A stretch of 64,000 bases of DNA from Octopus vulgaris (taxonomy: Eukaryota): assembly GCA_951406725.2 (NCBI GenBank), contig OX597816.1, forward strand, positions 40,424,001-40,488,000. The letters are read 5' to 3'. The translations under genes and the position numbers were made by a program. This document shows, in pieces, positions 1 through 64,000 of the stretch. Position 1 is the stretch's first letter; every line of letters starts with the position of its first letter. A model generated the notes under the pieces. It ran no database searches. It was given only the letters and a program-made list of their open reading frames with translations, and had not been told where the DNA came from.

Positions 1-338
1 TTTTATGAGTCGTGTTTTTAGAGTAACATTGGTTTTATAGGTTTTATTGCTATTTTTTTAAAGCTCAGCCAACAGACTTCAGATTAAAAGTGTTTCAGAC
101 GTAATGTCCCCAGGTCTGTAGGATCAAATATATGCACTTTTTGATGTTAGGGTGTGATTTGAGAAAAATTTCGTCGCTATTTCTATCAGGTCTCGTAAAG
201 AAAGAGGACATCACTCGTCTGTATTCTGGTCTACAGCGTGTTACTTAATGTTTTAAGTAGTAAATGAACGCAAAGTTATTTAAGAAATTCCAGTCGGTAA
301 TACACGAGTTCAACGAACGAGAATTTAGGTGCAAGAAG

Positions 339-381
<43 letters not shown>

Positions 382-496
382 GAGACAGAAAAAAAAATTT
401 GTTTTTCTTTCGCGTTTTAGTATGGTTATTCTAAAGATAAGAAATAATGATTTTTATCTGAAGGAAAGCACGTCTGTTCTGCTGTGATTCTGAATA

Positions 497-498
<2 letters not shown>

Positions 499-558
<60 letters not shown>

Positions 559-592
559 CGTATATATATATATAGATATATATATATACATG

Positions 593-666
<74 letters not shown>

Positions 667-675
667 CATAAATAT

Positions 676-706
<31 letters not shown>

Positions 707-790
707 TGCATGTATATACATATATATACATAATATATAATTTATATATATAAATATATACATATATGTATATATGTGCGTGTGTGTGTG
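499..790. repeat. Compound microsatellite (CT)n-(TA)n-(TG)n
   Basis: Visible dinucleotide runs; they explain the ERER/IYIY ORFs at 426-953. Confidence 0.95.
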
Positions 791-986
791 TATCTTTGCG
801 TCTGTGTTTGTTCCCCCAACATTGCTTGACAACCGATGTTGGTGTGGTTATATCACTGTAACTTAGCAGTTTGGCAACAGAGACTGTTAGAATATGTACA
901 AGGCTTAGAAAGAATAAGTTCTGAGGTCGATTTATTCGACTAGAACCCTCCAAGGCGGTGCTCCAGCATGGCCGCAGTCAAATAAC
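790..986 (+). mobile_element. tRNA-derived SINE family A, 3' half
   Basis: Reverse-complement match to the 1275-1682 copy (…ttgacaaccgatgttggtgt…aaggcggtgctccagcatggccgcagtcaaat). Confidence 0.8.
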
Positions 987-1274
987 TCGTTTCTCGCTAA
1001 CACAAGGAGCAATGCCTTATACTTTAGTTTGCGTGCTTCATCCTCCTAAGTAATTGGTAGCACAATCACGTTCACCTGACTGCACTATAGCTCTCCCATA
1101 CTCTATACAACACATTACATGCACGCAACCATACAGCTGCACATCTCATAGTCTGCATGGATCAGTCCTAGACATCCATATGATCACATGATCTAAACAT
1201 ATTAAACACAAACAGACAACAGCACAAAAACATAACTAACTTCACTAATGCTCGTAACATTTTAAAAATAATTA

Positions 1275-1682
1275 TCTTTACTTGTTTCAGTCATTTGACT
1301 GTGGCCATGCTGGAGCACCGCCTTTAGTCGAGCAACTCGACCCCGGGACTTATTCTCTGTAAGCCTAGTACTTATTCTATCAGTCTCTTTTTGCCGAACC
1401 GCTAAGTGACGGGGACATAAACACACCAGCATCGGTTGTCAAGCAATGCTAGGGGGATAAACACAGACACACAAACACACACACATACATATACATATAT
1501 ACGACAGGCTTCTTTCAGTTTCCGTCTACCAAATCCACTCACAAGGCATTGGTGGGCCCGGGGCTATAGCAGAAGACACTTACCCAAGATGCCACGCAGT
1601 GGGACTGAACCCGGAACCATGTGGTTGGTTAGCAAGCTACTTACCACACAGCCACTCCTGCACCTATAGCCACTCCTGCGCC
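1275..1682 (-). mobile_element. tRNA-derived SINE family A, full length
   Basis: Minus strand starts GGCGCAGGAGTGGCT, with A-box-like TGGCTGTGTGG and B-box-like GGTTCAGTCCC; internal CA/TA microsatellite; near-identical copies at 39319, 42538 and 63657. The first ~18 nt of the head are duplicated. Confidence 0.9.
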
Positions 1683-2547
1683 TATACCCACATACATACC
1701 CCTATTGTTAATCAGACTTGTAATCATTTGTATACACGCTACCGCCCGCCACCTATCTTCTCTTATCTCCTAGCACCCCTTAGCCTTTCTTCTCAGCCCT
1801 ATTCCTTGGTACCTTCAACACTTCTCCTTTCTCAATCATACCCTCCAATACTCGCTCATAATATCAATCTGACACACCTTCTCCACTTACTCTTAGCGCG
1901 ATCATTTCTCCGGTTGCCTTTCGGACTAACGGTCAAACGCATACATTACTGTACGTAACACAAAGACACACAAGTACTTTAAGTACGTATCGTTTCTTTA
2001 ATCTCGATTCTTACTCTACTTCTTTCCTTTGACATTTTATGGTTTACTATTCTCTGTGTTTTTACTCCTGCTTGTTTACATTTAGTCTATCACATTTCGA
2101 AGTTTTGTCCTTCTTTTGTAAACTCTCCCGCTGACCACATGTCCGTTTTTTATTCCATTTGTGTTATTTCTACTATATATATATGTATGTATACGAATCC
2201 AAATTCAATAAGTACAGCAGATTAATATTTAACGAGAAAGAGAGAAATTAATGTATAATAAATAAATGCGAACGAAATGTTTTTCTTCGTATTCCGCTGT
2301 GACTTCTTCAGACAAAGACTTAAGTGAAAATGGTGACGAGAAAATAGAATTAAATCAATATTTGTTTCTAGCTGGAATGTTTTCAGTCTAAAGAAGTTAA
2401 CACTAAGTAGAACCAGAACTGATAATAACGAAATTCTTTTATTTTACAAGAAGTGATGAAAAGAAAATATAACCAAGCATTCAAACATAAATACAGTTAC
2501 ACACATACGTAGGTGCATGTTATGGTATATATCTATATAAATCTCCC

Positions 2548-2618
<71 letters not shown>

Positions 2619-2721
2619 TGTGTGTGTGTATAATTATATGAAAATGTGTATATATGTTCATAAATGTATAAGTAAGATTCAGTTGAATTAGGTACTTAAA
2701 TTGAGACAACATGTTAGGTCG

Positions 2722-2753
<32 letters not shown>

Positions 2754-3164
2754 ACAATATAATGTAAACATCAAACTTGGTGCATAAGTACCGGCTGAAT
2801 GATATTCTTGTAATGTATGCAGACAATTAGACCCGGGTGAATGAAGATATCCGCTCTTGAGCTATTTAGACATATTACGAACACGGTCCATAATATTTAC
2901 GAAGGGCAGATTCCGAGACAGGTGAATCAAATATAAATGCGTAACATTTGAGGTACAGGTGTCAATCCATTACGGCCCTTCCTAAAGACTCCTTTAATTG
3001 AATAATGAAAACATTACGTCAATGTAAAGAGACCGTAAATAAACTATAACAGTTCACAGATTGTGTCAACAGAAAAAGTGGCAGAATCACGGGAAATGTT
3101 TTCCTCCGTGGATTTTATACTATGTTAAACCATTTTGTGTCTTCTAATTTGAAGTTCATGAAGT

Positions 3165-3245
3165 CGTCTGATGAAAACGGGCTATTTACAATGATGTAAC
3201 GTTTTCATTAACCAATTATAGGAATCGTTAGAAACGGCCATAATG
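3165..3245 (+). ncRNA. Decayed minimal hammerhead ribozyme motif (PLE pLTR type)
   Basis: cgt-CTGATGA(3168-3174)-a-aacg…cgtt-a-GAAA(3231-3234)-cggcca-TA-atg. The stem I and III mismatches are CpG-type changes from ACGGCCGT/ACG. Ends about 20 bp before a (TA)n tract. Confidence 0.55.
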
Positions 3246-3262
3246 TATCTCTACTGTTACTC

Positions 3263-3300
<38 letters not shown>

Positions 3301-3349
3301 AAACAAGTCAAAAATAGAAATTGCTAAAATAATTTTATAGTGAACATTT

Positions 3350-3387
3350 CAGTACCGGTTTCGGTCATTTTGAGACCTTTTCAACTG
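3350..3387 (-). ncRNA. Minimal type-I hammerhead ribozyme (U3-A8 variant)
   Basis: Minus strand: CAG-TTGAAAA-GGTC-tcaaaat-GACC-GAAA-CCGG-TA-CTG; stems I and II pair; palindromic stem III ACCGGT. Confidence 0.8.
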
Positions 3388-3916
3388 TAACGATTAAATA
3401 ATTAAATTTAGAAAAATTAGAAGAAAAGTTTTTTTAAAGGAATATTTCTATAGTAGTGTTCAGATATAAGTGGCATTCTGCCTTTCTCTGACTCCTTTGT
3501 TTGCACTTGTGTGTTGGAGGTCGTTGTGAGTTCTTGGTAGGGTAGAAGAAGAGGAAGGCTGATGAGGAAAGGGGGTGGGAAAATCTGGGAGTGCCCTGAT
3601 GGTCGTATTTTGAATGGTCAGTGGCGGCTAGCAGTCGCAGTTCAATTCAGGAGAATATTTCTATTGAAAGGCTTCTTTATGGAATTTGCGTAAGTGTTAT
3701 ACTAAAAAACATTAGTGACAAAGTTAAGGGGTAGAAGGTGGAGAAGTAGTAGTAGAAGAAGAAGAAGAAGAAGAAGAAGAAGAAGAAGAAGAAGAAGAAG
3801 AAGAAGAAGAACTCCACCTTCTACCCCTTAACTTTGTCACTAATGTTTTTTAGTATAACACCTACGCAAATTCCATAAACAAGCCTTTCAATAGAAATAT
3901 TCTCCTGAATTGAACT

Positions 3917-4351
3917 TCAACACAGAAGCCGACAGTAAAAAAATGTGGAAGACCCAATTGCGGGATATGCGACTATCTAATTGAGGGATCAGAGTTCTCC
4001 TTCAAACAGGGACAACGGTTTACAGTGAAAAGCAACTTCACATGTGCTTCGGAGAACCTAATATACTCACTAACCTGCTCCGGGTGTCGAGAGCAGTACA
4101 TAGGCCAAACAAAAAATGGTTTGCGTTAACGAATGGCCCTGCACAGATCCCAGATAAAAATTCCCCAAAACAGAAAAATAGCTTTTAGCCAACACATAGA
4201 TACTTGCGCCAACAAAAAAACACCAAACTTCAGGATTTTCCCCCTCTACCAATTTAGGGACGATACAACCTCGAGACAACGAATAAGTAAAGAAAATCTC
4301 TTTATTGCAAAATACAGGCCACTTCTTAACGGGCCTGCGACAAACAATTAA
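3917..4351 (+). pseudogene. PLE GIY-YIG endonuclease remnant
   Basis: One frame: STQKPTVKKCGRPNCGICDYL…NFTCASENLIYSLTCSGCREQYIGQTKNGLR*RMALHRSQI…KENLFIAKYRPLLN. Single stop at 4127-4129; clearly homologous to the 43321-44250 ORF. Confidence 0.9.
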
Positions 4352-4999
4352 TATACCTCAACTTTAGAATAAAAGAAATATATACACACACAAATATTGC
4401 ATTCCATAGAATCCATTACTAATCAGCCCCATCACAGCTATACTTTCACCCATTCATATTCTCCCTTCTCTGTTTTTTTCTTCTTCTTCCTCTTCTTCTT
4501 CACCATCATCATTATCATCATCATCGTCGTCATCATCATCACCACCATCATCATCATCATCTTCTCCTTCTCCTTCTTCTTCTTCTTCTTCTTCTTCTTC
4601 TTCTTCTTCATCATCATCATCATCAACATCGTCATCTTCTTCTTCTTCTACTTCTCCACCCTCTACCCCTTAACCTTGTCACTGATGTCTTTAAGTATAA
4701 CGCCTACGCAAATTCCATATACAATTCCTGAATTGAACTGCGACTACTGGTCGCCACTGAGCATTCAAAATACGACCAACAGGGCTCCCCCAGATTTTCC
4801 CACTCCCACCCCCTCTCCACATCAGCGTCCTTCTTCTTCTCCTACCCTACCAAGAACTCACAACGACTCCGAACACACAAGTGCAAACAAGGGAGTCAGA
4901 GAAAGGCAGAATGCCACTCATATCTGAACACTACTATAGAAATATTCCTTTAAAAAAACTTTTCTTCAAATTTTTCTAAATTTAATTATTTAATCGTTA

Positions 5000-5037
5000 C
5001 AGTTGAAAAGGTCTCAAAATGACCGAAACCGGTACTG
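5000..5037 (+). ncRNA. Minimal type-I hammerhead ribozyme (U3-A8 variant)
   Basis: CAG-TTGAAAA-GGTC-tcaaaat-GACC-GAAA-CCGG-TA-CTG, in the sense 3' pLTR about 55 bp before (TA)n. Confidence 0.8.
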
Positions 5038-5107
5038 AAAGATTTACTATAAAATTATCTTAGCATTTTCTATTTTTGACTTGTTTTTTCATATATATAT
5101 ATATATA

Positions 5108-5198
<91 letters not shown>

Positions 5199-5266
5199 TA
5201 TATATATAGTTATGTGTAGGTTTACATATGAATTTACGTACTAATCTTTAGTAACACCGAATGGAA

Positions 5267-5298
<32 letters not shown>

Positions 5299-6119
5299 TT
5301 GTATATCTATTTATGCATCTATATATGTGTGTGTCTGCGTATGTATAGCTATCTAATTATGCCATATGTTTGTGCGTGAGGACGTGTGTATGTGTGTTTT
5401 TGTACGTGTGTCACTATTATTGCGCGTTTCTGTGTGCTTCTCCGATTGTGTAATGGTTGTTAAGTTTCATTAAAATATGGTTGAACTGAAAGTTATAAAT
5501 TTCAATCATTTATATGATCGTAAAGATAAAGCTATTCCTCTATGTCTTCTGGTCGTCGTTGATTCTTCTCTTCTCCTTTCCTGTCTTCTTATACAATTCT
5601 GCTCCTCGGCTCTTTTAATATGTAATGTTTCTATGGTAACAACCATTTCAGACTTTCCTTTATTGACGTGTCTGTCGGAGTGTACTTGCTTGAGTTATGC
5701 TGTTGCAATTAAAATCTTTTAACAGAATGATGTGCGATTTCGGATGCAATATGAGGCACCAAACGCACGTAGTAATCAACTTAACTGCGTATTACTCGAG
5801 ACGCAAATGTCTGATTATGTGTAACCATTTTTATCCATCAAAGGGGAAAAATTTCTTATTTACTTCGTGAAAGGGAATATGGAAATAAATAAATATTAAT
5901 TTCAGACAAACATTTCGTAGTTTTCTTAGATATTAGTGAATGTAAGTAACATTAACATTATGGATTAAATGCTGTGTTGTAACAAACATGCCACTTAAAA
6001 TATAATTTTGTCTTATATGTAAAAGCTTCTTTGCATTCAACTGAAAAAGGAAAACTGTGTTTTTAACCATATGAAGCGTACTGATAGGAAAAACTTGAAG
6101 ATTGATGTGTGTGCGTATA

Positions 6120-6170
<51 letters not shown>

Positions 6171-6175
<5 letters not shown>

Positions 6176-6373
6176 TTATTACTTAGGTATCTACGAGATA
6201 CTGCCCTGCTGAAAATACCAACCAGGATCTGACTCTAAAACCACATTAAGTGTTCATATAGCACAAGGAGAGAAAACAAAAAGAAAAAATGAAATTAGTA
6301 AAAAATTACTGGATAATTCTAGATCCCGGATTTCTGGATTTGCATTTAGAAATGCTTTGCCTCATCCGTGGAA
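6171..6373 (-). mobile_element. Probable PLE pLTR-end fragment with decayed hammerhead motif (6317-6373)
   Basis: Abuts (TA)n. Minus strand TTCCA-CGGATGA-GG..GCATTT/AAATGC..CC-A-GAAA-TCCGGGA-TC-TAGAA. 6171-6290 recurs at ~6992-7112. Confidence 0.5.
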
Positions 6374-6420
6374 TATACGCAGCGAGAAACATAAATACAT
6401 ATATTATATACATGCAACAT

Positions 6421-6738
6421 CCGGGCGTTGTGAGTGTTTATTGAGCGAAAACACCCAAAAGCTCCACGAGGCTCCGGCAGGGGATGGTGGTGATCCCTGC
6501 TGTACTCTTTCACCACAACTTTCTCTCACTCTTACTTCCTGTTTCTGTTGTACCTGTATTTCAAAGGGCCGGCCTTGTCACTCTCTGTGTCACGCTGAAT
6601 ATCCCCGAGAACTACGTTAAGGGTACACGTGTCTGTGGAGTGCTCAGCCACTTACACGTTAATTTCACGAGCAGGCTGTTCCGTTGATCGGATCAACCGG
6701 AACCCTCGTCGTCGTAACCGACGGAGTGCTTCCACTCC
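6421..6738 (+). mobile_element. 5'-truncated SINE family C1 with 11-bp TSD
   Basis: ACATGCAACAT flanks both sides (6410-6420, 6739-6749). Body shared with the 44376 and 56120 SINEs, but a different 3' tail (…ccctcgtcgtcgtaaccgacggagtgc). Confidence 0.85.
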
Positions 6739-7112
6739 ACATGCAACATACGAATACTTACATATACGAACGTATACATACATATATGTGCACGCATGCA
6801 ACATGACCAGTTTAAAATGCCCGCTCCTGAATTCCATGTGCGATATGGTTAAAACATCACTGCAGTAAATACAATGACAAAATAAATTTAAATTTATATA
6901 AATACGGATAATATCGTTAATTTAAATTAAATAACGATCTTATCAAGTGGCCAGCATGGAAATAAAAACCTTCAAAGGTAATAATTATTATTAAAATTAT
7001 AACTTAGGGTATCTACCAGATACCGCCATGATAGAAATAGCACCAGGATCTGACTCTAAAATCACATTAAGTGTTCATATAACACAAGGAGGGAAGACAA
7101 AAAGACAAAATA

Positions 7113-7543
7113 GGGATTTTTTCGGTTTGAACGGCAGATTTTTCTAGCGGTGTTATATGAAATTGTTATCCATAATTATGACCCTAGAATCGATCTATTG
7201 CATTTCAATATCTTTTAGGATTAGGGTTAGTTGGGGTTAGGGTTAGGGGTGGGGGAAGGGTATCTTTTTCTCTTCACAAATGTAAATAAACCCAATCTGT
7301 TTGTTAAACGAGGGACACATACGACACAGAATGCTTTTTAACTCAATAGACGTAATTGATTGGTTGAAATTGCAGAAACTGAATAAAAATCAACAGCAAA
7401 TATCTTACAAACTATAGAATTTCCTCAATAAAGCCAAGAGAAAAAGATGTTTTATAAACACATTCTACCAGTATACGATGATTAAAATTTTTTAGTTACC
7501 TAGAAATTATGTTAAAAACTGCCGTTCAAACCGAAAAGATCCC
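7113..7543. mobile_element. MITE with ~25-bp TIRs carrying TTAGGG-like repeats
   Basis: Left GGGATTTTTTCGGTTTGAACGGCAG, right CTGCCGTTCAAACCGAAAAGATCCC; possible 8-bp TSD caaaatag/ccaaatag. Confidence 0.85.
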
Positions 7544-8050
7544 CAAATAGTAGAAGAAGACATTTGAAACACCGTATAGCAGTATACTTGGAAGTAAATA
7601 TTCTAATAATTATAGATGACAGTGTAAAGTTAAATAGCTGAAACTAGATCTCAAAACCGAGTCGCGAATTCCGCTTTTCTGTTGCCTTTATCAACTTTCA
7701 GACCAATATATGTGACATAGAACAAATTACTATAAAATGTTCAACGTATGAAGCTTCATGTGTAAAATAAATTGAATTACCTTCAGCTAGAAATCAAAGC
7801 TAGGTTTTACAGCAGCGTTTCCGATAATTTTTCTCTGTTGCACATACCCCACAATATCGGTAATACAATTATACAACGGAAAAGTCACTGATATTAACTT
7901 ATTCTCTTCGCAGAGAAATTGGCAACAATAAAGGTTTTATTTAGTTTGACAAAATATAAAAGATAATGATATGGTAGGTGCCAGAAGTCTTCAACAGATA
8001 AATTGCTATCACCAACCTGCTTTTAGTTTGGTTTTTAAGGTAACATAACA

Positions 8051-8610
8051 GGTGCAGGCATGCAAGGTTTTTAACCTCATAAATTGAGGTTAACAAGCTT
8101 GTTTTGCAACAACGTGGTTTCAGGTTCATTCCTGTTGTGTAGCAGCTTTAGCATGTGTTTTTTATAGCCTAGGACGGGCCAATGATTTGTGAATTGATTT
8201 GAGGAACGGAGATTGTGCGGAAGCCCGTCATATATATATATATAAATATATTGGTAAAAACGGTAAGATAACAAAAGAAAGAAAGAGACCTCAATATTAT
8301 GTAAATAGAGGAAATTTATCTATAAAATAATATGTTACAATTACTCAATAGTTAAGATAAATGTGTGTGTGTGTGTGTACGTTTTTGCCTCTTCGTGTTT
8401 ATGTTTGTCTTTTACTGCTTGAAATCCGATGTTCGGTTGTGAAAACCCCCGTATATTAGCAGTCAGGCAAAACCCCCCCAAAAAAACCCGATAGAATAAT
8501 AACAAAATTTAAATAAGTAATGTGTGTTTGTATATCCATGGGCGTCGATTCTTTTTGGCGGGGATTCCAGCGTGGTCGCCGTCCAACAATCAAAACAAGT
8601 GAAAGAGCAA
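8051..8610 (+). mobile_element. Degenerate SINE family A, interrupted at its internal microsatellite by a ~110-bp insert
   Basis: 5' half 8051-8230 and 3' half from ~8363 resemble family A (the right boundary is approximate); unrelated sequence 8251-8361 follows the TA run. Confidence 0.55.
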
Positions 8611-8845
8611 AATTGCTTAGCAACGCCATTCTGCATTAAGCAGAATAGTTGTGTGAATGATCACATAATATTGTGAACCAAAACTTTCCAATTTGAAAAC
8701 AAAATTCAGCGGGAATTATACCAATTAAAACTTCTAAGTTATTGCCTTGATCAAATTCGATTAGATTTAGTCGTGCATAATTTTTTCTTTCTCTATTCGA
8801 CTTAAGTTTTTGATGTCATATCAAATCTATATATGGTATTCTTAT

Positions 8846-9032
8846 ATTCTTTTACTTGCTTCAGTATTTTGACTGCGGCCATGCTAGAGCACCTCCTTTA
8901 GTCGAACAAATCACCCCCAGGGCTTATTCTTTGTAAGTTTAGTACTTATTTTATTGACTCTTTGGCCGATCCGCTCACTAACATCGGTTGTTAAGCGATG
9001 GTGGGGACAAATACTGACACACAAATACATAC

Positions 9033-9067
<35 letters not shown>

Positions 9068-9074
9068 CACACAT

Positions 9075-9111
<37 letters not shown>

Positions 9112-9256
9112 CATATACACGACAAGCTTCTTTCAGCTTCCGTCAACCAATTACACTCACAGCGCTTTCGTCAGCCCGAGGCTATAGAAGACACTTGCTC
9201 TAGGTACCACGCAGTGGGACTGAACTCCGAACCATGTGGTTTGGAAGCAAGTTTCT
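8846..9256 (-). mobile_element. SINE family A (diverged)
   Basis: ttttacttgcttcagt…gactgcggccatgct…gcagtgggactgaactccgaaccatgtggtt matches the family. Confidence 0.85.
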
Positions 9257-10253
9257 TTATTTCTTACTTTTAAATTGCCATAAAGGCATTACATAGAGGG
9301 GGACACTACAACACATGTGGGACATATAACAATTAAAATAAAAATATGATGCTAAGAATGACACATGAAAATGAACATGAAAAACATTAAAATCAAAATA
9401 ATGATATCTGAAGGATAACTGAGAAATGTGAAAGGAGAACAAAACACTTCATCTCACTTTGCCCTGCAATCACTTCGATACCTGACGCGTGGTACACCAT
9501 GCACCTGTTCAGGTGTTGTCGGTTTAATCATCTATGTAATTTGTTCTGCAAGAAATTGCAGAACTGTTTTTCTCGGTCTACGAGAGACTACCATCAACAT
9601 AGATATGTGTGTGCATGTGTATGTACGCGTTTAATTTTTACGGAGAAAAGCTTTACAGTGCCTTTGTGACTGAAATGTACTTAGTTGCTTTCGTCAGACA
9701 GTCTGAAGTAGATAACCGTGCCGAAACTTTGAATTTCCAGACAGTTTTTTTTCCTTCAAAATTTGAAATAAGAGTGAAGCAAACCAGATTTTATTTTCAT
9801 TGTGATTGGGAAGCAGTTCGTGTTACACTGAATTTTCTTTTTTTGTTTATGTATACACCGGCTCTTTACATTTTGAGTTCAAATTCTACCGGTGTCGTTT
9901 TTGTCTATATTTCGGGATCGATAACATGAGACTCATTGTAGCTCTAGGGTCGATGTATTCGGTTAAGCTTCCCTAAAATTACCGGCTTTATTCAAAAATT
10001 TGAAACCGTTATATGTTTTTGTGTTAAAATTATTATTATGATTAAAAGTTTACCAACACATTGATACATATTGCTTCTTGTGATAAAAATGTTATGTTCA
10101 GCGTTCAGTATTCGTTGGTTGCAATAATATTTTAAGGTCTCTATGCATCAAACTAGTGCGCAGGCAGAATTTAGACGAGGCTGCTAATAGAACTACTTTT
10201 AAGTATTACTGTAACAAATTTCTGAAATGGAAATCAATATTTATATTCATAGA

Positions 10254-10470
10254 AGGCAGGGTACAGGCAAAATCGTTAGTACACTGGGAAAAATACTTAC
10301 CATCATTTTGTCCTTCTTAACCTTCTGAGTTCAAAATCTTCCGAGGTCGACTTCGCATTTCATCTCTACAGGGTTGATAACACAAGTACCCGTTGAACAC
10401 TGGAGTCGATGTAATCGACTAAACCTCTCCCCCGCAAATTGCCGGCCTTGTGCCAACAATTGAAAGCAAT
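10254..10470 (+). mobile_element. SINE family B (Meta-domain-like), diverged
   Basis: ggcaaaatcgttag…ttctgagttcaaa…gaggtcgacttcgcatttcatc…gttgataa…agtacc…gtcgatgtaatcgact. Confidence 0.75.
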
Positions 10471-11488
10471 GGAAATCAATATTTATTAAATTATTAATTC
10501 ATTTATTCACTGGTCCGACAACCTTCAACGATAAGATTTTTCACCAATGTAATAAAAGGTAGGTATTTGGAACTGACATATTCAACTGATATTTTGAAAA
10601 CGTCCTTGTTTCACCTATGAAAGCATGTTGTGCATTATATCTTCAATGAAAGAATTCCTCTGTCAGAGCACATTAGAGCATGTAATGAAGAATATAGTAA
10701 ATACTTCGCCTGTTTTGGAATACGGAATAAATAATAAGAGTATTGATATATCAAATTGTCATATTAGATTTCATCATCTGAAACTCAGAAAAGAAGCTAA
10801 TGTTTAGCTTGGGAATTTTACAAACATTTTTATGGAAGTGAAATGTGAACCTTTATAGGGAAGATTACAAATATTGTTACAAAACCAATAGCAGGCCTCC
10901 TAGTATTACATTTAGCTAAAACCTAAAGATAATAATAACGTTTATGACACTTTCTTAGCATGTAGGTAAACAATAATAGCGTAATCTTATACATCATTTT
11001 TATTTAAAAGAATCAAATATTGTTTACTCTCTTCGATGTCATTGTATATTAGGCCGCCTGTAGTAAAACCGGTTTAGCGCAATCTATAAATTTGTGCTGT
11101 GTATTTTAGGAATGTATAAAAATATATGCGTTCATGTGCTTTTAAATACAACTACTAGACGAACGTACACACATTCAAATTCGAAATAGAAAACATGTAT
11201 TAAATCGAACATTTCTACACGTGCATAAAGGTTATGTTTTTAGTTAAGATGTTGCATTAAGGCCAGAAATACACGAACAAAAATATTTCACGGTAAACAT
11301 AAAGATTATAATGTATTTCTTATGAAACTTCCGAACAGGAATCTCGCAGTTTTACATTGGTCATTCAGAAAAATATGTTTACACTTGGAAATGTCACACA
11401 CTCGCTTCTTCATTATTTTCATGCTTTTTATTTTGTAGCTGATTTCATTGAAATGTTTGTATGTATGGATAAATACTTACATAGAAAG

Positions 11489-11583
<95 letters not shown>

Positions 11584-11689
11584 CGTGCGTGTGTGTGCGT
11601 GTTTGTGTGTGTATGCGTGTGTGTATATATATATCTGTGTGTGAGTATATGTGTCGATACCTATGCATGCATATATATATATATGTTTA

Positions 11690-11720
<31 letters not shown>

Positions 11721-11721
11721 G

Positions 11722-11765
<44 letters not shown>

Positions 11766-13250
11766 ATAAAGTAATAGGTATGCGCTCTGAGTGTTCAAAT
11801 TGCTATGCCACCAAAATTCCAGTTTGAACTGTAACTGAAGATTTGATTTTGTTACTGTCTTTCTAAAGCTACTAGAAGTGGCATCCCCTTCAGCTGGTAG
11901 GTATAGACTAAAGCAAAAAAGAAAAGGCAACCAGTTTGCTAAGACTTGACAAGGACATATACTGAATATTTCTCCAACTTTGGAATCTCTAGCATCCATT
12001 TTCTCTCGCTATGGATTACTATTAAACCATTCTCTCTGTTCGCGTATTTATATAATGAATGCCAGCTTTAACTGGATTTCCCATCCCTTTCTAGACTTAC
12101 GATTAAGCTACTCCGATGACGAACTACTCAGCTTATGGAATCCTCGCTCGACGCGATGTTCCAATAGCTGGGATATTCTAGAAACAGGTGTTTGAGACTA
12201 TCTAAACCTTTTATTATATAGTTGAACCAAACGTCCTTGGCAAGCGTTACCAAACTGTTTGCCTTTCCTTGTGTATCTGTCTCTCCCAGTGTCTCTGTCT
12301 GTCTCTCTGTTTTTGCTTACGATCAGGCTCTCGCACCATGCTGCATGCACTTATTTTTCATTTTCAATTAATTTTTGGAGAAATCTCACTCGCGAAGGCT
12401 TGGCCTATAATTTTCATCAAGCAAATGGTAGTTTTCTCTTCAATTAATCAATCAAAAGAGACTGGCACATGATATTAGCCATAACCGCCGGTGACAATAA
12501 GAAGATGAAAAAGAAGAGTGTATCCCACTTTAACAAAAAACAGTAATGAGTAGAGGGCACCAACATAGGATCACCGCTAATAACGGTATTCCCTTATTAA
12601 TTTGAGAGCATGTAGCCAACATAACGGCCAAGGATTCCGCAAACTTTTGGGTTAAAGCGACAAAATCCCACTGCTCAAAGATTCCCCAATTTAAAAAGTC
12701 ATTTCTTAATTGTGAACAAAAAGACCTTCGCCATGAGTAGAGATCTATCTCCTATCAAAGAAGAACAACTTTCAGCAATAAAATTCCGTTCCGAAGAGGA
12801 GAAATCTATCTCTTGCAAAGTAAGTTTCGATTCTCGTTAGGAAGAATCCATCCAAGTCTGTATCACGATGAAAATAAATAGGGAAGATCAGCTGCTTCCC
12901 TGGTTAGCGTATTTACAGATCAACCAGCCTCAAAATGTAGGTTATTCATTACGTAACTTGCTCAGGTAACTTCTAACAGAAGTTTTAGTGAATACTACAA
13001 ATATCTGAAATCGTGTTCTAGAGCGGATGCGTATTCTCAGGGTATAGATGGATTCTTAATAAGCGCTCACACACATATATTCTGTTCAATTATTTCTATT
13101 TTCCCTTTCATATATTATTCTAAATCGATCATATAATTTATGAGGCCTTTGATCTTTTCCCTTCTTTGAATGTAAATTGTGTTTCACCAACACGCTTGAA
13201 CGTCTCCTGCTGTCGTATGTATGGGTTATATATGAAAATGCACTTAATAC

Positions 13251-13367
<117 letters not shown>

Positions 13368-13374
13368 GACCCTT

Positions 13375-14175
13375 AAGTGGGGATCTGGCAGAATCGTTAG
13401 CACGACGGGCGAAATGCCTAGCAGTGTTTGCCTGCCGCTATCTTCTGAGTTCAAGTTTCGCGGGTTGATTTTGCCTGTCATCTTTTCATGGTCGATAAGA
13501 TAAGTACCAGTAAAACACTAGGGTCGATGTAATCGGCTCATTCCCTCCCAAAAATAGCAGTCCTTACCGCAAAATTTGAAACCATAATTATTATTGACCC
13601 TTAAGCGGTGAGGTGGCAGAATCGTTAGCACGCTAGGTGAAATGCTTAGCGGTATTTCGTCTGCTGTTACGTTCTGAGTTCAAATTCCGCCGAGGTCGAC
13701 TTTGCCTTTCATCCTTTTGGGGTCGATAAATTAAGTACCAGTTATGCACTGGGGTCGATGTAATCGACTTAATACCTATGTCTGTCCTTGTTTGTCCCCT
13801 CTGTGTTTAGCCCCTTGTGGGTAATAAAGAAATAGGTATTTCGTCTGCTGTTACGTTCTGAGTTCAAATTCCGCCGAGGTCGACTTTGCCTTTCATCCTT
13901 TCGGGGTCTATTAAATAAGTACCAGTTACGCACTGGGGTCGATAAAATCGACTTAATCCGTTTGTCTGTCCTTGTTTGTCCTCTCTGTGTTTAGCCCCTT
14001 GTAGTTAGTAAAGAAATAGGTATTTCGTCTGCCGCCGCTACGTTCTGAGTTCAAATCCCACCGAGGTCGATTTTGCCTTTCATCCTTTCGGGTCGATAAA
14101 TTAAGTACTGAAGTCGATGTAACCGACTAGTCTTCTACACCTACTTAAAGGCTTTTTGCCTCCAGTAGAAAGGAG
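13375..14175 (+). mobile_element. Cluster of SINE family B: one copy plus a tandem trimer with 184-bp period
   Basis: Heads at ~13375 and ~13604 (tggcagaatcgttagcacg); GGTATTTCGTCTG recurs at 13651, 13835 and 14019; central ctttcatcctttcggggtcgataaattaagtacc resembles the MetaSINE domain. Confidence 0.9.
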
Positions 14176-14399
14176 TATTACAATTGACCCTCACGAAAAA
14201 ATACACTCGGTCGTGACCCAGGAAAGTCTTTAAAATTTTCACCTTTTTCATTTGCCTTTGGTTGAAAAAATTTGTCTCTAATATCTATATTTCTTTTAAT
14301 AAATGAGGAGCCATTGTTAAGTCCTCCCTATATGGGGAAAAGTCTGAAGAGAGAAGACATTGGTGGCTGAGAGTCACTTTAAAAGGCAATAAAGACGTA

Positions 14400-14752
14400 A
14401 GAGGTGCGTCTTACTCAGAAAAACTTCAAAAGATGAGCGGATGGACGAGAATTGTTAGGAAGGTGATTTTGCATACAGAACCGAAGAAGGTAAAAATATC
14501 CGACGTTCCTATACTCCCAAACGCGACAGAGCTGTCGGTAGTGGTGGAGGGTAGAAAAACATGTGCGCAGTATCACCACACACCAAACAACAGCTTTCTA
14601 CCTTTTTCATTCCACAGCCAAGAATATCAAAAAGAGGAAAAACCAATATCAATATAAACCACCCCCACCAAAGCCTTATGAAATAGCGAAGCAGAATAAA
14701 CATAATTGACACGAAGAAGAAGAAGAAGAAGAAGAAGAAGAAGAAGAAGAAG

Positions 14753-14783
<31 letters not shown>

Positions 14784-15155
14784 GTTGTAGTCTAAACTAC
14801 AACCAAAGAAGCAGCAGCAACAACAATATGTTGAAAGTCGGAAGAGAGGTGCCGAACTCAATTGAATTTATTGCCAGGTGGGCGAAAAAGGCAAAATTAG
14901 AAAAAGTGTATGGGTTTGATCTAAGTATGAAGCTGTAAATCTGAAAACGATGGTAGTAGAAAGTGCAGATGTTGGATCTGTGGATTTCCTTATATGGTTC
15001 TATATGGAGGTACTCCAGTGCTAGGCGCAGTGCAACATCATCTTTCGTTATTTTTATACCATCAACACTTCTATTTCCTGTCTTTTTTTCCTCAATAGGA
15101 TTTGCTAAATCCCTATACTTTACCTATCACCTGTATCCTGTTGGCAAATAGAGGA
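14400..15155 (+). pseudogene. Decayed L1/Tx1-like LINE fragments (ORF1 piece and 3' end)
   Basis: ILPNATELSVVVEGRKTC resembles the region before an ORF1 zinc knuckle; KVGREVPNSIEFIARWAKKA…L* resembles an ORF2 C-terminus. Recognised from memory only. Confidence 0.3.
14713..14781. repeat. (GAA)n microsatellite
   Basis: Visible. Confidence 0.95.
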
Positions 15156-15399
15156 AACCATTTTCATGAAAATCCATCTATCCCCTCCTCCTCATCATCG
15201 GACATTAAGAGAATCTTGAGAGAGCACATAAAAAGCTTTACAGTAATTTTTCCGTTTCTTTACGCTCTGTTTCCAAATCCCACCGAAGTAAAATTTGCCT
15301 TTCAGCTCTACGAAGTTGATAAAATAAAGTAACATTCAAGTACTGAGATGAAAATAAGCTACTGGGAAGTGCGTTAGTACACTGCCTTCTTTATAAGAG

Positions 15400-16760
15400 T
15401 TGGTTTCACACACAAGTAATCCTCAGTAGTCATATTCATGACAACTTTCATCTCATGAGATACATCTTGAGAAGCAAACCTGATTCCAGCGGGGGTTCTG
15501 ATCAAATGGGAACAACTGAAAGCTTTTGGTAAAATCGACCATCGTTACTTGGCAGCTGTCCTCAAGTAAGTGGTTTCAGTTCACTTACAGAACGGCAGCT
15601 ACACAGTGGTCCCTATAAATGGCCACATATCGGAACCTTTTCGAGACGCGCGCATGGAACGGTATGCATATACAGATTCTCTTGACTGCTGCAGGATCTG
15701 GAGTTGTTGATCAGCATTCTGTTCGAACTTGGTTGTAGAAGTTCAGTGTCCAGATATGCGGACGATATCGCAGTTAATTGAATAGGAGACCTAACAGACT
15801 TTTTTGACAGGAATGTAAAGAGTGACTGGAGTAAATTTGAATCCCATCATATCGATGGTCTTGCAACTCCTTGTAAGGCAAGTCGGTCCATGTCATCGGA
15901 TTGTGTGACGGGAACGCTAGAGAAACGTGAAATCTGTTTTGGTATTAATCTCCAGGATCCGAGGCAAGATTGCGATAAAAATGAATAATCCTATATACAA
16001 AAAATATTAGGTGAAGATATCCTTGAAACGTCGGGCTGAGAATATTGAATATTTCTATCAACTCCAGTAAGTATTGCTGCCTGACCATCGTGCTTTGCTC
16101 TAGGTTTCGCCTGACTACATTCGCTTCTTCTAAAAGTAACACCCTCGGAAAGGACGGTTCAGCAGGTTGTGGCTATTGATGCGCAGACATGCCCTGAAAC
16201 TGTAACGCCAACAAAGATTCCTTGACAGTACAGAGGCCTGGTTGTCTCATTCAAGAACATGTTCCCACAACTTATTACCTTGTAAGAGCTGAAGTCCTGG
16301 TCAAGCAAAAAGCAAATACTGAGCGTTTTTCATCCGGAATGTTGTCTGACGTTAACAGCCCATAACCTATTGGGCATTATGGTTGGTGTACCTTCTATAT
16401 TGGCATTCTATCTATAGAGAACTGGTCTTTGGGAAAAGAGCGACATTTCCAACGACGTTCGCCGTAAATCAACTGGATGGTCTATTCTGAAGAAGTATCG
16501 GTCCAGAATCTATGAATTATTCCTATAAATCCCAGTGATACCGGAAGTATTGCCACTTCATGGGTAACTCTACAGGCATAGAAGTGCCGACAGCCGGGTC
16601 GGTCTGCAATGAGCGCAGATTGAAGAAACCTTTCTACGCACATTCATTCTATGTCCGAATATTTGTTCTCTTAAGTAGGTACCCGGCTATTGGTCAAGTT
16701 CTTTATGAAGATCGTTCCACGACTTTCTTCATCCGGAAAGGTCAGGCAGTTTTCTCTCTC
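15400..16760 (-). pseudogene. Highly decayed Gypsy/Ty3 pol (RT-RNase H) relic
   Basis: Minus-strand remnants in the expected order: GMKNAQ (cf. PFGLKNA), YRIIHFYRNL (cf. LGLVNFYRRF), NHLLEDS…DFTK (cf. HLLEG…TDHKPL); many stops and frameshifts. Confidence 0.45.
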
Positions 16761-17569
16761 TAGCATTTATGGCAAAATATGTTGTGTGATGGCCTGAAAG
16801 CAGACCCTTTTCTCTTTGGTGAAGCACTTATTCTTCAAGATAAAAGAATGAAAATGTATGCAGTTTTCCATAATATGGTCTCTAATCTAGATCCTTTCAA
16901 TCATTTGAACACATGATTTAGAGTCCTTCCTACACTCAATCTCATCCAGGTCTCCGGTCAAAGATTAGCCTATGAGTTGTTCTGCAGTATTTTGCTTAAC
17001 GTTTTTCAGCCTTGAAGGTCTTGAGAAAAGGTAATAGGCACTTTCCTACACATTTAGACTAAGTTGTACACAAAACTATATTTCTCTGGCATGTTATGGT
17101 TGATCTACTTCATTTAGTATCGGTACTGATGTATATACATCTAATATTTCCAGTATCTGTAACTGTTATATGCTGTTAACTACTTATGGATAATGAAGCA
17201 ATGTTATGATGTGGTTTGTTTCTCTGCTTTCTTGATATCTTAAGGCTGATGTTTACAAACATATATCTTCACGATAACACTTCTCTTCCTCTAGTAAAAT
17301 GTTGTATCTTTTCATTTGAACAGCCAGCCTGTAATAAATCATAGATCTGCATGTTGTTAGTTATATACTGCATTCTTTTAAGTATAACATGCATATAGGT
17401 ATAAAGTCCGTCAAAGAATGAGAAAGCCTTTCACAGACGAACTTGCAAGAATTGGATAAGTTCCATCAGGTTATCTGCATCTGACCTTTGAACTACATTA
17501 TAATGACGCAGCATAATGCAGATAGTATACCGTATCTGTCTGGGCCGGTATGAATTGAATTGCATCATC

Positions 17570-20340
17570 CACTGTGGAAAATACCTTTACTTTTGGAACT
17601 TGGAAATTATGTATCATTTGTCAGTGTGAAAAAGTGCAGCAACTAACTTATGAGATGGAGAGATATTCTTGGAATATTGTAAGGATTGTTAAGACCAGTT
17701 GGGCAAAATGTGGAGAATTTATGACAGAAGATAAATATAAAATATAGTTTAACGGCCTGGGAAGCAAACATAAAATCTGTGGGTTTCATGCTGCATAAAA
17801 AATAAATGCCTCAAAGTTAGTACGGGATTTCCAGCAGAATGTGCACAAATACGACAGACGGTAAAACATACAGTATTTTAATGATCAAAATTTATGTTCC
17901 TACAAGCGATTACGATGATGAAGAATTCTATCAAGATAGAGAAAAAAAATATAATTGGTAAGAATAGTATGTTTCAAGTTAACTGGGATGCAAAATTTGG
18001 ATTAGATGTTCAAGATACTTGGAAAAGAACCCGTTTGTAGCTATAACTTGGAAAATAATAGTATGGAAGTGAGATGATTAGAAAATGCAGAAGAACACAA
18101 ACTAATTATAGGAAATATATATCAGCACAACTGTCATGAACACTAACATAGCTTCCTCAGAGCGTTATATAATAATCATATTGACATTATTCGCATCAGA
18201 AGAGATCTGTCTATTATAAATGAAATAGAAAAACGTTTTTTCTTTTGTAATCGTAAATACAGGCAGTGATCACAAAGCTTTAGTTATGTCTTAAATCAAC
18301 CAAAAAGAACAATCCTGTATGGATAAAATATTACTTCGGAAACTTTAACGGACTGAGCGTAGTTGTAGATAGAGAAACATTCGCACCTTTGATATACATA
18401 ATTTGATGCAAATATCCAAAGAATTATCAGTTTCATTTGATGACCTGATACATCAACAATCGTTATGATTCTTGATTGAAGGAATAGAATTAAGAATCCT
18501 TGGATAAATGGTTTTTAATCAAATGTAATGACAGAAGAGGTTTGGAAGGGGCGCAATATAGAAACGAGGTAACAGAAATGGAATATATATAATATATATA
18601 TTAGTCAAAAGGAAAATAGTAGCAAAAGGTATATAACACAGTATAAGATACAATGTGTTCCGAAAAATGTAGCGAAATCAAAGCTCGCCATAGGGAAAGA
18701 GTCTCAAAATAAATATTCTAAATGGTTAAAGATCTCACGAGAAACTGTATATCTAAGTGACAAATTATTTCAGCTAGCCATTGTAAAACATTAACCAAAG
18801 AAAATGACGTTTCTCATAGGCGGAGAGAATATTATCATGTACTTTATTGTGACGAAGCAGGAGTAGATAGAACGTTTTAAAGCAATCCAGAAGGAAATTT
18901 ACCTTTAATAGCAGCAACATCTAGGAATCACTTCAAAAATTATTTAGGCAAATAAAGGAATAAAATGGTATAAATTACTTGCAAGACACGTGAATGAAGA
19001 AGAGATAACATTAAAGCAAATAATGAATATATCTCCGAGAGTGCTTGCCAGAAGTTCATGGTCCAATGAATAAATTGACAGAATTCTTCGTTATATCACT
19101 GCCAACGAAGTGAAGGACCAAAACGCAGGTGTTGAAATAACTGTACACTTGATTTAATTTACAATCCAGGAAATAGTTTGTTAATGTAATTTGCTTACTT
19201 AAATGTTACAAATAATACAAATGATAGAAAAACACAGGCTGTTTTCTAAGAACGGAAAAACATCGCCGAGAGAATTTGTAACAAAATATTCTAACAGAAG
19301 AATAGAACAAACAATTAGACTTCTCCAAGAAGTGCATAGACTTTTGACCATGTGCAGTATGTGATACTATAATTTGTTGTGAGACCATATACCACCATTC
19401 TACTTATAACAAATGATATTAAATCTTTACATGCAAAAAGGAAACAGTTTCGTGCGAAGCTAGAGTATGTTCTTTCGCCAAGCCTTTTCAATATATCAAT
19501 ATAATGGACACGGACGGAAGTCAGATCGTCTTTGAAAGGAAATATTAAAATGAGCAGAAAAGTCAGTAATCTCCGTTTTGTCAAGGATAATGATTTAATA
19601 AGACACAACGAGAAAGAATCTGTAGATCTTACAATAGACATCATACATCTGCATAATATGAAACGACAGTAATTATTCATAAATGCAGAAAAACGGTAAA
19701 TAGTAAGAAGAAAAAGACAATCAATCCAATTGAGAAATCTGCTTAAACATGTTGAATTTAAATATTTCAGAAGAATAGTAATAGAAGATGAGATCAAGGA
19801 AAGAAATATAATGCCGGATTGCAGCTTCTACAGCGATTTTAATAAAATTAAAACCTGTCTGGAAAAGGTGGCAAGACTAAAATACAAGAATTCCTTGAAG
19901 GATAATGGTAATTTTAACTACACTTTACGAGTGTGAATTGCTGATGTTTCCTAATGAAAGTGAGAAAAATATTATGGCGTTCGATATTTTATACAAAGAT
20001 ATTTCGCATTCTGAATGCAGAACATCGAACTAACAAGTGTTAAAAGAAAATCGTTGGATAAACTGTAAACTATAAAGCTATATTGTAAATTGTCAACAGA
20101 GGGAAAATTATGTTGTTCGTGCAACAATTATGTTACACTACTAACAGTAGTGTAACAGTTTGATCAAACAAGAACAATCCCTCGGTAAAAAGGAATAGGA
20201 AAACTATGAATGGTTGGTTCAGCAACATGAAGGAATGAACAGAGAGAAAGATGGTGGAAAACTTGAGGTTTGTTCAAATCTGGATAGCATAGAAGAAGTA
20301 GATCTTATAGTAGATCTTGCAGCAGTCATTTTCAATTAGA
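17570..20340 (+). pseudogene. Decayed near-full-length RTE-type LINE (APE endonuclease + RT)
   Basis: FGTW…QLTYEMERYSWNIV (17593), IKIYVPTSDYDDEEFYQ (17884), VLSPSLFNI (~19470), SNLRFVKDNDLI (cf. NLRFADD, 19565), EFKYF (19754); many disruptions. Confidence 0.8.
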
Positions 20341-21194
20341 GGTCACTCTCTATTATGTCATTAATCGAATGATTCTTGATTTGTTGACTCCGGTCAACTT
20401 TTATTTATTCAAATCGAAACATGTTTTAACTCTTTAATCCAACATCTATTGTCTAATGCAACGTTCTCTGACAATCCATGTTATGCATTTTCTACTTAAA
20501 CTTCTCATATTTATGCACCACCGGTATTCACCTCTACGTAAAAAGGCTTTTGGACCGATTCAGGTAGATAGCGTTCTACTTGGGTATATAAGTTTCAATA
20601 TACTTAACCTAATACGTTTCTCTTGTTTTTTAACTGCTAAATGCTCCATGATTGTTATAATGACATGTTTTCTGTCACTATCGTTTCTTCGTATATACAG
20701 TTTATCAACATGGTGCATTATTAGTGACATTCTCATTCTAGCATGTCATATTCTATATATTATGCCAAGAAGGATTGTTGATCTATTTAAGAATATTTTT
20801 ACCATTGCGATTAATTTTCAGGAACTTCCTAGACATTTTCTTATTTTCTTCTCTACCTTTACCTCTCACTTCTTTGTGATACGATACTTCATCTGTCAAA
20901 GTACCCTGCACACTTATATCCCGGTAGTTTAGTGTTATGATACTAGTTCTATTTACTTGGATTATGTTTCTCATTTGAAACGGTACGAACTAAATTATTA
21001 TAGCTTTTTCTTCCTCTCATATGAGACTTGATGTATGCTAGGTCATATAATTTATGTCTTAACTTGGAAGCATTGTGGTATTTCTTCCGATTCTTTATAT
21101 TCAGAGTTCAAACTGTCACCGATGCCAGTTTTGTCGTTAACCTTCCGAAGTCGATAAAATATATATAAAATAAGCTCAGGACACTCCAAAACTA

Positions 21195-21352
21195 CGACCG
21201 CCACCACTGCCATAGCTGTAACCACCAATTCTGCCACTGCCAATGCTGCCACCGCCAATGTCACCACCGCTAATGCCGCCACTGCTAATGTCGCCACCTC
21301 CAATACCACCACCGCCACCAATGACGACAAGGCCACCACCTCTGCCACCACT
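21195..21352. repeat. Degenerate (CCA/GCC/CTG) trinucleotide low-complexity tract
   Basis: Visible; gives the Val/Ala-rich ORF 21052-21351. Confidence 0.8.
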
Positions 21353-22845
21353 AGTAGTTTAACCTCGCTTGCAATATTATTACAGTGTCATGCAATTATA
21401 AATTATTGCCATGCTTGGCAAACGAGTACCCACCACTGAAGACATCCAACAAGATCGAAATCACATGGTATGGTGGTCTCAAATTTATGATGACAGGAGT
21501 TATCTCCCGCTTGCAATAAATATCAAGTGCAGAAAGCACACTAAATAAATCAGGAGGAGATGTATTCCTGGAGTTAAATTTACAGTATCATCGTCTCTTA
21601 CAGAACACTCACGTTGAAACGGAGAGAAAAATGACCTTTTCGTTTGTATACAGCTTCTATCTTGAACAGAGATTTTCTAAAGGACTAGTTTCCATATTAA
21701 TGCACATATATATACATAGCTTTATTCTAGCATAAATATACATAAGCACATCACATATATATATAATCCTTATTATTATTGTTGCTAGACATACACGTAT
21801 GTACAAACATGTACATTAATGTATTACCATAATATCTTTGAGCATCCAACCATGCCTGAATCTGGTCACAGGTTTGTAACTATGATATAAGTTTATGTGG
21901 ATACTGTGTATTTATGTAATTTATATCGCATAGAAAATATAAATCAAAGTTAAACATGCGTATGTCCTTGTATTAATTCATATATACATGCATATATGCA
22001 TACATTCAAACTCACGATGTTCTTATGAAGATATGCCTGCAAACGTGAAGGTATGTATGCGTTTTTGCAAATTTCTGAATATGTAGAGAGAGTGTGTTGG
22101 GGCGAAAGTAGCGAAAAGATTGAATCTTTATATATGATATATTTGCATTCGTGTGTGTGTGTGTATGTATGTTTGTGTGCGCGTGAGTGTTTGAAATAAA
22201 GCGAAGGTAGTGGTTGAGGAGAAACAGAAAGAGAGGTGAGCGAAGCAATAATGTAAGGTGTACCATGTAAACCGTGTCCAATTATGTTTTAATCATAGAG
22301 CAATCTCGCAATAGATCGTGTTACTAATGTCATTTCAACATGAACCAGAGAACAATACCCAAGAGAGTTGCTTAGAACTCATTGCAAACCTAACACAGGG
22401 CCTAAAATTTCTCCACAAACATAGATGATTAAATAGATCGTGTTCAATATATCGTAAGCTAATGGATTGGATTTCTTTCACGATCGAGGTGTCATAAAGA
22501 AAGCAAATTAATAGGCCGACCTGCAATGGTATTATATGTGACCTGAGACAAATATAACGGAACTATTAATCTTTTCCAGTGTATTGCTGATAATGTTGTC
22601 CTTAACAGCATTCAGTAAAAATCGCTTCTAGCTTTGCATGAATTTGTCATTTGTTTCAGTCGACGATGATTTCTGAAACATACTCCAGCATTTGATTATA
22701 TAAAGCCCTTGAGCTTTTGTTTGTAATTTGATTTATGGTATGTTGACAGAGTTGCCATGCTGCTACACACAACCCCATATATAAAGTCTATGTGTGCGTG
22801 CATATATATATATGTGTGTGTGTATGTGTGTATTTATGTGCATAT

Positions 22846-22904
<59 letters not shown>

Positions 22905-23027
22905 TATATATATATATTATATATATATATATATACGTTTATATATATATATATATTATTTGTATATATAACTTCAGCTTTGTATTTGTCTTTTGCAAAT
23001 ACACGCATACATAGATACACACATACA

Positions 23028-23081
<54 letters not shown>

Positions 23082-23778
23082 TGTGTGTGTGTGTGTATCA
23101 TTGGTGTGTGACAATGACACATGCAGAAAGGAACAGAAAAGTTAGTGCATATATCAGGCAGTGGAAAAAAGATCTTCCATAATGAGTTAAGATCCAGGAC
23201 TGACGACAGGTGCTGCTTAATTTGTCACTTCGTATTTATGAGTTCAAATCTGAAAAATATTTTGCATTGTCATTGCACATTAATACAGCTGATTATTGCT
23301 ATTCTTGTAGGGCTAAAATTGCAGGGCCCTAATGCCGAGGATCAAACAAAAAATTTTGTGCGTCGGAGAAATGCAGGATGGTATTGGAATTCTGTGTTCA
23401 AATTCTATTGAGGCCATATTTTCAACGTCTCTTTCCCAGGGTCGAGGAATTACAGTGCCAAATTTGAAATGAAGTATTGAGATCGTTCTTCTCACTCGTA
23501 ATATGAACCCCAACTTCAGCTGCGCTGCACTTTGAAGGAAGTGTGAAGGATATTTCACAATATACCTTTAGTTGAAGACCAAACATTTTTTATCGTAATA
23601 GAAGAATGTAGTGACAAAGCTCGGGCAGAATATATAGCACGATGGTAGTGATATGAAGCTAAGTAAAATCTTGTTGACCTCATTTCCTCGTACACACGCA
23701 CACAGAAACACACATACACACGCATATATGTATATAAGCACACCGACGCACACGCACACGCACGCACACACATACAAT

Positions 23779-23810
<32 letters not shown>

Positions 23811-23811
23811 G

Positions 23812-23860
<49 letters not shown>

Positions 23861-23951
23861 AGAAAACATTCATATATATGTAATCTATTTAGTAGATATA
23901 GAAATAGGGAGCAAGCTGTTTCTCAGCAGATTGAAAGAAAGATAATGAGAA

Positions 23952-23995
23952 ACCTTAATCGAGTTTTCGAAACTTATAGAACTCTCATCGGAGGT
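23952..23995 (-). ncRNA. Partly decayed minimal hammerhead motif (U4C core)
   Basis: ACCT-CCGATGA-GAG-10nt-TTC-GAAA-ACTCGAT-TA-AGGT; about 100 bp upstream of (TA)n on the minus strand. Confidence 0.5.
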
Positions 23996-24583
23996 GTTTA
24001 CATCAGCTTTGATCAATCCCAGAGAAAGAAGCAGCTATTTCTATCTCTCACTCTTTGCCCCTCTCTCTCACTTTATAGATATATAATGTATACGTGTGTG
24101 TTTGTGTGTGTCTCTGAGTACGTGTGCATGTGTGTGTTTTCGTATGTGTTTATGATGGCTCTCTCAGGAATGTCTTCAGTCATGGAGTCAGCTACTGTGA
24201 CCAGCACGGAGGGCGACACAAACATTTCACAGGCAGTAAAAATTCTAAATGGCAACGCAATTCTGCAAAGAGATCACAAAGCAATATAAAAGCCTGCTGA
24301 GAACAACATGCAAAGAAAAGCTGTTCATAGCAACAATGTGCGGGGAACTAAGTAGTTATATTCTGAGGTAATTCAGAACAAGAAAAAAAAAGGTAACAAT
24401 GTCGTAAGGAACATTCGTTTTCAGTCGCCTAGAGAATTTCTTCCAATGATTGCCACGACATAGCGTTTTACCAACAAGAGAGCTCGATGCAATCCTACTC
24501 TGTTACACCACGAAGATTGTCTCAGTGTGGCAGATGAGATAGTGGGCCTAACAGATGTGTGTAAACTACCTAGAAACCTGGAG

Positions 24584-24840
24584 CTGTGGTTCTCAACCGG
24601 GGTTCACATCACTTTTGGGAATCCATATAAAATTAGCTTTAGTTAAAATTTATGTGAAATAAATTACCCATACTTCTTCAGTGTTCCACATACCTTAACA
24701 TCTTTTATGCAATTCCTAATAAGATATATTCTAATTCTCAAACAAAATAGTGGGAATAAATCTCGAGTAGTTAGGAGGATCCACGTGAGTAAAAGAGGAA
24801 TCAAAGTGGGTCCAGAGGCAAAAATGGTAGAGAATTACTT
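24584..24840. mobile_element. hAT-type MITE (degenerate)
   Basis: Left CTGTGGTTCTCAACC and right GGTAGAGAATTACTT resemble hAT-Charlie CAGTGGTTCTCAACC TIRs. Confidence 0.55.
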
Positions 24841-25249
24841 ACCAACAGTAAACACGCAATATTTACATATGTATATACATACACTTATATACACACGCAT
24901 GCACGCGCACTCACGCGCACGCATGCATACACATACATATACACATACACATACACATATATATTCATACATATATACACACATATATACATACATATAT
25001 ATATATATATACATATATACATACATATATATACATACGTATATATATATACATACATATATTTACATATATCTATATATACATACATATATATACATAT
25101 ATATACATATATAGATACATTTGGAAATCATAAGGATCTAAGAGCACATCTTCCTGGTCACATCGACATTAATATTTGATGCTGTCCTCCAGCTAAGGAT
25201 GTTCTTCACAGCTACATCTAAGATATTGATATTAGTTCAAGTCATAAGC

Positions 25250-25615
25250 CGGCGTGGTGTCAGGATCGTTAGCTCGCCGCACAAAATATTAGCGGTATTT
25301 CTTCTGTATCTAAATTCTGAGTTCAAATTCCACCAAAGTGGACTTGCCTTTCATCCTTTCGTGGTTGATAAAATAAGTACCAGCTGGGCACTGAGGGCGA
25401 TGTAATTGACTTGTCAGGTTTTGAGCCTATAGTGACAAAAAGCTTAGCGATATTTCGTCTATCTTTACATTCTGAGTTCAAATTATGCCGAGGTCGACTT
25501 TGCCTTTCAGCCTTTCGGGGTTGATAAAATAAGTACCAGCTGAACACTGGGATCGATGTAATCGACTAGCCCCACTCACCCAAAATTTCAGGTCTTGTGC
25601 CTATAGTAGGAGGCT
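25250..25615 (+). mobile_element. SINE family B, tandem dimer
   Basis: Two ttctgagttcaaatt…gttgataaaataagtaccagctg units. Confidence 0.8.
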
Positions 25616-25934
25616 CTTCCCAGAGAAGAGAATATGTTACTTTAAGTATATTATCTTTTCGAAACTGAATTGAATAAAATTTTATTCCATAATGTTCTGT
25701 TCTGCCCATTAAATCAAGGCAGAGATCAAACTGAGTACAAACCACTAATGGCTTTTAATTGTCTTGATCTAACTCTGTCGATCATATGTTTTCATTTCAC
25801 TAAGAAACAATCTTCTGCAATAACTTTCCACAAAAATTAATAGAGAGATTAATAGAGAGATTTCTTTCTCAAGAGAATATTGTTGATTCCATAGAAGGCC
25901 TTGTTGAAATTAAGAGTTATGTCATCAAGGTTGG

Positions 25935-25966
25935 ACTTCTTTCTTTCTTTATTTATTTCTTCCTTC

Positions 25967-26014
<48 letters not shown>

Positions 26015-26125
26015 CTTTCTTTTCTTTCTTTCTTTCTTTCTTTACTTTTCTTTCCTTTTTCTTTCTTTTCTTTTCTTCCTTCCTTTCTTTCTTTTTCGTC
26101 TTTCATTCCCTCTTTCTTTCTGTCT
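25935..26125. repeat. (TTTC)n polypyrimidine tract
   Basis: Visible. Confidence 0.9.
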
Positions 26126-26319
26126 GTGTGTCTCTGAATGTATTTAAATTCTCATGAAAGTAGTGCAGAAGCTGTGTTAACCAGTCTTTGCCACGTGAAA
26201 ACTACTGGTAGGATTTACGAGATTTATTTTTCTTTTTGCTCTCTAGAAAATCAGTTATTCTTGATCTCACCACCTTCTCAAATATTTTAATGATATGAAA
26301 GGTGAGATTGGACTGTAAT

Positions 26320-26435
26320 TTACTGCCAGAAATTACCCATCAATAAATTGACTATTAAATTCTTTTGAAGTTGACCTATTTGATCTTGTTAGAAACATTA
26401 AATTTTCAAAATATAAAACTCTAAAATTCTTCCTA
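26320..26435 (+). pseudogene. Second fragment of the PLE N-terminal region found at 26740-26840
   Basis: Direct similarity cccatca(a/g)taaattgact…ttcttttgaag(t/a)tgacctat…tcttgttagaaaca. Confidence 0.65.
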
Positions 26436-26699
26436 CAAGGATCTTCATACATACATACATACATACATACATACATACATACATACATACATACATACAT
26501 ACACACATACATACATATATGTGTGTATATACGAGTTGAATAAGTGAGATACTTATTTATATAATATCATAGATATAATATAATATTATGTGTAGTGCGT
26601 GAATCTGTTACTTGTCAATGTGTGTAAATATTTATTTTTAAAAGTTCTATTGCGGGAGAATGATATAGTGAAGAATCTTTTATTTTGATAAACAGAAGG

Positions 26700-28460
26700 A
26701 AACCCCTGGCAACGACAATAAATTTAGCTGTAAATCAAATAAGTGCCCATCAGTAAATTGACTTTTCAATTCTTTTGAAGATGACCTATGTGCTCTTGTT
26801 AGAAACACTAAACTTAGAAACGCTATAATTCTTTTTAGTAGGATGTTAATAAAAACGAAATATGAGGAATACAATATTCTAGGAATATCAACCTGTATTT
26901 GGATAAAACTGGAAACCTGCTCTACGTAAATAACGAATCTCACTATTGTTTTGCCTTCATTTCTATCACAATTACCTATACAAAGAACATATGAGATATT
27001 TGAATGACATTAACAACAGAAGCCTCCGGAATACCTCAAGTCTAAATAAACATAATGAATCAGAACCACTCACTCTTGATCAGCCCTATTATACTCCTGA
27101 AGACCACAAAACTAATTTCAATGACAAGCCATCAATAAGACTAATTAATCCTACAGAATTGAGCTTAATTATAATTAGAAAACAATTTCTAGATAAGACT
27201 TTACCTAAGGTTAAGCAGGTTTCTCCATTAAGCTTTTCGAAAAAGACTCAAGGTCTCTAATTAATTGCTTTAAATCTTAACTTTAAACTCATGAAATTCG
27301 ACATTAATGATTACTACGCTTCCATCACTAAAACTCGGTGAATTGAAGTACTTAACATTTCTACTATTACTGTTAATGAAATAGAAGACAATAATGCAAA
27401 CAAGAAAACCTGGCATGTATTACAACGGATCATTATGGATTAAAATTTCTTCTAGAATCCCCTTCATTAACGCTATGAAAGGAAACTATTCAACTGAAAT
27501 TAGAAATCTTATCTGTTTGCTTCTACTCTTTAATCTCAAAGATAAAGTCCACAATGTACAGGTAGTCTCCATAGTTGCGGCCATCTATTGCAGTTCACCA
27601 ATTCTAACTTTTGGACTGTAGAGAGAATTACAAAATATTTACACCACTTTTTAAGAATGTACTACTACATATTACATAGAAATTAATCGCACAGTATGTA
27701 ATTTATTTGATACAACTCTTAATACTGCTAATAATTTATACTATCCAATTCGCGAACATAATAAATCACTGAATTATATGTATAGACATCTTAACTACCT
27801 AAAGGCTATTATAAATTGTTTAGTAAAGAACGTCTCACTTAAACATTATTATATTTCTGCTAATGGATAGATACTTAAATATTCTGCGACATATTACAAT
27901 AAAACCTCATAGAAGCGCATGTCATAAAAGATATTTATTTTACTAAATTTATTATACTAGAGAAGTTAGTCGTTGAAATAGAAAAAATGAATAATCGCTG
28001 GTTCAATTTTCCGCGTAAGTTGCATGTTATCGCCCCATAGTTTAGACACCTTCAACCGCAACCAAAATCTTGTATTCTACAGCATCTAACATTCCCCAAA
28101 TTATGCCTTGTGTCTAAAATATATAACTGAATTGTAATCGAAAAAGCCTATTAAATCTTAATTGCTTAGTAAAGAACATTGTATACCATATTGCAAATTC
28201 AGCGAATTCAGCGAAGACATACGTTGGTTCTGTTGCTAAGGAGATTAAGGCGTAACACACATAAACACACCTTTTGTGACGTCTCTTCTCTTTCATATTA
28301 GAAATATAGCACTAAGTTGGCTGCCTAATTTTAAAATGAGAATCATATTAATTCTGCAAAAATTTATTATTTTAAGCACAATTTTTATATTAATCCAAGG
28401 AGAAGTAACGCACAGCCTATCTTAACATTTTGTCTGAATTTCATAAACCATCATAACAAA
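26700..28460 (+). pseudogene. Decayed Penelope-like element (RT + C-terminal GIY-YIG), different lineage from the 43-kb element
   Basis: SFEDDLCALVRN; PEDHKTNFNDKPSIRLINP; LMKFDINDYYASITK (RT motif A); NLFDTTLN; RWFNFP; NIVYHIANSANSAKTYVGS (GIY-YIG-like). Confidence 0.75.
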
Positions 28461-29311
28461 AATGATACACATACACGTGTATTTTATGTGTATGTGTGTA
28501 CATGTGTATGTGTGTACATGTGTATGTGTATCTATGGTCACACACACACATATATTGGACATTTCAAGTTGTACTGCGGAAGACAATGAAAAGATTTGCG
28601 AAGTACGTGGAAGAGGCGGATAAATATAAGGACTGAGTCTTGAAGGCTCATTATAATCTCATAAAGATGAGCAGCACAGGATTTACAAGATACTTCTCAG
28701 TGAGCAAAGATCTTAGCCAATGGGGCTAAAGAGCAGTATCTAAGAAACGGACTATTTAATCTTGACACAAAATGGCAGAAAAAGCTAGCAAATATCTCTA
28801 GATTATGAAATCTGTTCTGTGGGTCTGATTTATGTGTTTTGATCTGTGTGAGTGTGCCTGAAGCCGTATGCATAAATTTAAGTGTTCATAAATGTTTGTG
28901 TGCTTCTGCTTCAACGACTACTTGCTCGAGTGCACAGGTTTGGATATGTGCTTAACTATTTTATGTTTATTTGTTTGTGTATACAGGTCTTGTATATGTC
29001 TATGTGTATATTTTTTCGCGTATAGATATGCGTTTATAAGTGTCACCTTTTTGAATATATGCTCGAGTGTCTCTCTCTTCGTGTGTGTCCGTTTATAAGT
29101 CTCATTTGTGTGTGTGTTTGTGTATGTGTGTGTGTGTGAGTGTGTCCTAGCATGTCTTTGTCAGGGCGTACGTATCTTTCTTTTAGCTTTTACTTATATC
29201 AGTTATTGGACAGTGACCATGCTCCGGCACTGCTTTGAAGGTTTTATTCGACCAAATCGACTACCTAACTTATTGTTTAACTGCTTATAATACATACATA
29301 CGTGTACATAC

Positions 29312-29369
<58 letters not shown>

Positions 29370-29786
29370 GAGACAAACCGCTAATTAGTTATTCCAGGAA
29401 TAGTGAAAAGATATTAGAAATTAATTATTTATCATATAATTATTCTAAAGATCTCATAACAAGTCGTTATAAATGCAAGATGTGACTGCCACAGATGATC
29501 TGGTTTGGTGAAAGTGCATCCTCAGGCTGGGAAGGGTTCCATCACAAATGTTTCCCTGAAGCGAAGGGCTAGCAAACATTCAGACTCCCTACGACTGCTG
29601 ATACTTTAGAATGTTCAAATAAGGCCCGTTGTGTTGCATGTGGAACAGTTCTGCAGTTATCCACATAGGCAGTCTGGACTGCATTAAGAAAACCACCCCT
29701 GTATTATCTGGAAATTAATCACTAACTGACACGCTCCAGTCTCTGGTCGACATACATGCTATCCCTTCTCTCTCTCTTTTTTAACG

Positions 29787-32700
29787 CCATCATACTGATC
29801 TCTGTACATTGGGGTTGGATGATCTCGTGACTCCACCATACTGATCTCTGTATATTGGGGTTGGATGATCTCGTGACTCCACCATACTGATCTCTGTACC
29901 TTGTGGTTGGATGATCTCGTGACTCCACCATACTGATCTCTGTATATTGGGGTTGGATGATCTCGTGACTCCATCATACTGATCTCTGTACATTGAGGTT
30001 GGATGATCTCGTGACTCCACCATACTGATCTCTGTATATTGGGGTTGGATGATCTCGTGACTCCACCATACTGATCTCTGTACCTTGGGGTTGGATGATA
30101 TCGTGACTCCACCATACTGATCTCTGTACCTTGGGGTTGGATGATCTCGTGACTCCACCATACTAATTTCTGTACCTTGGGGTTGGATGATCTCGTGACT
30201 CCACCATACTGATCTCTGTACCTTGGGGTTGGATGATCTGATGACTCCACCATACTGATCACTGTACCTTGGGGTTGGATGATCTCGTGACTCCATCATA
30301 CTGATCTCTGTACCTTGGGGTTGGATGATCTCGTGACTCCACCATACTGATCTCTGTACCTTGGAGTTGGATGATCTCGTGACTCCACCATACTGATCTC
30401 TGTACCTTGGGGTTGGATGATCTCTTGACTCCACCATACTGATCTCTGTACCTTGGGGTTGGAGGATCTCGTGAAACTACCATACTGATCTCTGTACCTT
30501 GGGGTTGGATGATCTCGTGACTCCACCATACTGATCTCTGTACCTTGGGGTTGGATGATCTCGTGACTCCATCATACTGATCTCTGTACATTGGGGTTGG
30601 GTGATCTCATGACTCCATCATACTGATCTCTGTACATTGGGGTTGGATGATCTCGTGACTCCGCCATACTGATCTCTGTACATTGGGGTTGGATGATCTC
30701 GTGACTCCACCATACTGATCTCTGTACCGTGGGGCTGGATGATTTCGTGACTCCACCATACTGATCTCTGTACCGTGGGGTTGGATGATCTCGGGACTCT
30801 ACCATACTGATCTCTGTACCTTGGGGTTGGATGATCTCGTGACTCCACCAAACTGATCTCTGTTCCTTGGGGCTGGATGATCTCGTGACTCCACCATACT
30901 GATCTCTGTACCGTGGGGTTGGATGATCTCGTGACTCCACCATACTGATCTCTGTACCGTGGGGTTGGATGATCTCGGGACTCTACCATACTGATCTCTG
31001 TACCTTGGGGTTGGATGATCTCGTGACTCCACCAAACTGATCTCTGTTCCTTGGGGCTGGAGGATCTCGTGACTCCACCATACTGATCTCTGTACCTTGG
31101 GGTTGGATGATCTCGTGACTCCACTATACTGATCTCTGTACATTGGGGTTGGATGATCTCGTGACTCCACCATACTAATCTCTGTACCTTGGGGTTGGAT
31201 GATCTCGTGACTCCATCATACTGATCTCTGTACCTTGGGGTTGGATGATCTCGTGACTCCACCATACTGATCTCTGTACCTTGGAGTTGGATGATCTCGT
31301 GACTCCACCATACTGATCTCTGTACCTTGGGGTTGGATGATCTCTTGACTCCACCAAACTGATCTCTGTACCTTGGGGTTGGAGGATCTCGTGACACTAC
31401 CATACTGATCTCTGTACCTTGGGTTTGAATGATCTTGTGACTCCACCATACTGATCTCTGTACCTTGGGGTTGGATGATCTCGTGACTCCATCATACTGA
31501 TCTCTGTACATTGGGGTTGGGTGATCTCATGACTCCATCATACTGATCTCTGTACATTGGGGTTGGATGATCTCGTGACTCCACCATACTGATCTCTGTA
31601 CATTAGGGTTGGATGAACTCGTGACTCCACCATACTGATCTCTGTACCGTGGGGTTGGATGATCTCGTGACTCCACCATACTGATCTCTGTACCGTGGGG
31701 TTGGATGATCTCGGGACTCTACCATACTGATCTCTGTACCTTGGGGTTGGAGGATCTCGTGAAACTGCCATACTGATCTCTGTACCTTGGGGTTGGATGA
31801 TCTCGTGACTCCACCATACTGATCTCTGTACCTTGGGGTTGGATGATCTCGTGACTCCACCATACTGATCTCTGTACCTTGGGGTTGGGTGATCTCATGA
31901 CTCCATCATACTGATCTCTGTACATTGGGGTTGGATGATCTCGTGACTCCGCCATACTGATCTCTGTACATTGGGGTTGGATGATCTCGTGACTCCACCA
32001 TACTGATCTCTGTACCGTGGGTTGGATGATCTCGGGACTCTACCATACTGATCTCTGTACCTTGGGGTTGGATGATCTCGTGACTCCACCAAACTGATCT
32101 CTGTTCCTTGGGGCTGGATGATCTCGTGACTCCACCATACTGATCTCTGTACCGTGGGGTTGGATGATCTCGTGACTCCACCATACTGATCTCTGTACCG
32201 TGGGGTTGGATGATCTCGGGACTCTACCATACTGATCTCTGTACCTTGGGGTTGGATGATCTCGTGACTCCACCAAACTGATCTCTGTTCCTTGGGGCTG
32301 GAGGATCTCGTGACTCCACCATACTGATCTCTGTACCTTGGGGTTGGATGATCTCGTGACTCCACCATACTGATCTCTGTACCTTGGGGTTGGATGATCT
32401 CGTGACTCCACCATACTAATCTCTGTACCTTGGGGTTGGATGATCTCGTGACTCCATCATACTGATCTCTGTACCTTGGGGTTGGATGATCTCGTGACTC
32501 CACCATACTGATCTCTGTACCTTGGAGTTGGATGATCTCGTGACTCCACCATACTGATCTCTGTACCTTGGGGTTGGATGATCTCTTGACTCCACCAAAC
32601 TGATCTCTGTACCTTGGGGTTGGAGGATCTCGTGACACTACCATACTGATCTCTGTACCTTGGGTTTGAATGATCTCGTGACTCCACCATACTGATCTCT

Positions 32701-35700
32701 GTACCTTGGGGTTGGATGATCTCGTGACTCCATCATACTGATCTCTGTACATTGGGGTTGGGTGATCTCATGACTCCATCATACTGATCTCTGTACATTG
32801 GGGTTGGATGATCTCGTGACTCCACCATACTGATCTCTGTACATTAGGGTTGGATGATCTCGTGACTCCACCATACTGATCTCTGTACCGTGGGGTTGGA
32901 TGATCTCGTGACTCCACCATACTGATCTCTGTACCGTGGGGTTGGATGATCTCGGGACTCTACCATACTGATCTCTGTACCTTGGGGTTGGATGATCTCG
33001 TGACTCTACCAAACTGATCTCTGTTCCTTGGGGCTGGAGGATCTCGTGACGCTACCATACTGATCTCTGTACCTTGGGGTTGGATGATCTCGTGACTCCA
33101 CCATACTGATCTCTGTACCGTGGGGTTGGATGATCTCGGGACTCCACCATACTGATCTCTGTACCGTGGGGTTGGATGATCTCGGGACTCTACCATACTG
33201 ATCTCTGTACCTTGGGGTTGGATGATCTCGTGACTCCACCATACTGATCTCTGTACCTTGGGGTTGGATGATCTCGTGACTCCACCATACTGATCTCTGT
33301 ACCGTGGGGTTGGATGATCTCGTGACTCCACCATACTGATCTCTGTACCGTGGGGTTGGATGATCTCGGGACTCTACCATACTGATCTCTGTACCTTGGG
33401 GTTGGATGATCTCGTGACTCCACCAAACTGATCTCTGTTCCTTGGGGCTGGAGGATCTCGTGACTCCACCATACTGATCTCTGTACCTTGGGGTTGGATG
33501 ATCTCGTGACTCCACCATACTGATCTCTGTACCTTGGGTTTGGATGATCTCGTGACTCCACCATACTAATCTCTGTACCTTGGGGTTGGATGATCTCGTG
33601 ACTCCATCATACTGATCTCTGTACCTTGGGGTTGGATGATCTCGTGACTCCACCATACTGATCTCTGTACCTTGGAGTTGGATGATCTCGTGACTCCACC
33701 ATACTGATCTCTGTACCTTGGGGTTGGATGATCTCTTGACTCCACCAAACTGATCTCTGTACCTTGGGGTTGGAGGATCTCGTGACACTACCATACTGAT
33801 CTCTGTACCTTGGGTTTGAATGATCTCGTGACTCCACCATACTGATCTCTGTACCTTGGGGTTGGATGATCTCGTGACTCCATCATACTGATCTCTGTAC
33901 ATTGGGGTTGGGTGATCTCATGACTCCATCATACTGATCTCTGTACATTGGGGTTGGATGATCTCGTGACTCCACCATACTGATCTCTGTACATTAGGGT
34001 TGGATGATCTCGTGACTCCACCATACTGATCTCTGTACCGTGGGGTTGGATGATCTCGTGACTCCACCATACTGATCTCTGTACCGTGGGGTTGGATGAT
34101 CTCGGGACTCTACCATACTGATCTCTGTACCTTGGGGTTGGAGGATCTCGTGAAACTGCCATACTGATCTCTGTACCTTGGGGTTGGATGATCTCGTGAC
34201 TCCACCATACTGATCTCTGTACCTTGGGGTTGGATGATCTCGTGACTCCACCATACTGATCTCTGTACCTTGGGGTTGGGTGATCTCATGACTCCATCAT
34301 ACTGATCTCTGTACATTGGGGTTGGATGATCTCGTGACTCCGCCATACTGATCTCTGTACATTGGGGTTGGATGATCTCGTGACTCCACCATACTGATCT
34401 CTGTACCGTGGGTTGGATGATCTCGGGACTCTACCATACTGATCTCTGTACCTTGGGGTTGGATGATCTCGTGACTCCACCAAACTGATCTCTGTTCCTT
34501 GGGGCTGGATGATCTCGTGACTCCACCATACTGATCTCTGTACCGTGGGGTTGGATGATCTCGTGACTCCACCATACTGATCTCTGTACCGTGGGGTTGG
34601 ATGATCTCGGGACTCTACCATACTGATCTCTGTACCTTGGGGTTGGATGATCTCGTGACTCCACCAAACTGATCTCTGTTCCTTGGGGCTGGAGGATCTC
34701 GTGACTCCACCATACTGATCTCTGTACCTTGGGGTTGGATGATCTCGTGACTCCACCATACTGATCTCTGTACCTTGGGGTTGGATGATCTCGTGACTCC
34801 ACCATACTAATCTCTGTACCTTGGGGTTGGATGATCTCGTGACTCCATCATACTGATCTCTGTACCTTGGGGTTGGATGATCTCGTGACTCCACCATACT
34901 GATCTCTGTACCTTGGAGTTGGATGATCTCGTGACTCCACCATACTGATCTCTGTACCTTGGGGTTGGATGATCTCTTGACTCCACCAAACTGATCTCTG
35001 TACCTTGGGGTTGGAGGATCTCGTGACACTACCATACTGATCTCTGTACCTTGGGTTTGAATGATCTCGTGACTCCACCATACTGATCTCTGTACCTTGG
35101 GGTTGGATGATCTCGTGACTCCATCATACTGATCTCTGTACATTGGGGTTGGGTGATCTCATGACTCCATCATACTGATCTCTGTACATTGGGGTTGGAT
35201 GATCTCGTGACCCCACCATACTGATCTCTGTACATTAGGGTTGGATGATCTCGTGACTCCACCATACTGATCTCTGTACCGTGGGGTTGGATGATCTCGT
35301 GACTCCACCATACTGATCTCTGTACCGTGGGGTTGGATGATCTCGGGACTCTACCATACTGATCTCTGTACCTTGGGGTTGGATGATCTCGTGACTCTAC
35401 CAAACTGATCTCTGTTCCTTGGGGCTGGAGGATCTCGTGACGCTACCATACTGATCTCTGTACCTTGGGGTTGGATGATCTCGTGACTCCACCATACTGA
35501 TCTCTGTACCGTGGGGTTGGATGATCTCGGGACTCTACCATACTGATCTCTGTACCTTGGGGTTGGATGATCTCTGATCTCGTGACTCCACCATACTGAT
35601 CTCTGTTCCTTGGGGCTGGATGATCTCGTGACTCCACCATACTGATCTCTGTACCGTGGGGTTGGATGATCTCGTGACTCCACCATACTGATCTCTGTAC

Positions 35701-36834
35701 CGTGGGGTTGGATGATCTCGGGACTCTACCATACTGATCTCTGTACCTTGGGGTTGGATGATCTCGTGACTCCACCAAACTGATCTCTGTTCCTTGGGGC
35801 TGGAGGATCTCGTGACTCCACCATACTGATCTCTGTACCTTGGGGTTGGATGATCTCGTGACTCCACCATACTGATCTCTGTACCTTGGGTTTGGATGAT
35901 CTCGTGACTCCACCATACTGATCTCTGTACCTTGGGGTTGGATGATCTCGTAACTCCATCATACTGATCTCTGTACCTTGGGGTTGGATGATCTCGTGAC
36001 TCCACCATACTGATCTCTGTACCTTGGAGTTGGATGATCTCGTGACTCCACCATACTGATCTCTGTACCTTGGGGTTGGATGATCTCTTGACTCCACCAA
36101 ACTGATCTCTGTACCTTGGGGTTGGAGGATCTCGTGACACTACCATACTGATCTCTGTACCTTGGGTTTGAATGATCTCGTGACTCCACCATACTGATCT
36201 CTGTACCTTGGGGTTGGATGATCTCGTGACTCCATCATACTGATCTCTGTACATTGGGGTTGGGTGATCTCATGACTCCATCATACTGATCTCTGTACAT
36301 TGGGGTTGGATGATCTCGTGACTCCACCATACTGATCTCTGTACATTAGGGTTGGATGATCTCGTGACTCCACCATACTGATCTCTGTACCGTGGGGTTG
36401 GATGATCTCGTGACTCCACCATACTGATCTCTGTACCGTGGGGTTGGATGATCTCGGGACTCTACCATACTGATCTCTGTACCTTGGGGTTGGATGATCT
36501 CGTGACTCTACCAAACTGATCTCTGTTCCTTGGGGCTGGAGGATCTCGTGACGCTACCATACTGATCTCTGTACCTTGGGGTTGGATGATCTCGTGACTC
36601 CACCATACTGATCTCTGTACCGTGGGGTTGGATGATCTCGGGACTCCACCATACTGATCTCTGTACCGTGGGGTTGGATGATCTCGGGACTCTACCATAC
36701 TGATCTCTGTACCTTGGGGTTGGATGATCTCGTGACTCCACCAAACTGATCTCTGTTCCTTGGGGCTGGAGGATCTCGTGACACTACCATACTGATCTCT
36801 GTACCTTGGGGTTGGATGATCTCGTGACTCCACC
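29787..36834. repeat. Tandem array of a 46-bp unit (~153 copies) with higher-order repeat
   Basis: Consensus CCACCATACTGATCTCTGTACCTTGGGGTTGGATGATCTCGTGACT; the GGAGTT variant recurs at 30363, 31283, 32524, 33674, 34915 and 36026. Confidence 0.98.
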
Positions 36835-37361
36835 GAACGGATATCACTGTCTCATTTATTTTTCTGCTTCTTGTTACTCTTGATGCTTCTACGCATTCTT
36901 TTGTCTCCCCCCTATATATGCTTCTGTATGTGTGTTCAATCCTTTCTCCATTGAACATCGGCCCATTTCTGTTTTTTCCCTCTAATGTATTCCCTGCAAG
37001 TTTTGACCCGCAACCCTTTAAATGCCCTCTCGGCGGATGTCATACCAGGAGAGATCAAGGGTTTGGTGTTTCTTTCAGACTCATTAAGTAAAAATATAAG
37101 ATATATCCACATGCATATGCATGTTTATGCGTGTGTGCATGTGCATGTGCGTGCAATATATGTGTTTGTACTTCACAACTGCCAATATGTTTATGTTTCC
37201 GTAATTTAGCATTGCGGCAATTAGTAAGCAGTATAATGAGTACGGAACTTCAAATAAGTACCTACTTTGAAGTGTGGCCGCATGGTGAATGAGTGAAACA
37301 AGTAAAATAAAAAGGAATTTATGAATGCCTTATACTTAAGGGAAAGGAAACAAAATGTTAA

Positions 37362-37595
37362 GGCTGCGTGATGGCAGAAACGTTAGCACGCCCGGCGAAA
37401 TGCTTAGCAGTATTTCGTCTGCTGTTACGCTCTGAGTTCAAATTCCGCCGAGGTCGACTTTGCCTTTCATACTTTTGGGGTCGATAAATTAAGTACTAGT
37501 TGCGCACTGGGGTCGATGTAATCGACATAACCATTTTGTCTGTCCTTGTTTTTCTCCTCTGTGTTTAGCCCCTTGTGGGCAATAATGAAATAGGA
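37362..37595 (+). mobile_element. SINE family B, full length
   Basis: tggcagaaacgttagcacg…gagttcaaattcc…ggtcgataaattaagtac…agccccttgtgggcaataa. Confidence 0.9.
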
Positions 37596-38024
37596 AACAA
37601 AACTTTAAGAAATAGGGTAAATGATTTTTATGCTTTATTACAAATTATCATTACGTATCATTGAAAATGTACAGCTTGAACGGTGGAATGAGGATTGAAA
37701 CACCGAGCTCTGAGTCTTGGGTCAAATGTTAATCACAAGTCCTAAAAAAGCTGGCAAATTTTACTGTCAAAACAAAGCTAAAAATACTTCATTTCCAAAC
37801 TGAAATTAAAAATTACGCTAAAAACAAAATAATACATCAGCATTCAGATTAAGTTCATATCTTCCAATAGAAATAACCACATTCTTTCTGATCAATATTA
37901 TCGATCCTGCTTTAATATTCAATTCAATTGATTCCCGACATAATTTAAAACAATAATCCGAAATCTAAATTTCTTTTTTCTTCTCTCTTACGATCACTGT
38001 TGTTATTAATATTTTTGTTTTTAT

Positions 38025-38075
38025 TTGTTGTTGTTGTTGTTATTATTATTATTATTGTTGTTGTTGTTGTTGTTG

Positions 38076-38117
<42 letters not shown>

Positions 38118-38168
38118 GTTATTATTGTTCTTCTTCTTCTTCTTCTTCTTCTTCTTCTTCTTCTTCTT

Positions 38169-38199
<31 letters not shown>

Positions 38200-38239
38200 T
38201 TATTATTATTATTATTATTATCATTATTATTATTATTAA
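38025..38239. repeat. Compound (GTT)/(TAT)/(TTC) microsatellite
   Basis: Visible. Confidence 0.95.
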
Positions 38240-38436
38240 TGCTTTCTTTAATTCTTTGCGTTTGAATTCCAAAGATTAAGGGATTTTCTCAACGTTAGCG
38301 TTGCAAAGCAAATAAATCAAATGAGGATTTTCTAGTATTTTTCACTAAGGTTTTTTCATATTCCTCTCCAACTCTCTCTCTCTCCCATGTTTCTCTCACT
38401 CTCTCTTAATTTCTCTCCATATTACTTTCTCCATTG

Positions 38437-38490
<54 letters not shown>

Positions 38491-39318
38491 CTATATATCT
38501 TTGTCTCTTGAAGCTTCTACTTTCATCCTTTTTTTATTAATTTTCTCTCCTTTCTGAAGAAAATAAATGAAGGCATTTGGGGCGAAATCTTTCACATGTG
38601 TTCACTTAGTCATATCATGATAAAAACACATTTATTAGCATACTTCTTTGTGGATTAATATCAATATCAGTCCATGAAAAGCATTGGCTTGCTGATAATA
38701 TTATATTCTTTGTGACTCAACTACTGTAGAACATCACGTTTCATGCATTTGCTAATAAACATTTTTGGTGTTTTGTGTTTTTTTTTCTGTGGTTATGCCA
38801 TTTCTATTATACTTTACGATGTCCGAAATATTGTAATCTATATACACATATATCTACTGAATCACGGACTGTAATAACGAACTAGAGGTTTAATAATCAG
38901 GTTTTCTAGCCACCACGAAAGAATATGAAATGCAATAATAGATTTCTTCTGTTCTTTTGCTGACCTTAGTCATGGAACTGAGGTCAAATTGGGATACCCT
39001 TTTTTGAATGGTGAGTAGGTTTTCGTCAATCATATCGATCCGAGGACTTTGCTTAGAACTTTGTATCGACCTTGGAGAAATATAAAAGACAATGTTGACT
39101 GAGCGTAACCGAGACGGATCGAATCATCACATTCTTTTATTGTCGATACATCGATTCCACGCCGACACACACATACATGCAGTTACATACACGGAATGTT
39201 TGTTAGGAAGAAGTTGGTATCTCTGAAACTTCGACATTGCTGCCATTATTCTAAACATATCATATTACATATTGGTGAAATATCAAACGCATAATACCGT
39301 TTGATATTTCTATCCTTC

Positions 39319-39530
39319 ACTCTTTACTCTTTTACTTGTTTCATTCATTTGACTGCGGCCATGCTGGGGTACCGTCTTTAGTCGAGCAAATCGACCCCGG
39401 GACTTATTCTTTGTAAGCCCAGTACTTATTCTATCGGTCTCTTTTGCCGAACCGCTGGGTGACGGGGACGTAAACACACCAGCATCGGTTGTCAAGCAAT
39501 GCTAGGGGGACAAACACAGACACACAAACT

Positions 39531-39572
<42 letters not shown>

Positions 39573-39735
39573 CGACAGGCTTCTTTCAGTTTCCGTCTAC
39601 CAAATCCACTCACAAGACATTGGTCGGCCCGGAGCTATAGCAGAAGACACTTACCCAAGATGCCACGCAGTGGGACTGAACCCGGAACCATGTGGTTGGT
39701 TAGCAAGCTACTTACCACACAGCCACTCCTGCGCC
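39319..39735 (-). mobile_element. SINE family A, full length
   Basis: Near-identical to 1275-1682; AGAGTAAA-type repeated tail. Confidence 0.92.
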
Positions 39736-40890
39736 TTTGTCCAATTAAAATAAAAAAATATCCCCTCGAAATTACAAAGACTAAAAATGAAAACAGTATG
39801 CAAATAGCGAAATAAGATGACCGGTAATCGAGGCGCATGGGGTCAAATAAACCTACATGTAGCCAACAAACACTTATGTCTCTGAACTCAGTATGAGAAA
39901 AAACAATAAATTAAAAAGAAAAAAGAAAAGAAACGTGTAGACCTGTAAAAACTTGCGTTTAAAATACTTCGCAAGCAGTTGCAGAGGAATCGTGTCGGTG
40001 AGAATGTCGTATTTATGTGACGAAAATTTTGACACGTCATGAAATGAAATAAAATTGAAAGTGTATTTGACAGCATTGTATGTCAGAAAACGTCTTCTAA
40101 ACAATGTAGCTGCTTTAGTTTTAAGACACGGTCTCAGAGCAAGTACAACATTGACATTTTGAAAACTTCATCTATGAAAATTTCTTTGAAGAATGATGTT
40201 CGATATCTAAATAAAAATAACAAAAATTACACAACTTCACATTATAAAACACGGCATCTTACACAAAAACAACTTTGAGTAGATTCACACGGCATCCGAG
40301 AAACTAAACCCGCAGAAAAGACATGTTTCCAGATTCAAGCATATCTTAATAATGTAACTGACAGCAAGTCTATTCAACGAGCTGACTATTAGAAATCATT
40401 TAAAAGAAGAAGCTTTCTCTGAAGTTAAAAGCACAGAATTACTAGACACTTCAATTGTTGTAAATGTGTAAAGCAGGCCCTCAGATTATCATCTGCAAAC
40501 AATTGTGAAAGGATGAAAAATGACAGAACTTCCTTATGGCAATGTTTTGTTTGAACAATCCTACTTTAGTTTGGTTACATTCTTTATGTTTAAAATGTCA
40601 AAATTGTTTCCTTAGATTTGCAAAATCTGGTATTCATTTTACTAGAAATATCAGCTTGATATGCCACATCTCCACGAATAAAATTCAATGTCATTTGCTA
40701 GTTAGTCATCATGATTTTAAAAGCAACATTCAGCAAGTGTCGTAAAACTGGAAACGTTTGACAGCTATCGAACTTCAGTATGAAGTATAAATAACCCAAG
40801 ATGACAACCAATCTGCATTTAATTTATTAATAGAGTATTTCTATCAAAAACTATCAGTAACTATTTCTGATGTTAGTTTAGAAGTGATTA

Positions 40891-41100
40891 AGGTGGTGGA
40901 TTGGCAAAATCGTAAGGATGCTAAAGAAAATATGTTGCAATATTTGGGATACGGCTCTTTACGCTCTGTGTTGGAATCCCACCGAGATTAACGTTGCTTT
41001 TCATTCCCAACAGGTCAATAAAACAGAGTACCACAGATTGATGATACCGGCTAGCCTCCTCAAATCAAAATTATGAGCCTTCTGACAAAATTAGAGACAA
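40891..41100 (+). mobile_element. SINE family B, degenerate
   Basis: ttggcaaaatcgtaag…tttcattcc…ggtcaataaaacagagtacc. Confidence 0.55.
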
Positions 41101-41182
41101 TTATATTATATTATATCAATATTTGCAAGAACTCATTGCATTTTGCCCTTCGTAAAACTACAGGAGTAATTCTGCATTAAGC

Positions 41183-42201
41183 CATATAACCCCTCTTAAT
41201 ACTTGAATATTTTTGAATTTTCAGAAAATTTTAATTAATTTGTATTCTACACACGGGAATTCGCATGACTAAGAAAATAATTTTAAAACAATTTTTCGGA
41301 ATTAAAAAAAGTTTTCGAATTTTTGTTAAAATCACATTTCAAAATACGGAAATTCCGAAGTTTTGGCTTAAATTCCAGCAATATATTGGGTTGTCCGGAA
41401 AGTTCGTGCTGGTTTTTAAAGGAAAGAAAAAGGTCAATAAATACTTGCCATTACATTTTTAATCAAACAAATATGAACCATTTTGTTGTACAATGCGTCT
41501 CCATCTTTCCTTTAACTTGAAAATACCCTCTTCCCAGAATTGAGGTGGTTTCATGGCAAAAAATCATCAAGGTATCTTTTTACGTCATCCAAGGAATTGA
41601 AATTTTTACCATTAAGACTATTCTGCAAAGACCTGAATAAGTGGAAACCCGAAGGAGCACTATCTGCCGAATATGGAGGGTGGGGTAACACATCCCAGCC
41701 GAGCTGCAGCAATTTTTGTCTGGTTCCGAAAGCATCAAGTGCCGAAAAGGAACTTTCTTATCTTCCATTTTAAAGGGTTACATATTTAACACAGGTTATA
41801 GGAACAAAAACCCTCTTCCACGAAAAGATAGCTTAAACTGTGCTCTAAATGGAGGTGTAGTCAAATCCTATTCTATGGACTCAAACATGTTCTAAAATAA
41901 GTCGAAAGATAAGCTACTATAAAATCGGCACGAACTTTCCGGACAACCCAATACCATTAAATGTGTTGATAGGAAGAAATATTTTGAAAAACACCATTAC
42001 GTCAGACTTACAAACACACGTGGAAGGTGTGAGGTGGTCGTGAGGTCTGCGAAAAATAACGGCTAAATAACCCTTAAATTACAAACCAAAGAAATATTTC
42101 TGATTGTATAATCGTCTGAATTCTTGCGTGCAGAACACAAATTCGCAAAAATTTCCTGAAAATTCTCCAAAATACAAAGATAAGTTAGGAGAGGTTTTAT
42201 G
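41183..42201. mobile_element. Old MITE with ~85-bp imperfect TIRs, interrupted by a mariner
   Basis: catataacccctc…gaattttcagaaaatttt…gggaattc is the approximate reverse complement of gaattcttgcg…ctgaaaattc…gagaggttttatg. Confidence 0.6.
41386..41951 (-). mobile_element. Internally deleted mariner transposon
   Basis: TIRs TTGGGTTGTCCGGAAAGTTCGTGC / GCACGAACTTTCCGGACAACCCAA with TA TSDs; minus strand encodes QKLLQLGWDVLPHPPYSADSAPSGFHLFRSLQNSL (mariner HPPYSPDLAPSD region). Confidence 0.95.
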
Positions 42202-42537
42202 ACGTGCTGAAAACTGAATTTCGTCCAAATATAAAACTACGTGCATACAATGCTTCTGTGCTTCTGAAAGCTATTTGATACAATTGAATATATTCACGTA
42301 TAGCGATATTTTTCAGTAGGTAAATTCAGGCGTCTAAAATCAAATTACCTGGGAGATATAGTTTGTAATATTTATTTAGTATGGTATACCGGTGCCCATT
42401 AGAAGACAGAATATATAAACACTCCGAAGTTTGTTCTTCGTGACTCCAATGAAAGTTCTTTCTCTTTCTAAATGCACGCAAGGTCACAAGTTTCAACTGC
42501 CATTTTAGAGCACGCACACAAGTATGTTTTCGATATA

Positions 42538-42859
42538 TACTCTTTTACTCTTTTACTCTTTTACTTGTTTCAGTCATTTGACTGCGGCCATGCTGGAGCA
42601 CCGCCTTTAGTCGAGCAACTCGACCCCGGGACTTATTCTTTGTAAGCCCAAACATACACAAACATACACACACACACATATATATATACATATATGCGAC
42701 GGGATTCTTTCAGTTTCCGTCTACCAAATCCACTCATAATGGTTTGGGCGGCCAGAGGCTATAGTAGAAGACACTTGCCCAAGGTGTCACGCAGTGGGAC
42801 TGAACCCGGAACCATGTGGCTGGTAAACAAGCTACTTACCACACAGCCACTCTTGCGCC
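42538..42859 (-). mobile_element. SINE family A with internal deletion
   Basis: Head and tail intact; about 100 bp missing after gtaagccca. Confidence 0.88.
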
Positions 42860-42868
42860 TACACACAT

Positions 42869-43011
<143 letters not shown>

Positions 43012-43144
43012 AAAATAGTAAAGTGTGAAAAAACGACAGAAGGCTTAAATGTTAAAAAATATATATATTTGTGTCAAAATGTCTGGAGAATATTGGAAAA
43101 ATTTTTTTTCCTTTCCTTAAAATGACATAATTTTAAAATTTTTA

Positions 43145-43184
43145 AAGAAATTACCGGTTTCGCGTGTAGCTTTTCAAATTTCTT
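43145..43184 (-). ncRNA. Minimal type-I hammerhead ribozyme (U3-A8 variant)
   Basis: AAGAAAT-TTGAAAA-GC-tacac-GC-GAAA-CCGG-TA-ATTTCTT; 7-bp stem I, 2-bp stem II, palindromic stem III. Confidence 0.8.
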
Positions 43185-43320
43185 GTGACGTTATGTTTAT
43201 ATTGCATGGAATTATCGTTGTTTTTATTTCCAGGAGATTTCTAAATAAGGGGGGTAGTGAGTGATTTTTTCCGGTGTAGGGGAGATAATCGCTTAAAAAT
43301 TTTTTTTTCCCTTTTCCTTG

Positions 43321-44250
43321 TTAATTTCTCTGTGTCAGTATGTTCGGACGGTTGAGTCTGGGTTTGTACTTTTCAATGAAGAATGTTTCCTTGTTCAGTC
43401 TCATTTGTGTTGATGATCCGAAAGCACATTGGTAAAATGGGAAGATTAAAAATTGTGGCAGTAGTTGCTTTGCGCATTTCTCAATGTGCTCACTAAAAGG
43501 TATCATTCTATATTCTGGGAATGCAATCTGTTGTCGATGCAGTGTGCATCTGCGCCTGAGTGATAGTCCCGTGGAACCCACGTAGTCTTGGTGGCAGCCC
43601 GAGCATTTAATAACATAAATTATGTTTTCAGAGGCACAAGTAAAGTTAGATTTGATCTTAAATTTCTGTCCCTCTTTAAAGAAGAATTCTGATCCTTCCA
43701 ATAGGTTAGGACATGTTGCACAGTTCGATCTACCACATTTTTTTACTTTTGCATCCGTAATTTTAGAAGACGATTTTGCCTTTGTGAGAATCTTTTTAAG
43801 TGATTTAGGCTGTTTGTAGCTTTTAATGATTTGGTGTATGTTTAGAATTTCCTTTAATTTTGGGTTTTTATGAAGTATTGGTAAATTCTGGGTGATGATG
43901 GTGAAGGCTTCTTTGTTTCTGGGGTTGTATGTAGATATGTAAGGTAGTATTTTCGGGGAAGGTGTGTTGTTGTGTTGAACTTTTCTTAAAGTTTCTATGT
44001 TGATTTCTGTTGCACGTCTGATCCCATCCTCTATGAGTTGAGCTGGGTAATGTCTGTCAATTAGGGTGTTTTTGAGTTCTTGCAGTCTAAAGTTCCTGGT
44101 ATTTTGTTCTGACACTATTGTGCATATCCTTCTTGCAAGGTTGAAGGGGATGTTTGTTTTAGTGTGTCTTGGGTGGCATGAATTAAAAAGAAGGTATTGT
44201 TTGGCGTCTGTGGCTTTGTAAAAAATGTCTGTTTCTATTTTAAGGTTAAT
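43321..44250 (-). CDS. PLE polyprotein C-terminal part: RT thumb region, Cys linker and GIY-YIG endonuclease (5'-truncated, 309 open codons)
   Basis: IETDIFYKATDAKQYLLFNSCHPRHTKTNIPFNLARRICTIV…KKCGRSNCATC…NIIYVIKCSGCHQDYVGSTG…RRRCTLH…HIEKC…RLNKETFFIEKYKPRLN; no internal stop; no genuine start codon. Confidence 0.92.
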   Translation of the reverse strand: MNLKIETDIFYKATDAKQYLLFNSCHPRHTKTNIPFNLARRICTIVSEQNTRNFRLQELKNTLIDRHYPAQLIEDGIRRATEINIETLRKVQHNNTPSPKILPYISTYNPRNKEAFTIITQNLPILHKNPKLKEILNIHQIIKSYKQPKSLKKILTKAKSSSKITDAKVKKCGRSNCATCPNLLEGSEFFFKEGQKFKIKSNFTCASENIIYVIKCSGCHQDYVGSTGLSLRRRCTLHRQQIAFPEYRMIPFSEHIEKCAKQLLPQFLIFPFYQCAFGSSTQMRLNKETFFIEKYKPRLNRPNILTQRN

Positions 44251-44375
44251 TTAAAAAAATTAACCTTAAAATAGAAACAGACACGCTCAGACATTAATTG
44301 TACATATATTGTAAGATGCTTCAGATGTTTTTCAATGCAGGAGTGGGAATTGTCAGTCCTTCATATGTGAATGCC

Positions 44376-44691
44376 TAAAAATAAACATCGCCCTTTTCAA
44401 GCCTAGCCAGTCTTATGGGCCCGGTTTCCCGGTTTCTGTGGTGTATGTGTTCCCCCCAGCTGGACGGGACGCCAGTCCATCGCAGCGTTACTCATGAAAC
44501 AGGAAGAGAGAGTGAGAGAAAGTTGTGGCCAAAGAGTACAACAGGGGTCGCCACCACCCCCTCCCGGAACATCGTGGAGCTTTTAGGTGTTTTCGCTCAA
44601 TAAACACACACAACGCCCGGTCTGAGTATCGAAACCGCGATCCTCCGACCGCGGGTCCGCTACCCTAACCACTGAGCCATTGCACCTCCAT
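44376..44691 (-). mobile_element. tRNA-derived SINE family C2 with 13-bp TSD
   Basis: Minus head TGGAGGTGCAATGGCTCAGTGGTTAGG…GGTTTCGATAC; TSD atatgtgaatgcc/atacgtgaatgcc. Confidence 0.9.
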
Positions 44692-44719
44692 ATACGTGAA
44701 TGCCCAGGCTCACAATATC

Positions 44720-45540
44720 TGTGTATCATGCGTGTGAGCTTGATGCTGTTCTTTAAGAAATGTCGAAAGGCATAAGACAAAATTTTGATGTGATTCTGTG
44801 CTATACAAAAATCAGACCAAATAATTAGTGAACATGCCATCGGATTGACATTGAAGATCTACTTAATAATACGTATAACAACAATGGTTAAATCAATTAG
44901 ACTTCTACATGGAGTAGACTCTATCCAAATTACATTATATCCTCTAGTAGTTTCCTCAAACCTAGCTGTGGGATTATAAATGTTGAGTTTTGTCTTGTAA
45001 TAAGCAGAGCCAATAATGTTGGTACGAGGGAGCGAAAATGCATTCTCTAAATCAAAGCTGATAAGTAGAAATGATGAATCATTGTTATTCATAGGTGTGA
45101 ATAACAAGTATAAGAATAGATAACAAATAATGACGTGCTGATTACCAAGCTTCAGAATGTGTTTATTCTGTAGATGCAGCTAACTGATGCGACTGAATTG
45201 CAGTATGTGTAGATGGTCCAGGTGTAGATGTCAGAAGAAGAATTGTTAGATCATTTGTTGTTGAATTGATAGCTTGATCATTCAGTGGTTCATCACAGTT
45301 GCCTGTAGTCGTAACACATAAGTCAAATTCTTTGCTTTCAATAGATTTCAGGTGCTCATCATTCTCACAAGAAATAGGTTATTCAAATTATTTCCCATAT
45401 GGAAAGAAGAATTATAAAAACATTTTCTTTACAAAATGTGATTCTATAATAATAGAGTGCCATATATTTTATATTACTTATTATTATCATAGGTCTAAAG
45501 CACTCAATGTGGACATACAAATATCTATGAAATAAGTTTG
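44720..45540 (-). pseudogene. Possible very old PLE RT remnant
   Basis: SSFLLISFDLENAF resembles PLE RT motif A (LVSFDVxSLY); otherwise heavily decayed. Confidence 0.3.
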
Positions 45541-46029
45541 TCTAGCTTCTAATTGTACGTGTTACTTCTTCGATTTAAATTTGATATTTGAATGATAGCC
45601 AAAGAAAGAATATTCAAGCAACATACATCAATTAAATTAACGATGCTTTGGCTTTAAAGATAAATACCAAGGCATTATAGTGTTAATAATTTAACTGAGA
45701 TTAGTAAAATCTTCAATAATCCGCTGAGAGACAAAGAGTAGCCTTCTTGAACTTTCCTTCATTTTGATAATGACATAAACACCTGAATTGGATGATTGCT
45801 GATAAGTCGAAGCCAGTGTGCCTGTTTTAGTTCAAAGTGCATGTTTTGAGCTGTAATTAGCCTACTTCATCTATGGCATAATTAATTAATTAAGCATGAT
45901 ATCACAAAACTAATGGCAGCACAGAGTATTAGGACGGTCATAGATCTCTTGAACATAAAAATAAAATTCTGCCATGATGACCAGGTAACCCATTTTGGTA
46001 CTAAAGCAACGATATGTGTGTCTATGTGT

Positions 46030-46073
<44 letters not shown>

Positions 46074-46298
46074 AGCGTGCGTGCAAGTGTATATATATAC
46101 ACGTATATATATGTATATATACGTATATAGAATTAGTAATTTGTGGTAAATCATTTTACCTTTGCCCATATAATACAGTAAATGAATTGATTGCATCGCA
46201 ATCATTAACATTTATGTATTAACTTTGTTGGGTACTTCACTAGCAGTATATTGGATATACGTTATCCCATTGAGGGTTGCATTTACAACCCCTATCTC

Positions 46299-46386
<88 letters not shown>

Positions 46387-46912
46387 TAAATATATCCCGT
46401 CGTTAGACGATGGATTAGGGTTGTGCAGTTTCTTGCCGAACAACTACACAAATGATTTATTTATTGTGAAATAAAATGTTTGTGTTGAGCATAAGCTTAC
46501 TCTCTTCATCAATTTGACATTGTCTGTATAGGTGCACATGTGTGTCTCACGTCAAATGTCAAATTATCGCAGAGCAACATGAAAGGAATTATTTTGCTGA
46601 AGAAGATAACGTACCGTCCGGTCTAGTAATCGAAATCACGTGGGCTCGTAATCACGTGGGCTCCAAGCACATTCTTTCAACTTGGGTACGTAAATCCAAG
46701 TGCATTCTCTCTAAGTGCATTCTCAACCTGCTGTTGGCGGTAAGTACAGCCACACTAAATACTTGCTTAAACACATCTCACATGCCTATACGTCCATTCA
46801 TATATTCGTTTGTGTGTATGTCTGCGTGTGCGTGCGTGTTTGTGTGTGTATGAAGAGAGAGAAAGAAAGAAAGAGATTGATAAATTGGCATGGATATTTA
46901 CACGTAAGTATC

Positions 46913-46950
<38 letters not shown>

Positions 46951-46955
<5 letters not shown>

Positions 46956-47150
46956 TAATCCAAACAAGAAAGCGCAAAAGAACAAAACAACGCGAGGACG
47001 TGGAGCAAATATAGTATTATTGGACGCTCAAGAAAGAAGGAAAGAAGGAGGGTTTAACGTTTCGAGCGGAGCTCTTCGTCGGAAACATAGGAGAAGGAGA
47101 GATCCAGAGAAGGGAATACAGAGGGAGAAAAATCGCCAACGGTACACATA
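46951..47150 (-). mobile_element. Short noncoding hammerhead-bearing element (solo pLTR-like) next to (TA)n
   Basis: About 200 bp of unique-looking sequence starting at the end of a (TA)n tract, with a hammerhead at 47052-47086. Confidence 0.65.
47052..47086 (-). ncRNA. Minimal hammerhead motif (U4C core, zero-loop palindromic stem III)
   Basis: GTTT-CCGACGA-A-GAGC-tcc-GCTC-GAAA-CG-TT-AAAC. Confidence 0.7.
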
Positions 47151-47171
47151 TGCCATGGATACTTATATATA

Positions 47172-47361
47172 TGACGAGGTGATGAAAAGTTACTGGCTTT
47201 GGGTAGAAGAAAAGATAGGAGGATCCATTAATTATAATTCACACACTTATTGCAGCAGTCTTTCATTTTTTGTAAGCTCTGTAAAAGAACTCGGAAAATT
47301 GGGCTTCCAACCAGGTCTTTCGCGACACCCTTATAACCAGGAACTTTTCAGCATTCCTTCG
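47172..47361. mobile_element. Tc1/mariner-type MITE
   Basis: TA|TGACGAGGTGATGAAAAGTTACTGG … CCAGGAACTTTTCAGCATTCCTTCG|TA imperfect TIRs with TA TSD. Confidence 0.7.
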
Positions 47362-47971
47362 TATAATGTTTCCATGAAACTAGGACAGATGTAGGGTTGT
47401 TAAGCAATCATTATCATTTAATATTGTTAAGCAATCATTATTGGGCGTCTCTCGAAAGTCACCTTACAAATATTTATATTAAGAATACTACAGGACTTAA
47501 TAAATTTAAGCCTATTAATTAGTATTAATGTTATACTAATCACAACTATTTCGGCTTCTGTACTGATGTTACACATCTTCTACAAACCTATGCTTTTTGA
47601 CAGTAATTCTTTTAACGGAATCTTGTTTTGCTATACATCTGTCTACATTGTAATTAAGTATTTTTACCTGAAGATAATCTGCTATGAATCTTTTAAGTCT
47701 ACCTTGTCAGACGTGTCTTAATCATCTGACAACAGACAAACAGCTAATGACATCATACGCAACATATCTGTACTGTCCTCAATTGAATAAAAGGAAAGCT
47801 GAACAATCTTGTTTCCAAAATATCTGGATAATAGTAAAAAAAAAAAAAAGACGTGTTAATAAACATATGTATAAAATATGAGACACATTAAATGTGAGCA
47901 TGTATGCAATTATTTTGAGATTTATACGTCTTACACGGGAACTATACAACATATGCATATATATTCGCATT

Positions 47972-48352
47972 CCTTTATTCGTCTCAGTCATTGAACCGCT
48001 GTCGCACTGGGAAACTACCTAAAGGGATTTAGTGGAACAACCCTACCTCAGTACTTAGTTTTGAAATTTTGTACTTATTATTTTGGGCCACTTTTGCTAA
48101 TATGCTACGTTACGGGGACATGAAAATCAATCACTGGCAGCCAACATGCGTAGGGACTTACACACAAAAAAAACACATACATACATGTATGCTCATATGC
48201 ATATGTGATGAGATTCCAGTCAGTTCCCACGTACTAGCCACATTCGCAAATCCTTGATGTGCTCGCAGCTATATTAATTGTTCATGGTGTACATAGTAAG
48301 ACTGAACCTAGAACGATGTTGTAATGTAAGATTCTTAACAACATAGCCATGA
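47972..48352 (-). mobile_element. SINE family A, degenerate
   Basis: ctcagtcattga…gttacggggacatgaaa…gactgaacctagaacgatgt…acatagccat, collinear with family A. Confidence 0.55.
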
Positions 48353-48355
48353 TTA

Positions 48356-48394
<39 letters not shown>

Positions 48395-48516
48395 AGTAGT
48401 TGAATGAATTATCTTATTAAGGATAATTCGAAAGATAACCGATACCTGGGTAGCAAATTCACATCAGGATATTTGGATATTTGTTAACTAGTCGTTCAAC
48501 TCCATTCTTTCATATA

Positions 48517-48559
<43 letters not shown>

Positions 48560-48960
48560 CTAGCAGCTAAGCCCGGTTTCACTCGGTCAGTTTGAGTTAT
48601 GTGGCTGTGTTCGTTTTCGGTTAGGCATAATCTATAAGACCGTTTCTCAACCTTATCATTTCGGGTCCCCTGTTTCGATTGAAGCCTCCAGCTGTATGAA
48701 AGTTCCTGACACCACCCCATCAGAAAACAGCTTCTAAGCAACTGGTTGTTTTAATGGCGAAAGAAAGAGGGGAATTCCATTAGAAAAAGTTTTAATCGAT
48801 TTTCTTTGTAAGTATGGGACATAGGTAATAAAATACAAACCACATTCCAAACTATGCACCCGTTTCTACACGTGTGCCATTTTCACGCAAATCCACCCAC
48901 CCATTTGGCTGTGAATCTCAAGACAAGAAAGAATACAAGGATCGCTCATGTCCAATTTAT
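48560..48960 (-). mobile_element. Non-autonomous Helitron-like element
   Basis: Minus strand ends …ccgagtgaaaccgggcttagctgCTAG|T (subterminal hairpin + CTAG) in a TA tract; the 5'-end segment at 48922-48960 recurs at 49853-49899, where it begins A|TC. Confidence 0.55.
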
Positions 48961-49149
48961 TTCGCTATTAGCATTTATGCATTCGTCATCCAGATACTTG
49001 TATGATTTAGCGATTTGCTTATGTGTAAATATAAAATTAATGCAAAAAGCAGTTTGCAATGTTACACCAAAAACGAGAATTACAAATTCCACTAATTGCG
49101 TCTAGGGCGTTAAGGAAACACCTACGTTGCTAGAACTAAAATACCTGGT

Positions 49150-49852
49150 TTCAGGGTTTGAGATGTGGAACCACTTCTTAGCAGCTATTGCTCTCAGGTC
49201 TACTCTGGCCCGGAATGGTAGCTTCTATAAAGGTCCCAGCTACGAGTTAACTAGCAACCCCACTGCGACTGTGTGGTGGGGTCCAGTAGAATGCAGTCAC
49301 CGTTTTCCATGCGTGGCGTAAGAAGCGATTAAAAGGGGCGGAATCGAAAGGACTGAGAATCCTGTCCTCCTAGTAATTCTCTTTCCTAACAAGACAACAA
49401 GAAAAAGACCAGGGGTTGGGAAAAGGTTAGTACCAAATCCGCCCCTAGTACTAGGGTCATGGAATGTATGTTGGTGCAGTACAAGTGAGGTAAAGAGGAG
49501 AAGGATGGATGTACTTGCACTGAGCGAAACTAAGATGAACGGTGTGGTGAGAGAGGTGGATGCTAGAACCTTTGGTAGGGGAGACCAAATGGTGGGAGAA
49601 AATGAAAAGAATTGGCAGGTGAGTTAGTTGTTGTTTGTTGACGATACAGCACTGGTGGCGAATTCAGAAGAGCAACTGAAGAGACTGATGGTAGGGCTTG
49701 GAAGAGTGTTTGAGAGGAGGAAATTGAGAGTGAATGTAGCTAAGAGTAAGGTGATGAGATGTTCGAGAGATGGAATGGCTGGTAGGATGAATGTGATTAT
49801 AAATGGTGAAGATGTTAGAGGAGGTGAGTGTTTTAAGCATCTGGGATCACAT
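49150..49852 (+). pseudogene. Internally deleted RTE-type LINE: 5' UTR and endonuclease start fused in frame to RT
   Basis: From 49445: LVLGSWNV…MDVLALSETK|MNGVVREV…VS*LLFVDDTALVANSEEQL…LRVNVAKSKVM…FKHLGS. Confidence 0.8.
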
Positions 49853-50105
49853 GACAAGAAAGAATACAACGATCGCCCATGTCCAATTTATATTATTGAT
49901 TAGCAGTTTGCAATATTTCACCAAAGAGAAAAAAAAAAGAAAAGAGAATTGGAAATGTCACTAAATGTGACTAAGATGTTAGGAAACACCTACATTGTTA
50001 GATCTAAGATCTAAACCGTTCTAATTCGGTAGTTAACGCACATGAATGAAAAGACATAGACTAACAGAGACCATAATCGACCGAAAAGTGCCGACCAAGA
50101 ATTCG

Positions 50106-50152
50106 TAATACTGACGCGTCAGTTTCGGCAATTACCGTTGCCTCATCGGTTA
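50106..50152 (-). ncRNA. Hammerhead ribozyme motif with 14-nt palindromic stem III (U4C core)
   Basis: TAA-CCGATGA-GGCAA-cggtaa-TTGCC-GAAA-CTGACGCGTCAG-TA-TTA. Confidence 0.78.
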
Positions 50153-50185
50153 AAACAGCTCGACTTCGGCTCTTTATGCTTTCGT

Positions 50186-50207
50186 CACACACACACACAC
50201 ACACACA

Positions 50208-50277
<70 letters not shown>

Positions 50278-50311
50278 TACACACACACACACACACACTC
50301 ACACTCACACA
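50186..50311. repeat. (CA)n microsatellite
   Basis: Visible. Confidence 0.95.
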
Positions 50312-50390
50312 CAGAGGTGAAATTTATAGAAAAACAAAAGACGAAGACAGGTGTATGAACAAGCGTGTGTATTAGTTTGATGCGAGGGGA

Positions 50391-50451
<61 letters not shown>

Positions 50452-50889
50452 TACATACATATATATGTATGTATTATATATATAACTTAATCTACACATT
50501 ATAAAGATGATAGCTACTAACAGATTCTTGCCCTGAGGATATGAGAAATCATGAGAAGAAAACGAAAAAAGGTTCATTCAAAAACTGTAGGTGTGAATAA
50601 ATATACAAAAGAAAAAGGAAGGAAGGATAAAGAAGAGTTACATCCCTTTTGGCCATAAAAACTATAATTAAACTAGTTGTAGAATAATACGACGGGGCGA
50701 TTTCCAAAGTTTGCGAGACAGCTGCTCAATCTAGAGAGGGTATTGTCTTCTAGTTTGCTAAAAGAAATTTATTCGTATGTTTGCACTTGTCGAATGTATT
50801 TTTTGGATCTTACAGTAGTTTAAAATCTAATCTTAATATCGAATCTTTCCATTATTTAATATAAACTAGCGTAAAAATAATTCTTTTTA

Positions 50890-51105
50890 GTCCTAGCACA
50901 AGGCCTGAAATTTTTTTTTTTGGGGGGGGGGGGGCTAGTCAATGACATCGGCCTCAGAACTCAACTGGTGTATATTTTATCGGTCACGATTGGATGAAAA
51001 GTAAAGTCAACGTCGGCTGATTTTAAAGTTTGAACGTAGAGGGAGGAGAAAGGCTGTTAAGCATTTTATCAGGCGTGTTGATGTCTTTGTAAGTTTGGCG
51101 TTTTA
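50890..51105 (-). mobile_element. SINE family B, degenerate
   Basis: gcacaaggcctgaaattt…ctagtcaatgacatcg…ggatgaaaagtaaagtcaac matches the reverse complement of family B. Confidence 0.6.
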
Positions 51106-51329
51106 ACTTCCTTTAAAATAGTAACCCCAATTTAACACACACACACACACACGCGCGCGCGCACACACACATACATACACACACTCATAGTATTTCAGGT
51201 AACTTGTAAATGAAGAAAGAAAAGAGAAAAAACGTGCCGAACATTACAGGAAAATTCTAAGATAAATCTGTCTACCAACTGACTGGGTATTTTTATCTGC
51301 TGTACTAAAAATATACAAAATAAAATAAA

Positions 51330-52750
51330 ATAGAATAAAATGAATGGGTTATAATGTCTTTTGGATACATTAGATTATTTAGAAAGTAGTCTGACAATGT
51401 GGAACTAAAAGAATCAAACCAGATTATACTGGAGCTAAGTAAGTAATTACGGTATAGACAGATGTAAATATAAATCAAATTTGGTTAAGGGAATTAGTGA
51501 CACTAAGGTTTTTCTTTTTTAGTCAGAGGATACGTATCAGTAGAACATAAAGAGGTTGTAGTGGTTGGTTCAAAAACTTTCCATTAAGATATAGACTTAA
51601 ATTTAGAATTACAGCGGGAAAAACGCAGGAACGAATACAGCATATTGATGTTAGAAAATTAATAGAGTAATGGATACCTTTTTTTTACAAGGAAACTTTG
51701 GTGAGATGTCCAACGGTGATTTGTTAATAACATCGAACAGAATATGCTGAGTATTGATATATATTTCTTTGTTTTATGGAGAGGGTTTTTTTTATATTTA
51801 TTTATATTTACATGCGCCCATGCACACGTATTTGCGTCCCTCTATATGTATGTATGTAAGTTTGTATGTATGTATGTATGTATGTATGTATGTATGTATG
51901 TATGTATGTATGTATGTATGTATGTATGTATGTATGTATGTATGTATGCATGTATGTATGTAATTATGTATGTATTATGTATGTATGCACGTATGTATGT
52001 TTGTATCCATGTAGTCGGCTATTTATGTATGTGTATATACAAATATATGTATATATTTACATTAGCATATATAATTATGATTTGACATGCATACATATCT
52101 ATTTATATATATATGTATATTAAACTATAATTATATACGCACATTATATAGCCTTTTATTTAAATATTATGCCTAGAATAAACAAAAAAGCACAACAGAG
52201 CAATGCAAAACGACTATATATAATCTAATTATATGCTGTTGTCTGATACATCTTCACGATATATAAGAAAGATGACTTTTGGATGTAAAATCATTAAAAA
52301 ATTGGTTTGAGAATGCTGAGCTAAAAGAAGGAAATACTAAATTATCTTATGGCTAAAGAATTAATTAGAATCTAAATGTAAACAACGTTTGGTTAAGCGA
52401 ATTAGTGACGTTGTTAGCGGATACATATCATTAACGGGTTTGGAAAGGCGGTAGTAATTAGTACAAAAATGGCACTTAGATGTAGACTTAAACTCAGTAG
52501 TGTAGAGAAGAAAATATATATATCACACTGTTGAAGAAAATTACGAAATTAATGAACGTATTTGCGAGTGAGTCTTAGAAGAGACGTCCAATGGCGATTC
52601 GTTAGCAATGTCACTCAGAAAAAGCCGGAAGGTGACATTTTTCTTTCGTTTATTAAAGACAATATAGAAGCGTAGATAATTACGTACCTCTCTCTCTCTC
52701 TCTTTTGTTCTGTCTCTATCTTTCTCAATCTCTCTTCATATATATATATA

Positions 52751-52819
<69 letters not shown>

Positions 52820-52824
52820 GTGTG

Positions 52825-52857
<33 letters not shown>

Positions 52858-53889
52858 ATGTGTGTGTGTATATATATATAGATATATATGTATGTATGTG
52901 TATGTGTGTGTGCGTGTGTTTGTGTATGTATGTATGTTTTCACACATGTTCACACACAAACACACACACATATGCACACACAACCGTTTCTTCATTTTTC
53001 ATATATACGCATTATAAACGGATTACTAACATTTCTAACACGAACTCATAGACGGCTACAAAGCCCTGTTTTGCTTTGAAACTTTCGAGAAAAGTATGGC
53101 ATAAACTGTTATTAAGAAGCATATCAACACACCGCACTTTTGCATTCATCCGAAGTGGAATTTCAGCTCATCAGTAGATGGACATATATTCCTCCATAAG
53201 TGACATTTTCTCTTTTTATGGAGACGTTGAATCACTATACGTATGTGTGACTTTCTTTTATACCTAACAACTCTAGCTTTTGAACATGTGATGTAACTTG
53301 AAAGAGTGCAAGTGAGATTATCTCTGGAAGCTTTACCTTGCAGAACTGCAACAATCAGCGGTCGTCAGGGGTTACATTTCAAAACATGGTAACCAATTGG
53401 ATTTACGCAGCTTGATATTATACAAGTTAGCGTATGAAAAAGTAGCCCGGGTTCCGTAGATCAGTGTAAATATAGTAATAGATTTACATGTGCTGAACAC
53501 ATATGAAATGATATGGTTTCAACTTTAGACTGTTCAAAACCTGTTGCAATAACCTCCTTATGTGAGATTGCTATGTCAATTTACATGCTGACTAATTTGG
53601 ACTTCGATTAATCCTTTCGCGAATGTCCTGACTAACTTTCGACGTTCGAACTGTATCGTCTCTTTGTTTTGGGCCGTTGTACTCTCACCCTGTAGTGCGT
53701 AACTTTATCAGTATTTATGTAGTTCTCTTTACCGTTAAGTTTTCGCCCGAAAACTTAACTTCAACAATTTCACGCGTTTGTTTAACAAAATCCTGTCTCA
53801 CATATGCTCTCACAATATTGCGGAAAAATTAAGTGAAAACTTTTTTTCTAATATTTCAATAGTTTTCAAATATGTGGGACATTTTCCTG

Positions 53890-53946
<57 letters not shown>

Positions 53947-54109
53947 TCTTACTTTTGTGAAGGCTCGGTAGGTAGGTAGGTAGGTAGGTCGGTAGTAGCA
54001 GACGTAGTGCTATTTTCCTTATACATATCAACTTGTGTGTTAATTTTAAACTTTTTATATATATATACATACATACATTCATACATACATACATACATAC
54101 ATACATACA

Positions 54110-54157
<48 letters not shown>

Positions 54158-54185
54158 ATGTATCTCTGTGTGTGTCTTTCTCTCT

Positions 54186-54242
<57 letters not shown>

Positions 54243-55120
54243 TTACCATCTATCATTTATCTTCTACTTGTTTACTAACTGGATTGGGGCACGATCTGAA
54301 AGGTATACTTATTTTTAGTGTCAGGTACTTATTGCATCGGACACTCTTGCCGAACCGCTCCGGTACGTATACAGAAAGAAACGAACATTGAGTGCTAATT
54401 GTTGGGATGACAAACAAAAACACAACGACACACAGACATACATATATGGAGCTATACAATTCGCATGTAAACTACCAAAATACCTTTCATAAGCATTTAA
54501 GTTGCAGGTGTATATTGGGGGCTAGATACATGGACACAAAATTCTTCAACCAACTTTTGAATCGGTTGAATACTAAGTCTAACAATTCTGGACTCAATGT
54601 ATCTTATAGACTGGCTTTGTATGTTTATCTAATGCTTCAACAGACAGAAAATATTTAAAGTCTCCTAGAAATCAGATCATTAAAAAATCAGTCTGACAAT
54701 GGAGAAATAAAAGAATCATAAGATTATCTTGAGGCTAATGAAATTAATTACAATGTAGACAGATGTAAAGAAATAAACAACATTCCGTTAAGAGTATTAC
54801 TGACAAAGTATATATGTTTGTAGACGATAAGTATTATTTGAGAAAATACAAAATAAAATCGAGCAGAGACGGTAATGATTAGTATAAAAAGACCGCTGAT
54901 AGACTTGAAATTAGTGAAGTCTTAGGGAAAACACAAGAAGGAATATAGCATACTGTTAAAGAAAATTGAGAAATTAATGGCTATATTCACACAAGGAGAC
55001 TTTGAAGAGACTTCCAATGTTGATTCGTTAAATTTGCCGAAAGAAATATGGCGACATGTCATATTTCTGATATTGTTTTTTTGTTTGATCAGAAAGTCTT
55101 ACTAGGCGTGGATAATTACG
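51330..55120 (+). repeat. Three diverged local copies of a ~450-bp unclassified sequence (~51330-51770, ~52260-52690, ~54630-55120)
   Basis: Shared collinear words, allowing mismatches: tctgacaatg…aaaagaatca…attatctt…gttaag.gaatta.tgac…tagactt…tccaa.gg.gatt.gtta. Confidence 0.75.
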
Positions 55121-55199
55121 TTTCTCCCTTTCTCTCTCTCTCTCTCTCCTCACACTCTCTCTCTTTTCTCTCTCTCTCCTCTCTCTCTCTCTTTCACAA

Positions 55200-56060
55200 G
55201 TCTTAGATTTTCATATATACTTATTATCATATGTTGGCTGGTCTATGTGTCAGCATACTTGTATGGAATCCTAGATATGCAGCTGTTCTACAAGGAAGTA
55301 AACTGATACATATTCTCCAAATACAATCAGTTAGTTGCTTAGTGAATATTTGTTGAGGCATTTACCCGAGCCCCAATCATACAGTCATGCCACATAGCCA
55401 CCTGACCAGAGAAATCTGAGTGGATCATGTGTAGACGCGATGAAATTTGTATGAAGTGATCATTGAACTATATTTATTACAAAAGATCCACTATCAGTTG
55501 ACATTTTGTGACTGGGATATTAGGTACTATCGTTAATCGTTCAGCCAAAAGGGTTTTATTTCAGCTTTGAGAGAAGTGTTGTCTTCTCTCTTGGGATGAT
55601 ATTTATTTGACTAAGTGGCTGTTGTCATTACATCCGCAAATGTCTTGAACACCGGGTCAAATCTCCAGAAATAACAGTAATAAAGCTGGGACGTACTAGA
55701 GCAATGCATAAAGTAAGGCAGGGTTTTCGTGGAGCGCCCACTCTGCAAAGCTTAGACTAGAGTTAGCATTACTAATGCAGCAAAGAGATAGACAGCAAAC
55801 ATTCCATCATCGAAGCTACAGAGAAGAATATTAGATGGCTTTGAATAAAGTGAGTAGTTTTCTGGTTTGTGGTTTACTATTGGGATGCAAGCCGAGACTT
55901 GATAAATCCTGGCTGAATCGACGTGCTAGTTGGAGTCTGAGGCATGAAACACCTGAAATAACCCCCATTATGAAGACATCACCAGTGAGATGTACTTTGA
56001 GATTAACTGGGTTCTGAGATGTGATTATAATATTTTTCCTGGTATAGGTATATATCTCTT
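55200..56060 (-). pseudogene. Decayed RTE-like RT fragment
   Basis: VISGV (cf. ISGVLQG), SFDDGMF (cf. FADDIAL), SGGYVA (cf. FAGH) in order; weak. Confidence 0.35.
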
Positions 56061-56119
56061 ACAACATGCAGTTTTCAATTTTATGGCTAGATGAATCCTT
56101 AGTAGTAGTAGTATAATAT

Positions 56120-56439
56120 CATTTTATTTTTATTTATGCGCCCTATTCAAGCCTAGCCAGGTTCATGGGCCACTTCTTCCCGGTTTCTGTGGCGTATTTG
56201 TCCCTCCCAGCTGGACGGGACGCCAGTCCATCGCAGCGTTGCTCAAGAAACAGGAATAAAGAGTGAGAGAAAGTTGGGGCGAAAGAGTACAACAGGGTCG
56301 CCATCACCCCCTGCCTTAGCCTTGCGATACTTTTAGGTGTTTTCGCTCAATAAACACACGCAACGGCCGGTCTGGGAATCGAAACCGCGATCCTCCGACC
56401 GCAAGTCCGCTGCCCTAACCACTGAGCTATTGCGCCTCC
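56120..56439 (-). mobile_element. SINE family C2 with 10-bp TSD
   Basis: Homologous to 44376-44691; AGTATAATAT on both sides. Confidence 0.9.
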
Positions 56440-56757
56440 AGTATAATATAATAAAGTATAATTATGTTAAATGAATTTTATAATTCAACATAAAGCGATA
56501 GTTAAAAGAAATATAGATTTATGAGGTTCGAATATTTTCAATATTTTAAGTTGAATGCTAAATATTGTTCAATATTGTTCAAATCAAAATTGTTTCTGTT
56601 AATCGATTATCCTTAACACAACAGACCACTTATTTATATTTCATCCGTCCACCTAATTGCTTTATCACGATCCTTCTATCTGTCACTATGCAGCGATAGG
56701 AAATTTGTTAAAGCGGTATATCTTATGTTTTTTTTAAATGGTATTCAGTTGTATTAG

Positions 56758-57232
56758 AGGCGGTGGGGTGGCAGAAGTGATAATCCAGCGAGCAAAGTGC
56801 TTGGTGGCATTTCTTCCGTCTTCACGTACTAAGTTCAAGTTCCGCCGTGGTCGACTTTCATCCTTTTAAAAGAAATAAATGCGCCCTTTTAAAGCCTAGC
56901 CTGGCTCATAGGCCTGGTTTCCCGGTTTCAATGGCGTATGTGTCTTCCAGCTGGACAGGACGCCAGTCCATCGTAGCTTTACTCATTTTTGCCAGTTGAG
57001 TGGACTGGAGCAACGTGAAATGAAGTGTTTTGCTCAAGAACACCATACGTCGCCCGGTCCAGGAATCAAAACCACAATCTTACGATCATGATGCTTACAC
57101 CTTAACCACTAAGCCACTTTTTTCATCCTTTTGGCGTCGATAAAATAAGTACCAATTGAGCTCCGAGGTCCACGTAATCGACTTACTCCCTCCGCTGAAG
57201 TTGATGGATTTGTGTAAAAAATTTGAAACAAA
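56758..57232 (+). mobile_element. SINE family B interrupted by a SINE family C3 insertion
   Basis: Family B halves at 56758-56867 and 57121-57232. Confidence 0.8.
56868..57120 (-). mobile_element. tRNA-derived SINE family C3 with 12-bp TSD
   Basis: TTTCATCCTTTT duplicated (56856-56867, 57121-57132); minus head gtggcttagtggttaagg…ggttttgattcc; tail shared with C2. Confidence 0.85.
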
Positions 57233-57724
57233 TATTATTCAGTTAACTATATTTCTGATGGTTCAGTATATTCATACAGTTTAGATTTACCGGCAAGAAA
57301 GAAAAATGTAAAACCATTAAATAAAACCAATGTAGCAACTAAAAAAAAAAAAACAGAAAGAAAGACGATATATCAATATGGGTCAATAAAAAAACCAACG
57401 AAAAATATTGGAAATCAACAAACGGTTGCAAGGCTTGCCGGAAATACAATGCAAAATAAATAATTTCGAGACACACGTAATACAAACATAGTTAGAACAC
57501 CCGATAGGCGGAACACGGTTTCAAATCTTTTCTATCCTTGAATACGATATCAGTCAATATTTGTCTATGACTCTATAATGCAGGTATGAAAGCACACGTA
57601 TACACACACCACACAGACACACGTTTGCACAAACACACCACCATGCACATGCACCTAAGCACACACATTGTTCTAGAGAAACGGTGAATACATAAATAGA
57701 TGCATACATGTATATGTATATTTA

Positions 57725-57780
<56 letters not shown>

Positions 57781-57784
<4 letters not shown>

Positions 57785-57910
57785 AATAGTAAAAAGTGAA
57801 AAAACTACAGAAGGCTTGTTTTAAAAGGTTAAAAAATATATATTTGAGTCAATATGTCTGAAGAATGTTATAAATCGTTTACATACAATGACATAGTATA
57901 GAAGAAATGA
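57781..57910 (-). mobile_element. Terminal pLTR fragment related to the 43-kb PLE, embedded in (TA)n
   Basis: agaaaatagtaaaaagtgaaaaaactacagaaggctt…atatatttgagtcaatatgtctg matches 43010-43085. Confidence 0.8.
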
Positions 57911-58209
57911 TATATATATATATATAAACACACATACACACACGTATGCACACACATACGCACACACATATATAAATATAGGATATAATGGGTTTAGTTC
58001 ACTGGTGATCTAAACGAATAGGTACGCCGAGTAAGTGCTATAATTGATCATCCGTTATGTTCCAAGCTCACAGCTGACGCTGGAGCTAGGGATTCGTATC
58101 TGGCTTCCGTGTTAACAGGTATGTATTAGAGGAAAAGGACATCAAGACCAGAGCACGAAGAGTATCTCAAGACATTTATAATAATTTAATTGGGGTAGGG
58201 TTAATTTGA

Positions 58210-58285
<76 letters not shown>

Positions 58286-58315
58286 CTCTCTCTATATATA
58301 TATATACATATATAT

Positions 58316-58654
58316 CACTGTTATCGTTCTGTTAACGTTTTGGCGTTCAAACGAGTGTACTTGCATAGATGTGGCAACATATGATATTTTGTCCAGGTAT
58401 ATGCAGCTGATGAAGACAAATCAAATCTACGTTGTCAAACGTATTTGAAGAGTCTGAAACCGGTACTGCATTATCCGATTCTAGGTTTTCCATTTTTCAG
58501 ATGTTCTTCCTAGAGGTAAAACAATTTTTTTTCAGGTTTGTTGCACACACGCGTCTTTGCTAGTATATACGCAGTGAAGCTATACAATAGCGTCGTATTT
58601 ATTACGATTGCTATTTTCCAGTAAATATCGGTGCCACGTTCTACCATTTATTTA

Positions 58655-58657
<3 letters not shown>
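58316..58657 (+). mobile_element. Noncoding ~340-bp hammerhead-bearing element flanked by TA microsatellite (solo pLTR or retrozyme-like)
   Basis: Bounded by TA repeats on both sides; central canonical hammerhead; no meaningful ORF. Confidence 0.7.
58401..58471 (+). ncRNA. Type-I hammerhead ribozyme with canonical core
   Basis: ATGCAG-CTGATGA-AGAC…(tcaaat/atttga and acgtt/aacgt inner helices)…GTCT-GAAA-CCGG-TA-CTGCAT; predicted cleavage after GUA at 58465. Confidence 0.88.
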
Positions 58658-58699
<42 letters not shown>

Positions 58700-59063
58700 G
58701 ATCAAAAGCCCACCCATGTCCAATGGACGTACTGAGTTGTCAAACCAAACATTTAAACCAAATTTTCTCAAAACAACTTGTCCGACCGCTCTTTGAGAAA
58801 CACTGATTTAACCAAAATTTGAGACACCACAAAAGAAGAAATAAAGATAGACTTTTTTTACTATTCCAAGAAAAACGATTTTACAAATGCATGTTCCCAC
58901 GGCCTTATCGATCGCATTCTCACATGGAATCGATTTTTGTAATTTTTTAAAGTCTTACACATGCCCTGATACCGTCGGTATCTATATATCAAATTTGAGC
59001 GCAATCGGATGGAGAATGCCCGAGGTACTAGAAGGCACAAATACAGACAGACAGAACGGATTT

Positions 59064-59070
<7 letters not shown>
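58700..59070 (-). mobile_element. Helitron/HINE-like non-autonomous element 5' region
   Basis: Minus strand tatataaaatccgttctgtctgtctg…ccgattgcgctcaaatttg, resembling DINE/HINE-type 5' blocks with GTCT repeats. Confidence 0.45.
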
Positions 59071-59108
<38 letters not shown>

Positions 59109-59289
59109 GCAGCTTTAGTGCCAAACAATGGTGAGGAATAAACAACTTTAATGTTAGTTAAAATATGATTGTTACATTTTAATTTCTAAGGGCAAATTCA
59201 CTGCAGTCACCGTGGAGCAAAAAATATTCTCTATCATGGTAAAAAGTGTTAGAACATTATATCTGCTTTTTAAATAATGAATGCAGATA

Positions 59290-59670
59290 TAAACTCTGTA
59301 ACGCATTTTGTTCGTATTTACGTTCTGTGTCCAAATTCCGCCAAGACCAACTTTGACTATCATATTTCCTTGTCGATAAAATACGTACCGTTTGTGTACT
59401 GGGTTGATGTAATCGTGAAATACGTATCCCTGGATGTTTGGCCTTGTACAAAAATTTCATACCAATATTAAAATATATGGAGGGCGGTGAGGTGGTAGAA
59501 TCGTTAGCACGTCGGGCAAAAATATGCTGAGCGACATTTCGTCCGTCTGTACGTTCTGAGTTCAAATTCTGCCCAGGTCGATTTGAACATTCATCATTTT
59601 GGGGTCGATAAATTAAGTACCAGTCGAGCACTGGGATGGTTGTTACCGACTTAATCTGTCCCTCGAATTT
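59290..59670 (+). mobile_element. Two adjacent SINE family B copies
   Basis: Degenerate copy 59290-59465; copy 59483-59670 ggcggtgaggtggtagaatcgttagcacg…ggtcgataaattaagtacc. Confidence 0.8.
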
Positions 59671-61459
59671 GTGTGCAATTCATTATATGTGTGCAGTTCA
59701 TTAACGATTTATTTATTTATTTCAATCAAGATGAATTGGTTATATATCATTTATTTATTTATCTTGTAATTTACTTTACATCGCGATTTGAAGACAAAAA
59801 CGTCATGTTGGTTAGAAGTTTTCAACAAACCTTTCACCGATTCATTAGTTTATCTCTGTCCGTGTTTATCTTGCAATTATACACACATTTCCACGCACAC
59901 AAAGTAGTCGCACGAGCGCGTCTGTGCAAAAAATGTTGATCTTACATGTTACAGAATGAGATTCTTTCCGTGGGAAATTTTTAAAATTAGAAACAACAAA
60001 AAACAAGCAAGAGGTCTACTTTTATGCACGAAAATGATTTCTAAACATACACAGTACATTATGTATACATAAAAACATTTGAAACGAAATACGTTATGGA
60101 ATAAATAAGAAACGTAATGAGGTACTTTCTTACTACCTATTGTATGAACAATGGTGGAAAAATGAAAGTTATTGGGAGAATGATAAACACAATCATCTGT
60201 CTAATTAGTCATCATTATTAACATTCGTTTCACGTTAAAGAACATGTCCAAAATTGTTTGATGTTTACGGCGCCTCCTTCGTGAGTGTTATAGGTAACAA
60301 ACATTCATTACACCTTGATGCATATTTGGGTTGTCGTGGTCTAACTTGGCAACCGTGCCAAGCTTCCTTTCTAATGACGAGTATTTTGGGGAACTAGTAG
60401 GGTAAGAAACGATAACTGCCACAAGGCAGATGATAATAGGGGCATCAATGGTTATCAAACAATGTATATGCCTGTTCTTTAAACTTGCATATCTTCGTCT
60501 AGAGAGCATTATCTCATTTTATTCAAAAGATGTCTGAAAGGAATAAGCGACCTTCATTTTTATCGCTGGGAATGACTATTTAATGTGGCACCATAACGCC
60601 ATGTAAGAGCGGAAATCTTCCATGGCGACCTGATACATCTGATATGGTGTTCGTGTTTTATGTCCTTCATGCTTAAAATTAGGTGATATTGCAAAGTCTG
60701 GGAAGCGCTTTAGACACTTTGAATGTCTCCTGTATTTTCATACATACTCAATAATCTTGATTTTATCTCGCCTTTTGCGGTTCTCAGAGGTTTCATTCAA
60801 ACATCTAAACAGTTATGTGAAGTCAGCTGCATCTTCACCTTGTTTTTGGTGCTTGTGGGATTGTTTATGCAAATTGCGTTCTTAAATACCTTTCTGAGTT
60901 TACTGGTTGTTACTATAACATAGTTACGAGAAGTTCGCTAGTGATATGTATCCGTAAGGGCTCTGAACCAGTTACTTTCTATGTTGGAATCTAGGGTATT
61001 CCAGCTAGAAGCATATATTTCACTCTTAATATATTCAAGAAGAGTATTTTATTGTGAAGAATTTGTGTGACTTAAAAGGAATTCGACATTTAATAATAAA
61101 AGAAATAGTAAACACGATATATAGTCCACGAACTGCTAGAACTTTAGACATTGAAGCTAAAGTTGATCAATGCTAGTTGTGTCAACGAAAGGGCTCGATA
61201 TTGAAAAATACCAAAACATCTACAAAACCAGGAGCGTAATTCGTGATGCATCATATAAGATCCATGTGATACATGCATACATATAAATACATACACACAT
61301 ACAAACACAAACACGCACACACACACACGCGCGCGTACACACATATGTATATATGTATGTAGGTGTGTATGGAAGTCTGTACGTGTGTCACTATGTCAGT
61401 ATATGTATTCGTGTTCACGCATATGTACACAAATACACACACAGAAACACACACACAAA

Positions 61460-61557
<98 letters not shown>

Positions 61558-62699
61558 TATACACACATGCATACATTATGGAGTAACGATCTCATCTCTT
61601 CGAATATTATTTACGGTCTTCTATAATACGGGTATAGCATTACCATCTAGAAATAAATTCATACTCAATCACTTGTTCAGATATTCGTTCACACGTACCT
61701 CTGCACACGCACTTGTAATTTCGCATTGCATTTTATGTGTTTGTATACATACAAAGATATATATGTGTGTGTGTGTGAATATTTCTATGCGTGTACATGT
61801 CTGCATACGTCTACGTGCACGCCTCTCTATCTATAGGTTTATGTCAGAGCGCTTCTGTGGAAAAGTGCGTTTGCATGTTAAAGATATTTCTAGAGTTTTA
61901 CATCGATCGTTAATAGGAAATATATAGCTTCTAGTTTGGAACCTTCCGTTTCAAGTCTAATGGAATCTTTCTTCCCGCTAATCTAAAATCAAATTTTACG
62001 ACACCCTGGGCGAATTCTGAAATTCCCGTAAGACACGAATCATAACCATTTTTGCATTTCCATATGAATATAAATATTAACGTATATAGAAATGTAAATG
62101 TGTGTGTGTGTTTATCTTTGTGAATATACATGAAAACACACACACACACACATATGTAAGTGAACATATGTAAACGTACACACACACAAATACACACACA
62201 TCTATATATATATATACAGACACACAGACATATAATTGTGTAGTTGTGTAACATTGCGGGTAGTTATATTCTCTATAATCATGAGTACAAATTCTATCTA
62301 TGATTTCGTGTTTGTGAGCAGTGAGATCAATCTAATCCAACAGCAACAACAGCATAAATAACAAATGTTCGTATATATTTCTGAACCTTCCCACCGCACC
62401 CCCTACAATAATCGAAGAATGTTTCTTACAATAATTAATTTTTACCTAGAATCTGTTTACAGTTACGTAACTTTCGCTTTTGCTATTTCAGTCCATCTCA
62501 GAGAATTATGTCTTTTCCTAAGTTATCTATGATTTCTTACATATACTTTTGCTTGTCAGCCCAAAATATAGCCAAACCACTCTTTCTGATTCACCTTCAG
62601 TTTCTTGCAATACTCATAAACACTCTCTACCTCCCCACTCACTATCTCTTTTACAAACAGTCACACACGTTGATATATATACAATTCTTGCTTATCGGT

Positions 62700-63300
62700 A
62701 CAGTCCTCACCGGTCTCATATTTATTCGTCTCTTAGCTGAACCTACCTTCTCCATATTTGATCTGTTACTCTGCTCAATACTTTTGCGACGACAGGACCG
62801 TTTTCTTTATGAAAGTGAGAGACCTAACTATAAATTGAACAACCACAATGGAATGAGATTTATAAGGTTAACCTCTTCATTCTCATTACATAAATAATAG
62901 AATATGTCACGCAGAGCTGACTCTTGATGCTTCTAATAAACACCGTAAGCATCACGTTTTATAAACTGCAAATGCGAGAATAAGCGCTGTGTAAAATATT
63001 CCGCCCCATCCTAGATCGCATTTCTTAGTTTTTCAAACCCTGTCGAGGGCTACTTCATCTTTTACATGTTCAGTCTAACTGTGTAATGGTGTTTATCAAA
63101 TCATCGAAGGCTATGAATATTAGATCTGTGCTGTCAGTAAATATAATATTTATGAATAGGGTTTTAGTGTGTAACAGACTTTGATCTAACATTTTGCTTT
63201 TTGTTATGAAAATTATAAAGATGTTTTGAAAATGTTTAGGGTTAGCAAGCAAACTTGTCTGGCTATTTTCTTACTTGAAACCAATCCATCGGTTGACCTA
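62700..63300 (-). pseudogene. Possible decayed CR1-like LINE ORF2 fragment
   Basis: TDLIFIAFDDLINTITQLD followed by a GPD-like region resembles the pre-RT linker; weak. Confidence 0.25.
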
Positions 63301-63656
63301 CTCTGCAGTGTCCCACATTGCCAATATATTTCGCAATATAGTGGTTCATATACCTGTTAATGTTATCATTTTTCATACGAACTTTATCTAAGTATATAAA
63401 AATACTGACCTTTACTAGAAGCAGTTTTGAAGTCGACGAATTTGAAATTTAAGCGCAATCTTATTTTCTTTTCCTTCTTCAATTATCTGTTTGACAATGA
63501 CAAGAGAATCAACTACTTTTCTTCAAGGGTTGAAACAAACAGAATCTCTTCCAACATTTCTGCTGTTTCACTTTTCCTTCCGACAGCGAAGATTAATTAA
63601 ACAATTTTCTTTTATAAGAGAAGAGAGAAATCAATCTGCACTTCCCCAGTTTTGCT

Positions 63657-64000
63657 TTTTACTTACTTTTTACTCTTTACTCTTTTACTTGTTTCAGTCA
63701 TTTGACTGCGGCCATGCTGGAGCACCGCCTTTAATCGAGCAACTCGACCCCGGGACTTATTCTTTTGTAAGACCAGCACTTATTCTATCGGTCTCTTATG
63801 CCGAACCGCTAAGTAACGGGACATAAACACACCAACATCGGTTGTCAAGCAATGCTAGGGGGACAAACACAGACACACAAATACACACACGCATATATAT
63901 ATATATGCATATATACGACGGGCTTCTTTCAGTTTCCGTCTACCAAATCCACTCACAAGGCTTTGGTCGGCCCGAGGCTATAGCAGAAGACACTTGCCCA
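63657..64000 (-). mobile_element. SINE family A, cut by the window end
   Basis: Near-identical to 39319-39660. Confidence 0.92.

What the first reader, a model, noticed from the sequence alone, without database searches (positions are those of the whole stretch)
58316..58657. Stand-alone ~340-bp noncoding element with a canonical-core hammerhead
It has a perfect CUGAUGA/GAAA/GUA core, a 6-bp stem I, an extended multi-helix stem II and an ACCGGU palindromic stem III. It has no ORF and sits inside TA repeats on both sides. Its size and content fit either a solo PLE pLTR or a retrozyme-like non-autonomous RNA, which in tandem form would release unit-length, possibly circular, RNA (inference). 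This is the best candidate here for an active ribozyme.
Basis: partly seen in the sequence, partly recalled or inferred. Interest (0 to 1): 0.7.

Follow-up and report, generated by a model that had tools for sequence, protein, structure and literature searches.

The report
Truncated solo hammerhead retrozyme copy
A complete hammerhead RNA motif sits in a lone, front-truncated 342-base copy of a many-copy non-coding repeat; it is likely an ordinary leftover of a retrozyme-type jumping element pasted by Penelope-like enzymes, and it is predicted to cut itself poorly unless paired with a second copy.

Summary
The hammerhead is real: a type I motif at 58401-58471 with a 6-bp helix I, a 4-bp helix II extended by a 34-nt insert, and a palindromic minimal helix III. 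It is the only strict hit in the window; 200 shuffled windows gave none.

The 342 bases are not a whole unit. Public contigs show a large, diverged family whose other copies continue upstream of 58315. One contig shows a head-to-tail repeat of about 429 nt with no room for an ORF. Four show inverted joints clustered at 58553-58565, a Penelope-type footprint. The family letter folds better than this copy's at 7 of 8 near-fixed sites. The window's two true Penelope-like elements have minimal U3-A8 hammerheads and unstructured ends.

Best reading (0.65): a 5'-truncated solo copy of a non-autonomous, Penelope-mobilised retrozyme-type family. Rival (0.27): solo pLTR of an autonomous element. Alone it is predicted to misfold, has GUA where most of the family has GUC, and cannot release a unit-length RNA. 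Cleavage and circles are untested. New member of a known kind; interest 0.25.

The parts
58316..58656 (+). 5'-truncated copy of a dispersed non-coding hammerhead repeat family; 37% GC, strongly self-paired
58401..58471 (+). type I hammerhead: helix I 58401-06/58466-71, core 58407-13 and 58456-59, predicted cleavage 3' of A58465
58391..58479 (+). helix I with a predicted bulged lower extension resembling the HH9 stem-I region (possible tertiary-contact partner; inferred)
   Evidence: alignment; fold
58414..58455 (+). helix II: 4 bp, internal loop, then two stacked helices (34-nt insert); hairpin kept in relatives with changed loops
   Evidence: loose ends at 58433 and 58444
58459..58464 (+). 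palindromic minimal helix III; a minority subfamily carries a 2-nt central insertion that keeps it palindromic
   Evidence: insertion rows and loose ends at 58461
58514..58521 (+). 5'-splice-donor-like 7-mer in the family majority (weakened in this copy); role untested
   Evidence: row 58520; about 0.015 expected per unit
58553..58565 (+). cluster of one side of 4 of 4 inverted joints in family contigs
   Evidence: table 5 and record 31
58210..58315 (.). left flank, compound (ATCT)n(CT)n(AT)n microsatellite
58657..58696 (.). right flank (TA)20; likely the insertion target at the family's 3' end

Best explanation
This is a lone, 5'-truncated copy of a many-copy non-coding repeat carrying a canonical type I hammerhead, and the family is likely a non-autonomous retrozyme-type element with a unit of roughly 430 nt that is likely pasted into (TA)n by Penelope-like (PLE) enzymes. 

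SHOWN: the hammerhead anatomy; no ORF; a large diverged family under four organism labels; extra family sequence upstream of this copy; one ~429-nt head-to-tail repeat; four inverted joints; better predicted folding of the family letters. 

INFERRED: tandem source loci give multimeric RNA; neighbouring hammerheads pair through the palindrome into a double hammerhead and cut out monomers, which may be ligated into circles; a PLE RT/GIY-YIG protein nicks (TA)n and copies the RNA from a fixed internal start near 58656, sometimes from both strands (inverted arms) and sometimes past one unit (partial tandems). Here copying stopped after about 342 nt, less than one round. This copy has one ribozyme, cannot release a monomer, and is most likely a decaying, nearly silent relic.
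For: (1) Hammerhead matches the published 'canonical' metazoan form (helix I 6 bp, helix II 4 bp, helix III 1-2 bp with palindromic loop; PMC4209133 part 1), not the PLE min-HHR; it resembles axolotl HHR_Amex1. (2) Internal control: both true PLE remnants in this window (43010-44250 minus; 3297-5090) carry minimal U3-A8 hammerheads and ends that fold no better than shuffles (z +2.9, -0.2, +0.9), whereas the unit gives z -3.3 to -4.3 in three runs. (3) At 7 of 8 sites where 85% or more of DNA-run depth shows another letter, the family letter lowers the ensemble energy by 0.65-4.2 kcal/mol; 14% of 300 random single changes lower it by more than 0.5. None of the 8 lies in the hammerhead. (4) X7 record 17 (1320 nt) reads 58489-58669, 74 other letters, then 58315-58449: period about 429 nt, too short for an ORF. 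(5) 4 of 11 joints are opposite-strand, each from a different run, with one side at 58553, 58554, 58562 or 58565; X8 record 31 is a 5'-to-5' junction, the PLE inverted-copy pattern (PMC8557442 section 6). (6) A minority subfamily keeps the helix III palindrome after a 2-nt insertion, as a dimer mechanism predicts. (7) 1080, 1159 and 404 contigs laid in X1, X2 and X6, mostly under 99% alike.
Against: The tandem evidence is one contig at one locus (1 of 13 joints listed over 8 runs); its upstream copy starts after the hammerhead and its match runs through the TA flank, so it could be two separate insertions into one TA tract. X8 seems to hold the same locus but listed no such joint. No array with two complete hammerheads was seen. 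Sequence upstream of 58315 was visible only as loose ends of at most 30 letters, so an ORF further upstream in other copies is not excluded. A donor-like 7-mer in the family majority fits a pLTR, which can hold a 5'-UTR intron. 1 of 24 background windows folded as well as the unit (z -4.04). One search showed 0 of 2 inverted joints, and the geometry of 3 of the 4 inverted joints was not checked. No partner PLE with matching sequence was found: local alignment to the window's PLE ends scored 22-26 against shuffle means of about 19.
Confidence: 0.65

Rival explanations
1. Solo 3' pseudo-LTR of an autonomous Penelope-like retrotransposon, left by early 5' truncation; the hammerhead would serve to cut tandem PLE transcripts.
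For: Fixed 3' end at (TA)n, 5' truncation, inverted arms and partial tandems are all PLE features. A 3'-end fragment of a true PLE lies about 450 bp away at 57781-57869. Family sequence continues upstream of 58315. A donor-like motif sits downstream of the hammerhead. Retrozymes derive from pLTRs, so the two classes grade into each other.
Against: The hammerhead is canonical, unlike the min-HHRs described for metazoan PLEs and unlike those of the PLE remnants in this window. The unit is strongly folded while the window's PLE ends are not. One contig shows a ~429-nt period with no ORF. No ORF remnant lies next to this copy.
Confidence: 0.27
2. A host-domesticated solitary ribozyme like amniote HH9, acting in a host transcript.
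For: Best Rfam hammerhead match is HH9, with a similar stem I.
Against: It is one copy of a large family, sits between microsatellites, and carries private changes that weaken folding; score 25.5 is far below 52; monomer predicted to misfold.
Confidence: 0.03
3. Chance resemblance to a hammerhead.
For: Below the Rfam gathering score.
Against: 0 hits in 200 shuffled windows; no core letter other than position 17 changed at 30% or more of depth; palindrome kept through an insertion.
Confidence: 0.01

Closest known systems
Metazoan non-LTR retrozymes (Cervera and de la Pena 2020, PMC7229834: passages and sections 14, 15, 17 read; supplements not read), especially axolotl Rtz_331/HHR_Amex1 and mussel 350-390 bp repeats
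   Same: Non-coding, low GC (37%), strongly self-paired unit of a few hundred bases with a canonical type I hammerhead; weak palindromic helix III implying dimer cleavage; coexists with PLEs carrying minimal hammerheads.
   Different: This locus is a truncated monomer; helix II carries a 34-nt structured insert instead of a terminal loop; tandem arrays, cleavage and circles are not shown.
Animal retrozymes as non-autonomous PLE derivatives (Li, Clavereau and Pollet 2026, bioRxiv 10.64898/2026.07.22.740005: parts 1-3 of 5 read; supplements closed)
   Same: Dispersed solo monomers are described as a common state; PLE link proposed.
   Different: That study covers 31 vertebrates and 4 invertebrates (insects and a coral). 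It counts monomers only at 80% or more of the consensus length; 342 of about 429 is borderline. No sequence homology to a partner PLE was found here.
PLE pLTR minimal hammerheads (Cervera and de la Pena 2014, PMC4209133: part 1 of 4 read; Craig et al. 2021, PMC8557442: passages and section 6 read)
   Same: Type I topology, dimer design, microsatellite targets, 5' truncation and inverted arms.
   Different: Canonical C3-G8 core with 6-bp helix I rather than a min-HHR; no adjoining ORF at this locus.
Rfam Hammerhead_HH9 (RF02275)
   Same: Similar helix I and core (25.5 bits).
   Different: Below gathering (52); multicopy repeat rather than a conserved single-copy intronic ribozyme (HH9's nature is recalled).

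Membership tests
Canonical type I hammerhead | Conserved core CUGANGA, GAAA, UH in type I order | tested here: met
   58407-13, 58456-59, 58464-65
Canonical type I hammerhead | Helix I 6 bp, helix II 4 bp, helix III 1-2 bp with palindromic loop (PMC4209133) | tested here: met
   helix II closes with A-U and is extended
Canonical type I hammerhead | Loop 1 to loop 2 tertiary contact | tested here: inconclusive
   stem I region aligns to HH9, but loop 2 is replaced by an internal loop; no 3D test
Canonical type I hammerhead | Self-cleavage 3' of position 17 | not testable with these tools
   monomer predicted to misfold
Metazoan non-LTR retrozyme | Short non-coding unit (150-450 bp), GC under 45% | tested here: met
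   37% GC, longest open stretch 49 codons; period about 429 nt at one other locus
Metazoan non-LTR retrozyme | Tandem units with two or more complete hammerheads, at this locus | tested here: not met
   single copy in the window
Metazoan non-LTR retrozyme | Tandem units with two or more complete hammerheads, in the family | tested here: inconclusive
   one partial head-to-tail dimer, 1 of 13 joints; no genome held
Metazoan non-LTR retrozyme | Highly self-paired RNA | tested here: met
   z -3.3 to -4.3, 65% paired; family letters stabilise 7 of 8 sites
Metazoan non-LTR retrozyme | Expressed as linear and circular monomers | not testable with these tools
   only contigs were available
PLE pseudo-LTR | Adjoins an RT plus GIY-YIG ORF, at this locus | tested here: not met
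PLE pseudo-LTR | Adjoins an RT plus GIY-YIG ORF in other copies | tested here: inconclusive
   upstream sequence seen only as loose ends of 30 letters or fewer
PLE pseudo-LTR | Minimal hammerhead type | tested here: not met
   canonical here; minimal U3-A8 forms in the window's PLE remnants
PLE pseudo-LTR | PLE insertion footprint: microsatellite target, 5' truncation, inverted arm | tested here: met
   geometry checked for 1 of 4 inverted joints
Rfam Hammerhead_HH9 | Score at or above gathering (52 bits) | tested here: not met
   25.5 bits

The most novel reading that the evidence does not exclude
A distinct cephalopod retrozyme family of about 430 nt whose canonical hammerhead uses an internal loop of an extended helix II for its tertiary contact, whose whole RNA was under selection to fold, and whose inverted insertion arms begin at one fixed spot about 90-105 nt from the 3' end, a direct trace of how Penelope enzymes copy a small ribozyme RNA.
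Probability: 0.4. Interest if true: 0.42.

Novelty: new member of a known kind. Interest (0 to 1): 0.25.

Why it matters
Modestly. Retrozyme-type hammerhead repeats and their link to Penelope-like elements are published. This adds a likely cephalopod family: the searches 'hammerhead, Penelope, Octopus' (4 listed) and 'hammerhead ribozyme, cephalopod' (2 listed) returned no paper describing one. It also offers a useful contrast in one window: structured RNA with a canonical hammerhead versus unstructured PLE ends with minimal hammerheads. If the clustered inverted joints hold genome-wide, they would be footprint evidence for PLE-driven mobilisation, which the papers read infer mainly from co-occurrence and homology. 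This particular copy is most likely inert.

Tried and rejected
No whole genome is held, so tandem arrays and ORF links could not be counted. BLASTN of the unit against the window found no second copy. Pattern scans for the hammerhead found 0 loci in metagenome contigs and viral contigs, so no long relative could be fetched. No RNA holder listed: the 'RNA?' runs are guesses, so nothing here bears on expression. Summed contig depth is about 2-3 times higher over 58560-58624 than over the hammerhead in X1, X2, X6 and X20; it fits extra short 3' pieces but is no copy number and depends on this copy's local divergence, so it was not counted as evidence. I considered that the upstream family sequence is the end of a GIY-YIG ORF, or that the tandem junction lies near 58619; the loose ends are too short and unlike 58600-58619 to support either. 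Rfam miRNA and pestivirus matches overlap TA or CA repeats and were dismissed. Earlier findings by sequence and by place returned nothing for this family (words-only one search also empty). No covariance model was built because no full relative sequences were available.

Full report
Observation. Helix I is 58401-58406 with 58466-58471, the core is CUGAUGA at 58407-58413 and GAAA at 58456-58459, helix II is 58414-58417 with 58452-58455 and encloses a 34-nt insert of two stacked helices, the palindrome is 58459-58464, and position 17 is A58465. It is the only descriptor hit on both strands of the window; 200 shuffled windows gave none. Rfam gives no match at gathering level and a sub-threshold HH9 match, 25.5 bits, E 0.0011. 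The unit is 37% GC and has no open stretch over 49 codons. The right flank is (TA)20; the left is a compound (ATCT)n(CT)n(AT)n array. The genome looks like an octopus: this rests on a SINE sequence I recall and on unchecked notes of earlier agents, not on a call that names it.

Predicted activity. As a monomer, the A58459-U58464 pair of helix III has probability 0.0. The minimum-energy fold (-23.4 kcal/mol) pairs the core CUG with the palindrome. The open-core fold scores -17.6 and the fold with helix III closed scores -12.3, both evaluated without the 2-bp lower stem, so the comparison is not exactly like for like. Two palindromes pair at -8.3 kcal/mol. This is the 'canonical' metazoan design, in which a weak palindromic helix III blocks monomer cleavage and tandem copies work as a dimer (PMC4209133 part 1; PMC3088659 passages). 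The axolotl monomer of this design cleaved 6% in an hour and dimers far better (PMC7229834 section 15). GUA is a natural but slower triplet than GUC in one viroid hammerhead (PMC1636495 abstract). In five runs 59-83% of summed depth has C at 58465.

The family. No genome is held and the window has no second copy. The run search listed 24 rows, 20 holding part of the stretch, from 9 studies and 4 organism labels. I laid 8 of the 20. Contigs laid: 1080 (X1), 1159 (X2), 21 (X7), 24 (X8); 404 (X6), 44 (X11), 5 (X19), 81 (X20); most are under 99% alike. So this is a large, diverged repeat family. Among the loose-end rows shown, 5 of 8 runs have non-TA sequence before 58315, and four of them share its last letters; X1 record 1 extends about 46 nt beyond 58315. 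The window copy is therefore 5'-truncated. In one search, whose list of changes at 30% or more is complete, no core letter changes except position 17; changes do occur at the base of helix II (58414, 58455) and in one X19 contig at 58405. A minority subfamily has a 2-nt insertion in the middle of the palindrome that keeps it palindromic.

Arrangement of other copies. Thirteen joints were listed over the two calls. One is head-to-tail: X7 record 17 reads 58489-58669, 74 other letters, then 58315-58449, a period of about 429 nt, too short for an ORF. X8 appears to hold the same locus (same loose end before 58489, same private letters) but listed no such joint. The match runs through the TA flank, so two insertions into one TA tract remain possible. 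Four joints are opposite-strand, one in each run, with one side at 58553, 58554, 58562 or 58565; one search showed none. X8 record 31 is a 5'-to-5' junction with the short arm ending in TA; the other three could not be oriented. Inverted 5'-truncated copies, partial tandems and microsatellite targets are PLE hallmarks (PMC8557442 section 6), and a purified PLE protein cuts and extends both strands of AT-rich DNA and starts copying inside its RNA (PMC11167929 part 1). The other eight joints are skips, at least one of which is a diverged stretch rather than a deletion.

Internal controls. The window holds two true PLE remnants. A 309-codon frame at 43324-44250 (minus) has a CxxxxCxxC linker and a GIY-YIG domain (Atlas hits 0.98 with HTH_animal and GIY-YIG clusters). 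A second GIY-YIG remnant at 3935-4336 (55% identical) lies between outward-facing arms 3297-3720 and 4677-5090. All three ends stop at (TA)n and carry a minimal hammerhead with a U3-A8 core and the same palindrome, a variant published for PLEs. These ends fold no better than shuffles (z +2.9, -0.2, +0.9). The unit gives z -4.3, -3.8 and -3.3 in three runs; its minus strand gives -2.8; 1 of 24 background windows did as well (-4.04). At the 8 sites where 85% or more of DNA-run depth reads another letter, the family letter lowers the ensemble energy at 7 (by 0.65-4.2 kcal/mol; the eighth 0.0), against 14% of 300 random changes. The sites span the 5' hairpin, the long-range helix and the 3' end. 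The source RNA was thus better folded along its whole length, as described for retrozyme RNAs, and this copy is decaying. One search hid 78 of its rows, so sites beyond 58642 may be missing from the set. The unit shares only the hammerhead motif with the PLE ends (scores 22-26, shuffle means about 19), so its partner PLE is not identified.

Mechanism. I commit to a non-autonomous retrozyme-type family mobilised by PLE machinery (0.65). Tandem source loci would give multimeric RNA, double hammerheads would cut out monomers of about 430 nt that may circularise, and a PLE RT/endonuclease would prime at (TA)n and copy from a fixed start near 58656. All of these steps are inferred. This copy records less than one round. 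The main rival is a solo pLTR of an autonomous PLE (0.27): the footprint is the same, the upstream sequence was seen only in 30-letter pieces, and the family majority has a splice-donor-like 7-mer at 58514-58520 (about 0.015 expected by chance), as pLTRs can hold an intron start. The two classes grade into each other: Li et al. report retrozymes as pLTR derivatives with many solo monomers, and found cleavage in 1 of 9 dimers tested.

Novelty. The kind is known. Searches for hammerheads in octopus or cephalopods listed no paper on such a family; supplements were not seen. Earlier agents noted several other retrozyme-like families in this genome with two-armed insertions; look-ups by sequence found no match to this one, so identity with any of them is not shown, and their notes are leads only. 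Verdict: real motif, ordinary class, probably inert copy; interest 0.25.

Noticed in passing
window 43010-44250 (minus): 5'-truncated C-terminal-endonuclease PLE (CxxxxCxxC linker, GIY-YIG; Neptune- or Nematis-like by motif) whose 3' end holds a minimal U3-A8 hammerhead near 43150-43185 and stops at (TA)67; a short fold-back palindrome sits at its 5' junction near 44260-44320.
   Followed up: partly
window 3297-5090: Two-armed PLE insertion: inverted arm 3297-3720, GIY-YIG remnant 3935-4336, main arm to 5090; both arms (87% alike) carry a U3-A8 hammerhead and end in (TA)n; internal GAA and TCA/TCT microsatellites.
   Followed up: partly
window 57781-57869 (minus): About 90-bp 3'-end fragment, 82% identical to the end of the PLE at 43010, abutting (TA)n about 450 bp left of the finding.
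   Followed up: partly
window 58697-59063: Single-copy-in-window element between two TA tracts, directly right of the finding; its end looks like a Helentron-associated (HINE/DINE-like) non-autonomous element (resemblance recalled, not tested).
   Followed up: no
window 29787-36834: 7-kb minisatellite of 153 copies of a 46-bp unit, 93% matches, about 50% GC, strongly T-skewed.
   Followed up: no
window 26934-27260 (+): Short frame resembling a retroelement RT N-terminal region, possibly a Naiad remnant (motif recalled); no Pfam hit.
   Followed up: no
window 13651-14108 and 59470-59690: Copies of a SINE that I recall as an octopus family, one as a 184-bp x 2.5 tandem; a loose end like its sequence at 58572 in run X6 suggests one inserted into a family copy.
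   Followed up: no
family contigs laid on window 58414-58461: Subfamilies differ around the ribozyme: one shifts helix II by a base with a mismatch at its foot (rows 58418, 58455), another has a longer palindromic helix III that could close as a monomer hairpin and diverges for about 70 nt downstream.
   Followed up: partly
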